From IMG/VR virus record IMGVR_UViG_2778261574_000001, positions 1 to 29,906 of that record: DNA of 29,906 nucleotides; one strand, 5' to 3'. Origin of the DNA: a virus. Lineage: Duplodnaviria; Heunggongvirae; Uroviricota; Caudoviricetes. The notes beneath the pieces were generated by a model. That model did not search any database. It had not been told where the DNA came from and worked only from the letters and a program-made list of their open reading frames with translations. The translations under genes and the position numbers were made by a program. Every line of letters begins with the position of its first letter. Position 1 is the stretch's first letter. This document shows, piece after piece, positions 1 to 29,906 of this stretch.

Positions 1-1052
1 CCAAGGTATGCGAGAAGACCAGCCACATCCTTTCCACTCAAATTGGTAAGCGTATTGTCCAGCGGTTGTTTACCTGCCAGCGCATTAAGCATTGTCGTGG
101 CAAAGTTCGGATCATTTCCCAGTGCCGCCGCCAGTTCGTTCAGTGTATCCAGTGCAGCAGGTGCAGAACCCACCATTCCTGCAATCGCCGATTTCACAAA
201 AGCCGTAGTGGCAATCTGTGTATTGTTGACCGACTGCGCCGCCGTGGGGGCTGTTGGCGTTCCGGTGAGTGCCGGACTCGACAACGGTGCTTTCAGTGCC
301 AGCGCATTGTTAATGGTGGTACTGAAATTCGGATCATTGTTAATGGCTGCGGCTATTTCTTTCAACGTGTCCAGCGTGGCTGGCGCACCATTAATAAGGG
401 CCGTCAGTGCCGCCTGTACAAACGCAGTGGTCGCAACCTGCGTGGTATTATTCCCCGCCGCTGGCGTTGGCGCTTTGGGGGTTCCGCTAAATGTCGGGCT
501 GGCTTTTGGCGCGTACTGTGAATGTGGGTCCTGTGCGATAAGATGTTTTGCCATCAGGTCATCCACGTACACCTTCAGCTCCAGTACCTTGTCATCCACA
601 TACTTGCGGGTTGCCAGCACGACGGCAGGGTCGATTTTCAGGGTGATATTGTCCGTGCTGCTGGTAATCAGCACCATGCGCACGGTCTGGGTACGCCCGC
701 TGCCTTCAGCCAGTTGCGGCTTATAGCTTTCCGGGCAGTTACCCACGGCAATCAATGCCCCGGACTCATCAAACAGGCCCACTTCACGGATCCACCAACC
801 GCCCTCATTTTCAGGGATCACCTGTTCGGCAATAATCTGGCTGCTGTTCTGCGGGTCGATATAGAGCATATTCAGCGCAGCCCGGCGTTTCTCATTTACC
901 AGTGCTGTCTGCTTTGCGTCCGGCGCTGGCAATATTCCGCCGCCATCGCCGACTGCCATATGGGTAATTTTTAAAGGCACACCGAGCGCGGCGGCGCTGG
1001 CAAGTTTCGCCGCGCCAATATCCGTCAGCAGGGTATAAAATTTTGTGCTCAT
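1..1052 (-). CDS. H: Tail fibre protein H, N-terminal ~350 codons (partial; C-terminus lies beyond the window start)
   Basis: Minus-strand ATG at 1050-1052 overlaps the gpI stop (ATGA). My manual translation reads MSTKFYTLLTDIGAAKLASAAALGVPLKITHMAVGDGGG... and continues open to position 1 with repeated ...LDTL.E.AAA..NDPNF... fibre motifs. Follows I-J-W-V as in P2. Not in the ORF track because no stop falls inside the window. Confidence 0.85.
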   Translation of the reverse strand, partial: MSTKFYTLLTDIGAAKLASAAALGVPLKITHMAVGDGGGILPAPDAKQTALVNEKRRAALNMLYIDPQNSSQIIAEQVIPENEGGWWIREVGLFDESGALIAVGNCPESYKPQLAEGSGRTQTVRMVLITSSTDNITLKIDPAVVLATRKYVDDKVLELKVYVDDLMAKHLIAQDPHSQYAPKASPTFSGTPKAPTPAAGNNTTQVATTAFVQAALTALINGAPATLDTLKEIAAAINNDPNFSTTINNALALKAPLSSPALTGTPTAPTAAQSVNNTQIATTAFVKSAIAGMVGSAPAALDTLNELAAALGNDPNFATTMLNALAGKQPLDNTLTNLSGKDVAGLLAYL

Positions 1053-1654
1053 GGATTCACTCTCATTGTGTCAATAACATGGACCGCCCCGCCTTCATGC
1101 GCGGTGCCGCCGGAAATAATTGTTTCGTTGATATACGGATAGATCGTGATTTCTTCGCCAAGATAGCTGGCGGCTCCCACCCAATGCGGGCCGCTGGTCT
1201 GCAGATTGATAGACATGCCGATCATGTGACGGCTACATGGTTTGGCATCGCTTATCAGTCGCTCAAGTTCCAGATAGGTATCTTCAGTGATGCCCTGGTC
1301 CTGCACGCCGATATCCAGGCGAAACGTGCCCGGTGTTTCTCCGGTCTGCCACCACTCAATAATGCGGATCAGGAAGCCGAACGGCTCCACCACCCGCCGC
1401 ACGGCACTGGTGGTTCCTTTATGCTGATGAATATAAAAAGCATCCTTCACCACCTGGCGCTTGACGCTTTCTGTCCAGCCCTCGTCCCAGCGATCCACAG
1501 AGAACGCCCAGGCGAGATAAGGCAGGAAACTGACCGGACAGGTCGCCGGATTCCACAAGTCACGCAGCGGCACCTGCAAATCAGAAATCCCGCTACAGGT
1601 TTGCGCCAGTCGGCGCTCCAGTGAAGTTGAACCCGGTGGCAGCAGACTATTCAT
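1049..1654 (-). CDS. I: Baseplate/tail protein I (P2 gpI family)
   Basis: ORF track 201 aa, MNSLLPPGSTSLERRLAQ...; ATG confirmed at 1652-1654; position between J and H as in P2. Confidence 0.85.
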   Translation of the reverse strand: MNSLLPPGSTSLERRLAQTCSGISDLQVPLRDLWNPATCPVSFLPYLAWAFSVDRWDEGWTESVKRQVVKDAFYIHQHKGTTSAVRRVVEPFGFLIRIIEWWQTGETPGTFRLDIGVQDQGITEDTYLELERLISDAKPCSRHMIGMSINLQTSGPHWVGAASYLGEEITIYPYINETIISGGTAHEGGAVHVIDTMRVNP

Positions 1655-2555
1655 CCGTTCCTCCGTTGGTTACGCTCCACTGCGTACATGATGCCGCCTG
1701 TGTTTTGTTCAGGACCACATCCGCCAGCGGAGAAGCCAGTTCCACACGTTGAACACCCTCAACATGCAGAGCAGCAAAGATGGCGCTACGGCGAATATCC
1801 CGACCCAGCCGCGTCTGGCTGGCAATGTACTTCTGCAGACTGGCTTTTGCCGCTGCCATTACCGGCTCTGCTTCCGGTCCCGGATAGAGAAAAATGGTGG
1901 CTTCCACGCGATACGGGATGATTTCTGCGCTGCGAACCGTAAGACGGTCAGCCACCGGGCGGACGTTCTCACTGTTCAGAGCTTTTTCCACCACGTCCAG
2001 CAGGTCTTTTTCTGCAGTTCCATCGCCTTCGCGGCTAAGGACAGTCAGCACCACCTCTGCAGGTGCCGGGCTGGTTGCACTGGCATCCGCCACCCGACCG
2101 TCGGCGCTTCGGGCATGAAATTCATAAGCTGCAGTTGGCCCCGCAACAGAAAGCCCTTCAAAGGCTGCAGGCACACGCAGGCGCAACGCTTCATCGCTTT
2201 CCATCACAGCTGCAACGGGCGGCACTGCATCATTATCAGCAGGCGTCACCGTCAGGCGTGTCACGTTGTAGTTGGCAGCGAGCTGGTCAAGATCGCCGCC
2301 CATCGCGTAAGCCACCATCACCGCCTGCGCGGCTTCGTTAATACGCTGGCGCAGAAGCAACTCACGGTAAGCGTTCTCCTGCAACAATTTAGTGGCGGGT
2401 TCAGATTCCAGTTCCAGCGTGCGGATCACTGCTTCCTGCTCATCTTTCGGATGAAGCGCCACAAATTCTGCCTTGCGTTCGGCAAGCAGCGTCTCAAAGT
2501 CCGGCACATCCACAATCTGCGGTGCAGGCAACTGCGAAAGGTCAATCACTGCCAT
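1647..2555 (-). CDS. J: Baseplate assembly protein J (P2 gpJ family)
   Basis: ORF track 1647..2594; I place the start at the internal ATG 2553-2555 (MAVIDLSQLPAPQIVDVPDFETLLAERKA...), preceded by AGGAG at 7 nt; ~302 aa as in P2 J. Confidence 0.9.
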   Translation of the reverse strand: MAVIDLSQLPAPQIVDVPDFETLLAERKAEFVALHPKDEQEAVIRTLELESEPATKLLQENAYRELLLRQRINEAAQAVMVAYAMGGDLDQLAANYNVTRLTVTPADNDAVPPVAAVMESDEALRLRVPAAFEGLSVAGPTAAYEFHARSADGRVADASATSPAPAEVVLTVLSREGDGTAEKDLLDVVEKALNSENVRPVADRLTVRSAEIIPYRVEATIFLYPGPEAEPVMAAAKASLQKYIASQTRLGRDIRRSAIFAALHVEGVQRVELASPLADVVLNKTQAASCTQWSVTNGGTDE

Positions 2556-2901
2556 TCTCTGCTCCTGTTGATACGGAAAGGGACACAGGCACACCGTTAT
2601 TCCGCCGCCCGGTCAGCTCCACCACCATTGAACCGTCAAAATTGCTGTTGATGGTGATGGAATCCAGCGTCAACCGTGGCTCCCAGCGACTCAGCGCCAC
2701 ATACACTGCCGACATGACCTGCAGGCGTAATGCCGGATTTTGTGGCTGATCTATCAGTGCCGACAGCAGGGAACCATATTCCCGGCGGGCAATACGGCTA
2801 CCCTGCGGTGTCAGCAGAATGTCCCGCACCGACTGGCGCAGATGATCAATATCAGTAATGACTTTGCCGCTGGTATTGTTCATCCCGCTATAAAGCGTCA
2901 T
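2542..2901 (-). CDS. W: Baseplate assembly protein W (gp25-like wedge protein)
   Basis: 119-aa ORF, ATG at 2899-2901 overlapping the V stop (ATGA); position V-W-J as in P2. Confidence 0.85.
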   Translation of the reverse strand: MTLYSGMNNTSGKVITDIDHLRQSVRDILLTPQGSRIARREYGSLLSALIDQPQNPALRLQVMSAVYVALSRWEPRLTLDSITINSNFDGSMVVELTGRRNNGVPVSLSVSTGAENGSD

Positions 2902-3476
2902 ACCGGGCCTCCGGTTGTATCGCCGCCTTTCAGGACGCCAGTATGCTGATGCGCATCAACCACGATCCCGTTAGAACTCATCGCTCCGCCGCCCTGGGTA
3001 ACGCCACCATTGATCACCACTTCGCTGTTAATGCGCGTGCGGTCAGCCTCCAGTACAAACTCACTGGTTTTCATGGTGATGTTGTCAGCAGCCTCAATGA
3101 CCATTGATTTGATGCCCCTAACATACCAGCGCCCGGTGGCGGGTTCGTATTCAAACCAGCCACCGTCAGGATGTTCTGTCACGCAGGCGTCCGCCGACGT
3201 CGACGGTGGTGCGAACTGATTCGAATAGACAGCGGGCAGCGCAAAGGCGGTTTCCAGATTGCCGCCCAGACTCAGCAGCACCACCTGCTCACCTTCCGAT
3301 GGTCGCCACCATGTACGGGCATTCCCGGCACGCAGCGTCAGCCAGCTGATCCAGTTGGTTTCAAGCTCGCCCGTTTTCACCCGGCAAAGCCAGTTTTCCC
3401 TGTCCACTTCGGTGACTACCCCTGTGCGGATCAGGTTGGTGATAAGGCGCATGATTTCGGTTAATTGTGCGTTCAT
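2898..3476 (-). CDS. V: Baseplate spike/assembly protein V
   Basis: 192 aa, MNAQLTEIMRLITNLIRTGVVTEVDRENWLCRVKTGE...; recognisable P2 gpV-type N-terminal OB-fold region; ATG at 3474-3476. Confidence 0.9.
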   Translation of the reverse strand: MNAQLTEIMRLITNLIRTGVVTEVDRENWLCRVKTGELETNWISWLTLRAGNARTWWRPSEGEQVVLLSLGGNLETAFALPAVYSNQFAPPSTSADACVTEHPDGGWFEYEPATGRWYVRGIKSMVIEAADNITMKTSEFVLEADRTRINSEVVINGGVTQGGGAMSSNGIVVDAHQHTGVLKGGDTTGGPV

Positions 3477-3521
3477 AGGGAAAGGTTGCCATCAGGGGAA
3501 GAAAGGCGGCAGTGCTGCAAC

Positions 3522-3541
3522 TTGTATCAGTGCTGATACAA
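3522..3541 (-). promoter_or_regulatory. Perfect 20-bp dyad TTGTATCAGTGCTGATACAA (TGT-N12-ACA) in the S-V intergenic region; candidate Ogr/Delta-type late-promoter activator site (P_V)
   Basis: Seen directly in sequence. P2-family late promoters carry a TGT-N12-ACA dyad upstream of -35, and P_V lies between S and V in P2. The exact distance to the V start is unusual (centre ~55 nt from the ATG). Confidence 0.45.
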
Positions 3542-3544
3542 AGA

Positions 3545-3991
3545 TCACCCCGCCAGCCATTGCAGAATCATGTCGCGGGTCATTGCCTCAACATCATCAT
3601 TTACACCCAGCAGGCGGCGCTCTGCGTAACGGACCTCCGGTCCTTTGCGACTGACGCGATCACGCAGGCCGTAATGGTGAACACGGGCAATACGCTGCAC
3701 CTTGCCTTCAAACTGTACGCTGGCAGAGTCGGCGCTGGCGGCAGTTTTCAGGTATTTTGTGGTGCGCAACTTTGCAAACATCTGACATTTGATGCGGCCT
3801 TTTTTGCTGCGTGCTGTTACCCTGCGCGGTTCATAACTGCTGCCATCTGGATTGCGCTGCATCCTGATATTCTGCTGCTGTGTCCGGCGCAGTTCCTGCG
3901 CCAGCTGGCGCATCATGCGGCTTCTCGTGGCTGGTTCCAGATTCGCCAGCAAGGCACTCAGCCAGTCGTCCACCTTCTGCAGTTCAGCCAC
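3545..3991 (-). CDS. S: Tail completion / virion morphogenesis protein S
   Basis: 148 aa, MAELQKVDDWLSALLANLEPATRSRMMRQLAQELRR...; start codon is GTG at 3989-3991 (the ORF track shows alternative starts as M). Confidence 0.8.
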   Translation of the reverse strand: MAELQKVDDWLSALLANLEPATRSRMMRQLAQELRRTQQQNIRMQRNPDGSSYEPRRVTARSKKGRIKCQMFAKLRTTKYLKTAASADSASVQFEGKVQRIARVHHYGLRDRVSRKGPEVRYAERRLLGVNDDVEAMTRDMILQWLAG

Positions 3992-4415
3992 GTTTCACCG
4001 TCCACATTTCTTCAGGTTCATCGGGTTCTGCTACAGCTTCAACGCTCGACACACTGCCGTCAGTACTGACCAGCACACGTTCCGTCAATTGCAGGTTAAG
4101 GCTGATATCACAGACATCGTTGCGCAAAATATCCACCTCAAAGGTGAATAGCTTTTCCCGTAACGCCGGGTTATTGATGGCATCGGGCTGGTTATCCCGA
4201 AGCCACAGTAAAACCGGGGCCATCAGCAGATTCTGGTCGCCGCTGAAATCCTCTATCACCACGTTCAGGGTATAGCGGTACTCCCATGACATGGAGCTGG
4301 CCCCCGTGGCAACCAGCGAACCGTTATCCACAAACAGATGCAGTTTGTCCGGGTTATTGCGGACATAAGGCACCGCTTTATTGAGGGCGTGGCGCAGGGA
4401 TTGTGGTTTGTTCAC
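3984..4415 (-). CDS. R: Tail completion protein R
   Basis: ORF track 3984..4436 begins at TTG; I prefer the in-frame GTG at 4413-4415, giving (M)NKPQSLRHALNKAVPYVRNNPDKLHLFVDNGS..., co-linear with P2 gpR. Start codon uncertain. Confidence 0.75.
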   Translation of the reverse strand: MNKPQSLRHALNKAVPYVRNNPDKLHLFVDNGSLVATGASSMSWEYRYTLNVVIEDFSGDQNLLMAPVLLWLRDNQPDAINNPALREKLFTFEVDILRNDVCDISLNLQLTERVLVSTDGSVSSVEAVAEPDEPEEMWTVKRG

Positions 4416-4668
4416 TGTTTCGCTCCTGACACGCAATAATCATGTCCACTTTGTCTGCACAGACCGCCCAGGCGGCCTCCGTTTCATCCAGCAACGCGTT
4501 CAGGCCACCGTTAGTGCGCGGCGCTGCCTGTCCCAGCCGACACGGCGTCACTCGCGGACAACCACTGACGGTAAGCTGCACCTCCGGTGAGTGTGGGGCG
4601 TTCCCGCAGCCGGATAATGTCAGCAGGCAAAGGAGTATCAGCCCAGCGGCGTAAATCCTCGTTCTCAC
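4378..4668 (-). CDS. lysC: LysC / Rz1-like outer-membrane lipoprotein spanin, nested out of frame inside lysB
   Basis: 96-aa ORF in the alternate frame of lysB with a lipobox LTLSGC after a hydrophobic leader; GTG start; P2 has the same lysB/lysC arrangement. Confidence 0.6.
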   Translation of the reverse strand: MRTRIYAAGLILLCLLTLSGCGNAPHSPEVQLTVSGCPRVTPCRLGQAAPRTNGGLNALLDETEAAWAVCADKVDMIIACQERNSEQTTIPAPRPQ

Positions 4669-4939
4669 GTTTCAGTTCCTCAATCCGGTGTTGTCGTTGT
4701 CTCAGCAGTACACTGGTCTGTTCTGCTTCGGCATAGAGCCGCGCCTGCTCCCGGTTATTGGTTTCAGTCAGAATGGACAGGCTGATAAGCTGGCTGTTGC
4801 TCTTTGCCAGTGCCTGGCTTTTGCTCCGAAGCTCGTCTGCCTGCGTGCTAATGGTCTGGCTGGCATCAGCCAGCCGCCACGTCTGCCAGCCCAGCGCCGC
4901 CAGTAATAACGCCAGCACAACCAGCAGCAACCGGTTCAT
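4511..4939 (-). CDS. lysB: LysB / Rz-like inner-membrane spanin
   Basis: 142 aa, N-terminal TM helix (LLLVVLALLLAALGW) followed by a charged coiled-coil-like region; ATG at 4937-4939; sits after lysA as in P2. Confidence 0.75.
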   Translation of the reverse strand: MNRLLLVVLALLLAALGWQTWRLADASQTISTQADELRSKSQALAKSNSQLISLSILTETNNREQARLYAEAEQTSVLLRQRQHRIEELKRENEDLRRWADTPLPADIIRLRERPTLTGGAAYRQWLSASDAVSAGTGSAAH

Positions 4940-5313
4940 GCTGCTACCTGTTGCGCAATCTGATTACGGATCATCCAGAAGGCAATAACGGTCAGCAGAT
5001 AAAAGACCAGGGTAATAGCCCACCCCGTCCAGGCGAAACTTACGACAATCAGCAATCGCATCACCCAGCTGATAAATACGTTTTCTTTTCGGGTAATGGT
5101 CTTTAGCAAAGATGCCCTCAACTCCTGCCAGAGCGGGCCGTTCTTAATTAACGCAGCCAGTGCTACCGGAATTACCGCCCATGTCAGCAGACAGGCTACC
5201 CAGACACCGGACGCTGCCAGTACCGGAAAAATCCCCTGCGGATACACCATTGCTGCGATCAACAGCGCCATCCATAACATCAGAAACAGCCCGCTGATTA
5301 CTTTCTTTTTCAT
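4936..5313 (-). CDS. lysA: LysA-like multi-pass membrane protein (lysis timing/antiholin-like)
   Basis: ORF track 4936..5385; I place the start at ATG 5311-5313 (MKKKVISGLFLMLWMALLIAAMV...), which overlaps the endolysin stop; about four hydrophobic helices. Confidence 0.65.
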   Translation of the reverse strand: MKKKVISGLFLMLWMALLIAAMVYPQGIFPVLAASGVWVACLLTWAVIPVALAALIKNGPLWQELRASLLKTITRKENVFISWVMRLLIVVSFAWTGWAITLVFYLLTVIAFWMIRNQIAQQVAA

Positions 5314-5314
5314 T

Positions 5315-5827
5315 TCAGTTTGCTCCCTGTAAGCACCAGGCCATCTCCCGCGCACGGCGGTTATCCAGCCCCTGATTAAAAACACCTTTCACATAAACCC
5401 AGCGCGGCAACTGTCGGCACGCATCCGCCCAGCGCCGCTGATTGAGTAATTTCACCAGTGTGGAACTGCAGGCATTGCCCGTTCCCACGTTGAAGGCAAA
5501 CGACACCGCAGCGTCATACACCTTCTGCGGCGGCTGTTGCTTCACACACCTTTCCAGCGCCCGCTCCACACGCAGCACGTTGGAGATCAGCCCTTCTGCT
5601 GCCTGTCGCTCCGTAATGGTTTTGCCGGGAATGACGCCCGACGTATTACCAATGCCGTCGGTCCAGACACCCGCGCTGCACTGATACGGCTGCAGACGAC
5701 AACCTTCGTAATCGGCAATCAGTTTCAGCCCTTCCACGGAGGTGTGAAGCTGCTGAAAACCCGGCAGCGTGGCAGCAATAGCCAGCACGGCCCCGACAAG
5801 GCAGCGTTTAACGATTGATGGATTCAT
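5315..5827 (-). CDS. K: Endolysin (phage lysozyme) with N-terminal signal-anchor-release (SAR) domain
   Basis: 170 aa; hydrophobic N-terminus VGAVLAIAATLPGF, then a lysozyme-like core (...DYEGCRLQPYQCSAGVWTDGIGNT...); ATG at 5825-5827. Confidence 0.9.
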   Translation of the reverse strand: MNPSIVKRCLVGAVLAIAATLPGFQQLHTSVEGLKLIADYEGCRLQPYQCSAGVWTDGIGNTSGVIPGKTITERQAAEGLISNVLRVERALERCVKQQPPQKVYDAAVSFAFNVGTGNACSSTLVKLLNQRRWADACRQLPRWVYVKGVFNQGLDNRRAREMAWCLQGAN

Positions 5828-6023
5828 AGTCCTCCCGCGAGATCTGCCCGTCGCGCAGAAGTTGGTAGGCTTTGTGTTTGTAGTACCAGTTGATAGCCAG
5901 CATCAGCACACCAATCATCAGGCCGCCCAGCGTTGAGGCATCCTTGATGGACAAATCGCCCAGCCAGGCCAGCACGACGGCGATGCAATACGTGATAAAG
6001 GCGCTGATTCGCTCAAGCGTCAT
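5808..6023 (-). CDS. Y: Holin (small, two predicted TM helices; pinholin-like given the SAR endolysin)
   Basis: 71 aa, two hydrophobic helices and a charged C-terminus (KHKAYQLLRDGQISREDYESINR); immediately upstream of the endolysin and overlapping it by 20 nt. Confidence 0.6.
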   Translation of the reverse strand: MTLERISAFITYCIAVVLAWLGDLSIKDASTLGGLMIGVLMLAINWYYKHKAYQLLRDGQISREDYESINR

Positions 6024-6026
6024 AAT

Positions 6027-6230
6027 TCAGTCCCATAGCTGGACGGTCTGCACGGTGGTGGTGGTCGGAATGTCCGGTAGCTCCACCTGCAGCCCGTGAG
6101 GTAAAAAGGGGCCGTATTCGGCAAGCCCCGGATTTGCCTTCAGTACCTGCTCCGTGACACCCTGCGTGCGCCCGTAATGACGCCAGCAAAGCGCGTCCAC
6201 CGTGTCATACTGATGCGCACGCACTTTCAT
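6027..6230 (-). CDS. X: Tail protein X (P2 gpX family)
   Basis: 67 aa, MKVRAHQYDTVDALCWRHYGRTQGVTEQVLKANPGLAEYGPFLPHGLQVELPDI...; same size and position as P2 X. Confidence 0.85.
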   Translation of the reverse strand: MKVRAHQYDTVDALCWRHYGRTQGVTEQVLKANPGLAEYGPFLPHGLQVELPDIPTTTTVQTVQLWD

Positions 6231-6694
6231 CAGATAAGCTCCACTGTGCAGTGCGGCGCATCCTGCACCCGGCTGATGGCCCAGCGGGCGTCACGCCACA
6301 AATCACCGCTTGCTTCCGCCAGTTCCTCGCCCCGCTTCACACCGGACGCCGTGGCGTCATAGTCCTGGTAACGTTCGTTGAGCATGGCGCGTGCCCAGCA
6401 GTAAACCGCGTTGAAATAATGCTGAATGCGCTCACTTTTGCCGTCCAGCTGTTCCGCCGGGACCTCAGCCAGCGACGCATACCCCAGCATCTGCTGACGT
6501 CTGCGAAACTCATACAGCTCTGCGTTGACCTCCGAAATTGCCGACAGCGCAACCTGCTTTAAACGCGGCTGCGTCACCGTGCCGTCAGTGCGCATGACAC
6601 TGCGAAACTCCGACAAGTCCACATCAGGCCAGAACGGCGTATTCCTGATGATTTCCGCCTGTTCCGGTGCCTGTTCTGGCGCAACAAACTTCAT
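6230..6694 (-). CDS. L: Head completion/stabilisation protein L
   Basis: ORF track 6230..6757 starts at GTG; I prefer ATG 6692-6694 (MKFVAPEQAPEQAEIIRNTPFWPDVDLSEFRSVMRTDGTVTQPRL...), preceded by AGGAGA. Confidence 0.8.
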   Translation of the reverse strand: MKFVAPEQAPEQAEIIRNTPFWPDVDLSEFRSVMRTDGTVTQPRLKQVALSAISEVNAELYEFRRRQQMLGYASLAEVPAEQLDGKSERIQHYFNAVYCWARAMLNERYQDYDATASGVKRGEELAEASGDLWRDARWAISRVQDAPHCTVELI

Positions 6695-6789
6695 GCTGCT
6701 TTCTCCTGAAATAAAGGGCGGTGGACGGGGTTTTGATGTGGTAGTGCCTTTCGCCACCCCGTGCCGCCCGTGCGCGGGGGCACGTTCTG

Positions 6790-7440
6790 TCAGCGGCTGT
6801 CATTGCGCAGTCTGCGCTCCAGCTGCTGTTTGTCTTTTTTCACGCCACAGCGGGGATCGAGCTGTAATGCATGGTTGAGATGATTAAGGGCGGAAGCCGG
6901 GTTACTTTCACTCAGGACAGCGCCAATCGCTTTATGCAGACGCGCCCGTGACTGGTCCGGCATATCCAGACCGTCTGTCAGCTCCAGCGTCTGCAGCAAC
7001 AGATCGGCATCAAAGCCGGTGGCGGCAAGCATTGCGCTCTGCGCCGCGTCTGCCATTTCCTCTGCCAGCACGGTCTGCACGTTGCGGTTACCCAGCGGCA
7101 TCACCCAGCCATGACGCAGGGCATGACGCCCGATCTCCAGCGCCCCGGCATAATCTCCGGCATCAATGCGCCACAGCATCACGTACATCAGCACGTCATC
7201 CTGTTGAGCGCCTCCGGCAGCCAGTACACCCTCAGCCCAGGCGGCGTACTTCGGCAGCAGCTCCACCTTGATTTCCGCTTTTTTGACTGTGGACTGAACG
7301 CCCTTGAGACGGCGGCGGTCTTCTGCCAGTTGCAGCAGCATCAGGTCATAGCCCGACGCGTGGCGAACACTGCCACCCTCACGGGCGGCCTGTTCAGCCT
7401 GAACGCGCAGGCGATGCTGCCGTGCGGGACTCAGGCTCAT
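6790..7440 (-). CDS. M: Terminase endonuclease (small) subunit M
   Basis: 216 aa, MSLSPARQHRLRVQAEQAAREGG...; position between N and L as in P2; ATG at 7438-7440. Confidence 0.85.
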   Translation of the reverse strand: MSLSPARQHRLRVQAEQAAREGGSVRHASGYDLMLLQLAEDRRRLKGVQSTVKKAEIKVELLPKYAAWAEGVLAAGGAQQDDVLMYVMLWRIDAGDYAGALEIGRHALRHGWVMPLGNRNVQTVLAEEMADAAQSAMLAATGFDADLLLQTLELTDGLDMPDQSRARLHKAIGAVLSESNPASALNHLNHALQLDPRCGVKKDKQQLERRLRNDSR

Positions 7441-7443
7441 GGA

Positions 7444-8502
7444 TTACGCTCCGGTTTCTGCTGCGGCGGCGCTGAAGTCGCCAATCTGGATGTTTTCCAC
7501 CAGTGCGGCGCAGCGGTAGTCCTCAACCACATAGGCTTCGTTAACGGATTCAAAGTTTTCAATCCGGTCACGTTTCGGGTTGTCGATAACTGAACGGCGG
7601 CGGGTGTCTTCCTGCCAGTAGATGGACAGGTTATCCAGACGGGTGATCAGCAGCGCATTCGGCGGGAAGAATGGCGCACGCACGGCCTGCAGGCCACCCA
7701 TGCGTTTCTGGCTGATGATCATATCGGCAGCCAGTTTTTCACTGTTTTCCTGCTCTTTGTTGACCAGCGGGAAATACTTGTCAGACAGCAGTTCACGACC
7801 ACAAATCACCACCAGATCGTCATCGTCCTGGTAGACCACGTCGATAAGCTCATTAACGGCATCCATCACCACGGCGTCCAGGTTGGCATATTCGCCACCT
7901 TTCCCGACTTTCACCGCCCCCGGAGTGGTTTCACCGCCCGTGGTGGTGCTGCCCATGACGTGATCCGGTGCATCCTCACGGATTTTCTGCAGCCAGCCTT
8001 TGTTCACATCCTGCAGCAGCGGGTTTTCGCTACGGTTGGAGGTTTTCGCACGCTTCACGCCGTTAAAGCCGATCATGATGCGGTCCAGTGCCTGACGTTT
8101 CACGATGGCGTCACGGATGCGCACCTGGAAATCCTGAAACTTCGCCCACAGATCCAGCTTCGCGTAGGTCAGCACCGTGTCAAAGTTGGTCTGCTCGCAT
8201 TTATATTCCACATCGACCATCAGCGTCGGATCGACAGGCTCACGCTCTTTCGCGGCGGTATCAGTGGTTCCGGCAATGGTGCTGCCAACACCCAATCCAA
8301 GCAGCTGACCGGACTGCTCAGTCACTGGCGTGACGTTAATCAGCGTCAGGAATGCGGCGGACTGCTGGATCTGATCTTCCAGCGTCTGCTGCACGGACGG
8401 CTCTACGGTGAACTTGCTGGACAGTTCTTCAACTGCCACACCGTTCAGACGCGCCAGCTGCTGCAGGTAAGCGTTAAAAGCAAAGCGGGTATTCTTCTTC
8501 AT
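7444..8502 (-). CDS. N: Major capsid protein N
   Basis: 352 aa, MKKNTRFAFNAYLQQLARLNGVAVEELSSKFTVEPSVQQTLEDQIQQSAAFLTLINV...; P2 gpN family. Confidence 0.95.
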   Translation of the reverse strand: MKKNTRFAFNAYLQQLARLNGVAVEELSSKFTVEPSVQQTLEDQIQQSAAFLTLINVTPVTEQSGQLLGLGVGSTIAGTTDTAAKEREPVDPTLMVDVEYKCEQTNFDTVLTYAKLDLWAKFQDFQVRIRDAIVKRQALDRIMIGFNGVKRAKTSNRSENPLLQDVNKGWLQKIREDAPDHVMGSTTTGGETTPGAVKVGKGGEYANLDAVVMDAVNELIDVVYQDDDDLVVICGRELLSDKYFPLVNKEQENSEKLAADMIISQKRMGGLQAVRAPFFPPNALLITRLDNLSIYWQEDTRRRSVIDNPKRDRIENFESVNEAYVVEDYRCAALVENIQIGDFSAAAAETGA

Positions 8503-8518
8503 CAGGTTTTGTGCTCCA

Positions 8519-9352
8519 TCAGCAATTGGTCAGAGTGTCAGCGGGGGCGTTACCGCCTGTTGCACGCTGGCGGTAGTCCTGGCGGCTGTCTTCATGGCTC
8601 AGCTTGTCCACCAGTTCGTTAAAGGCGGTCAACTGTGCCTGCATGGCTGTCTCCAGCTCAGACAGGCGTTCTTCCTGTTCAGACAGGGATTTTTCGGTGC
8701 GCGCACTCAGGTTTTGCTGCTCAGTGGCGACCAGCTCCACGGCCTTATGCACATCAGAGAACCGGGCATCATCGGACTGCTCTTTTTTGGTGAACAGCGC
8801 CGTGACACGGGCAAACAGGGACGGTTTGTCATCCTGGATTTCTTCCAGTTCGATCACCGTTTCCTCTGCAGCGGTAAAAAGATTGGCGGGATTCTGCTTG
8901 CGGTTTGCCAGCGGGTTATGGGCTGCACTGGCGCTGAATGTCAGCATTTCCGTACCCAGACTGGCGGGATCATCTGTAGCAGCCAGGCCGACCAGGTAGG
9001 CTTTGCCCGTATCTGCAAACTTCGGGCTGACTTCCATAGAGGTGAATAATTTCTGGCCTTTTTTCACCAGTTCCACCAGGGACTCCGTTGGCTCAACGTC
9101 GGCATACAGTGCCATCTTGCCCGCCAGCGGGCCTTCCGTGATTTCTTCAGCAAACAGCGCCGTCACCTTGCCGTAGCGGTTAAAGGTGCTGTCCGGCAGA
9201 TAAGACTTGATGTGCTCAAGGTTAATCAGCGCGGTGTACACCGCCGGGTTGTAGCTGGCTGCCATCTGTTCCAGCCATTCACGCTGGATTTCGCGTCCGT
9301 CGGTGGTGGCACCTTCCACCCCGATGCGAAAACGCTTTGCTTTCACTGTCAT
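8519..9352 (-). CDS. O: Capsid scaffolding protein O (with protease domain)
   Basis: 277 aa, MTVKAKRFRIGVEGATTDGREIQREWLEQMAASYNPAVYTALINLEHIK...; P2 gpO family; ATG at 9350-9352. Confidence 0.9.
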   Translation of the reverse strand: MTVKAKRFRIGVEGATTDGREIQREWLEQMAASYNPAVYTALINLEHIKSYLPDSTFNRYGKVTALFAEEITEGPLAGKMALYADVEPTESLVELVKKGQKLFTSMEVSPKFADTGKAYLVGLAATDDPASLGTEMLTFSASAAHNPLANRKQNPANLFTAAEETVIELEEIQDDKPSLFARVTALFTKKEQSDDARFSDVHKAVELVATEQQNLSARTEKSLSEQEERLSELETAMQAQLTAFNELVDKLSHEDSRQDYRQRATGGNAPADTLTNC

Positions 9353-9430
9353 GAGCCGTGCTCCGTTAGAAAAAACTTACTGGAGCCTTATGGTTGCGGT
9401 GATGGGGGCAGTGAAACAATGCGCGGTATT

Positions 9431-9448
9431 TGTACCGACAACCACACA
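9431..9448. promoter_or_regulatory. TGT-N12-ACA dyad in the divergent O/P intergenic region; candidate late-promoter activator (Ogr-type) site
   Basis: Sequence tgtaccgacaaccacaca read directly; P2 late promoters P_O and P_P lie in this intergenic region. Confidence 0.4.
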
Positions 9449-9494
9449 AACCGCAGGCGGGGAAAGCCTTCATTCAAGGCTGTAGGTTTGTGCC

Positions 9495-11261
9495 ATGAAC
9501 ACCACACTGACATCCGCAGATCTCGATCCCCGTCGGCAGGCCATGCTGCTGTACTTTCAGGGATATCGCGTAGCCCGCATTGCTGAAATGCTGGGCGAGA
9601 AAGTTGCAACCGTTCACAGCTGGAAAAAACGCGACAAGTGGGGTGACTATGGGCCGCTGGATCAGATGCAGCTCACCACCGCCGCACGCTACTGCCAGCT
9701 CATTATGAAGGAGCACAAAGAAGGGAAAGATTTCAAAGAGATTGACCTGCTGGCGCGCCAGTCGGAGCGCCATGCGCGGATCGGCAAGTTTAACAATGGC
9801 GGCAACGAAGCCGACTTAAACCCTAACGTCGCCAACCGCAACAAAGGCCCGCGTCGTCAGCCGGAAAAGAACGTTTTCACCGATGAACAGATTGAGAAGC
9901 TGGAAGAAATCTTCCATTCCTCCATGTTCAACTATCAGCGCCACTGGTGGGAAGCCGGAAAAACCAACCGCATCCGCAACCTGCTGAAGTCACGCCAGAT
10001 CGGTGCGACCTTTTACTTTGCCCGTGAAGCCCTGATTGACGCCCTGCTTACCGGACGTAACCAGATTTTCCTTTCTGCCAGTAAGGCACAGGCTCACGTC
10101 TTTAAGCAGTATATCATCGACTTCGCCAAAGAAGTGGAGGTGGAGCTGAAAGGCGATCCGATGGTGCTTCCCAACGGGGCCACACTGTATTTCCTCGGCA
10201 CCAATGCCCGCACGGCCCAGAGTTACCACGGCAACCTGTATCTGGATGAATATTTCTGGATACCGAAATTCCAGGAGCTGCGCAAAGTGGCTTCCGGTAT
10301 GGCTATTCACAAGAAATGGCGACAGACCTATTTTTCCACGCCATCCAGCCTGACACACAGTGCTTATCCGTTCTGGTCCGGTGCGCTGTTCAACCGTGGG
10401 CGCAACAAAGCCGATAAGGTGGACATCGACCTGTCCCACAGCAATCTGGCCCCCGGCCTGCTGTGCGCAGACGGGCAATACCGCCAGATAGTCACCGTGG
10501 AAGATGCGGTACGCGGCGGCTGTAACCTGTTCGACCTCGACCAGTTGCGCATGGAGTACAGCCCGGACGAATACCAGAACCTGCTGATGTGCGAGTTCGT
10601 TGACGATCTCGCATCTGTGTTCCCGCTCAGCGAATTGCAGACGTGCATGGTGGACAGCTGGGAAGTCTGGACCGACTTTCATGCACTGGCCCTGCGCCCG
10701 TTTGGCTGGCGCGAAGTGTGGATCGGTTATGACCCGGCAAAAGGTACGCAGAACGGCGACAGCGCCGGATGCGTGGTGGTGGCACCGCCAGCCGTGCCAG
10801 GCGGTAAGTTCCGCATTCTTGAGCGTCACCAGTGGCGCGGGATGGACTTCCGCGCCCAGGCTGACGCCATCAAAAAACTGACCGAACAGTACAACGTGAC
10901 CTATATCGGTATCGACTCAACCGGCGTCGGTCACGGGGTTTACGAGAACGTGAAAGCGTTCTTTCCTGCCGTCCGGGAGTTTGTCTACAACCCCAACGTT
11001 AAAAACGCCCTGGTACTCAAGGCCTACGACATTATCAGCCACCGCCGTCTGGAGTTTGACGCCGGACATACCGACATTGCGCAGTCATTCATGGCAATCC
11101 GTCGCGCCACCACCGCCAGTGGCAACCGCCCGACCTACGAAGCCAGCCGCAGCGAAGAAGCCAGCCATGCCGATCTGGCATGGGCAACCATGCACGCACT
11201 GTTTAACGAACCGCTGCAGGGCGAGTCCGCCAATACCAGCAATATTGTGGAGATTTTTTGA
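9495..11261 (+). CDS. P: Terminase large (ATPase) subunit P
   Basis: 588 aa, MNTTLTSADLDPRRQAMLLYFQGYRVARIAEMLGEKVATVHSWKKRDKWG...; P2 gpP size and sequence family; divergent from O. Confidence 0.95.
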   Translation: MNTTLTSADLDPRRQAMLLYFQGYRVARIAEMLGEKVATVHSWKKRDKWGDYGPLDQMQLTTAARYCQLIMKEHKEGKDFKEIDLLARQSERHARIGKFNNGGNEADLNPNVANRNKGPRRQPEKNVFTDEQIEKLEEIFHSSMFNYQRHWWEAGKTNRIRNLLKSRQIGATFYFAREALIDALLTGRNQIFLSASKAQAHVFKQYIIDFAKEVEVELKGDPMVLPNGATLYFLGTNARTAQSYHGNLYLDEYFWIPKFQELRKVASGMAIHKKWRQTYFSTPSSLTHSAYPFWSGALFNRGRNKADKVDIDLSHSNLAPGLLCADGQYRQIVTVEDAVRGGCNLFDLDQLRMEYSPDEYQNLLMCEFVDDLASVFPLSELQTCMVDSWEVWTDFHALALRPFGWREVWIGYDPAKGTQNGDSAGCVVVAPPAVPGGKFRILERHQWRGMDFRAQADAIKKLTEQYNVTYIGIDSTGVGHGVYENVKAFFPAVREFVYNPNVKNALVLKAYDIISHRRLEFDAGHTDIAQSFMAIRRATTASGNRPTYEASRSEEASHADLAWATMHALFNEPLQGESANTSNIVEIF

Positions 11262-12301
11262 TGAAAGAACATATCGCGCCAGGCGAAACCGTAACTGCAG
11301 AAGAAACTAAAAAACCCGTTGCGGAGGCTTTCAGCTTTGGTGATCCCATTCCTGTACTGGACCGCCGCGAACTGCTGGACTATGTGGAATGCGTACAGAT
11401 GGATCGCTGGTATGAGCCGCCCGTCAGCTTTGACGGACTGGCGCGCACCTTCCGCGCCGCCGTGCACCACAGCTCCCCGATCAGTGTTAAGCGTGACATT
11501 ATCAGCAGTACCTATATTCCACATCGCCTTCTCAGCCAGCAGGCATTTACCCGTTTTGTGCAGGACTATCTGGTTTTTGGTAACGCCTACCTGGAGAAAC
11601 GCACGAACCGCTTTGGTGAAGTTATTTCGCTGGAGCCTGCACTGGCAAAATACACCCGACGCGGGCTTGACCTTGAAACATACTGGTTTGTGCAATACAG
11701 CCTGACGACACAGCCGTATCAGTTCACAAAAGGTAACGTCTTCCACCTGATGGAGCCGGATATCAACCAGGAGATTTATGGTCTACCGGGTTACCTTTCT
11801 GCCATTCCGTCAGCTCTGCTCAACGAATCCGCCACGCTGTTCCGCCGCAAGTATTACATTAACGGCAGCCACGCAGGCTTCATCATGTACATGACCGACG
11901 CCGCACAGAACCAGGAGGATGTGAACAACATCCGCAAGGCAATGAAAAGTGCTAAAGGACCGGGCAACTTCCGCAACCTGTTTATGTACTCGCCTAACGG
12001 CAAAAAAGATGGCATTCAGATTATCCCGTTGTCGGAAGTCGCGGCGAAGGATGAATTTCTGAACATCAAGAACGTCAGCCGCGATGACATGATGGCGGCT
12101 CACCGCGTACCGCCGCAAATGATGGGCATCATTCCCAACAACACTGGCGGCTTTGGGGATGTGGAAAAAGCGAGCCGTGTCTTCGTCCGCAATGAACTGA
12201 TGCCCCTGCAAAAGCGACTGCAGGAGCTGAATGACTGGCTGGATGAAGAGGTTATCCGTTTTGAAGCCTATGACTTAGGACTTAAGGGCAAACGAAGCTG
12301 A
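11261..12301 (+). CDS. Q: Portal vertex protein Q
   Basis: ORF track starts at TTG 11258; true ATG at 11261 overlaps the P stop (TGATG). MKEHIAPGETVTAEETKKPVAEAFSFGDPIPVLDRRELLDYVECVQMDRWYEPP...; P2 gpQ family. Confidence 0.95.
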   Translation: MKEHIAPGETVTAEETKKPVAEAFSFGDPIPVLDRRELLDYVECVQMDRWYEPPVSFDGLARTFRAAVHHSSPISVKRDIISSTYIPHRLLSQQAFTRFVQDYLVFGNAYLEKRTNRFGEVISLEPALAKYTRRGLDLETYWFVQYSLTTQPYQFTKGNVFHLMEPDINQEIYGLPGYLSAIPSALLNESATLFRRKYYINGSHAGFIMYMTDAAQNQEDVNNIRKAMKSAKGPGNFRNLFMYSPNGKKDGIQIIPLSEVAAKDEFLNIKNVSRDDMMAAHRVPPQMMGIIPNNTGGFGDVEKASRVFVRNELMPLQKRLQELNDWLDEEVIRFEAYDLGLKGKRS

Positions 12302-12336
12302 CATACTCATAACATCAATAACCGACCAACTCTCAC

Positions 12337-12372
12337 AACGCCTCAGCAGCATTCTGCGGGGCGTTTCTTTTT
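12337..12372 (+). terminator. Putative rho-independent terminator downstream of Q
   Basis: GC-rich stem (aacgcc...ggcgtt) followed by tttcttttt, read directly. Confidence 0.4.
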
Positions 12373-12384
12373 GCCCTGACATCT

Positions 12385-12394
12385 CCCCCCCCCC
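12385..12394. repeat. Homopolymeric C10 tract between Q and the cos-like site
   Basis: atctCCCCCCCCCCtcc read directly from the sequence. Confidence 0.9.
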
Positions 12395-12464
12395 TCCACT
12401 AAATGAGGCCGCCAGCGGGCCAGAGGCTGTGCCGGATTTTGGCCATTTTACCCCGTTGCGCGCG

Positions 12465-12483
12465 CTCGTATCCCCGCCACGCC
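12465..12483 (-). other. Putative cos site (cohesive-end sequence)
   Basis: Minus strand reads GGCGTGGCGGGGATACGAG. The first 13 nt match the 19-nt cohesive end of coliphage 186 as I recall it (GGCGTGGCGGGGAAAGCAT), and the location next to Q is where P2/186 cos lies. Recalled from memory, not verified. Confidence 0.35.
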
Positions 12484-12600
12484 TGCCCGCTTTATGTAGT
12501 AGTTTTCATGCAGGTGCATGATCTACGCGAAAGCCCGCCAATTCTGGCGGTCCCTAGCAAAAACGATCCTCAAACGATCATGCGATCTCATGCAGCATAG

Positions 12601-13443
12601 TCATGCACGATCATTTGACTCAGCATCTGCTGCACGCTTGCTGCGCGAAGATGCACTTTTACTATCAATCTTTCGACAGTTCTTTCTATCCCTGGCTTCA
12701 TTTTCTTTAAATTTGTTATATGTCTCAGTATCAAAAAACGAAATTGTTTCAACCTCATCTTTTGGTATGAGCACACGGAAATCTTCGATATTAAGCCGAG
12801 ACATTCCACTTATCACACCACTATCAAGATAATGTTGGTGATAGTTAGTCGTGATACTAATCGTTAGATCATCTTTATCCCGATATCCGCTTAACATCGG
12901 GAGAAGTTCAAGGTGCTCTGAAAGCCCGTTTTCTAACGCCGGACAAGTAACAAGACCAACATAGATTTTGCGAGACGACAGAGTTGCTATGATCGGAAAC
13001 TGTCTTGCGGACGCTTCCATGAGTAATGATTCGAAAGCGTTATTACCTACAGCTTTAGCTAAGGCATCCCAGCGACGATCTCCACGTGATGTGCGTAACT
13101 TATTTCCAAAACCTGAAATCGCAGCGAGGACAATTGAAATCATAACCCATGCTATCTGTTTGATTTCATTTATTCTTTGAAGTTTGTCTTTCGATGAAGA
13201 CAACATGCCATTAAAACTGTCAGGTGTTAGATTCAAGGCATTAGCCAGCCAACGAAACCCTCCGCTGACGTTCAAAATAAAGGTGAAAAAACCGCCAAGG
13301 AGAAAAAAAACGATACCCCAGGCAGCCACAAAAAAATAAGCGTCCCAGCCGTTGGAACGCTTATATCGGTATCTTGTTGAAAGTGATAGGTTTACATAAA
13401 TAAAACCACTAACCAAAATCACTGCTAAAAGTAATGTTGCCAT
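12601..13443 (-). CDS. Hypothetical membrane protein: three N-terminal TM helices plus a ~170-aa soluble C-terminal domain; cargo gene in the P2 old/tin hotspot
   Basis: 280 aa. Predicted TM helices: ATLLLAVILVSGFIYVNL, AYFFVAAWGIVFFLLGGFFTFILNV, IAWVMISIVLAAISGF. ATG at 13441-13443 overlaps the upstream gene stop (TAATG). Region is visibly AT-rich relative to the phage backbone (by eye). No family recognised. Confidence 0.7.
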   Translation of the reverse strand: MATLLLAVILVSGFIYVNLSLSTRYRYKRSNGWDAYFFVAAWGIVFFLLGGFFTFILNVSGGFRWLANALNLTPDSFNGMLSSSKDKLQRINEIKQIAWVMISIVLAAISGFGNKLRTSRGDRRWDALAKAVGNNAFESLLMEASARQFPIIATLSSRKIYVGLVTCPALENGLSEHLELLPMLSGYRDKDDLTISITTNYHQHYLDSGVISGMSRLNIEDFRVLIPKDEVETISFFDTETYNKFKENEARDRKNCRKIDSKSASSRSKRAADAESNDRA

Positions 13444-13658
13444 TATCTGGTTCTATTAGTTTTCTCTTTTACAGTGCTCGTTTTGATGCCTTCAAGCTTA
13501 TCCATCTGTGCCTTGATGGCATCCATTGCTCTTTTGTTAGACAAGTCTACGGACACAAAACCATCTTTACTAAGATTGAGTTTGTCCTGGTTCTCTTTAA
13601 GAACCCTTGCCAGACGTTCAACTGGGTTACCCAGGCTAAATGCGGCGATGCTTGACAT
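13443..13658 (-). CDS. Hypothetical small protein (71 aa), first gene of the two-gene cargo cassette
   Basis: ATG at 13656-13658 preceded by a strong SD (AAGGGGGAG, 4-nt spacer); charged, probably helical; translationally coupled to the downstream membrane protein. Confidence 0.65.
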   Translation of the reverse strand: MSSIAAFSLGNPVERLARVLKENQDKLNLSKDGFVSVDLSNKRAMDAIKAQMDKLEGIKTSTVKEKTNRTR

Positions 13659-13928
13659 AACTCCCCCTTTTCACATGGCGCGGAAGTCTACACTCCGACG
13701 CCTACAACCTCAACAGATTATCTTTAAAATTTAGACAACAATATCATCTGTTGATTGCGTTACTTAAACTTAAGTTCAATGCGCTCGATCATGCAAGCTG
13801 TTTCTTAAGAACTGTTAATTTCCTGGCATATATAGTGGTTAAGGTAACAAATTGACACTAACGCCTCGCATAGCTCGTTGTTCAACCTTGCTGACGCCAG
13901 AAGCAAGTTCAGACGCCAGCAACGTTTC

Positions 13929-14162
13929 TTAATGCAGCCAGCTGTCGTCTTCCCACACCTTCTGCATAATTTTCATCACTTGTTTTCTTTCTTCGTCCAG
14001 CTGCAATCCGGTCAGTTCCACACCGTTAGAGCTACCTTTGCGGATACGAATTACCGTTTTGGGATACAGAGGACGCAGATTGCGGTAAAGCTCGGATTCA
14101 AGGGCGTCCAGGGTAGACTGGCTAATCTTCTGCTCTTTATCGATCATTATTTCAATGCGCAT
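13929..14162 (-). CDS. DinI-family protein (186 Tum C-terminal-domain-like)
   Basis: 77 aa, MRIEIMIDKEQKISQSTLDALESELYRNLRPLYPKTVIRIRKGSSNGVELTGLQLDEERKQVMKIMQKVWEDDSWLH; co-linear with E. coli DinI (MRIEV...WESADDW). Confidence 0.85.
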   Translation of the reverse strand: MRIEIMIDKEQKISQSTLDALESELYRNLRPLYPKTVIRIRKGSSNGVELTGLQLDEERKQVMKIMQKVWEDDSWLH

Positions 14163-14173
14163 AAAAAGTCACC

Positions 14174-14362
14174 TCAACTGATGACATCCATTGAGCGGTT
14201 GTATTCGTGGGTTCTGATTTTTGCCATGAGTTCATCTGTTAGTTCAGAAACCCACTGCAAAGCCAGCCCCTTCTCTTCATCACTACACTCACTAGCCGCT
14301 ACAAGCTTAAGAAAAAAATCAATGCGCTGGAGCTTCAAAGACTCCAAAAAATAGTCCTGCAT
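14174..14362 (-). CDS. Small hypothetical protein upstream of the DinI-like gene (possible N-terminal part of a Tum-like antirepressor)
   Basis: 62 aa; ATG at 14360-14362 with a strong SD (AGGAGG); lies directly downstream of the LexA box and promoter. Confidence 0.55.
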   Translation of the reverse strand: MQDYFLESLKLQRIDFFLKLVAASECSDEEKGLALQWVSELTDELMAKIRTHEYNRSMDVIS

Positions 14363-14403
14363 CTTTCCTCCTATGACACCAAAGCAATACTGTAAATATA
14401 ACC

Positions 14404-14421
14404 ACTGTTTATATTTACAGT
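14404..14421 (-). promoter_or_regulatory. LexA (SOS) box overlapping a sigma70-like promoter for the 62-aa/DinI-like operon
   Basis: aCTGTttatatttACAGt = CTGT-N8-ACAG with AT-rich spacer, about 17/20 match to the LexA consensus TACTGTATATATATACAGTA; minus-strand TTTACA and TATACT hexamers flank it. Confidence 0.6.
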
Positions 14422-14514
14422 ATATAATAATCTTACTGATGTAAAACGTTTTTTTATGTTCATCAGCCTGATATGCCTGGTATTATTAAGAGCACGAATT
14501 GTTAACCCGCGTAA

Positions 14515-16929
14515 TTAATACAGGTTTCGCCACTTATCATCTTCCTGCAAACGCTGGTTCCGATAGAAGATACGCAGGCCTGCTCCTGACGGAATACTGC
14601 CGCCGCGAAGGAGTAAATCGACCTCTTTCTCGCTACCATCAAATCCTCTGGACTTCAGCTCATAGACGAGCTGCTGTCGCTGATGGTCTGTAATTCGCTG
14701 TTTGTAGTCTTTACGCCGTTTCGGTTTAACCAGGCGTAACCTTGCTGCCAGTTCCCGGCGCTCTTTTTTGCTCATACTGTGCAGGTAATCGTGCAACTGC
14801 TTGTCATCCATGCGGGTAATGTCCGTTCTGGTGCCCCCATCAGCTGATTTATCTTTCTCCTGTTGGTTCAAATTTTCAGCAAGGGGACAGTTATTGCCAC
14901 GAGTCCAAGGGGCGCAAGCGCCCTGGTCGGCTGCCGCCTCCTGAACGTCAACGGCCTTACGAACCATTTTCCACTTCACGGCATGAGTGCAGATCTTGCC
15001 CTCTGCAATGGGTGACCAGATGCCATAAATACGAATACCGTGATCGCCATAGGCGGTCGGCTCTTCGTTAATTTCATAAGCTGTTCTGATAAGGTGATAT
15101 TTGCGGGGAACCAGCACGCCGCCCTGCTTCATGATGTAGGTGGCAAAACAGCCAGCATCAGCAGCAGCCAGAATGGCATCAAGACGCGGGTTATCCAGTA
15201 CCGGCGCACCTGCTTTTTTGTCACCCTGTTGCCTTGCCGCCTGACCAGCCAGCAAGCGAAGTTCACGATAAGCCTGACGCCCCGGAATACCAAAGAAGCG
15301 GAATTGCTGAACACGATGCAGAGACGCCCAGGCATTCACGTATTCAGCGTTATCACGCAGAGATTTACCCGTTTCCTTGCTGATCTCGCCAGCCAGACCA
15401 CGACCGTCAATGTTCTTACTGATATATTTCGCGATGTAGCTTGTCGGCGTTCCTTTGCGCGGGTTAATCAACTCAGACTTAAAGCGCGGCCCAGTGTTAT
15501 TGCCCAGCTCCTCGCGGTCTTCACGGATGGCAAACTTACGCAGTAATGCAGTAATGGCACGGCGGTCTTTTTTGCGCATGAAACACAACAGGTGCCAGTG
15601 AACTGTGCCGTCATGATGCGGCTCAGCCACCCGCACGCCATACCAGCGCAACCCGGCTTTGTGCATCGCCTTACGAAATGCAGCAAACATGCCGACCAGA
15701 TAATCGCTGCTTTGTCTTACCGTCGCATTTGTCCAGGTTGGGTTTGGTCTGCCGTTATTGAGCGTGGAATGGAAACGTGACGGACAGGTAATGGTGTAGA
15801 AAACGGCGCAGTCACCGCGCATTTCCGCGATAAGCTCCAGACCTTTAACACAGGCCATCATCTCATTGCGGCGGTGCGCCGGGTTGCTGCTGCTGGCGTT
15901 TACCACGTCTTCCATATCCAGCGTGTCGCCCTCTTCGTTCACCAGTTCATGAGAACGGAAAAACTCCAGTGACTTGCGGCGCTGCTCACGTTTATGCATC
16001 ACGGCTTCATAGCTGACATAGGGAGATGCTTTTTTGCTGACCAGGCAGACAGCACGCAACTGCTCTTCCCGCCATTCGCAACGCATTTTCCATAATTTCC
16101 GGTACCACCAGTCGGCGCACAACATACGCGCCAGCGAACCCGGAATGAGTTCATAGGGCACGGGTTTACGGCGGTTTCTTTTCCGACGGAGTTGCTCAAA
16201 CGCAGGCGGGATGACATCCAGACGCAGGGTTTCCGCTGCCACCTTTTCCCATGTCTTGCGGATTTCTTCTGGCTTAACGTCATCGGTGGCATACAAATCA
16301 CCACAAGCTGCATCAAGGCACATGCTCATATGCGCAGCGACAAGGGTAGACAGGCGTTTCACCTGATCCTGACTCATTTCAGGCAGAATCAGCAGGCCGT
16401 CCAGCCCTACATGGCTTGCCATAAAACGAAAAGATGCAGATAGCTGGCTGTCGCGTACATGCTCCAGTCGTTCCAGACATGGCTTAATCGTCTCACGTAA
16501 ATAGCGGGAATAAGCCTTTGGCCTGCCCAGGCTGCTGAAGTATTCAATACGTTGCATCAGCGGCTTGCTGATATGGGAGGGCTGGGCGCTGACGTCTGCC
16601 AGAATGACCATGTCCGGGTTAAAACGCTGCTGCTCATGCGCCAACTTTGCCCGGCTAATGAGCTTATCCTGCTCTATTTCGCGTTGGACAGGATCACGGG
16701 ATTCATTAAAGAAATAACGCTCCCAGACCTGATCACTCAGTGCCTCGCGGCGCAGTTGTTCCTGCTCGTTATCGGCAGCGTACAGAGTGATCAGGTTTGA
16801 AAGCGCAGAAACCGGCGCAACTTCCGCCGGGTCCAGATAAGGGTTAATGGCCTTTTTCGGGCTGTTCCATGAGAACGATGCGGCAGCCTCGTTAAAGCCG
16901 CAGCAGTTGCTCATATCGGCATGGCTCAT
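14515..16929 (-). CDS. A: Replication initiation protein A (rolling-circle nickase, P2 gpA family)
   Basis: 804 aa, [37 protein letters not shown]...; P2 gene A family, of which P2 A is about 761 aa; ATG at 16927-16929. Confidence 0.95.
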
Positions 16930-17783
16930 GCACGTACTCCGTACACGGCAGAACTATCCACGCCACGCGAATAATCAAATCCCACCCAGCAGCGCGGCCC
17001 GGAAACAGCAATGATTTCTGTTGCTGATTTACTCTCACCAGCTGCTACGCCGATGCTGCGTTTTACCTTGATATAGTGGTGAGTAAAATTGCGATACAGC
17101 GAACGGATCAGGGATGTGTCACTGTTAGAAACAATGACCGGATGTCCTTCTGATGACCGATGTTCAAGAACGGATGCCAGGTGATACTGGTCATCTTCAG
17201 TAAAGCCGTCAGCGTGATAGCCGGAAAACGTACCGTCATAAGGCGGATCGCAATACACCACATCCCCCGCCTTCAACATCGCCAGCGTTTCATCAAAGCT
17301 GGCGCAGATAAACGTTGCTCGCTGGGCTTTTTCTGCAAAAGCGCGAATTTCTTTTTCAGGGAAATACGGATTTTTATAATTACCGTAGGGAATGTTGAAA
17401 TGCCCGCTCTTGTTATAGCGACATAACCCACGGTAACCGTGACGATTGAGATACAGGAAATATACCGCTTTCATGAAATCAGTAATTTCAGTTGAGTAAT
17501 TAAACTCCTGCCTTATGTTGTAATAAGCCACCTCCCTGTTTGCGATCTCAAATAAAACTTTGGCGCGAGATATAAACGATTCACAATCAGCGGCAACCTT
17601 TTTATAGAGGTTGATTAAATCAGGATTAATATCCGCAACCAGATAGCAGGGATAATCCGTCTCCATCATCACAGCACAGGAACCCGCGAAAGGTTCAACT
17701 AGTCGCGGACCAGCAGGAAGATGTTTTTTCAGTTCGGATATTACGGCGGTTTTATTTCCCGCCCATTTCAGGATGGTGCTCAT
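16926..17783 (-). CDS. dam: DNA adenine methyltransferase (Dam family), orphan
   Basis: ORF track 16926..17843; I start at ATG 17781-17783 ([38 protein letters not shown]...), preceded by GGAGG; DPPY motif present ([10 protein letters not shown]); stop overlaps the gene A start. Confidence 0.9.
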
Positions 17784-18007
17784 ACAGCACCTCCGTTGTA
17801 ATGTTTGCCTTTCAGCTCTGCGATTTCCTGACAGGTAATGCAAAGCTGCACACCCGGAATGGCACGGCGGCGTGCTGGCGGAATTGGCGCTTCACACTCA
17901 ACGCAAAGCTCGCGGGACACGCCCGGCGTTTTGGCACGGGCAGCACGGATATGGCGCTGGCGTTCTTCTTCAACGCGCTGCTGTACGAGATCCATTGCAT
18001 CAGCCAT
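17780..18007 (-). CDS. TraR/DksA-family C4 zinc-finger protein
   Basis: 75 aa with CVECEAPIPPARRRAIPGVQLCITCQ (C-x2-C ... C-x2-C); P2-like phages carry a TraR-like ORF just upstream of gene A. Confidence 0.75.
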   Translation of the reverse strand: MADAMDLVQQRVEEERQRHIRAARAKTPGVSRELCVECEAPIPPARRRAIPGVQLCITCQEIAELKGKHYNGGAV

Positions 18008-18240
18008 TAGTGGATCTCCTGCGCTTCGTTCTGGATTGCTTCAGCAGTCACACGCAGCAGTTCTGCCGCTTCCACGTGGTTTAGCTGACGGGATGAGATA
18101 TGACACGCCAGGCTATCAAGGCGAGCTGCCATTGCTTCAGCCCTTGCCCGGCGTTCTTCCAGACGAGCCTCTGTCAGTAAAATATTAAGCCCTGCGTCAT
18201 CCGGTCCGGTTTTAGTCGTGAGGGTTTCAATATTACGCAT
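18007..18240 (-). CDS. Hypothetical protein (P2 early-region small ORF)
   Basis: ORF track 18007..18246 begins at TTG; ATG at 18238-18240 (MRNIETLTTKTGPDDAGLNILLTEARLEERRARAEAMAARLD...); stop overlaps the start of the TraR-like gene. Confidence 0.55.
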   Translation of the reverse strand: MRNIETLTTKTGPDDAGLNILLTEARLEERRARAEAMAARLDSLACHISSRQLNHVEAAELLRVTAEAIQNEAQEIH

Positions 18241-18307
18241 AATCAATTCTCCTGAATTTAGATAAAGGGATGCCCGGCGGGTTTACGCCATTAATTTCAT
18301 TAGTTGG

Positions 18308-18649
18308 TTAATTCGGCATGGTTAGCCGTCTGGGAAATAAGCTCACCACTGCACGAAGATGATTCATTACTTTAATCAACTCCCGCTTTTCGTCAGTGGT
18401 CAGTTCATTAATGCTGATGCTATGACGTTCAGCTGGAATTTTTGCTATAAAGAATATAGCAGCCAGCGCCCGTTTATTTCGTTCATAATTAACATCCCGT
18501 GGATCACGTATATCTTTAATAAACCGCTCAAGCTCTGACTCAATATTCAGGCCAAATACTTTCGCCCTTAACTCCGCAATATGATTAAGTCCATTCAGGC
18601 GTTCACCTGGGCTTAATGGAACAGTCGCCGCAGCGCCATTAATTGCCAT
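18308..18649 (-). CDS. Hypothetical protein, 113 aa
   Basis: ATG at 18647-18649; no recognisable family. Confidence 0.55.
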   Translation of the reverse strand: MAINGAAATVPLSPGERLNGLNHIAELRAKVFGLNIESELERFIKDIRDPRDVNYERNKRALAAIFFIAKIPAERHSISINELTTDEKRELIKVMNHLRAVVSLFPRRLTMPN

Positions 18650-18671
18650 AATTCATATCCCCAAAACGCAA

Positions 18672-18896
18672 CTATCGCTCTTTGTTCTTACGGTAACGCT
18701 CAAGAGGAGATATATTTTTTCGTATCATCTCTTTAACCTGCTCTCCCCGTAAAAACGTCCCATCCTTTAGCGTGAAAAAGTAACTGCCATCGCCCGACAA
18801 CGACGGATAACAACAGAGCAAATCATCTTCAGGTACTGAATAACTCTCCCCTCTGTAACGAAACTGATAAACCACTTCACTTTCCGCTGCATACAT
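18672..18896 (-). CDS. Hypothetical protein, 74 aa
   Basis: ATG at 18894-18896 with SD GGAGA; MYAAESEVVYQFRYRGESYSVPEDDLLCCYPSLSGDGSYFFTLKDGTFLRGEQVKE... Confidence 0.55.
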   Translation of the reverse strand: MYAAESEVVYQFRYRGESYSVPEDDLLCCYPSLSGDGSYFFTLKDGTFLRGEQVKEMIRKNISPLERYRKNKER

Positions 18897-19063
18897 TTTG
18901 ACTTTCTCCGTTTCCCCGTGGTCAATTCAGACAGCAATTCATCTTGTGAACGGCACGGATGCCAGCGTTTACCATCCTCACCCATGATCCAGCCGTGACC
19001 GTAGTGCATTGCCGGGCTTTGTTTTACCAGCAGCGATGCAAATGATGGTTCTTTCGTCAGCAT
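18767..19063 (-). CDS. Hypothetical protein (about 98 aa from the ATG); 3' part overlaps the 74-aa ORF in another frame
   Basis: ATG at 19061-19063 with SD GAGGTG; N-terminal MLTKEPSFASLLVKQSPAMHYGHGWIMGEDGKRWHPCRSQDELL... looks protein-like; C-terminal third is low-complexity and may be read-through. Confidence 0.4.
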   Translation of the reverse strand: MLTKEPSFASLLVKQSPAMHYGHGWIMGEDGKRWHPCRSQDELLSELTTGKRRKSKCMQRKVKWFISFVTEGRVIQYLKMICSVVIRRCRAMAVTFSR

Positions 19064-19070
19064 AAGCACC

Positions 19071-19580
19071 TCACAGCAAACCGAATGAAGCACCGAGGCC
19101 AGTCACGGTATCAACTGCACTCGCCATCGCAGGATTAGCCTGTAAACGGGCCTGCAATGAAACAGCCGCCAGCGCCATCAGTCGTGTTACAGAGTTAATG
19201 CTGCTGATAGCATCACGACGACCTGCACTGGTTTTTACATCGCCAGATACCGCACCTGCAGCAACACGCCCGATCTCTGCGGTTGCACTCATGACGTAAT
19301 GTGGCAGTTTCTCTTTTGCCACCTCATTAATTGGTACGCATGGCAGGCAGTGAATCTGTGCCAGAAAGCCATCTACCAGCGTTGAATCTTCAGTCAGATC
19401 GGTGAGCAACCAGATTTCTGGCGCTGTGAGCTGATGCGGTTGATCTGGGTTGAGTTTGTTTCGCAGTGTCTGAACATTCATTCCTGCACGTTCTGCCAGC
19501 TTCGCCATATTGTGGCGTAGTGCAAAAGCTCTACAGGCTTCATCAAAATGCGGATGTTTGGAAATCTTGTAATCAAACAT
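19071..19580 (-). CDS. B: Replication protein B (helicase loader, P2 gpB family)
   Basis: 169 aa, MFDYKISKHPHFDEACRAFALRHNMAKLAERAGMNVQTLRNKLNPDQPHQLTAPEIWLLTDLTEDSTLVDGFLAQIHCLPC...; SD AAGGGGG. Confidence 0.9.
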   Translation of the reverse strand: MFDYKISKHPHFDEACRAFALRHNMAKLAERAGMNVQTLRNKLNPDQPHQLTAPEIWLLTDLTEDSTLVDGFLAQIHCLPCVPINEVAKEKLPHYVMSATAEIGRVAAGAVSGDVKTSAGRRDAISSINSVTRLMALAAVSLQARLQANPAMASAVDTVTGLGASFGLL

Positions 19581-19612
19581 GCTGCCCCCTTAGAAAGTTC
19601 TCATAATTGAAC

Positions 19613-19861
19613 TTAGCCACCAACGATGACATTAAAATTGAAATTGGATTGGCCCATGTTTTTCCTGACTTGTTCCTTTTTGTACTCAAGGTAACGTATA
19701 CATACTCTGTCTTTCGGTTTTTCCTTTTTTTCCAAGAATTTAGCGAGCTTACCATTATGAATCATTTGATATACCGAACCGCGAGAGCGGCCTTCCCATT
19801 CCGCGAACTCTGCAGGTGTCGCCATCACTTTTGGTACACGAATTGAAATGTCGTTGCTCAT
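19613..19861 (-). CDS. cox: Cox/Apl-like excisionase-type early regulator (first lytic-operon gene, divergent from the repressor)
   Basis: 82 aa, small basic HTH-like protein (MSNDISIRVPKVMATPAEFAEWEGRSRGSVYQMIHNGKLAKF...); position as P2 cox / 186 apl. Confidence 0.6.
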   Translation of the reverse strand: MSNDISIRVPKVMATPAEFAEWEGRSRGSVYQMIHNGKLAKFLEKKEKPKDRVCIRYLEYKKEQVRKNMGQSNFNFNVIVGG

Positions 19862-19918
19862 AGTGCAGTATCTCTCGATTAAGGTTTGGTTTATGTCGTT
19901 TTATCTTGTTTTATTAGA

Positions 19919-19967
19919 TTCAATATTTGATACATCGAGATACTACGATCCAATATTTGATACGTCA
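19919..19967. promoter_or_regulatory. Two direct repeats (caatatttgatac, 30 bp apart) in the cox-repressor intergenic region; putative immunity operators / divergent early promoters
   Basis: Repeats at about 19921-19933 and 19951-19963, read directly; P2-type repressors bind direct-repeat operators spanning the early promoter. Confidence 0.45.
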
Positions 19968-19980
19968 ATAGGATTAAGAA

Positions 19981-20613
19981 ATGATACAGGTAAAAGCTGG
20001 CGAGAATACAGGGGGAAGAGAGGCTATCCATAGACTAATGGCAGCCTATGATTTCAAGTCCAGACAGCAACTTTGCGATCACTTAGGCGCATCAAAAAGC
20101 ACTATGGCAAACAGATACTTAAGAGATAGCTTTCCCGCAGAGTGGGTGATTCAGTGCGCCTTGGAAACAGGAGTTTCTTTACTGTGGCTAACCACCGGAC
20201 AAGGCGAGCCAGGTTCAAACATTGACCCTAAAAAAAATATCAATTCTGTGAACTCCAGCAGGGTTAAACCTCTTTCTGAGCTTGTATCTCCTGAAATTGA
20301 CAAGGCAACTCTCAACGGTGGTTTATTGGTCGATGCTGGAAAAGCAATCATTGATAGCAGCATACTCCCCTCAGACTCAAGCAACCTGCTGCTGGTGAGT
20401 ACTTCTGGTGATTCTTATTTAATAGATCGCAACCAAACACCACCAGTAAATGGTACGTGGTTAGTGGACATCGACGGGATAAAAAGCATTGTAAAATTGA
20501 CACGACTCCCGGGAAACAGATTAGTAGTGCATCAGGATGATTCATCGTTTGAGTGCGAACTGGATGACATTGAGGTAATAGGTCGCGCACTGAAAATTAT
20601 TAAGAGCCTTTGA
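19981..20613 (+). CDS. cI: Immunity repressor, CI-type (186 CI-like size class: N-terminal HTH plus C-terminal domain)
   Basis: 210 aa, ATG at 19981 with AGGA upstream; transcribed toward int as the P2 C/186 cI gene is; N-terminal region HTH-like (...QQLCDHLGASKSTMANRYLRDS...). Confidence 0.7.
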   Translation: MIQVKAGENTGGREAIHRLMAAYDFKSRQQLCDHLGASKSTMANRYLRDSFPAEWVIQCALETGVSLLWLTTGQGEPGSNIDPKKNINSVNSSRVKPLSELVSPEIDKATLNGGLLVDAGKAIIDSSILPSDSSNLLLVSTSGDSYLIDRNQTPPVNGTWLVDIDGIKSIVKLTRLPGNRLVVHQDDSSFECELDDIEVIGRALKIIKSL

Positions 20614-20614
20614 T

Positions 20615-21640
20615 ATGACCATCAGAAAACAGCCGAACGGAAAGTGGTTATGTGAATGCTACCCAAACGGAAGAGATGGCAAACGCGTACGCAAACAATT
20701 TGCGACGAAAGGCGAAGCCATTGCGTTTGAGAATTTCACCATGGATGAGGTAAACAAGAAACCTTGGCTGGGAGAAAAGGAAGATCGGCGACAACTGTCA
20801 GAAGTGATTGAGCAATGGTATTCCCTGTACGGTCAGACACTCGCTGACCCTAAACGATTAATGGCTAAGTTAAAAATCATTTGTAATGGACTTGGCGATC
20901 CCATCGCTTCTGAATTGACAGCAGGTGATTTCACAAAGTACCGGGAAGCCAGATTAAAAGGTGAGGTCAAAAACGAAGATGGCGTGCTCATGTCACCGGT
21001 TAAGCCCAGAACGGTGAACCTTGAACAGCGTAACCTATCCTCAGTTTTTGGCACACTGAAAAAGCTGGGACATTGGTCTGCACCCAACCCCCTCGCCGGT
21101 CTGCCAACTTTCAAAATTGCAGAAGGTGAACTGGCGTTCCTTGCTGCTGATGAAATCAAACGCCTGCTTGACGCATGTGCTGAATCTCAAAGTCCCAGTC
21201 TGCTAATGATTGCCAAGATTTGCCTGGCTACCGGGGCAAGATGGAGCGAAGCCGAAAACCTGCAAGGTAACCAGATATCAAAGTATCGAATTACCTATAC
21301 CAAAACAAAAGGAAAGAAAAACCGAACTGTTCCTATTTCTCAGGAACTGTATGAAGAATTACCCAAAAACAGAGGAAAGTTATTCACACCATGCCGAAAG
21401 GCTTTTGAGCGTGCGGTAAAACGAGCTGGAATTGAACTACCTGAAGGTCAATGTACCCACGTTCTGCGCCACACTTTCGCCAGCCACTTTATGATGAACG
21501 GCGGAAACATTTTGGTATTGAGGGATATTTTAGGACACGCTGATATTAAAATGACCATGATTTATGCCCATTTTGCTCCGGATCATCTGGAAGATGCCGT
21601 TACCAAAAATCCACTTCATAACCTCAACTGGCATCGCTAA
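20615..21640 (+). CDS. int: Tyrosine integrase (P2 Int family)
   Basis: 341 aa; C-terminal catalytic region with ...HVLRHTFASHFMMNGGNILVLRDILGHADIKMTMIYAHF...; adjacent to the att site. Confidence 0.95.
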   Translation: MTIRKQPNGKWLCECYPNGRDGKRVRKQFATKGEAIAFENFTMDEVNKKPWLGEKEDRRQLSEVIEQWYSLYGQTLADPKRLMAKLKIICNGLGDPIASELTAGDFTKYREARLKGEVKNEDGVLMSPVKPRTVNLEQRNLSSVFGTLKKLGHWSAPNPLAGLPTFKIAEGELAFLAADEIKRLLDACAESQSPSLLMIAKICLATGARWSEAENLQGNQISKYRITYTKTKGKKNRTVPISQELYEELPKNRGKLFTPCRKAFERAVKRAGIELPEGQCTHVLRHTFASHFMMNGGNILVLRDILGHADIKMTMIYAHFAPDHLEDAVTKNPLHNLNWHR

Positions 21641-21757
21641 TAAATGGCGGCACTTTGGCGGCAGAGCACTAAAAACAAGTAAAACAAGCAAACACAGATT
21701 AACATTAACATCATGATTTAAAATGAGAAAATATGATTTCGTTAGTATAAAAATGGT

Positions 21758-21802
21758 ATGTAGGAATTTCGGACGCGGGTTCAACTCCCGCCAGCTCCAC
21801 CA
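21758..21802 (+). other. ssrA: attR: 45-nt copy of the 3' end of tmRNA (ssrA) ending in CCA, with no upstream ssrA body
   Basis: atgtaggaatttcggacgcgggttcaactcccgccagctccacca matches the E. coli ssrA 3' end from memory; sequence immediately upstream is phage (int), not ssrA. Confidence 0.8.
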
Positions 21803-21929
21803 ATCATGATTGGACGGTATAAGGACAACACCAATAAAAACAGGAAGTTAGCAGTCTCAGCAGGACACCGACCAGACGGTGAAGAGACATAAAAGGATAC
21901 GCAAAGGAGCCGCGGCTCCTGGTGACATG

Positions 21930-21954
21930 AAAGCCCACAGATGTGGGCTTTTTC
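21930..21954 (+). terminator. Rho-independent terminator (perfect 10-bp stem plus T-run)
   Basis: aaagcccaca-ga-tgtgggcttttt read directly; a second palindrome ggagccgcggctcc lies just upstream (about 21907-21918). Confidence 0.6.
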
Positions 21955-21962
21955 GTTGATGG

Positions 21963-24900
21963 TCAGAACGACCAGTTCACACCAGCTACCCCGTTCCACG
22001 GGGATTCCACACCGGCACCATGGCTATACCCCACCCCAAGATGCCCGCTTAACGTACTGCTGAATGAGGCTTTAATACCTGCCTGGTATATTCCACGTCT
22101 GCCCGACAAATCATTGACGAAATTACCGTCACTATTCACTTTCACCCGGTTATCATCGACAAATTCTTTGCGCACAGCCGCCTTCAGCCACGGCTCAACT
22201 TCCATACCGTTCCCCAGACGCATGTTGTAACTCAGCGTTGCACCCAGTTCACGATATAAACTGCGGGTATCGACTGATTTCGATTCCATGCCATTGGATA
22301 AATGATATTCAGGGTTATCAGCGGTGAACCCCCGTTAACGATGCATACGGCGTCAGGTTCCAGTTACCATCGGTAAATCGCATCCCGGTTTCAATGTGAC
22401 CGCCCAGCCCGTTGCTGCGATAACTGCCGTTGGCGGCTCCACCGCTGCCAACCGTGGAGTCGCGAGCTTCGGTACCTGCTAATACCAATAAATTATCGCC
22501 ATTTTCCAGCAACATATTGGTCGCTAAATTGCCGGAAATGGAAAAAGTGCCGTACTGGTGAGTACCGCTGATTTCAATACCGTTAGCCGTGCTCGTCTGG
22601 AGAGCGGCACCGCTGTTCTGGACGATATCTGTCGCTTTGCCATTATCGTTAACTGTCAGCGTACCGCCTTCATTGATCTTTGTTTTTATTGCCTCTCCGT
22701 TAGCTGAAACTGTTTGTATTCCGCCGTCGTTAATCGTTGTCTCATTCGCCACCCCCTCGACGATTTGTTCGCCGCCGGTGAGCGTCGTGCCTGTCGCAGT
22801 GGCTTTTGTTTTGACGATCTCCCGTCCGCCCGTATTGACCTGTGTTTTGTCAGAAGAGGTGTCTGACTCCATGGTTAACACGCCGCCATTTGCCAGCAGG
22901 ATATTGTTCGCCGCACCCTGCTCGATGCTGAACGCGACGCCATCCGCGCGTGTTCCTGTGACCCGCGTCGCCCTGGTGGTTGCAACCAAAGCGTCCTGGC
23001 TACTCTGCTGTATCCCCGTTGCGCTGCCTTTCTCCCGCACATCGAGTGTGCCGCCGTCATTAAGCACCGAGTTTTCAGCCAGACCGCCCTCATTAACTAC
23101 CTGTGAACACCCATTAATAATGGAACCTTCCGCTGTCCCGTTTGCCATAATTTGTTGTAGGCCAGAGACGATATCGGTATTGATTGCCTTACCATAATTC
23201 TGAACGGTTTGCGTGCCACCATTGATGTGTGTTTTCTCTGTTGACCCACCATCAACAATTTGTTCACCACTTTCGATATTTGCCTCAGTGGCTAATCCAT
23301 ATACCGTTTGCTTGCCACCTTTGATATTTGCTTTATCAGAAGTGGCACTGGCATATATTGTTTGGGTGCCAGCACTATTGAGTACAGTGCCAACATCTTT
23401 TCCATAAACATCCATTTTGCCGTTGGCATTAATAATCGTATCAACTGCCCGGGAACCAGTGACGACTGTTAATGAGCCAGCGTTTTCCAGCACTACATTT
23501 TTAGCTTCTGAATTCCTGATGTAGAAAGCATCACCATAACTGTTGATTCCTTCGATAAGGGTTCCGGAAGTTGTGGAAGCAATTAATGCGCCGCCGGATT
23601 GTTGCTCAACATGCTTAGCCTCACCACCGTCCTGAACCTCCAGAACGCCACCATTATTAAGTCTGGTGGTATCTGTTTTAGCCTCCTTCTGGACAATCAG
23701 CTTACCGCCAGCATCAACGGTAGTATTTTTCGCCGAGGTTTTAGCCACTACCGTCAGTTCGCCGGTATTTTCCAGCACAACATAATTAGCCTCCCCTCCG
23801 GTAATAGTGAAGTGAGAGAGCTTGTTGTATCCTTCAATATCAGTCCCTGCGCCCGTGTTGGCAACTAAAGCACTGCCCGTCTCCTGGTTAACCCCATGTG
23901 CAATACCACCGGTATAGACAATCAGCGAGCCTCCGGCGCTAATATTGCTGCCAGTTGCCGTACCATCTTTCTCAACAACCTGCCGGCTCCCGGAGGATAT
24001 AATTGTCGTGTCAGCTTTCCCGCCGCTCTTGATATTTTGCGTTCCGCCGTTGATATTGGTACCCGTGGCAATACCATGATTATTAATATTCTGTGTACCA
24101 CCATTGATTATGGTATTGGTCGCGTTTCCGGTAACATCCATTACCCCGCCGTTATCTATTCGGGTCGCATCAGCTTTAGCATTCGTTAAAACTGACATTG
24201 TTCCTTTATCTTTAATAATCGTCTTGTTTGCCGAACCATATGCGTTTATGTCTAAATGACCACCGTTTTCCAGCAACACATTGTCTGCCACGTGATTGCG
24301 GATGGAGAATGCACCTTCACTATTCGTACCGCTCACCGTCGTACCGTTAGTGTTTGTTTTTAAAATTGCACCATCGTGCTGGGTAACATTTGTTGCCGTA
24401 CCACCACTAACATCAAGCACGCCACCGGAATAAACTTCAATAACATCCGAGGAGCTGGTGTAATCAACAATTTGCGTACCACCAGAATAGATCTGAGTAT
24501 TTTTTGCCGTTGACTTATTATTCAGAGACTGAGTTCCACCTTCAATCGTCGTGTCCAGCGCATGGCTTTCATATACTCTTTGCTCACCGCCATTTTTAAT
24601 GGTGGTTGTTCCTACTGTGCTCTGTTCAACATACTGTCGTCCACCATTTATGATTGTGTTCGTTGCAATACTTCCTTGCGTGATGTCCTGATAACCGGAC
24701 TTATTTATCGTTGTACCATCAACATGCCCCTGAGTTGTTACTGTCTGCCCTCCACCATCAATGATGGTTCCATTCGCAGTCCCCCCACTTATGTGTGAAT
24801 TACCACCCTTAATTGTCGTTCCATTGCTGATACCACCTGTATAAACGTCCTGATTGCCACTGTCGATTATCGTACCGGTGGAAATGCCCCCGTCATGAAT

Positions 24901-25224
24901 TGTCTGTCTTCCTCCGTTAATGGTTGTATTATTAGCCTGCCCCACAAAATTGTTATGACTTCCTACATCTTGATATCCACCCGATTCAATAAGACTTCCA
25001 TTAGATACCCCGCCATGAACATTCTGCTGGCCATGGTTGATAATATGAGTGTTATTTGTTGTACCTCGTTCATCTACTCTTTGGCTGCCATCTACAGTCT
25101 CATCGTTTACCACACCAATAACATCAGGAGTGAAGGCCGTCATCCCAGGCGGGGCATATATCAAGGCAGATATCAATAAGGAAAGTACTGAGCGGCGACA
25201 ATAATGGGGACTGGTCCTGTTCAT
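21963..25224 (-). pseudogene. AIDA-I-type autotransporter adhesin, reading frame interrupted at a C5/G5 tract (two ORFs: 22318..25224 and 21963..22289)
   Basis: Signal peptide MNRTSPHYCRRSVLSLLISALIYAPPGMTA; long passenger of G/T/N-rich beta-helix repeats; C-terminal ORF ends in the barrel signature ...GVNWSF. Removing one base from the run at 22329-22333 joins the frames as ...TPYASLTG-FTADNPEYHLSNGMESKSVDTRSLYRELG.... Confidence 0.75.
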
Positions 25225-25630
25225 AAATTTCATCCTCTGAAAAGTGAATACTGAGTAGCGTTTAAGCGACCTTAGCTCTGCTGCAACATCAGCCCACAGG
25301 CACCAGACCAGGGGATTCATCCTGAAGAGACAGCGCAAGTGTATTGTGTTCACCGCTCATCAAAGACATCATGATGAAATGATGATATTCCACATAAGAA
25401 AGAAGCATTTTTTAAACGCAGTGCGCTGAAGTATGGTTGGATAAAAAAGTCAATCTATTCAGGGAATACGGGGGTATTCTTTTCTTTCGACAATCAGGCC
25501 GTCGGCAAAATAAAATGATTTACATAATCGTTTCTGATGAATATCTTCTGCTCACATAAAAATAACACAATAACTTTGAGATCGCAGATTCTTTTACTTT
25601 TACAGCATTCGTCCCCCCATTGTTGGGCAA

Positions 25631-25870
25631 ATATAGATTGGGCCAGAGCACGAAAGTTAATACCACGTTTGCACAGCTCCTCCAACAGCACGACAAGATG
25701 CCACATACTGCGCCCCAGTCGGTTCGGTTTACAGACTACCCGTGCGTCCACCGCCGATAATGTCCTGAGCAGTTTTTTCAGTCCGGACCTCCTGCCACGG
25801 TTTTACGTTGAAGAGGTAACCCTGAGCACGCAGTTCATCAGTCAGGCGTGGTGTACCGTAACCCTATTAT
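25631..25870 (-). pseudogene. Remnant of a serine-recombinase (Pin/Hin/Gin-type DNA invertase) gene
   Basis: Minus-strand reading ...RGRRSGLKKLLRTLSAVDARVVCKPNRLGRSMWHLVVLLEELCKRGINFRALAQSI... is co-linear with the invertase core (...RPGLKRALKRL..GDTLVVWKLDRLGRSMKHL...GINF.SLT.SI); no intact N- or C-terminus. Confidence 0.6.
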
Positions 25871-26136
25871 TGATGGGTAAGATCAAAAAAACTTTCAGGC
25901 AGCTAAGGAAAGTTGAACCAGACATTAGAATAAATATTTCAACCAATTACAGCACCAATTCAGACACCGCCAGCTCAACAAATAAATCAAGGGGTTACGT
26001 GAAAGCGTAGCCCCTTTTTCTTTGGTAGTGGCAGCAAAATGGTTGTAGTGTAAAAAATAATCCCGTTTAATCAATCAATAATACATATTGTTTCAATCTA
26101 CGTTATTATCTCTTTGTAAAAATAGCCATTTATTAA

Positions 26137-26880
26137 TCATTGAAAACTGCTTTTAGAACTTGATACAACGGGACTAGTCACAACAGGACTATTCTCAACG
26201 GGATCATCCTCAGAGGAACTATCATCAAAGTCATCATCCATAAATAAAATATCATCGAATGGTGCCACGCCCGTGATGAGTTTTATTTTATTATTACGAT
26301 CAGTCAAGACTCCACTTAAACCGTTTTCGCTCACAGGTTTTAATGATTTTTCATTACTCTTGTTGTAAGCAGGCGCATTAAAAATACACGGAGTATCAAG
26401 ATCAAACAATGACGTTCCCCAGTTCACATATTGAATATCATAGTTACTGAAGTTCTGTCCAGAAAAGAAGCATCCCTTAAAATCCAATCCACCTAAATTA
26501 TATAAACCATCCTCTTCTTTTTGGAGAGTAATGTTAATTTTGGCTATCTCCCGGACATCATCGCCATTTTTATATTTGAATACCGTTTCAAGATTTTCCC
26601 CACACAGTTTGACTTCTGGAAATAATTTGAAATCAAAGCCTATATTATTATGTATCAACGTAGATGAACAAAAGATGGAGAAAGCTTGCAGTGCTGAATT
26701 ATAGCTTTCGATTTTATCCTGAGGCTGCGCTCTTGGTAAAAACTCATAGCAACATTCATAAAAATTAAGTAGAAACTCTGAAGACCTTCCATTTTTATCA
26801 AATAATATCCCCTTGAACTCATTCACAAACGCATCTTTTTTTTCTTGAATATCTATGGGGTGTTCCTTTGACTCTGACAA
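26137..26880 (-). CDS. Hypothetical protein, AT-rich (likely 3' continuation of the upstream ORF; no ATG start)
   Basis: 247-aa frame opens right after the upstream stop and begins at TTG with no convincing SD; first in-frame ATG is near the C-terminus; acidic/Ser-rich tail DDDFDDSSSEDDPVENSPVVTSPVVSSSKSSFQ. Confidence 0.5.
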   Translation of the reverse strand: MSESKEHPIDIQEKKDAFVNEFKGILFDKNGRSSEFLLNFYECCYEFLPRAQPQDKIESYNSALQAFSIFCSSTLIHNNIGFDFKLFPEVKLCGENLETVFKYKNGDDVREIAKINITLQKEEDGLYNLGGLDFKGCFFSGQNFSNYDIQYVNWGTSLFDLDTPCIFNAPAYNKSNEKSLKPVSENGLSGVLTDRNNKIKLITGVAPFDDILFMDDDFDDSSSEDDPVENSPVVTSPVVSSSKSSFQ

Positions 26881-26894
26881 AGATGAAATCTCAT

Positions 26895-27509
26895 CTATTT
26901 TTTTTCATATGAATTACGTGATTCCATACAGACATTTGGCGGCGTTTCTAAAATAACACTACGCGTACTACTTGGCTTAAGTAAACCAACATGAAAATCA
27001 CTTTTTCTTATATTATCGAAAAGGTTCTGTTCATTTCTTTTAGCGCATTCAAAAAACTGATCGTCATTATTTTTATTCGATAATTTTTTAGTTTCAGAAA
27101 ACACATTTTCATTGTTTTCCAGCTTTAGTTTAATGAGAAGATTTTCCCAGACCTGCTTGCTTAAACATATTACGTCAGGCTCACCAGAACTAACTAACTC
27201 GTGATTATTATTAAAGTGTACGTTGAATACCTTTAAGTTATTTTCACCAACTTCATATTTAATACGTTTTAATTGTTCTCCAACTCCCATAATGACAAAG
27301 GCGTTGCCTTCATGATATATACATTCAGACATCATTTTTTGTAAAGTTTCAAGAGCACCGCGATACGTCCCTGAGGCAGCTTTCTTACAAATTAAATTTA
27401 TAATACTATAAGCTAGTAGCTCCATGGATTCAGAAGATTTTCTTTCATTACAATTTCCACTATCTATAAATGAGCTAGTGTTAAATTCGTTGTTTTTACT
27501 AACTAACAT
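26895..27509 (-). CDS. Hypothetical protein, AT-rich (possible 5' part of a single gene split at a T8/A8 tract)
   Basis: 204 aa; ATG at 27507-27509 with SD GAGGAA; N/K/E-rich, no family recognised. Confidence 0.55.
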   Translation of the reverse strand: MLVSKNNEFNTSSFIDSGNCNERKSSESMELLAYSIINLICKKAASGTYRGALETLQKMMSECIYHEGNAFVIMGVGEQLKRIKYEVGENNLKVFNVHFNNNHELVSSGEPDVICLSKQVWENLLIKLKLENNENVFSETKKLSNKNNDDQFFECAKRNEQNLFDNIRKSDFHVGLLKPSSTRSVILETPPNVCMESRNSYEKK

Positions 27510-28264
27510 TGTCTATTCCTCAGTTAATGTCTTCATGGCTATTTTTAACGTTATTACTGTTTGTCACTATAAAAAATCGCTCATTTGAGACATTTGCTGA
27601 CATTAACTGTTTCACATGCTACGCATGGAACTTTTAATTAAATAAGCACAAGAATGTTAAATTTAATAAACAAAAGGTTATTTCTCTGTATGATAAAAAT
27701 CACCCGTTATGACTTATTAGTGAAATTCGTTTTTCGAGTGTTAGAAATTTATATCTAAATAGCGTTGATTAATGAGCAAAGCCAGACTCCTGTAACGCTC
27801 ACAAGACTCATCTGCCTGCGACGGGTATTCTGGTCAGTAGTAGATGTTTAAGGCGTGGCAGAGACATTTCATCCTTACGCTACGGCATTGGCCCGCATAC
27901 AAATCGTGGTTGTGACACTCACTTATCATCAGTGAGCGAACAGAGAATAGTTCAGTGATTTGAGTAATTAACCTGATTAAATGAAGAGGCATGATAAATG
28001 ATAATACTCTGGCTTTATCGTTAATTACTTAATTCCACATGTAAGCAATTTGCCCGCTTGGCATAGCAGGCATTTTTTCCAGGTACTTTTGAATGAGTAC
28101 TGATGGATAAATACATTGCAGTGGCGTGCCACGTACCAAAACACCAGCCCTCATTCGAAACCACCCACCGCACTTCTTCCTTGAAATGGCGTTAGTCATG
28201 AAATATAGACCGCCATCGAGTACCCCTTGTACCCTTAACTCTTCCTGATACGTAAATAATGATT

Positions 28265-28340
28265 TGGTGGCCCTTGCTGGACTTGAACCAGCGACCAAGC
28301 GATTATGAGTCGCCTGCTCTAACCACTGAGCTAAAGGGCC
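28265..28340 (-). tRNA. ileY: tRNA-Ile2 (anticodon CAU, lysidine-modified type), 76 nt with encoded CCA
   Basis: Minus strand GGCCCTTTAGCTCAGTGGTTAGAGCAGGCGACTCATAATCGCTTGGTCGCTGGTTCAAGTCCAGCAAGGGCCACCA folds into a cloverleaf (7-bp acceptor, D, anticodon loop CUCAUAA, T arm); near-identical to E. coli ileX/ileY as I recall. Anticodon alone cannot exclude tRNA-Met; the symbol is by synteny. Confidence 0.85.
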
Positions 28341-28899
28341 TTGAGTGTGCAATAACAATACTTATAAACCACGCAATAAACATGATGATCATATGATGTA
28401 AATAACAGATTTTTATGCGTTCTCATTCATCCTTGCTCGTCATTACACTCGACATAAAACCCGACACCGCTTCCATTCGCAAAGTCGATACTCGCAGTCA
28501 ACAAGCAAATGTTAATAATTAGCACTATCTATAGTTATCATCGATTCAATGATAGTTTGTAATGATTTTGTATCTAATAATATAACTTTATTACATTAGC
28601 TGAAGAGTTTTCGCATCATTATGATATCTGTTACTTTTCACTCCATAAAAATAAACTTCATATAGCAATATATTCTTTCATAGATCTTATTCTGCTAATC
28701 ATTAGTTTCGTATGAGCGATTTTTGACAGTTGCCTCTCCAGACCACATCGATAATTAATAAAACAGATTTAAGCATTATCCTTTTCCATATAAATATTGG
28801 ATAAAAGTAGGACATCTGTTTGCAATTACTTTCACAACAATTAAACATTTTTATGTTTCCGTATACATCATATTACTCTACCATTAGAGGAACTTTATT

Positions 28900-29862
28900 A
28901 TGTTTTCTATAAAACCAGGACCCAGAAATTTACCTATCGACAACCCCACATTGTTATCATGGAACATTACTGACGGGGATCTAAATTCCAAATTAAATAC
29001 ATTAGAATATCTAAACTGTATAACAAATATTATTAATTCTTGTGGAGTTTACCCTCAAGGATTAAAAGACAGAGAAATTATATCAACTTTTCACGCAGAA
29101 AAAGTTATTAATGATCTGTTAAAAAACGATTATAAAATTTCCCTTTCTCCAGATACAACTTATCGAGAGTTGAATAAAGCAGCACAGCGTAGCATTACAG
29201 CGCCAGACAGGATAGGAGAAGGAAAATCATGGGTTTATCAACGAGATACAATGATTGAAAGAGGTGATAACAGCGGTGTTCATCAGTATGGTCCTGCTGA
29301 ACATTTCACCCACATTATATCTGACAAACCGTCCCCAAAAGATGAGTATATTGCATATGCTATTAACATTCCTGACTATGAGCTGGCAGCCGATGTATAT
29401 AATATTAACGTGACGTCACCTTCCGAACAGCAAGAAACATTTAAAATACTAATCAATCCAGAACATCTACGGCAAACACTTGAGCGTAAATCTCTTACTG
29501 CTGTTCAGAAATCACAATGTGAAATCATCACCCCTAAAAAACCTGGCGAAGCGATTCTTCATGCTTTTAATGCCACCTACCAGCAAATCAGGGAAAATAT
29601 GTCTGAGTTTGCACGTTGCCATTATGGGTATATACAAATCCCTCCAGTGACAACTTTCCGCGCCGACGGACCAGAAACTCCCGAAGAAGAAAAGGGTTAC
29701 TGGTTTCATGCTTATCAACCCGAAGATCTTTGTACCATCCATAATCCAATGGGAGATTTGCAGGATTTTATTGCATTGGTTAAAGATGCTAAAAAATTTG
29801 GTATCGATATCATTCCTGATTATACCTTTAACTTTATGGGAATTGATCTTACCCAGCAATAG
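28900..29862 (+). CDS. Hypothetical protein whose C-terminal ~100 aa resemble the start of a GH13 (alpha-amylase-like) catalytic domain; probably truncated
   Basis: 320 aa; ...YGYIQIPPVTT...KGYWFHAYQPEDLCTIHNPMGDLQDFIALVKDAKKFGIDIIPDYTFNFMG then stop, resembling the first beta-strands of amylase-family enzymes but ending where the domain should continue. Confidence 0.4.
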   Translation: MFSIKPGPRNLPIDNPTLLSWNITDGDLNSKLNTLEYLNCITNIINSCGVYPQGLKDREIISTFHAEKVINDLLKNDYKISLSPDTTYRELNKAAQRSITAPDRIGEGKSWVYQRDTMIERGDNSGVHQYGPAEHFTHIISDKPSPKDEYIAYAINIPDYELAADVYNINVTSPSEQQETFKILINPEHLRQTLERKSLTAVQKSQCEIITPKKPGEAILHAFNATYQQIRENMSEFARCHYGYIQIPPVTTFRADGPETPEEEKGYWFHAYQPEDLCTIHNPMGDLQDFIALVKDAKKFGIDIIPDYTFNFMGIDLTQQ

Positions 29863-29906
29863 TGGACACGCGGCTAAGTGAGTAAACTCTCAGTCAGAGG
29901 TGACTC

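Follow-up and report, generated by a model that had tools for sequence, protein, structure and literature searches.

A cassette of two genes in a 186/P2-like (186-like) prophage forms a self-contained mobile 'moron'. It is swappable cargo of the right, cos-proximal end of the prophage. The window, which is the whole stretch of DNA analyzed, is 29,906 nucleotides long. The cassette lies between cos and gpA, and the initial annotation was correct in assigning it to the Q/cos-to-gpA position, the old/tin hotspot. The two genes constitute a real, mobile two-gene unit, and we consider the cassette a good anti-phage candidate from a very large uncharacterized mobile-element family. A conflict module acting against phages or other mobile elements, by defense or by exclusion, is the most likely reading, to which we give slightly less than an even chance. 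This reading is contextual, and draws on the hotspot, the mobility of the pair among mobile elements, and the defense genes found nearby.

Both open reading frames are on the minus strand, exactly where the initial annotation had placed them. The first, small gene (13658..13443) encodes a soluble protein of 71 residues (WP_000094764.1; phrog_9843, PHROG E-value 1.4e-36), and the second, large gene (13443..12601) encodes a protein of 280 residues (WP_021556032.1; phrog_3630). The stop codon of the former overlaps the start codon of the latter in a TAATG (13445..13441, minus strand), and the Shine-Dalgarno sequence AAGGGGGAG (13661-13669, minus strand) precedes the small gene; both features had been noticed before. 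No recognizable Shine-Dalgarno sequence can be read upstream of the large gene (..CTAATAGAACCAGATAATG), and therefore its translational coupling to the small gene is likely required. Both open reading frames are real genes, as the large protein has thousands of homologues and dN/dS is low, at 0.03-0.04 for the large gene and 0.18-0.22 for the small one. The pair is under purifying selection. In 78 of 80 loci, which span Enterobacterales to Acidobacteria, the large gene is adjoined on its upstream side by a homologous small gene, and in most of the 80 the junction is abutting or overlapping (-13 to +15 nt). The proposal of a two-gene unit is thus stronger than could be known from the window.

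The cassette has a GC fraction of 0.41, below that of its flanks (0.549 for P and Q, 0.532 for gpA), so the AT-richness described earlier is present, with the estimate of 35-40% GC being slightly low. The AT-rich block extends past the cassette, through a DinI-like gene and a 62-aa gene, to 14514 (GC 0.418), and AT-richness alone therefore cannot delimit the acquired DNA. Comparison with Escherichia phage 500465-1 delimits it. When the window was searched against this phage with blastn, 12447-12608 aligned to 2501-2660 and 13858-14600 to 2668-3409, so that flanks lying 7 bp apart in the phage are separated here by an inserted segment of 1,249 bp (12609-13857) absent from the phage. This insertion is direct evidence for the separate acquisition that had been suspected from base composition. 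The flank on the cos side (12447-12608) is a conserved segment common to P2-like phages, and ~1,274 E. coli genomes as well as 60 phage records have a match to it. It includes what we take to be the cos core, GGCGTGGCGGGG (minus strand, ~12466-12486), read by eye against the 186/P2 cos sequence. Of 5,426 E. coli genomes, ~1,274 have the adjacent cos flank, and 52 of these contain the cassette. Variability of the Q-to-A interval, as anticipated, is evident from these counts and also from Table S5A of Rousset 2022. Close relatives of the phage are without the cassette, which is therefore dispensable for the phage.

Within the inserted segment, the region upstream of the small gene (13659-13857, minus strand) may contain a promoter and an operator of the cassette's own. 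It holds a 15-nt inverted repeat (arms 13710-13724 and 13740-13754), and a possible extended -10 element, TGATATTGT (13738-13746, minus strand), can be read by eye inside one of the arms. A consensus promoter/terminator scan gave no sigma-70 promoter upstream on the cassette strand, so the promoter is a putative one, read from the sequence. The core of the repeat, CAACAG..CTGTTG, is retained in a Klebsiella phage. Between cassettes from unrelated contexts, the upstream regions could not be aligned, and conservation of the repeat is therefore seen within the P2-like lineage only.

Directly upstream of the cassette lies an SOS-controlled, tum-like unit (13929-14420, minus strand). It consists of a LexA box (14405-14420, minus strand), which is the sole CTGT-N8-ACAG match in the window, a 62-aa gene (14362..14174, minus strand) and the DinI-like gene of 77 codons (14162..13929, minus strand; DinI Pfam E-value 6.6e-23). 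In a PHROG search, the DinI-like and 62-aa genes matched phrog_189 and phrog_698. The LexA box was considered as a part of the cassette and rejected, as it belongs to the upstream unit and is found in cassette-less phages. Given the position of the cassette downstream of this unit and the negative sigma-70 scan, its expression in an uninduced lysogen is only putative. Read-through from the SOS unit could occur on induction, which is one argument for a non-conflict, accessory role. The large protein, as a membrane-tethered Sm-like protein, would then alter host or phage physiology, for example in RNA or small-molecule handling at the membrane, in envelope stress, or in SOS induction or lytic development.

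The genomic settings of the family bear on this alternative as well as on the conflict reading. Clustering at 50% identity divides the large-protein family into ~2,900 clusters, and each of the two window proteins is found in identical form on at least 1,000 contigs. Family members are carried by prophages, islands and IncC resistance plasmids of E. coli, Klebsiella, Salmonella, Vibrio and Pseudomonas. The pair is found in P2-like and lambdoid contexts, at siphophage moron sites, on ICE/IME islands and on IncC plasmids; among phage records, it occurs only in temperate phages. Lambdoid copies are located in the nin region, where one adjoins a hok-like gene, and between the tail genes K and I/J, and a siphophage copy lies immediately upstream of the tape-measure gene. 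Salmonella phage SEN5 carries the pair at the corresponding right-end position, with only 48% identity. A relaxase island carries another copy, beside TIR, AAA_13 and DUF4011/DUF3320 helicase genes, and others reside on an IncC plasmid and on an integrase/TraN island of V. cholerae. In Pectobacterium chromosomes, an orphan copy persists after phage loss. Some copies are chromosomal without a mobile element nearby, and many family members have housekeeping genes as neighbors, for example those of two-component systems and transporters. The database names 'HrcA', 'ABC transporter ATPase' and 'YobD' attached to the family are annotation artefacts.

Two of these settings favor the accessory role, namely the many members beside housekeeping genes, which also count against defense, and the lambdoid copies in the nin and tail regions, which are transcribed during lytic growth. 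The Q-A hotspot likewise holds cargo other than defense genes. Conflict genes are a better match for the patchy, highly mobile distribution and the repeated hotspot capture, and the dispensability of the cassette for the phage also argues against an accessory role, which we consider unlikely overall. The pair is often found near known defense genes, which points toward conflict. PADLOC searches with the three nearest genes per side of 44 diverse loci (256 proteins) gave strong defense matches. These were PDC-S24, AbiLi with AbiLii, AriA, SoFic, MADS, HEC-01A, PtuA, two CBASS cyclases with NucC, SspH, PD-Lambda-2_B and PD-T4-6, a rough enrichment, obtained without a matched control and confounded with the mobile-element context.

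The large protein contains three hydrophobic segments centered on residues ~12, ~48 and ~103, and its AF2 model has transmembrane (TM) helices at 2-19, 33-60 and 87-119. The positive-inside rule gives an N-out, C-in topology. The C-terminal part is predicted to fold into a cytoplasmic Sm-like beta-barrel (~136-236) with two invariant motifs, SRKxYVG and P.LSGYRDKD, followed by a variable, charged C-terminal tail. Residues K159, Y161, G163, S185, G186 and R188 are among those that do not vary. The initial annotation had correctly described three N-terminal TM helices and a soluble C-terminal domain, and had missed the Sm-like fold and the breadth of the family. As is characteristic of the Sm fold, the predicted model shows an N-terminal helix and then five strongly bent antiparallel strands. 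No Sm1/Sm2 or Hfq YKHAI motif was detected in the window protein, and neither it nor 51 diverse members had a Pfam LSM/Hfq match. A profile of the large protein had no match among PDB sequences at E<=10, and the BFVD viral structure library gave only weak matches to small uncharacterized proteins. By analogy with other Sm-fold proteins, the large protein probably oligomerizes, and may form Sm-like rings. Proteins of the Sm/Hfq fold are classically RNA chaperones, which is a point for the accessory role; the missing Sm1/Sm2 and Hfq motifs are a point against it. LSGYRDKD is located in the beta3-beta4 turn, away from the canonical Sm RNA-binding loops, and nucleic-acid sensing is therefore unsupported.

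Two other membrane-protein classes were considered and rejected. An MscS-type mechanosensitive channel would combine three TM helices with an Sm-like beta domain and an alpha/beta domain, and the large protein matched neither Pfam MS_channel nor this structure. Class I holins are ~100-aa proteins with three TM helices encoded in lysis cassettes, and the large protein has 280 residues and a gene that is not part of the lysis cassette. The prophage separately encodes an HP1-family holin, a lysozyme and LysB/C.

An inner-membrane protein that is encoded, among phages, by temperate ones only could also serve superinfection exclusion rather than abortive infection. Expressed from the prophage, it would block the entry of an incoming phage genome or of conjugative DNA at the cytoplasmic membrane without killing the cell, with the small protein assisting in assembly or regulation; P22 SieA, T4 Imm and HK97 gp15 are the models. 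Several observations are consistent with this. Moron copies of the pair lie within tail-gene clusters, also directly upstream of the tape-measure gene, and HK97 gp15 is reportedly encoded at that kind of site. Across the family, periplasmic loop 2 varies most in length and sequence, which would suit a surface exposed to diverse invaders, and copies reside on conjugative plasmids and ICE-like islands, elements with entry-exclusion functions. However, conservation in the large protein is strongest on the cytoplasmic side, in loop 1 and in the Sm-like barrel, which suggests an intracellular ligand or partner, and an obligatory soluble cytoplasmic partner is untypical of known exclusion proteins. 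The pair also has no match to annotated PHROG or Pfam families of superinfection-exclusion proteins (SieA, SieB, Imm and gp15-type), and its chromosomal copies away from mobile elements do not fit. SieB is a separate neighboring gene in some loci. Taken together, we regard exclusion without killing as rather unlikely.

The 71-aa protein has no hydrophobic segment. Its pattern is a helix, a beta-hairpin ('KDGFVSVD') and an amphipathic helix, with G33 as an invariant residue. The AF2 model is of low confidence (pLDDT 64), too poor a basis for a fold search. Searches of Pfam, PADLOC, NCBIfam and PDB gave no match for the protein, with noise only in the PDB profile search, and Pfam searches with 44 members of the small-protein family were negative or sub-threshold. 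The layout of the pair is that of a type II toxin-antitoxin (TA) system: bicistronic, with a small first gene and a TAATG overlap. The cassette might accordingly be read as an addiction module that stabilizes a prophage, ICE or plasmid, with the membrane protein as toxin and a labile small protein as antitoxin. The second gene without a Shine-Dalgarno sequence, the upstream inverted repeat, the many kinds of mobile elements including IncC plasmids, the orphan copy kept in Pectobacterium and the adjoining hok-like gene in one lambdoid prophage all favor this. We nevertheless judge it quite improbable, as no recognizable DNA-binding antitoxin fold or family appears in the profile searches or the AF2 model of the small protein, and the large protein, with its conserved ligand-binding-type domain, greatly exceeds known membrane toxins in size and complexity. 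We note that this explanation overlaps the conflict reading rather than excluding it, because many TA modules are defense systems.

For the conflict module, we infer the following mode of action. The 280-aa protein would reside in the inner membrane, the Sm-like barrel facing the cytoplasm, and would probably oligomerize as other Sm-fold proteins do, gathering many TM helices. The 71-aa protein would be a co-translated, dedicated partner, acting as an antitoxin-like inhibitor or as an infection-sensing adaptor. Upon infection, restraint might be lost or a ligand might be bound by the barrel, and the TM bundle would then compromise the membrane (abortive infection) or block DNA entry. A more specific version is fairly unlikely in our judgment. 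Here the pair would be the founding member of a widespread unnamed mobile-element immune system, with thousands of clusters from Proteobacteria to Acidobacteria, in which a membrane-tethered Sm-like ring senses phage nucleic acid or protein in the cytoplasm and gates a pore of its own TM helices, with the 60-90-aa partner as a safety catch.

The initial annotation recognized no known defense motif, and database searches uphold this. Neither window protein has a Pfam, NCBIfam or PADLOC (2023) match, and nothing better than E 0.14 was obtained with PADLOC-DB v2.0.0 (2023), which includes the Rst_*, PD-* and PDC candidates. Among 51 diverse large-protein members, PADLOC gave a single weak match to '2TM effector' (E 7e-4), and Pfam was negative or sub-threshold. 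The only PHROG matches of the pair are to the unknown-function families 3630, 23864 and 9843. One distant member (P0244) scored 21.9 bits against a cut-off of 26.5 for DUF6338 (PF19865), in the TM half only, and a remote relationship of the family to DUF6338 is possible. The description of the system as new holds in part. We found no published characterization in the defense literature, of which 2025-2026 was covered in part. The pair is absent from the tested-systems table of Rousset 2022; it is, however, already catalogued as PHROGs 3630 and 9843 and, in Table S5A of that study, as hotspot cargo under 'hypothetical + hypothetical'. Its accessions and sequence prefixes are absent from the supplements of Vassallo 2022, DefensePredictor 2026 and the Mordret 2025 preprint, in a search that catches only these exact strings.

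Anchoring a small cytoplasmic beta-barrel by TM helices is the logic of membrane effectors such as CBASS Cap15. This, the predicted Sm-like fold and the type II TA layout speak for defense, as do the variable cargo, the clean insertion, the recurrence at moron and accessory sites, the restriction to temperate phages, the conserved operon and the strong PADLOC matches near the 44 surveyed loci. Earlier work on these hotspots points both ways. In P2, the Q-A hotspot is occupied by old/tin, and many validated systems reside at this site (PMC9122126); six of eight randomly chosen unknown loci at the sister P4 hotspot were defensive (PMC13586616). On the other side, the Q-A hotspot also holds partition systems and cytolethal distending toxin, and only three of eight tested P2 loci were protective against Rousset's panel (Rousset 2022, PMC9122126). 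The pair also has no homology to known defense proteins in PADLOC, for the window proteins and the 51 members alike.

If the cassette excludes phages, it would represent a new defense family with no homology to current detection-tool entries, and the share of P2 hotspots without an identifiable defense gene, 19% (PMC13586616), would become smaller. An Sm-like barrel on three TM helices with an obligatory mini-partner would likewise be a new membrane-effector design. Should it not be defensive, it is still a very common gene pair of mobile elements whose current database names mislead. At 1.25 kb, the system is small and convenient for genetic work.

Among known systems, P2 old/tin has the same genomic location as the cassette, near the right phage end between gpA and cos. 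Like old/tin, the cassette is swappable cargo of lower GC than the phage core and is presumably expressed for the benefit of the lysogen. P2 Old is an ABC-ATPase/Toprim nuclease and P2 Tin is a soluble protein. Unlike these, the cassette has no sequence or domain relationship to either: no Pfam, NCBIfam or PADLOC match to the OLD family or to P2 Old was found at E<=1 for either protein, Tin has no PHROG or PADLOC link to the pair, whose large protein has three TM helices, and Pfam and PHROG connect neither gene to old/tin. Type II TA systems share the gene order, the overlap, the size of the first gene, the upstream inverted repeat and the presence on mobile elements, but here the putative toxin, of 280 residues, is integral to the membrane and has a sensor-like domain, and the putative antitoxin is without a known DNA-binding fold. 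Lambda RexAB, mycobacteriophage Butters gp30/gp31 and the 'Hydrolase + 3TM' and '2TM-1TM-TIR' systems of Rousset are likewise prophage-borne pairs of a soluble and a multi-pass membrane protein at variable hotspots. They differ in that they have no homology to the cassette (PADLOC negative), in which a tiny soluble partner is encoded first, its stop codon overlapping the start of the membrane gene. Cap15, which Duncan-Lowey et al. reportedly described in 2021 as a CBASS membrane effector of two TM helices and a beta-barrel, resembles the large protein in having N-terminal TM helices followed by a compact cytoplasmic barrel, an architecture that suggests, by analogy, oligomerization-driven membrane disruption. 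In contrast to CBASS, the cassette operon contains no cyclase or other signal-making enzyme, the barrel is Sm-like and not of the Cap15 fold, and the partner is a 71-aa protein. We know of no earlier description of an Sm-fold protein as a membrane effector. Compared with Sm, LSm and Hfq proteins, and with the related WYL ligand-sensing domain, the large protein is anchored in the membrane by three TM helices. Its barrel further departs from Sm, LSm and Hfq in an insertion between beta4 and beta5 and in invariant motifs of its own, SRKxYVG and LSGYRDKD, placed elsewhere in the fold.

The pair consists of two minus-strand ORFs, a small one of 71 aa (13658..13443; WP_000094764.1) and a large one of 280 aa (13443..12601; WP_021556032.1), whose positions and sizes agree with the initial annotation and which fill the interval 12601-13658 exactly. 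The Shine-Dalgarno sequence AAGGGGGAG lies 5' of the small gene on the minus strand, and the small-gene stop and large-gene start share one base in a TAATG (13445..13441, minus strand), both as originally read. No purine-rich Shine-Dalgarno sequence was found by reading up to 15 nt upstream of the large gene, so translation of this gene probably depends on coupling. Judged from their sequences, both ORFs are real genes under selection: against the Klebsiella-phage and Serratia copies, the large gene has a dN/dS of 0.03-0.04 and the small gene one of 0.18-0.22, and each exact protein is found on at least 1,000 contigs. Between the same genome pairs (window 12601-13658 against the related loci L002 and L026), synonymous divergence is ~2.1-2.4 (saturated) in the large gene and ~0.46-0.49 in the small gene, which suggests recombination within the cassette or very different histories of its halves.

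Searching 1.84 billion representatives with a profile places the large protein in a very large orphan family: a threshold of E ≤ 1e-3 gives 2,911 clusters and one of E ≤ 1e-10 gives 2,027, nearly all of them 240-300 aa long and matched end to end. The source names are all "hypothetical" or plain artefacts (HrcA, ABC transporter ATPase, YobD). The names "multidrug ABC transporter ATPase" and "YobD" are widely and wrongly given to the small-protein family; the UniRef entry of family member P0019, a large-protein homologue, is called "HrcA". We reject all three names, none of which has sequence support. Neither protein matched Pfam, NCBIfam or PADLOC-DB 2.0.0 (models to 2023), which bears out the early impression that no known defence-family motif is present, and both fall into PHROGs of unassigned function (large, PHROG 3630, E 9e-99; small, PHROG 9843, E 1.4e-36). 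The operon was surveyed at 80 loci from species-representative genomes of Enterobacterales, Vibrionales, Alteromonadales, Pseudomonadales, Pasteurellales, Betaproteobacteria, Caulobacterales, Sphingomonadales and Acidobacteria. A same-strand small ORF ends a few nt from the large-gene start at 78 of them, and the other two are truncated matches. The operon is ancient and its two genes form a co-inherited unit, the latter being our strongest new result.

In Escherichia phage 500465-1, the matches to window 12447-12608 and 13858-14600 lie only 7 bp apart, as against 1,249 bp in the window; the mobile unit is therefore 12609-13857, comprising both genes and ~200 bp of their own upstream DNA. The absence of this segment from the phage directly bears out the separate acquisition proposed initially. 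The cassette is carried by only 52 E. coli genomes, whereas the conserved cos-flank segment (12447-12608) is common to ~1,274 of the 5,426 complete genomes of E. coli and to 60 phage records; the interval is variable, as expected earlier, and the cassette is not core but discrete, variable cargo. Its AT-richness, also noted at the outset, holds in comparison with the flanks (GC 41%, against 54.9% in the P and Q genes and 53.2% in gpA) but is not confined to the cassette. The AT-rich block extends through the DinI-like and 62-aa genes to 14514 (GC 41.8%), so GC alone cannot delimit the acquired segment.

Within the ~200-bp upstream DNA is a 15-nt inverted repeat, the core of which is kept in a Klebsiella P2-like phage. 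A consensus scan found no promoter on the cassette strand; by our reading, TGATATTGT in one arm of the repeat could serve as an extended -10. Just past the large-gene stop, TCATGCAGC (12588-12597) is similar to TTAATGCAGCC (13929-13939) at the 3' end of the DinI-like gene, and the cos-flank segment of phage 500465-1 contains the end of its DinI gene. This may be a recombination scar marking the cassette insertion.

A RefSeq prophage in E. coli CP8-3_Sichuan, near-identical to this one (99.5% across the region tested), is a 186-like member of the P2 group. Its genes run integrase, CI, CII, Fil, DUF3850, Dam methylase, gpA, a 62-aa gene, a DinI-like gene and the pair, beyond which lie portal Q and terminase P on the opposite strand, then capsid, lysis and tail genes. 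Correspondence with NZ_CP053736.1 puts the host genes rcdA, ybjJ, ybjI, mdfA, deoR and dacC next to the integrase end, so the window from ~22,300 to its end, roughly the last quarter, is probably host chromosome. On the minus strand within 12447-12608 is GGCGTGGCGGGG, which, going by the 186/P2 sequence, we take to be the cos core; the cassette therefore occupies the phage genome's right end, between the gpA side and cos/Q. P2 carries old and tin on the right-end side of its genome (Rousset et al. 2022, PMC9122126), and the hotspot position first claimed for the cassette, the old/tin side of P2, stands. Between Q and the cos flank, Klebsiella phage ST15-OXA48phi14.1 carries a SEFIR protein and phage 500465-1 a TIR protein as cargo, so the hotspot is two-sided, with cargo on either side of cos. 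This interval spans 12302-12446 (145 bp) in the window, 2505-4144 in L002 and 1136-2438 in L010 (phage 500465-1), and of the 52 E. coli genomes with the cassette, only 3 match its window version.

The sole perfect LexA box in the window, TACTGTAAATATAAACAGT (14405-14420), lies ~40 nt upstream of the 62-aa gene (14362..14174, minus strand), followed by the 77-aa DinI-like gene (14162..13929, minus strand). This layout is the same as that of the p95-tum SOS-inducible antirepressor unit of phage 186, but against the Tum-type PHROG profile the DinI-like protein matches only the C-terminal half. The cassette is directly downstream of this unit, and read-through on SOS induction could occur.

Kyte-Doolittle analysis gives three hydrophobic segments in the large protein, matching the three TM helices first described, and none in the small one. 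The basic loops RYRYKRS after TM1 and KLRTSRGDRR after TM3 predict that the N-terminus faces out and that the C-terminal domain is cytoplasmic (N-out, C-in). An AlphaFold2 model of the large protein built with 28 homologues as input (mean pLDDT 77.5) has its long helices at 2-19, 33-60 and 87-119; besides these it contains two shorter helices, a beta-sheet that is bent (strands 151-236) and, at the C-terminus, a helix of low confidence. Sm/LSm chains make up nearly all of the best 50 Foldseek matches in the PDB (probability 1.0, target-normalised TM up to 0.75), and neither structure-match list contains MscS or Cap15-type proteins. The predicted helices and these matches point to a three-TM anchor with a cytoplasmic Sm-like barrel. 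Residues Y161, G163, P182, S185, G186, R188 and Y201 are invariant in the family and K159, Y187 and F237 nearly so, giving the motifs SRKxYVG and P.LSGYRDKD. These are distinct from the Sm1/Sm2 motifs of classical members, and searches gave the protein no match to an LSM or Hfq profile, so it is the predicted fold that argues for Sm-superfamily membership. Loop 2 and the C-terminal tail are the most variable regions; in the Shewanella-type members P0285, P0287, P0288 and P0292, the periplasmic loop 2 is much longer and of low complexity, and the C-terminal tail is rich in Trp (WWAKWWA). The small protein, for which no relative was found in Pfam or the PDB, is poorly modelled as helix, hairpin, helix (pLDDT 64). 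Small proteins share one pattern, a near-invariant Gly in a "KDGFVSVD" or "GRGTIxID" hairpin followed by an amphipathic helix.

The pair is found in P2-like right-end hotspots (the window, a Klebsiella phage and Salmonella SEN4/SEN5, only 48% identity), in a lambdoid nin region next to a hok-like gene, between lambdoid tail genes K and I/J, 5' of a siphophage tape-measure gene, at the border of a Shewanella P2-like prophage, on a Pantoea relaxase island flanked by DUF4011/DUF3320 helicase, AAA_13 and TIR genes, on a V. cholerae integrase/TraN island, on IncC conjugative plasmids, as an orphan in Pectobacterium chromosomes and at another locus without phage genes. In the Pectobacterium chromosomes (L011-L013, 4372-5819), DinI-like, 65-aa and 272-aa genes lie amid housekeeping genes with no other phage genes near, and the block looks like a kept remnant of a P2-like right end. 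Phage records with the pair are of temperate phages only. Non-lethal exclusion of phage entry is one reading of such a membrane protein, and we consider it unlikely.

Around 44 diverse loci, we surveyed the three nearest called ORFs per side (256 proteins; crude ORF calling). Pfam identifies mobile-element hallmarks (gpA, terminase, portal, integrases, transposases), and PADLOC at E ≤ 1e-10 identifies PDC-S24, AbiLi+AbiLii, AriA, SoFic, MADS mad2/mad3, HEC-01A, PtuA, DpdE, DrmD, two CBASS cyclases with NucC, SspH, PD-Lambda-2_B and PD-T4-6. Defence matches amount to roughly 5-6% of these neighbours, without a matched control, against a background of ~1.5% of genes quoted in PMC13434031. Many neighbours are housekeeping genes. 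A role outside conflict altogether is, in our estimate, distinctly improbable. Because ORF calls are crude, the control is lacking, mobile elements are defence-rich and housekeeping neighbours are many, the neighbourhood is supportive, not decisive.

The pair is already on record as "hypothetical + hypothetical" in the P2-hotspot table of Rousset et al. 2022 (PMC9122126), sometimes with SieB adjoining. Its accessions and sequences are not in that paper's table of tested systems, nor are they in the supplements of Vassallo 2022, DefensePredictor 2026 or the Mordret 2025 preprint. A prior for defence comes from the 19% of P2 elements without identifiable defence genes and the 6 of 8 random unknown P4 loci that protect against phages (NAR 2026, PMC13586616), and from 3 of 8 further protective P2 loci (PMC9122126).

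Of the readings, a conflict module has the best support; the membrane protein would be its effector, with the small protein as a dedicated partner. The hotspot, mobility, temperate-phage restriction, defence-rich neighbourhoods and toxin-antitoxin-like operon layout speak for it, and so does the predicted architecture of the large protein, a TM anchor with a small cytoplasmic barrel, which parallels that of known membrane effectors. A pure addiction module, which the operon layout also brings to mind, seems very unlikely to us. Against a conflict module stand the lack of homology to any known defence protein and of a phenotype, the non-defence cargo in the hotspot, the many family members with housekeeping neighbours, the as yet putative expression in the lysogen and the invariant motif, which the model places elsewhere than in the canonical Sm RNA-binding loops. 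We infer ring formation, the trigger and what each partner does. Abortive defence by the membrane effector falls slightly short of an even chance, and we put forward a defence function as a hypothesis. The observation itself is sound and firmer than the initial annotation could know, with a discrete mobile unit, an ancient two-gene operon, a very large orphan family and a predicted Sm-like membrane architecture. The cassette is a good, cheap experimental target, not yet a discovery.

Follow-up and report, generated by a model that had tools for sequence, protein, structure and literature searches.

On the minus strand of the window (the whole 29,906-nt stretch of DNA analysed here) we find a module which we judge, with a probability of roughly 0.8, to be an SOS (LexA)-controlled tumA–dinI induction operon in a P2-like E. 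coli prophage of the Fels-2/186 type. Replication gene A (14515..16929, minus strand; Pfam Phage_GPA, E = 1.6e-127) is the upstream neighbour, and 3′ of it follow, on the same strand, a promoter, a LexA box, then a strong ribosome-binding site and two open-reading frames, the first of 62 aa and the second, of the DinI family, of 77 aa. This order, with the module directly downstream of gene A and co-oriented with it, is common to phages 186, PSP3 and Fels-2, and with Salmonella phage Fels-2 the window shares 97.6% DNA identity from where gene A ends through to the stop codon of dinI. A search of 5426 complete E. coli genomes found part of the queried region in 1281, about a quarter. The kind of module and its gene arrangement are already known from 186, PSP3 and Fels-2 and are very common, and as both the principle and the arrangement have been described for these three phages, the finding is confirmatory; the present analysis adds a double LexA box of the colicin type, a covarying stem-loop after dinI, and a TumA type that tracks the N-terminal domain of the CI repressor.

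The promoter consists of a −35 hexamer TTTACA (14440..14445, minus strand), read from the sequence, and, after a 17-nt spacer, a −10 hexamer TACTGT (14417..14422, minus strand) with which LexA box 1 begins. The annotated −10 of the 186 SOS promoter p95 is likewise TACTGT and likewise the first 6 nt of a LexA box; it is this identity to the annotated p95 layout on which the assignment rests, and not a generic consensus promoter scan, which did not call the promoter because three of the six bases of TACTGT depart from TATAAT. LexA box 1 (TACTGTAAATATAAACAGTG; 14403..14422, minus strand; core CTG-N10-CAG at 14420..14405) agrees with the consensus TACTGTATATATATACAGTA at 17 of 20 positions, boxes being graded throughout by mismatch counts and those of ColE1 by published values. 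With its three mismatches it is the sole such consensus match in the window, none arose in 100 shuffles, and among the 13 occurrences of CTG-N10-CAG in the window it alone has an A+T-only spacer. The near-consensus LexA box and the overlapping sigma70-like promoter reported by the first-pass annotation are thus both confirmed, in the TTTACA-17-TACTGT layout of 186 p95. Box 1 is almost invariant among 50 operator variants, a LexA box lies at the equivalent place in 186, PSP3, SEN1 and ESSI-2-type phages, and the TumA-like open-reading frame is preceded by one in every relative examined. The diverged phages SEN8 and Kp ST437-OXA245phi4.1 keep TTTACA and the 17-nt spacing unchanged around a different spacer sequence, and with them the −10 and both LexA boxes, despite diverged flanks (dS 0.8-1.3). 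From this pattern we infer LexA control of the promoter.

A second, imperfect LexA box (CAGTGGTTATATTTACAGTA; 14388..14407, minus strand; core GTG-N10-CAG, 14405..14390) follows the first, the 16-bp cores of the two overlapping by 1 bp; it had been missed in the first-pass annotation. It begins GTG where the consensus has CTG, its half-sites are conserved with variation greatest at the two central spacer positions, and it is retained in SEN8 and Kp ST437phi4.1 but absent in 186, PSP3 and ESSI-2. In ColE1 cea the SOS box nearer the gene is the same as box 2 but for one spacer position, and the Fels-2 version matches that ColE1 box exactly. Over the whole double operator 30 of 35 positions match ColE1 cea and 31 of 35 a Klebsiella Col plasmid, and a 41-nt operator query matches 923 plasmid records. 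The colicin operons (ColE1 cea and Klebsiella Col-type bacteriocin plasmids) share with the prophage the two LexA boxes, their 1-bp overlap and the non-consensus GTGG left half in box 2; on the Col plasmids, however, the −10 hexamer precedes both boxes, whereas in the prophage box 1 contains it, and the likeness ends at the operator edges, the regulated genes being unrelated. Two LexA dimers occupy the double boxes of colicin operons (PMC2994835), and the conservation pattern suggests that the prophage operator would be occupied by two dimers as well. The near-identity with Col plasmids possibly reflects the exchange of a regulatory cassette between these plasmids and phages; a literature text search with the operator sequence returned nothing relevant.

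Four nucleotides after a Shine-Dalgarno AGGAGG (14367..14372, minus strand), which is conserved in related loci, starts the 62-aa tumA-like open-reading frame (14174..14362, minus strand; ATG start), assigned from PHROG profiles as a probable antirepressor of the prophage CI. It matches phrog_698 (3.6e-38), phrog_8554 (2.4e-8) and phrog_1993 (2.2e-3), and the N-terminal half of 186 Tum matches the same three families in the same register (phrog_698 5.9e-6, phrog_8554 3.4e-12, phrog_1993 1.5e-23), the last of which includes PSP3 TumA as a member. An hhalign comparison with the 186 Tum N-half pairs residues 4-43 with 4-43 (P = 0.0018), with a probability of only 14.8%, and BLASTP found no similarity to either 186 Tum or PSP3 TumA. 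By these matches the 62-aa frame is a remote homologue of the Tum N-half, at profile level only. The Tum-like antirepressor module proposed in the first-pass annotation accordingly stands as regards its position after gene A, its LexA-boxed promoter and its PHROG links to Tum, and fails to find support in BLASTP, which is silent for the 62-aa frame against 186 Tum. The protein is 98.4% identical to Fels-2 STM2728, has 484 homologues across Enterobacterales, and evolves under purifying selection (dN/dS 0.08-0.09). The literature credits 186 Tum with antirepressor activity, and PSP3 is reported to carry this activity in its upstream gene (personal communication cited in Lemire et al. 2011, PMC3121763). 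The 62-aa frame, rather than the DinI-like one, is the likely antirepressor here.

The presumed target of this protein is a 210-aa CI repressor (19981..20613, plus strand) with Phage_CI_repr and Phage_CI_C domains. It is of the 186 type, with 32% identity to the CI of that phage (E = 2e-34), in agreement with the 186-sized CI-type repressor of the first-pass annotation. A domain search found no S24 peptidase (autocleavage) domain in it, and a CI of this type cannot sense RecA itself, so that an antirepressor is needed. Across 12 related phages, similarity in TumA tracks CI residues 38-75 and not the CI C-terminal domain: near-identical TumA proteins are paired with CI proteins only 38-58% identical overall, and in Fels-2 the CI is 58% identical to ours over its length but 95% identical at residues 38-75. 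Covariation of TumA with the whole CI protein was rejected because identical TumA occurs with CI of 38-58% identity, while the narrower form, with the CI N-terminal domain, fits; a strict one-to-one pairing therefore exists only at the level of that domain.

It is conceivable that the 62-aa protein is no antirepressor at all and that the operon is an SOS accessory module, pairing a DinI-like RecA modulator with a small protein of another function, in a prophage whose induction is otherwise driven or absent. Such a reading draws on BLASTP finding no likeness to the Tum and TumA proteins on which experiments have been done, on the protein having no Pfam or NCBIfam match and an empty PDB sequence search, and on the label ‘levan regulatory protein’ which some records give it. 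We consider it unlikely, as the profile matches to the Tum N-half families are reciprocal and in register, the position and LexA-boxed promoter are those of 186 and PSP3, the CI without an autocleavage domain needs an antirepressor, and the literature treats Fels-2 as 186-like in regulation (PMC3121763).

The second gene of the operon is a 77-aa dinI-like open-reading frame (tumB; 13929..14162, minus strand), a probable modulator of RecA filaments. The DinI-family frame expected after the 62-aa one was borne out by a match to Pfam DinI PF06183 (E = 6.6e-23, score 81.3 bits, gathering cut-off 24.2, residues 14-76), and the whole protein can be aligned with 1GHH, the E. coli DinI structure (residues 1-77). 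It is 100% identical to Fels-2 STM2726.1, 78% to PSP3 TumB and 41% to residues 71-145 of 186 Tum, with a dN/dS of 0.07-0.08 that again indicates purifying selection. Against NCBIfam NF007893, the equivalog model of the host DinI, it scores 42.7 bits, below the cut-off of 111; judged by these scores it is a phage DinI-like protein and not an orthologue of chromosomal DinI.

Among known systems Fels-2 is the closest: its STM2728 and STM2726.1 share with the prophage not only their protein sequences but also the same promoter, and a double operator different at 1 of 35 positions. The differences are that the host here is E. coli, that the downstream cargo is another, and that one extra T at the junction of the two frames makes an 11-nt gap out of 10. 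Fels-2 STM2726-STM2728 were induced 2.6- to 14.8-fold by the DNA-damaging mutagen MX, and STM2727 heads the LexA-regulon table of that study (PMC2225428). STM2726.1 appears as STM2727 in the same LT2-based work. The SOS operon of 186 (p95, tum, orf97) resembles ours in following gene A in the same orientation, in the −10 TACTGT inside a LexA box, in the DinI-like part, in an N-half homologous at profile level, in a CI of the same family and in a downstream accessory gene on the same transcript; it differs in its fused 146-aa Tum with internal starts, an N-half diverged beyond BLASTP detection, in having one LexA box only, and in t95a, a partial terminator of canonical form. PSP3, whose tumA/tumB are annotated ‘UV induction of prophage’, likewise has two genes, a closely similar TumB and the same covarying hairpin after tumB, but its TumA falls in phrog_1993 with no BLASTP similarity to ours, its two frames are in frame and 3 nt apart, and it has a single LexA box (19/20). 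More distantly, the dinI-antirepressor operons of the Gifsy phages and Fels-1 are also LexA-repressed and also encode a DinI homologue together with a small antirepressor, which inactivates a non-cleaved repressor, yet these phages are lambdoid, their gene order begins with dinI and their antirepressor belongs to an unrelated family (PMC3121763).

Beyond dinI lies a conserved stem-loop (13884..13926, minus strand) that starts 3 nt past the dinI stop and has no U-tract after it. Its minimum free energy is −23.5 kcal/mol (z = −4.6); in 17 distinct variants, PSP3 included, 9 of its 17 pairs carry compensatory changes and 89.6% of cells are paired, against 27-54% with the partners slid, and a search of Rfam at gathering and permissive thresholds gave no match. 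It is followed by a conserved boundary motif (GGTTGAACAACGAG..GCGAGGCGTTAG; 13858..13883, minus strand) past which the cargo differs from one related locus to the next; against phages of E. coli and Klebsiella with other cargo, homology stops at ~13858. The cargo here comprises a 71-aa open-reading frame (13658..13443, minus strand) and a 280-aa one with a hydrophobic-rich N-terminal part (13443..12601, minus strand), each in a PHROG family of unknown function and with no Pfam, PADLOC or NCBIfam match. Its position corresponds to the P2 gpA-gpQ hotspot (PMC9122126); a text search of two papers on this hotspot, PMC9122126 among them, found no mention of LexA, SOS, Tum or DinI.

Read-through from the SOS operon into the co-oriented cargo (12601..13658) is plausible and has a precedent, and there are two broader proposals. 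The first is that the double operator of Fels-2-type P2-like prophages would act as a late, threshold-like SOS switch which, through a leaky or regulated barrier formed by the hairpin without a U-tract, would make variable cargo of the gpA-gpQ defence hotspot subject to DNA damage across many E. coli strains; we offer this tentatively and hold it to be doubtful. The second, which we regard as very improbable, makes the variable cargo, such as defence or exclusion genes, the chief client of the LexA promoter under DNA damage, with prophage induction secondary. It can point to 186, where the p95 transcript passes the partial terminator t95a into orf97 and plasmid-expressed orf97 blocks 186 infection, to the absence of a canonical terminator after dinI, to the co-induction by MX of the Fels-2 downstream gene STM2726, and to the first large downstream open-reading frame being co-oriented in ~22 of the 32 cargo clusters where such a frame was called. 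The Fels-2 co-induction, however, may stem from prophage replication, and in about a third of clusters (e.g. SEN8 and Kp ST437phi4.1) the first large frame lies on the opposite strand; moreover, the hairpin between dinI and the cargo is strong and conserved, and the 270-nt spacer with its conserved blocks leaves room for a separate promoter.

Returning to the tumA–dinI induction operon, its division into two genes is itself a conserved form. Where the 186-type tum operon encodes a fused polypeptide of ~146 aa, there are here two open-reading frames, and the sizes first noted (62 + 77 aa, an 11-nt gap, different frames, together nearly as long as 186 Tum with its 146 aa) proved correct. The first-pass annotation proposed an alignment to 186 Tum as a check for a frameshift that had split one ancestral gene; the split is instead a conserved two-gene arrangement and no recent frameshift, both frames having a dN/dS of ~0.08. 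A frame of ~60 aa upstream of a 77-aa DinI-like one, behind one LexA-boxed promoter, is the split tumA/tumB arrangement; Fels-2 and PSP3 are described as carrying the 186 tum split into tumA, the antirepressor, and tumB, the DinI homologue (Lemire et al. 2011, PMC3121763). The GenBank notes of PSP3 agree on a split tum and an antirepressor. A literature text search on TumA/TumB returned unrelated papers only. The primary paper on Fels-2 tum is reportedly Bunny et al. 2002. A terminator-like hairpin at the tumA-dinI junction (14185..14168) is probably a chance structure, because it is not conserved in diverged relatives. That the two frames are what remains of a 186-type tum after a frameshift or stop codon disrupted it, with SOS inducibility lost, is suggested by their summed size, gap and differing frames and is nevertheless scarcely credible, given that both are under selection at dS 0.8-1.3, that each has its own ribosome-binding site, that the two-gene form recurs in Fels-2, PSP3, SEN1, SEN8 and Klebsiella phages, that DinI is intact in 78 of 80 IMG/VR loci (a scan confined to loci with identical TumA, which informs on operator and cargo diversity and not on protein divergence), that ESSI-2-type phages have the TumA-like frame alone, that homologues of the 186 Tum N-half are mostly stand-alone proteins of 63-91 aa, and that 186 itself has an annotated Tum95.5, from an internal GTG start, which is the DinI-like part alone.

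Under the induction-operon reading, host LexA would sit on the tandem operator in the undamaged cell, where box 1 holds the −10 hexamer and box 2 lies at about the expected transcription start, and would keep the promoter off. Upon DNA damage, RecA-stimulated self-cleavage of LexA would free the promoter and yield one transcript encoding two proteins. The TumA-like protein would then bind CI, probably at its N-terminal DNA-binding domain, and take it off its operators, upon which the lytic promoter would fire and the prophage be induced, while the DinI-like TumB may bind RecA filaments and modulate the SOS signal. From a double operator of the colicin type, very tight repression and a late, threshold-like induction would be expected. 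The module would in this way account for the response to DNA damage (e.g. by fluoroquinolones or mitomycin C) of a P2-family prophage whose repressor is non-cleavable, and, as about one complete E. coli genome in four contains part of the queried region, it is relevant to how prophages are induced and genes transferred in this species.

The whole module lies on the minus strand, 3′ of the 804-aa gene A ORF (both strands were read), which encodes the P2/186 replication protein A (14515..16929; Pfam Phage_GPA, E = 1.6e-127). Its promoter has a -35 hexamer TTTACA (14445..14440), a 17-nt spacer and a -10 hexamer TACTGT (14422..14417), overlapped by LexA box 1, TACTGTAAATATAAACAGTG (14422..14403), a 20-mer with three mismatches to the LexA consensus. 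A Shine-Dalgarno-type AGGAGG (14372..14367) precedes a 62-aa tumA-like ORF (14362..14174), followed after an 11-nt gap by a 77-aa tumB/dinI-like ORF (14162..13929; DinI PF06183, E = 6.6e-23). Box 1 is the sole site in the window with three or fewer mismatches (none arose in 100 shuffles), and among the 13 matches to CTG-N10-CAG in the window it alone has an A+T-only spacer. A generic promoter scan did not flag this promoter because TACTGT matches TATAAT poorly; in coliphage 186 the same hexamer is the annotated -10 of the SOS promoter p95 and likewise makes up the first six nucleotides of a LexA box. The arrangement described in the first-pass annotation, a near-consensus LexA box over a promoter driving a 62-aa ORF and then a DinI-family ORF, is confirmed in every detail.

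We identify this module as the LexA-repressed tumA-tumB (dinI) operon for induction of a Fels-2-like prophage. Its DNA, taken from where gene A ends to the dinI stop, shares 97.6% identity with Salmonella phage Fels-2; of the two proteins, the 62-aa one is 98.4% identical to Fels-2 STM2728 and the 77-aa one 100% identical to STM2726.1. Fels-2 STM2727, the name of STM2726.1 in an LT2-based study, tops the LexA-regulon table of Salmonella TA100, where the mutagen MX induced it 5.5- to 14.8-fold, and STM2726-STM2728 were all three induced by MX at p < 0.05 (PMC2225428). Lemire et al. (PMC3121763), who cite Bunny et al. 2002, describe tum of Fels-2 and PSP3 as divided into two genes, with the antirepressor activity in the upstream gene of PSP3. 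Many P2-like phages of Klebsiella, Salmonella and Escherichia have the same module, and 1281 of 5426 complete E. coli genomes contain part of a 2.1-kb query. Several public records name the 62-aa ORF a 'levan regulatory (domain) protein', a name without any support here and apparently a misannotation passed from record to record.

The remainder of the early region is also 186-like, with CI then Int, an Apl-like ORF, CII and Fil, and a Dam methylase then gene A. The methylase gene (16926..17843, minus strand) is D12-class and lies in the early operon just 5′ of gene A, an arrangement shared with Fels-2. On the far side of the integrase gene, a 1011-aa ORF (22318..25353, minus strand) with nine stretches of AIDA-type autotransporter adhesin repeats and a tRNA-Met gene (28265..28340, minus strand) are presumably host flank. 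CI (19981..20613, plus strand; Phage_CI_repr and Phage_CI_C) shares 32% identity with 186 CI (E = 2e-34); a domain search found no S24 autocleavage domain in it, and it would therefore not respond directly to RecA. Homology, CI type and the literature all support the earlier interpretation of 186-style SOS induction, which is not new: for this phage group the operon is of a textbook kind and already established biology.

Both ORFs had been proposed for alignment to 186 Tum, which is 146 aa long. For the 77-aa ORF this holds directly, at 41% identity to Tum residues 71-145 (E = 3e-24), and it also aligns full-length to the E. coli DinI structure 1GHH. For the 62-aa ORF, BLASTP found no similarity to 186 Tum, but profiles did relate the two: the ORF and Tum residues 1-70 both match phrog_698 (3.6e-38 and 5.9e-6), phrog_8554 (2.4e-8 and 3.4e-12) and phrog_1993 (2.2e-3 and 1.5e-23), all three in the same register, and PSP3 TumA is itself a phrog_1993 member (2.7e-32). 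Alignment of the 62-aa family with the Tum N-half family by hhalign paired residues 4-43 with 4-43 (P = 0.0018), and by eye a core of Cys, then L/I-A-L, then a short hydrophobic/acidic stretch is common to Fels-2-, 186-, PSP3- and ESSI2-type sequences.

The two ORFs do not look like the product of a recent frameshift in one ancestral tum, as each has its own ribosome-binding site and both show dN/dS of 0.07-0.09 (dS 0.8-1.3) against SEN8 and Klebsiella phage ST437-OXA245phi4.1. DinI is intact in 78 of 80 IMG/VR loci, PSP3 is annotated with a tumA ('similar to 5' end 186 tum; UV induction of prophage') and tumB pair, and most database homologues of the 186 Tum N-half are stand-alone proteins of 63-91 aa. 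Even 186 is annotated with an internal GTG start, Tum95.5, from which only the DinI-like part is made. Separate genes are therefore the usual state and the one under selection, with the fusion in 186 apparently exceptional. In ESSI-2-type phages a TumA-like ORF preceded by a LexA box lies directly 3′ of gene A, with no DinI gene and with the portal region next (1501..1713 in L085, about 1490..1670 in L086); to judge from these phages the DinI part seems dispensable for the module. In Escherichia phage 500465-1 (L092 1399..2031) TumA is locally scrambled, the dinI frame is disrupted near its start and IS elements are adjacent, and the module appears to be decaying.

Near-identical TumA proteins occur with CI proteins just 38-58% identical overall, the divergence being located in the linker and C-terminal domain. 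Identity to the window across CI residues 38-75 is 71-95% in phages with Fels-2-type TumA, 58-61% with ESSI2-type TumA (itself 41-49% identical) and 45-47% with PSP3-type and 186-type TumA. The C-terminal domain is 24-51% identical throughout, with no gradient by TumA type, and among the phages with near-identical TumA (from a comparison of the window CI with those of L094-L103) it is 31-51% identical, as diverged as that of 186. The pattern, a correlation seen in 12 related phages, would fit an action of TumA on the CI DNA-binding domain. Conserved residues 38-75 beside such diverged C-terminal domains suggest mosaic evolution of CI.

The tum promoter carries a second, imperfect LexA box, CAGTGGTTATATTTACAGTA (14407..14388, minus strand), whose 16-bp core shares one base with that of box 1. 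The 35-nt double box (14388..14422) matches the ColE1 cea operator (L088 5061..5095) at 30 of 35 positions and a Klebsiella Col-type bacteriocin plasmid (L089 1229..1267) at 31; the Fels-2 double box matches the same plasmid at 32 of 35, and Fels-2 box 2 is identical to the gene-proximal ColE1 box. The non-consensus GTGG of box 2 also occurs in colicin/bacteriocin operators, and the likeness ends at the operator edges. A 41-nt operator query matched 923 plasmid records; of the 25 that were listed, seven long records (45 kb to 5.4 Mb) come first, followed by 18 smaller ones (9-34 kb, mostly near 9.3 kb). One of the smaller records (H143) is a mobilizable ColRNAI plasmid with the match 43 nt 5′ of a colicin-like bacteriocin gene. 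The half-sites are conserved in a set of 50 operator variants, which differ most at the two centre positions of the box 2 spacer, as expected for a dimer-bound site. The double box is retained in SEN8 and Kp ST437phi4.1 despite diverged flanking bases; 186, PSP3, SEN1 and ESSI-2-type phages have one LexA box only. Either shared ancestry or convergence could account for the colicin likeness. The literature searched does not mention the double operator, and no novelty is claimed for it.

A strong stem-loop (13926..13884, minus strand; -23.5 kcal/mol, z = -4.6) starts 3 nt past the dinI stop, at the place of the 186 partial terminator t95a, and no U-tract follows it. Compensatory changes affect 9 of its 17 pairs across 17 distinct variants including PSP3, and 89.6% of cells are paired versus 27-54% in slid controls; no Rfam family matched. 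On its 3′ side a conserved motif, GGTTGAACAACGAG..GCGAGGCGTTAG (minus strand), runs to about 13858, the edge of the variable cargo region, beyond which related loci diverge.

The cargo lies in the gpA-gpQ defence hotspot known from P2-like phages (PMC9122126); neither of two P2-hotspot papers searched, this one included, mentions LexA, SOS, Tum or DinI. Among 63 loci with identical TumA there are 39 different cargo clusters; of the 32 clusters with a large ORF called, about 22 have the first such ORF in the orientation of the operon. Here the cargo (12601..13658, minus strand) consists of two overlapping ORFs of 71 aa and 280 aa, the longer one hydrophobic in its N-terminal part; they match PHROG 9843 and 3630, both of unknown function, and neither has a Pfam, PADLOC or NCBIfam match. 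The pair also occurs beside a TIR-domain gene in Klebsiella phage ST15-OXA48phi14.1, and among the 1281 E. coli genomes with part of the module query only 52 have it; it may be an uncharacterised system for defence or exclusion. Inside the 280-aa ORF, about 80 nt past its start on the coding strand, a terminator-like hairpin (13336..13364, minus strand; 12-bp stem then T7) could be chance or an internal attenuator.

Read-through from the SOS promoter into this cargo is possible by analogy, 186 orf97 offering one precedent for read-through from the tum promoter and co-induction of Fels-2 STM2726 a second. The 270-nt dinI-cargo spacer (13660..13860, minus strand) and its counterpart in a Klebsiella relative (L093 2170..2378) share conserved blocks in otherwise diverged sequence, CACTATATATGC, the palindromic GAACTTAAGTTTAAGTAACGCAA and AGTGTAGACTTCCGCGCC; none fits the sigma-70 consensus, and the cargo may have its own promoter or operator in them. 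To the known biology of these prophages the analysis adds a little: the double operator of colicin type, the covarying hairpin at the cargo boundary and a possible SOS connection of the defence hotspot.

Follow-up and report, generated by a model that had tools for sequence, protein, structure and literature searches.

A likely frameshift-inactivated allele of ypjCB in Escherichia coli, broken at an A-tract of variable length

Our analysis of a 29,906-nt stretch of DNA (the window, by which we mean this stretch at its full length) indicates that an AT-rich region near its end is very probably an allele of ypjCB that a frameshift has inactivated. ypjCB is a single gene on the chromosome, restricted to Escherichia coli and Shigella, and lies between an ssrA-linked island and the tRNA gene ileY. 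The pseudogene identity of this locus is already known, and nothing contradicts the pseudogene reading. What we add here is the state of the junction in intact alleles, the recurrent instability of the tract at which the frame is broken, the existence of an allele with exactly the in-frame A9 sequence, the many independent inactivations of the gene, and the finding that our searches returned neither relatives nor a fold for its product. The relevant features of the window are the following.

26137..27509, minus strand: ypjCB pseudogene, from start codon to final stop (RefSeq annotation of 100%-identical DNA; NF050179; DUF5507 and DUF5508)
26895..27509, minus strand: ORF1, N-terminal domain and part of the linker (ATG at 27509, 204 codons, TAG at 26895-26897)
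27516..27521, minus strand: Shine-Dalgarno-like GAGGAA, 6 nt 5' of the ATG at 27509 (read from the sequence)
26898..26905, minus strand: A8 tract on the coding strand (T8 on the plus strand), the frameshift site; AAAACAAAA in intact alleles
26137..26904, minus strand: downstream open frame, C-terminal domain and tail (255 codons plus the stop at 26137-26139; -1 relative to ORF1)
26836..26843, minus strand: second A8 run, GAA AAA AAA GAT, in frame in the window allele (from the sequence)
26398..26502, minus strand: seven pentads, YNLGG LDFKG CFFSG QNFSN YDIQY VNWGT SLFDL, fused residues 337-371, with pentapeptide-like periodicity
26140..26262, minus strand: C-terminal tail, acidic and Ser-rich, PFDDILFMDDDFDDSSSEDDP..., predicted to be disordered (translation; pLDDT <40)
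25989..26016, no strand given: G+C-rich hairpin about 120 nt 3' of the ypjCB stop (consensus scan only; listed as a plus-strand terminator-like site)
28265..28340, minus strand: tRNA-Ile2 (ileY), anticodon CAT, upstream of ypjCB (ARAGORN; Rfam tRNA, 73.8 bits; RefSeq 'tRNA-Ile')

The initial annotation, made from the sequence alone, had placed the end of a 204-aa ORF immediately after an A8 run (a plus-strand T-run at 26898-26905), and these coordinates were confirmed: the TAG of ORF1 lies directly 3' of the run, and the downstream frame, which overlaps the run, is open from 26904 to 26140. The same holds for its description of the downstream 247-aa frame as devoid of an ATG start or a convincing Shine-Dalgarno sequence, the first mechanical start being a TTG at 26880 and ATG being absent until near the C-terminus. 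At the composition of ypjCB, chance falls far short of producing open frames of 255 and 204 codons: over 5000 shuffles of the region, the longest open frame was 59 codons at the median, 108 at the 99th percentile and 170 at most. Addition of a single A to the tract gives one ORF of 457 aa (computed fusion), as against the approximately 455 aa first proposed. The AT-rich composition and the location beside a tRNA-Ile gene were also correctly noted, with a G+C content of 33.6% in ypjCB compared with 49.4% in the whole window, and ileY at 28265-28340. ARAGORN calls this gene tRNA-Met and RefSeq annotates it as tRNA-Ile, ileY being a tRNA with known mis-calling as Met (PMC3032704); the tRNA was the only hit in an Rfam search of the region. 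The surroundings comprise a P2-like prophage, a remnant of the ypjA autotransporter gene, a recombinase fragment, ypjCB, ileY and an amylase-like pseudogene, the prophage and the ypjA remnant being held in the ssrA-linked island. The position of ypjCB between the recombinase remnant and ypjA on one side and ileY on the other is the same in every annotated locus with enough flanking sequence. Downstream of the gene, the hairpin at 25989..26016 presents on the minus strand a stem followed by GATTTATTT, and in our reading it would also terminate minus-strand transcription of ypjCB.

The identity of the gene is well supported by its matches. The 1.7 kb around ypjCB are matched in 3141 of 5426 complete E. 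coli genomes (58%), at least 22 of them, among the matches listed, being 100% identical to the ypjCB region of the window, and on such identical DNA RefSeq places the label 'ypjCB, YpjCB family protein, frameshifted' at the same coordinates. No family had been recognised initially, a statement that must be revised: ORF1 matches Pfam DUF5507 (E 8e-95), ORF2 matches DUF5508 (E 4e-167), and both halves align to one NCBIfam model, NF050179 (Ecoli_YpjCB), ORF1 with 377 bits over positions 1-203 and ORF2 with 545 bits over positions 227-465. Each half alone remains below the whole-protein cut-off of this model (650 bits) because the gene is split. The proposal of one gene divided by a frameshift at the A-tract is thus upheld, both by the common model and by the frequency of intact homologues of 449-484 aa. 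Single intact ORFs of 449, 457, 472, 474 and 484 aa occur in O157:H7 and other strains with both halves in one frame, an O157:H7 example being WP_000906744, and the protein collection holds many intact YpjCB proteins, such as P0033 on 547 contigs and P0046 on 510 contigs; the window allele itself is not an uninterrupted ORF, with a TAG after codon 204 and the rest in the -1 frame. The fused A9 protein carries the name YpjCB in its source records. Two papers count ypjC among the pseudogenes of K-12 (PMC6928379; PMC5811629). Annotation of the locus as a known degraded pseudogene had been named at the outset as an outcome that would speak against the proposal; such annotation exists, for K-12 ypjC and in the RefSeq label, and it takes away the novelty of the proposal, not its correctness. 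Since the locus has already been named and flagged by RefSeq, little new follows from the pseudogene call as such. The K-12 ypjC/ypjB region is the same locus, with the same neighbours (recombinase remnant, ypjA, ileY) and 95.8% DNA identity, but its lesion is a different one: K-12 retains AAAACAAAA at the junction and is inactivated by a stop at codon 161, whereas in the window allele codon 161 is intact, the C at codon 203 is lost, and the 5' end is different, with a mosaic pattern.

The distribution of ypjCB is narrow. A HMMER profile search of 1.84 billion representative proteins recovered one full-length cluster plus fragments and no distant relatives, and among 185,579 species genomes (one per species) the gene appeared only in E. 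coli/Shigella and on two short contigs in unrelated assemblies, which look like contamination. GenBank phage records contained no ypjCB, and in PHROGs the protein falls only in its own family of unknown function, phrog_30093. Of 26 IMG/VR loci retrieved, 19 have the start of ypjCB no more than 13 bases from the end of the provirus contig, and we therefore read its presence in IMG/VR proviruses as an artefact of prophage boundaries. Candidate plasmid-borne copies were rejected, three of the records being chromosome-sized (4.8-4.9 Mb) and another, of 245 kb, carrying a partial fragment.

Alignment of the alleles places the lesion of the window precisely. All intact alleles with a short linker read GAA AAC AAA ATA GAT (Glu-Asn-Lys-Ile-Asp) at the junction, GAA AAC AAA ATA being codons 202-205, and the window allele is without the C of AAAACAAAA, which leaves the A8 run and a TAG in frame after codon 204. 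The initial annotation had implied A9 as the original intact state; in the population, the intact state is instead GAA AAC AAA ATA (AAAACAAAA), and the homopolymer is derived in this lineage. Searching complete genomes for exact 64- to 67-mers that span the tract, we found AAAACAAAA (Glu-Asn-Lys) in 1512 genomes, A8 in 283 E. coli genomes (exact 65-mer), A7 in 16, A9 in one (strain C11) and A10 in none. The C11 allele is the same as that of the window over all 1373 nt except for its A9, has Lys203 in place of Asn, and encodes, as WP_025653551, exactly the fusion that had been predicted. The exact 204-aa product of ORF1 is present on 847 contigs and the fused A9 protein on 32; on at least 24 contigs the latter lies beside several different ssrA islands, and A9 is therefore real and not a single assembly error. 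Each of three A7 alleles is nearest to a separate A8 background, which implies at least three independent contractions. In addition, A8 and A9 are each found on two flank haplotypes, a pattern of which recombination instead of repeated slippage could account for a part. Two other genomes, L014 and L063, carry the second A8 run (26836-26843) shortened to A7. That A7, A8 and A9 all occur on nearly identical backgrounds marks the frameshift tract as a mutational hotspot. The A8 state could have arisen either by direct deletion of the C or by a change of C to A, giving A9, followed by contraction; both routes to A8 take two steps.

As for its consequences, absence of the C creates, along with A8, the in-frame TAG, and leaves the C-terminal 253 codons in the -1 frame without a usable start, so that normal decoding yields only the 204-aa N-terminal fragment. 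The A9 state restores the full 457-aa protein, with Lys for Asn at position 203. Because the downstream frame is undamaged and equal to that of the A9 allele, we infer that ypjCB was lost recently in the lineage of the window.

Inactivation of ypjCB is not peculiar to this lineage. In a sample of 15 alleles fetched across the range of identity, six were intact and nine were disrupted, by seven distinct lesions: the deletion of C at codon 203, stops at codons 41, 119, 161 and 235, an insertion of 2 nt within a T run close to codon 14, and the A8 to A7 change in the second run. The intact alleles diverge quickly, with pairwise dN/dS (Nei-Gojobori, recombination ignored) of 0.57-1.02 for the whole gene, 0.50-1.74 for the N-domain and 0.34-0.73 for the C-domain, and often above 1 in the linker. 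These values are far above those typical of E. coli core genes. Among alleles, the linker further differs by a 35-aa insertion and a duplication, the 5' end of the gene is mosaic, and the length of the C-terminal tail varies. We infer from this that ypjCB is weakly constrained and has been lost repeatedly across the species.

The alternative that survives best is that the A8 allele is a pseudogene in appearance only and still yields useful full-length YpjCB, either through addition of an A by RNA polymerase or through a -1 slip before the TAG; we consider it unlikely. The sequence is suited to such an event: the zero-frame GA-A AAA AAA TAG constitutes an X XXY YYZ heptamer, a -1 slip on which enters exactly the downstream frame, and this frame is free of secondary lesions. 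[quoted passage not shown] 2005, PMC1088944), and a small full-length fraction could come from the ypjCB A8 allele by transcriptional slippage or by a -1 ribosomal slip on A AAA AAA. As in the pseudo-pseudogenes of that study, the frameshift lies in an A run, an additional A restores an ORF that has single-ORF homologues, and the length of the tract differs between strains; unlike them, the ypjCB run has 8 A rather than 9, the tract is missing from most alleles, and other lesions are present too, so conservation does not suggest that slippage is put to use. Indeed, the continuous frame with AAAACAAAA prevails over A8 (1512 versus 283 genomes), and the out-of-frame A7 is commoner among complete genomes than the in-frame A9 (16 versus 1). 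Other alleles have died by stop codons that are beyond rescue by slippage. Compared with programmed recoding, as in dnaX or the IS3 transposases, ypjCB has a slippery sequence in register and lacks conservation, structure and a Shine-Dalgarno-like element: the 96 nt around the site gave a fold z-score of 0.31 and only a 6-bp hairpin, and no Shine-Dalgarno-like stimulator was found 5' of the slip site. Nothing suggests, then, that recoding at A8 is programmed, and it is the unconserved site, the lack of a stimulatory structure and the excess of A7 over A9 that lead us to rate leaky expression low.

The variation in tract length also raises the question of phase variation, in which reversible slippage would turn YpjCB ON (A9) and OFF (A8, A7) in an emergent contingency locus kept by selection. 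The occurrence of the three states on near-identical alleles, the independent contractions, the presence of both A8 and A9 on each of the two flank haplotypes and the several genomic contexts of A9 all fit such a switch, and repeated polymorphism of tract length is indeed a property that ypjCB shares with phase-variable loci. It does not share the other two, namely both states at appreciable frequency and a conserved tract. The ON state is rare: of 300 complete genomes that bear the tract, one has it, and the fused protein is on 32 contigs compared with 847 for the 204-aa product; the tract is confined to one allele lineage; and its changes are biased to further contraction, as neutral decay predicts. 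A run of 8-9 A is, moreover, short beside typical contingency tracts. On these grounds we regard phase variation as very unlikely.

What the intact protein does is a separate matter, on which structure prediction was of limited help. An AlphaFold2 model of the full-length protein (12-sequence alignment) had a mean pLDDT of 36.9 and was unusable, so the structure prediction of the fused sequence that had been recommended left the fold unassigned. For the C-terminal half (38 sequences) pLDDT was 50.3, with moderate confidence for residues 85-168 only, and the model contains a three-stranded sheet with beta bridges of period 5 at pLDDT 60-83 (70-83 in the pentad segment). Fold searches with the YpjCB models gave nothing significant and no beta-helix match, and a profile search of PDB sequences gave only a chance match (E 0.64). 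The initial annotation had also seen a hint of pentapeptide-like repeats and an acidic, Ser-rich tail. The tail is present at 26140..26262. The hint corresponds only to a periodicity of seven pentads, the score of which, defined post hoc, was reached in 5 of 20,000 shuffles; it finds no support in the fold searches or in the Pfam pentapeptide models, none of which matched at E<=10 (97-aa segment and full-length proteins) or at E<=0.1 (38 family members). With seven consecutive pentads that have a hydrophobic centre preceded by Asp/Asn, YpjCB may resemble pentapeptide-repeat proteins; it differs from them in that its repeats amount to about 1.75 turns' worth and in matching neither PF00805-type models nor a beta-helix. 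No family of known function matched YpjCB in Pfam, PADLOC or PHROGs, and PADLOC run on ypjCB returned no match. Weak matches to CTD4 of ABC-3C systems (best E 1e-4) and to FliS (best E 3e-3), each in 3 of 38 members and below cut-off, were treated as spurious; the one such member with coordinates examined is a long-linker allele. We tentatively picture YpjCB as a soluble protein with an alpha/beta N-domain, a variable disordered linker, and a C-domain that ends in a short pentapeptide-like turn and is followed by an acidic tail.

Some traits of ypjCB may recall secreted effectors: an AT-rich gene beside a tRNA, no Sec signal, and a Ser/Asn-rich N-terminus, with 7 Ser, 5 Asn and no hydrophobic core in the first 30 residues. 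Pentapeptide-repeat type III effectors, such as PipB2 and the EspX family, serve here as a lead only, and no homology to a known type III effector or to any annotated function was found in the protein collection, the 1.84 billion representatives or the PDB. K-12 has no working type III system, yet ypjCB is present there. The O157:H7 copy is intact and that of O121, which we assume to be a type III-positive Shiga-toxin serogroup, is broken, so no simple pattern linking intact alleles to type III-positive pathotypes is evident. Deletion of ypjC in K-12 slightly increased colonisation of biofilms by pathogens, and constitutive expression was without effect (PMC3646849). Hha binds the ypjC/ileY region in K-12 (PMC2408971), which together with the low G+C content fits xenogeneic silencing; ypjCB was probably acquired horizontally and may be silenced by H-NS/Hha. 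YpjCB may conceivably act in interactions with hosts, phages or competitors, in the manner of a secreted effector, a role that would be consistent with the speed at which it evolves and with how often it is lost. To the stronger proposal that YpjCB is young, is specific to E. coli and serves in conflict or host interaction under diversifying selection, with the A-tract as an ON/OFF switch (A9 on; A8 and A7 off) and possibly leaky slippage, we attach very little probability. One example of such a protein would be an effector-like factor that is secreted and combines a short pentapeptide beta-helix with a eukaryote-like acidic tail.

According to the old K-12 annotation, ypjC (N-terminal) and ypjB (C-terminal) would be two real, separately expressed genes. 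Pfam does hold two families, DUF5507 with 160 positions and DUF5508 with 263, older records call proteins for both halves, and the phenotype of the K-12 ypjC deletion is mild (PMC3646849). However, the boundaries of the two families coincide with the split of the K-12 pseudogene, its stop at codon 161 agreeing with the 160 positions of DUF5507 and DUF5508 starting at Met195 of the intact protein. The break points vary by strain (codons 14, 41, 119, 161, 203 and 235), the downstream frame of the window is without a convincing ribosome-binding site and has no ATG until near the C-terminus, and intact single ypjCB ORFs are widespread, all of which makes two genes extremely improbable. DUF5507 and DUF5508 thus appear to be two halves of one gene, separated at the K-12 break, and would be better handled as a single family. 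Finally, long-read assemblies often get the length of homopolymers wrong, and a single A would restore the ypjCB frame. An error of sequencing or assembly in the window is nevertheless barely credible: many laboratories contributed the 283 complete genomes that share this A8 65-mer, and the 847 contigs bearing the exact 204-aa product come from NCBI, JGI/IMG, ENA and Logan.

Read as a frameshift-inactivated allele, the ypjCB locus of the window provides a clean natural example of how the loss of one base makes a homopolymer, which then becomes a recurrent hotspot for indels (A9, A8, A7). More generally, YpjCB is restricted to one species, present in 58% of its complete genomes, fast-evolving and inactivated many times independently, and it is therefore a reasonable test case for the role of such genes, provided that an intact allele is expressed.

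The ypjCB allele in the window carries about 20 differences over its 5' end (27370-27509, minus strand; about 140 nt) from those of L002, L059 and L060, three fetched loci that have the same 8-A tract at the frameshift site, and in this stretch it resembles L010 and L013, alleles with a long linker between the N- and C-domains of the protein. Outside these first approximately 140 nt it is identical to the A8 alleles compared. Divergence at the 5' end combined with identity elsewhere points, at the level of sequence, to intragenic recombination, by which ypjCB alleles would be mosaic. The linker varies as well: L008 and L010-L013 have roughly 35 additional aa (KVSPVTKNSQQVKGHYGDKFKEMQ...) directly after the frameshift site, and in L015 the linker contains a tandem duplication of PPNVCMEPRNSYENK. 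Weak Pfam matches to CTD4 (ABC-3C) and FliS were found in only 3 of 38 YpjCB members, and the single matching member viewed in detail was a long-linker allele.

Insertions and deletions in homopolymers are a general way in which this AT-rich gene fails, and they affect more than one run:

26836-26843, minus strand: second A8 run, in frame in the window, 62 nt downstream of the first A8 run

In two further genomes, L014 and L063, this second run has shrunk to A7, and at another locus, L007, 2 nt are inserted into a T run close to codon 14. In K-12 the gene is broken differently, by a stop at codon 161 followed by a downstream ORF from Met195. The segment at 26137-27509 of the window carries both PF17612 (DUF5507) and PF17621 (DUF5508). 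These two families appear to be pieces of a single gene, divided at the K-12 pseudogene split, and the boundary between them does not look structural.

The YpjCB copies in two short contigs of non-enterobacterial assemblies, one of 2.8 kb in a Planococcaceae MAG (L018) and one of 291 nt in Arthrobacter agilis (L021), are 98-99% identical to E. coli, and most likely reflect contamination of these assemblies with E. coli DNA. Among the 26 IMG/VR loci fetched (L033-L058), ypjCB starts no more than 13 bases from the end of the provirus contig in 19, a position that we attribute to prophage prediction misplacing the boundary at the ssrA island; this artefact would explain why phrog_30093 exists for the YpjCB family.

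The surroundings of ypjCB in the window are as follows, the first two assignments being based on comparison with a 98%-identical genome:

about 1-22000: P2-like prophage (capsid, terminase, replication endonuclease, CI/integrase)
about 22000-25400: disrupted ypjA/EhaD autotransporter, adjoining the prophage
about 25632-25799, minus strand: recombinase/invertase fragment, a pseudogene flanking ypjCB
28265-28340, minus strand: tRNA with anticodon CAT, tRNA-Met according to ARAGORN and tRNA-Ile in RefSeq
about 28900-29906, plus strand: alpha-amylase-family pseudogene flanking ypjCB

The tRNA corresponds to ileY, the lysidine-modified tRNA-Ile2, and the same mis-annotation has been pointed out in strain Crooks (PMC3032704). 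The ypjA/EhaD remnant is in two pieces, a pseudogene truncated at its C-terminus and a beta-barrel ORF apart from it, and in many strains the alpha-amylase-family gene carries a frameshift or a stop. Decayed genes cluster throughout the ssrA-ileY interval.
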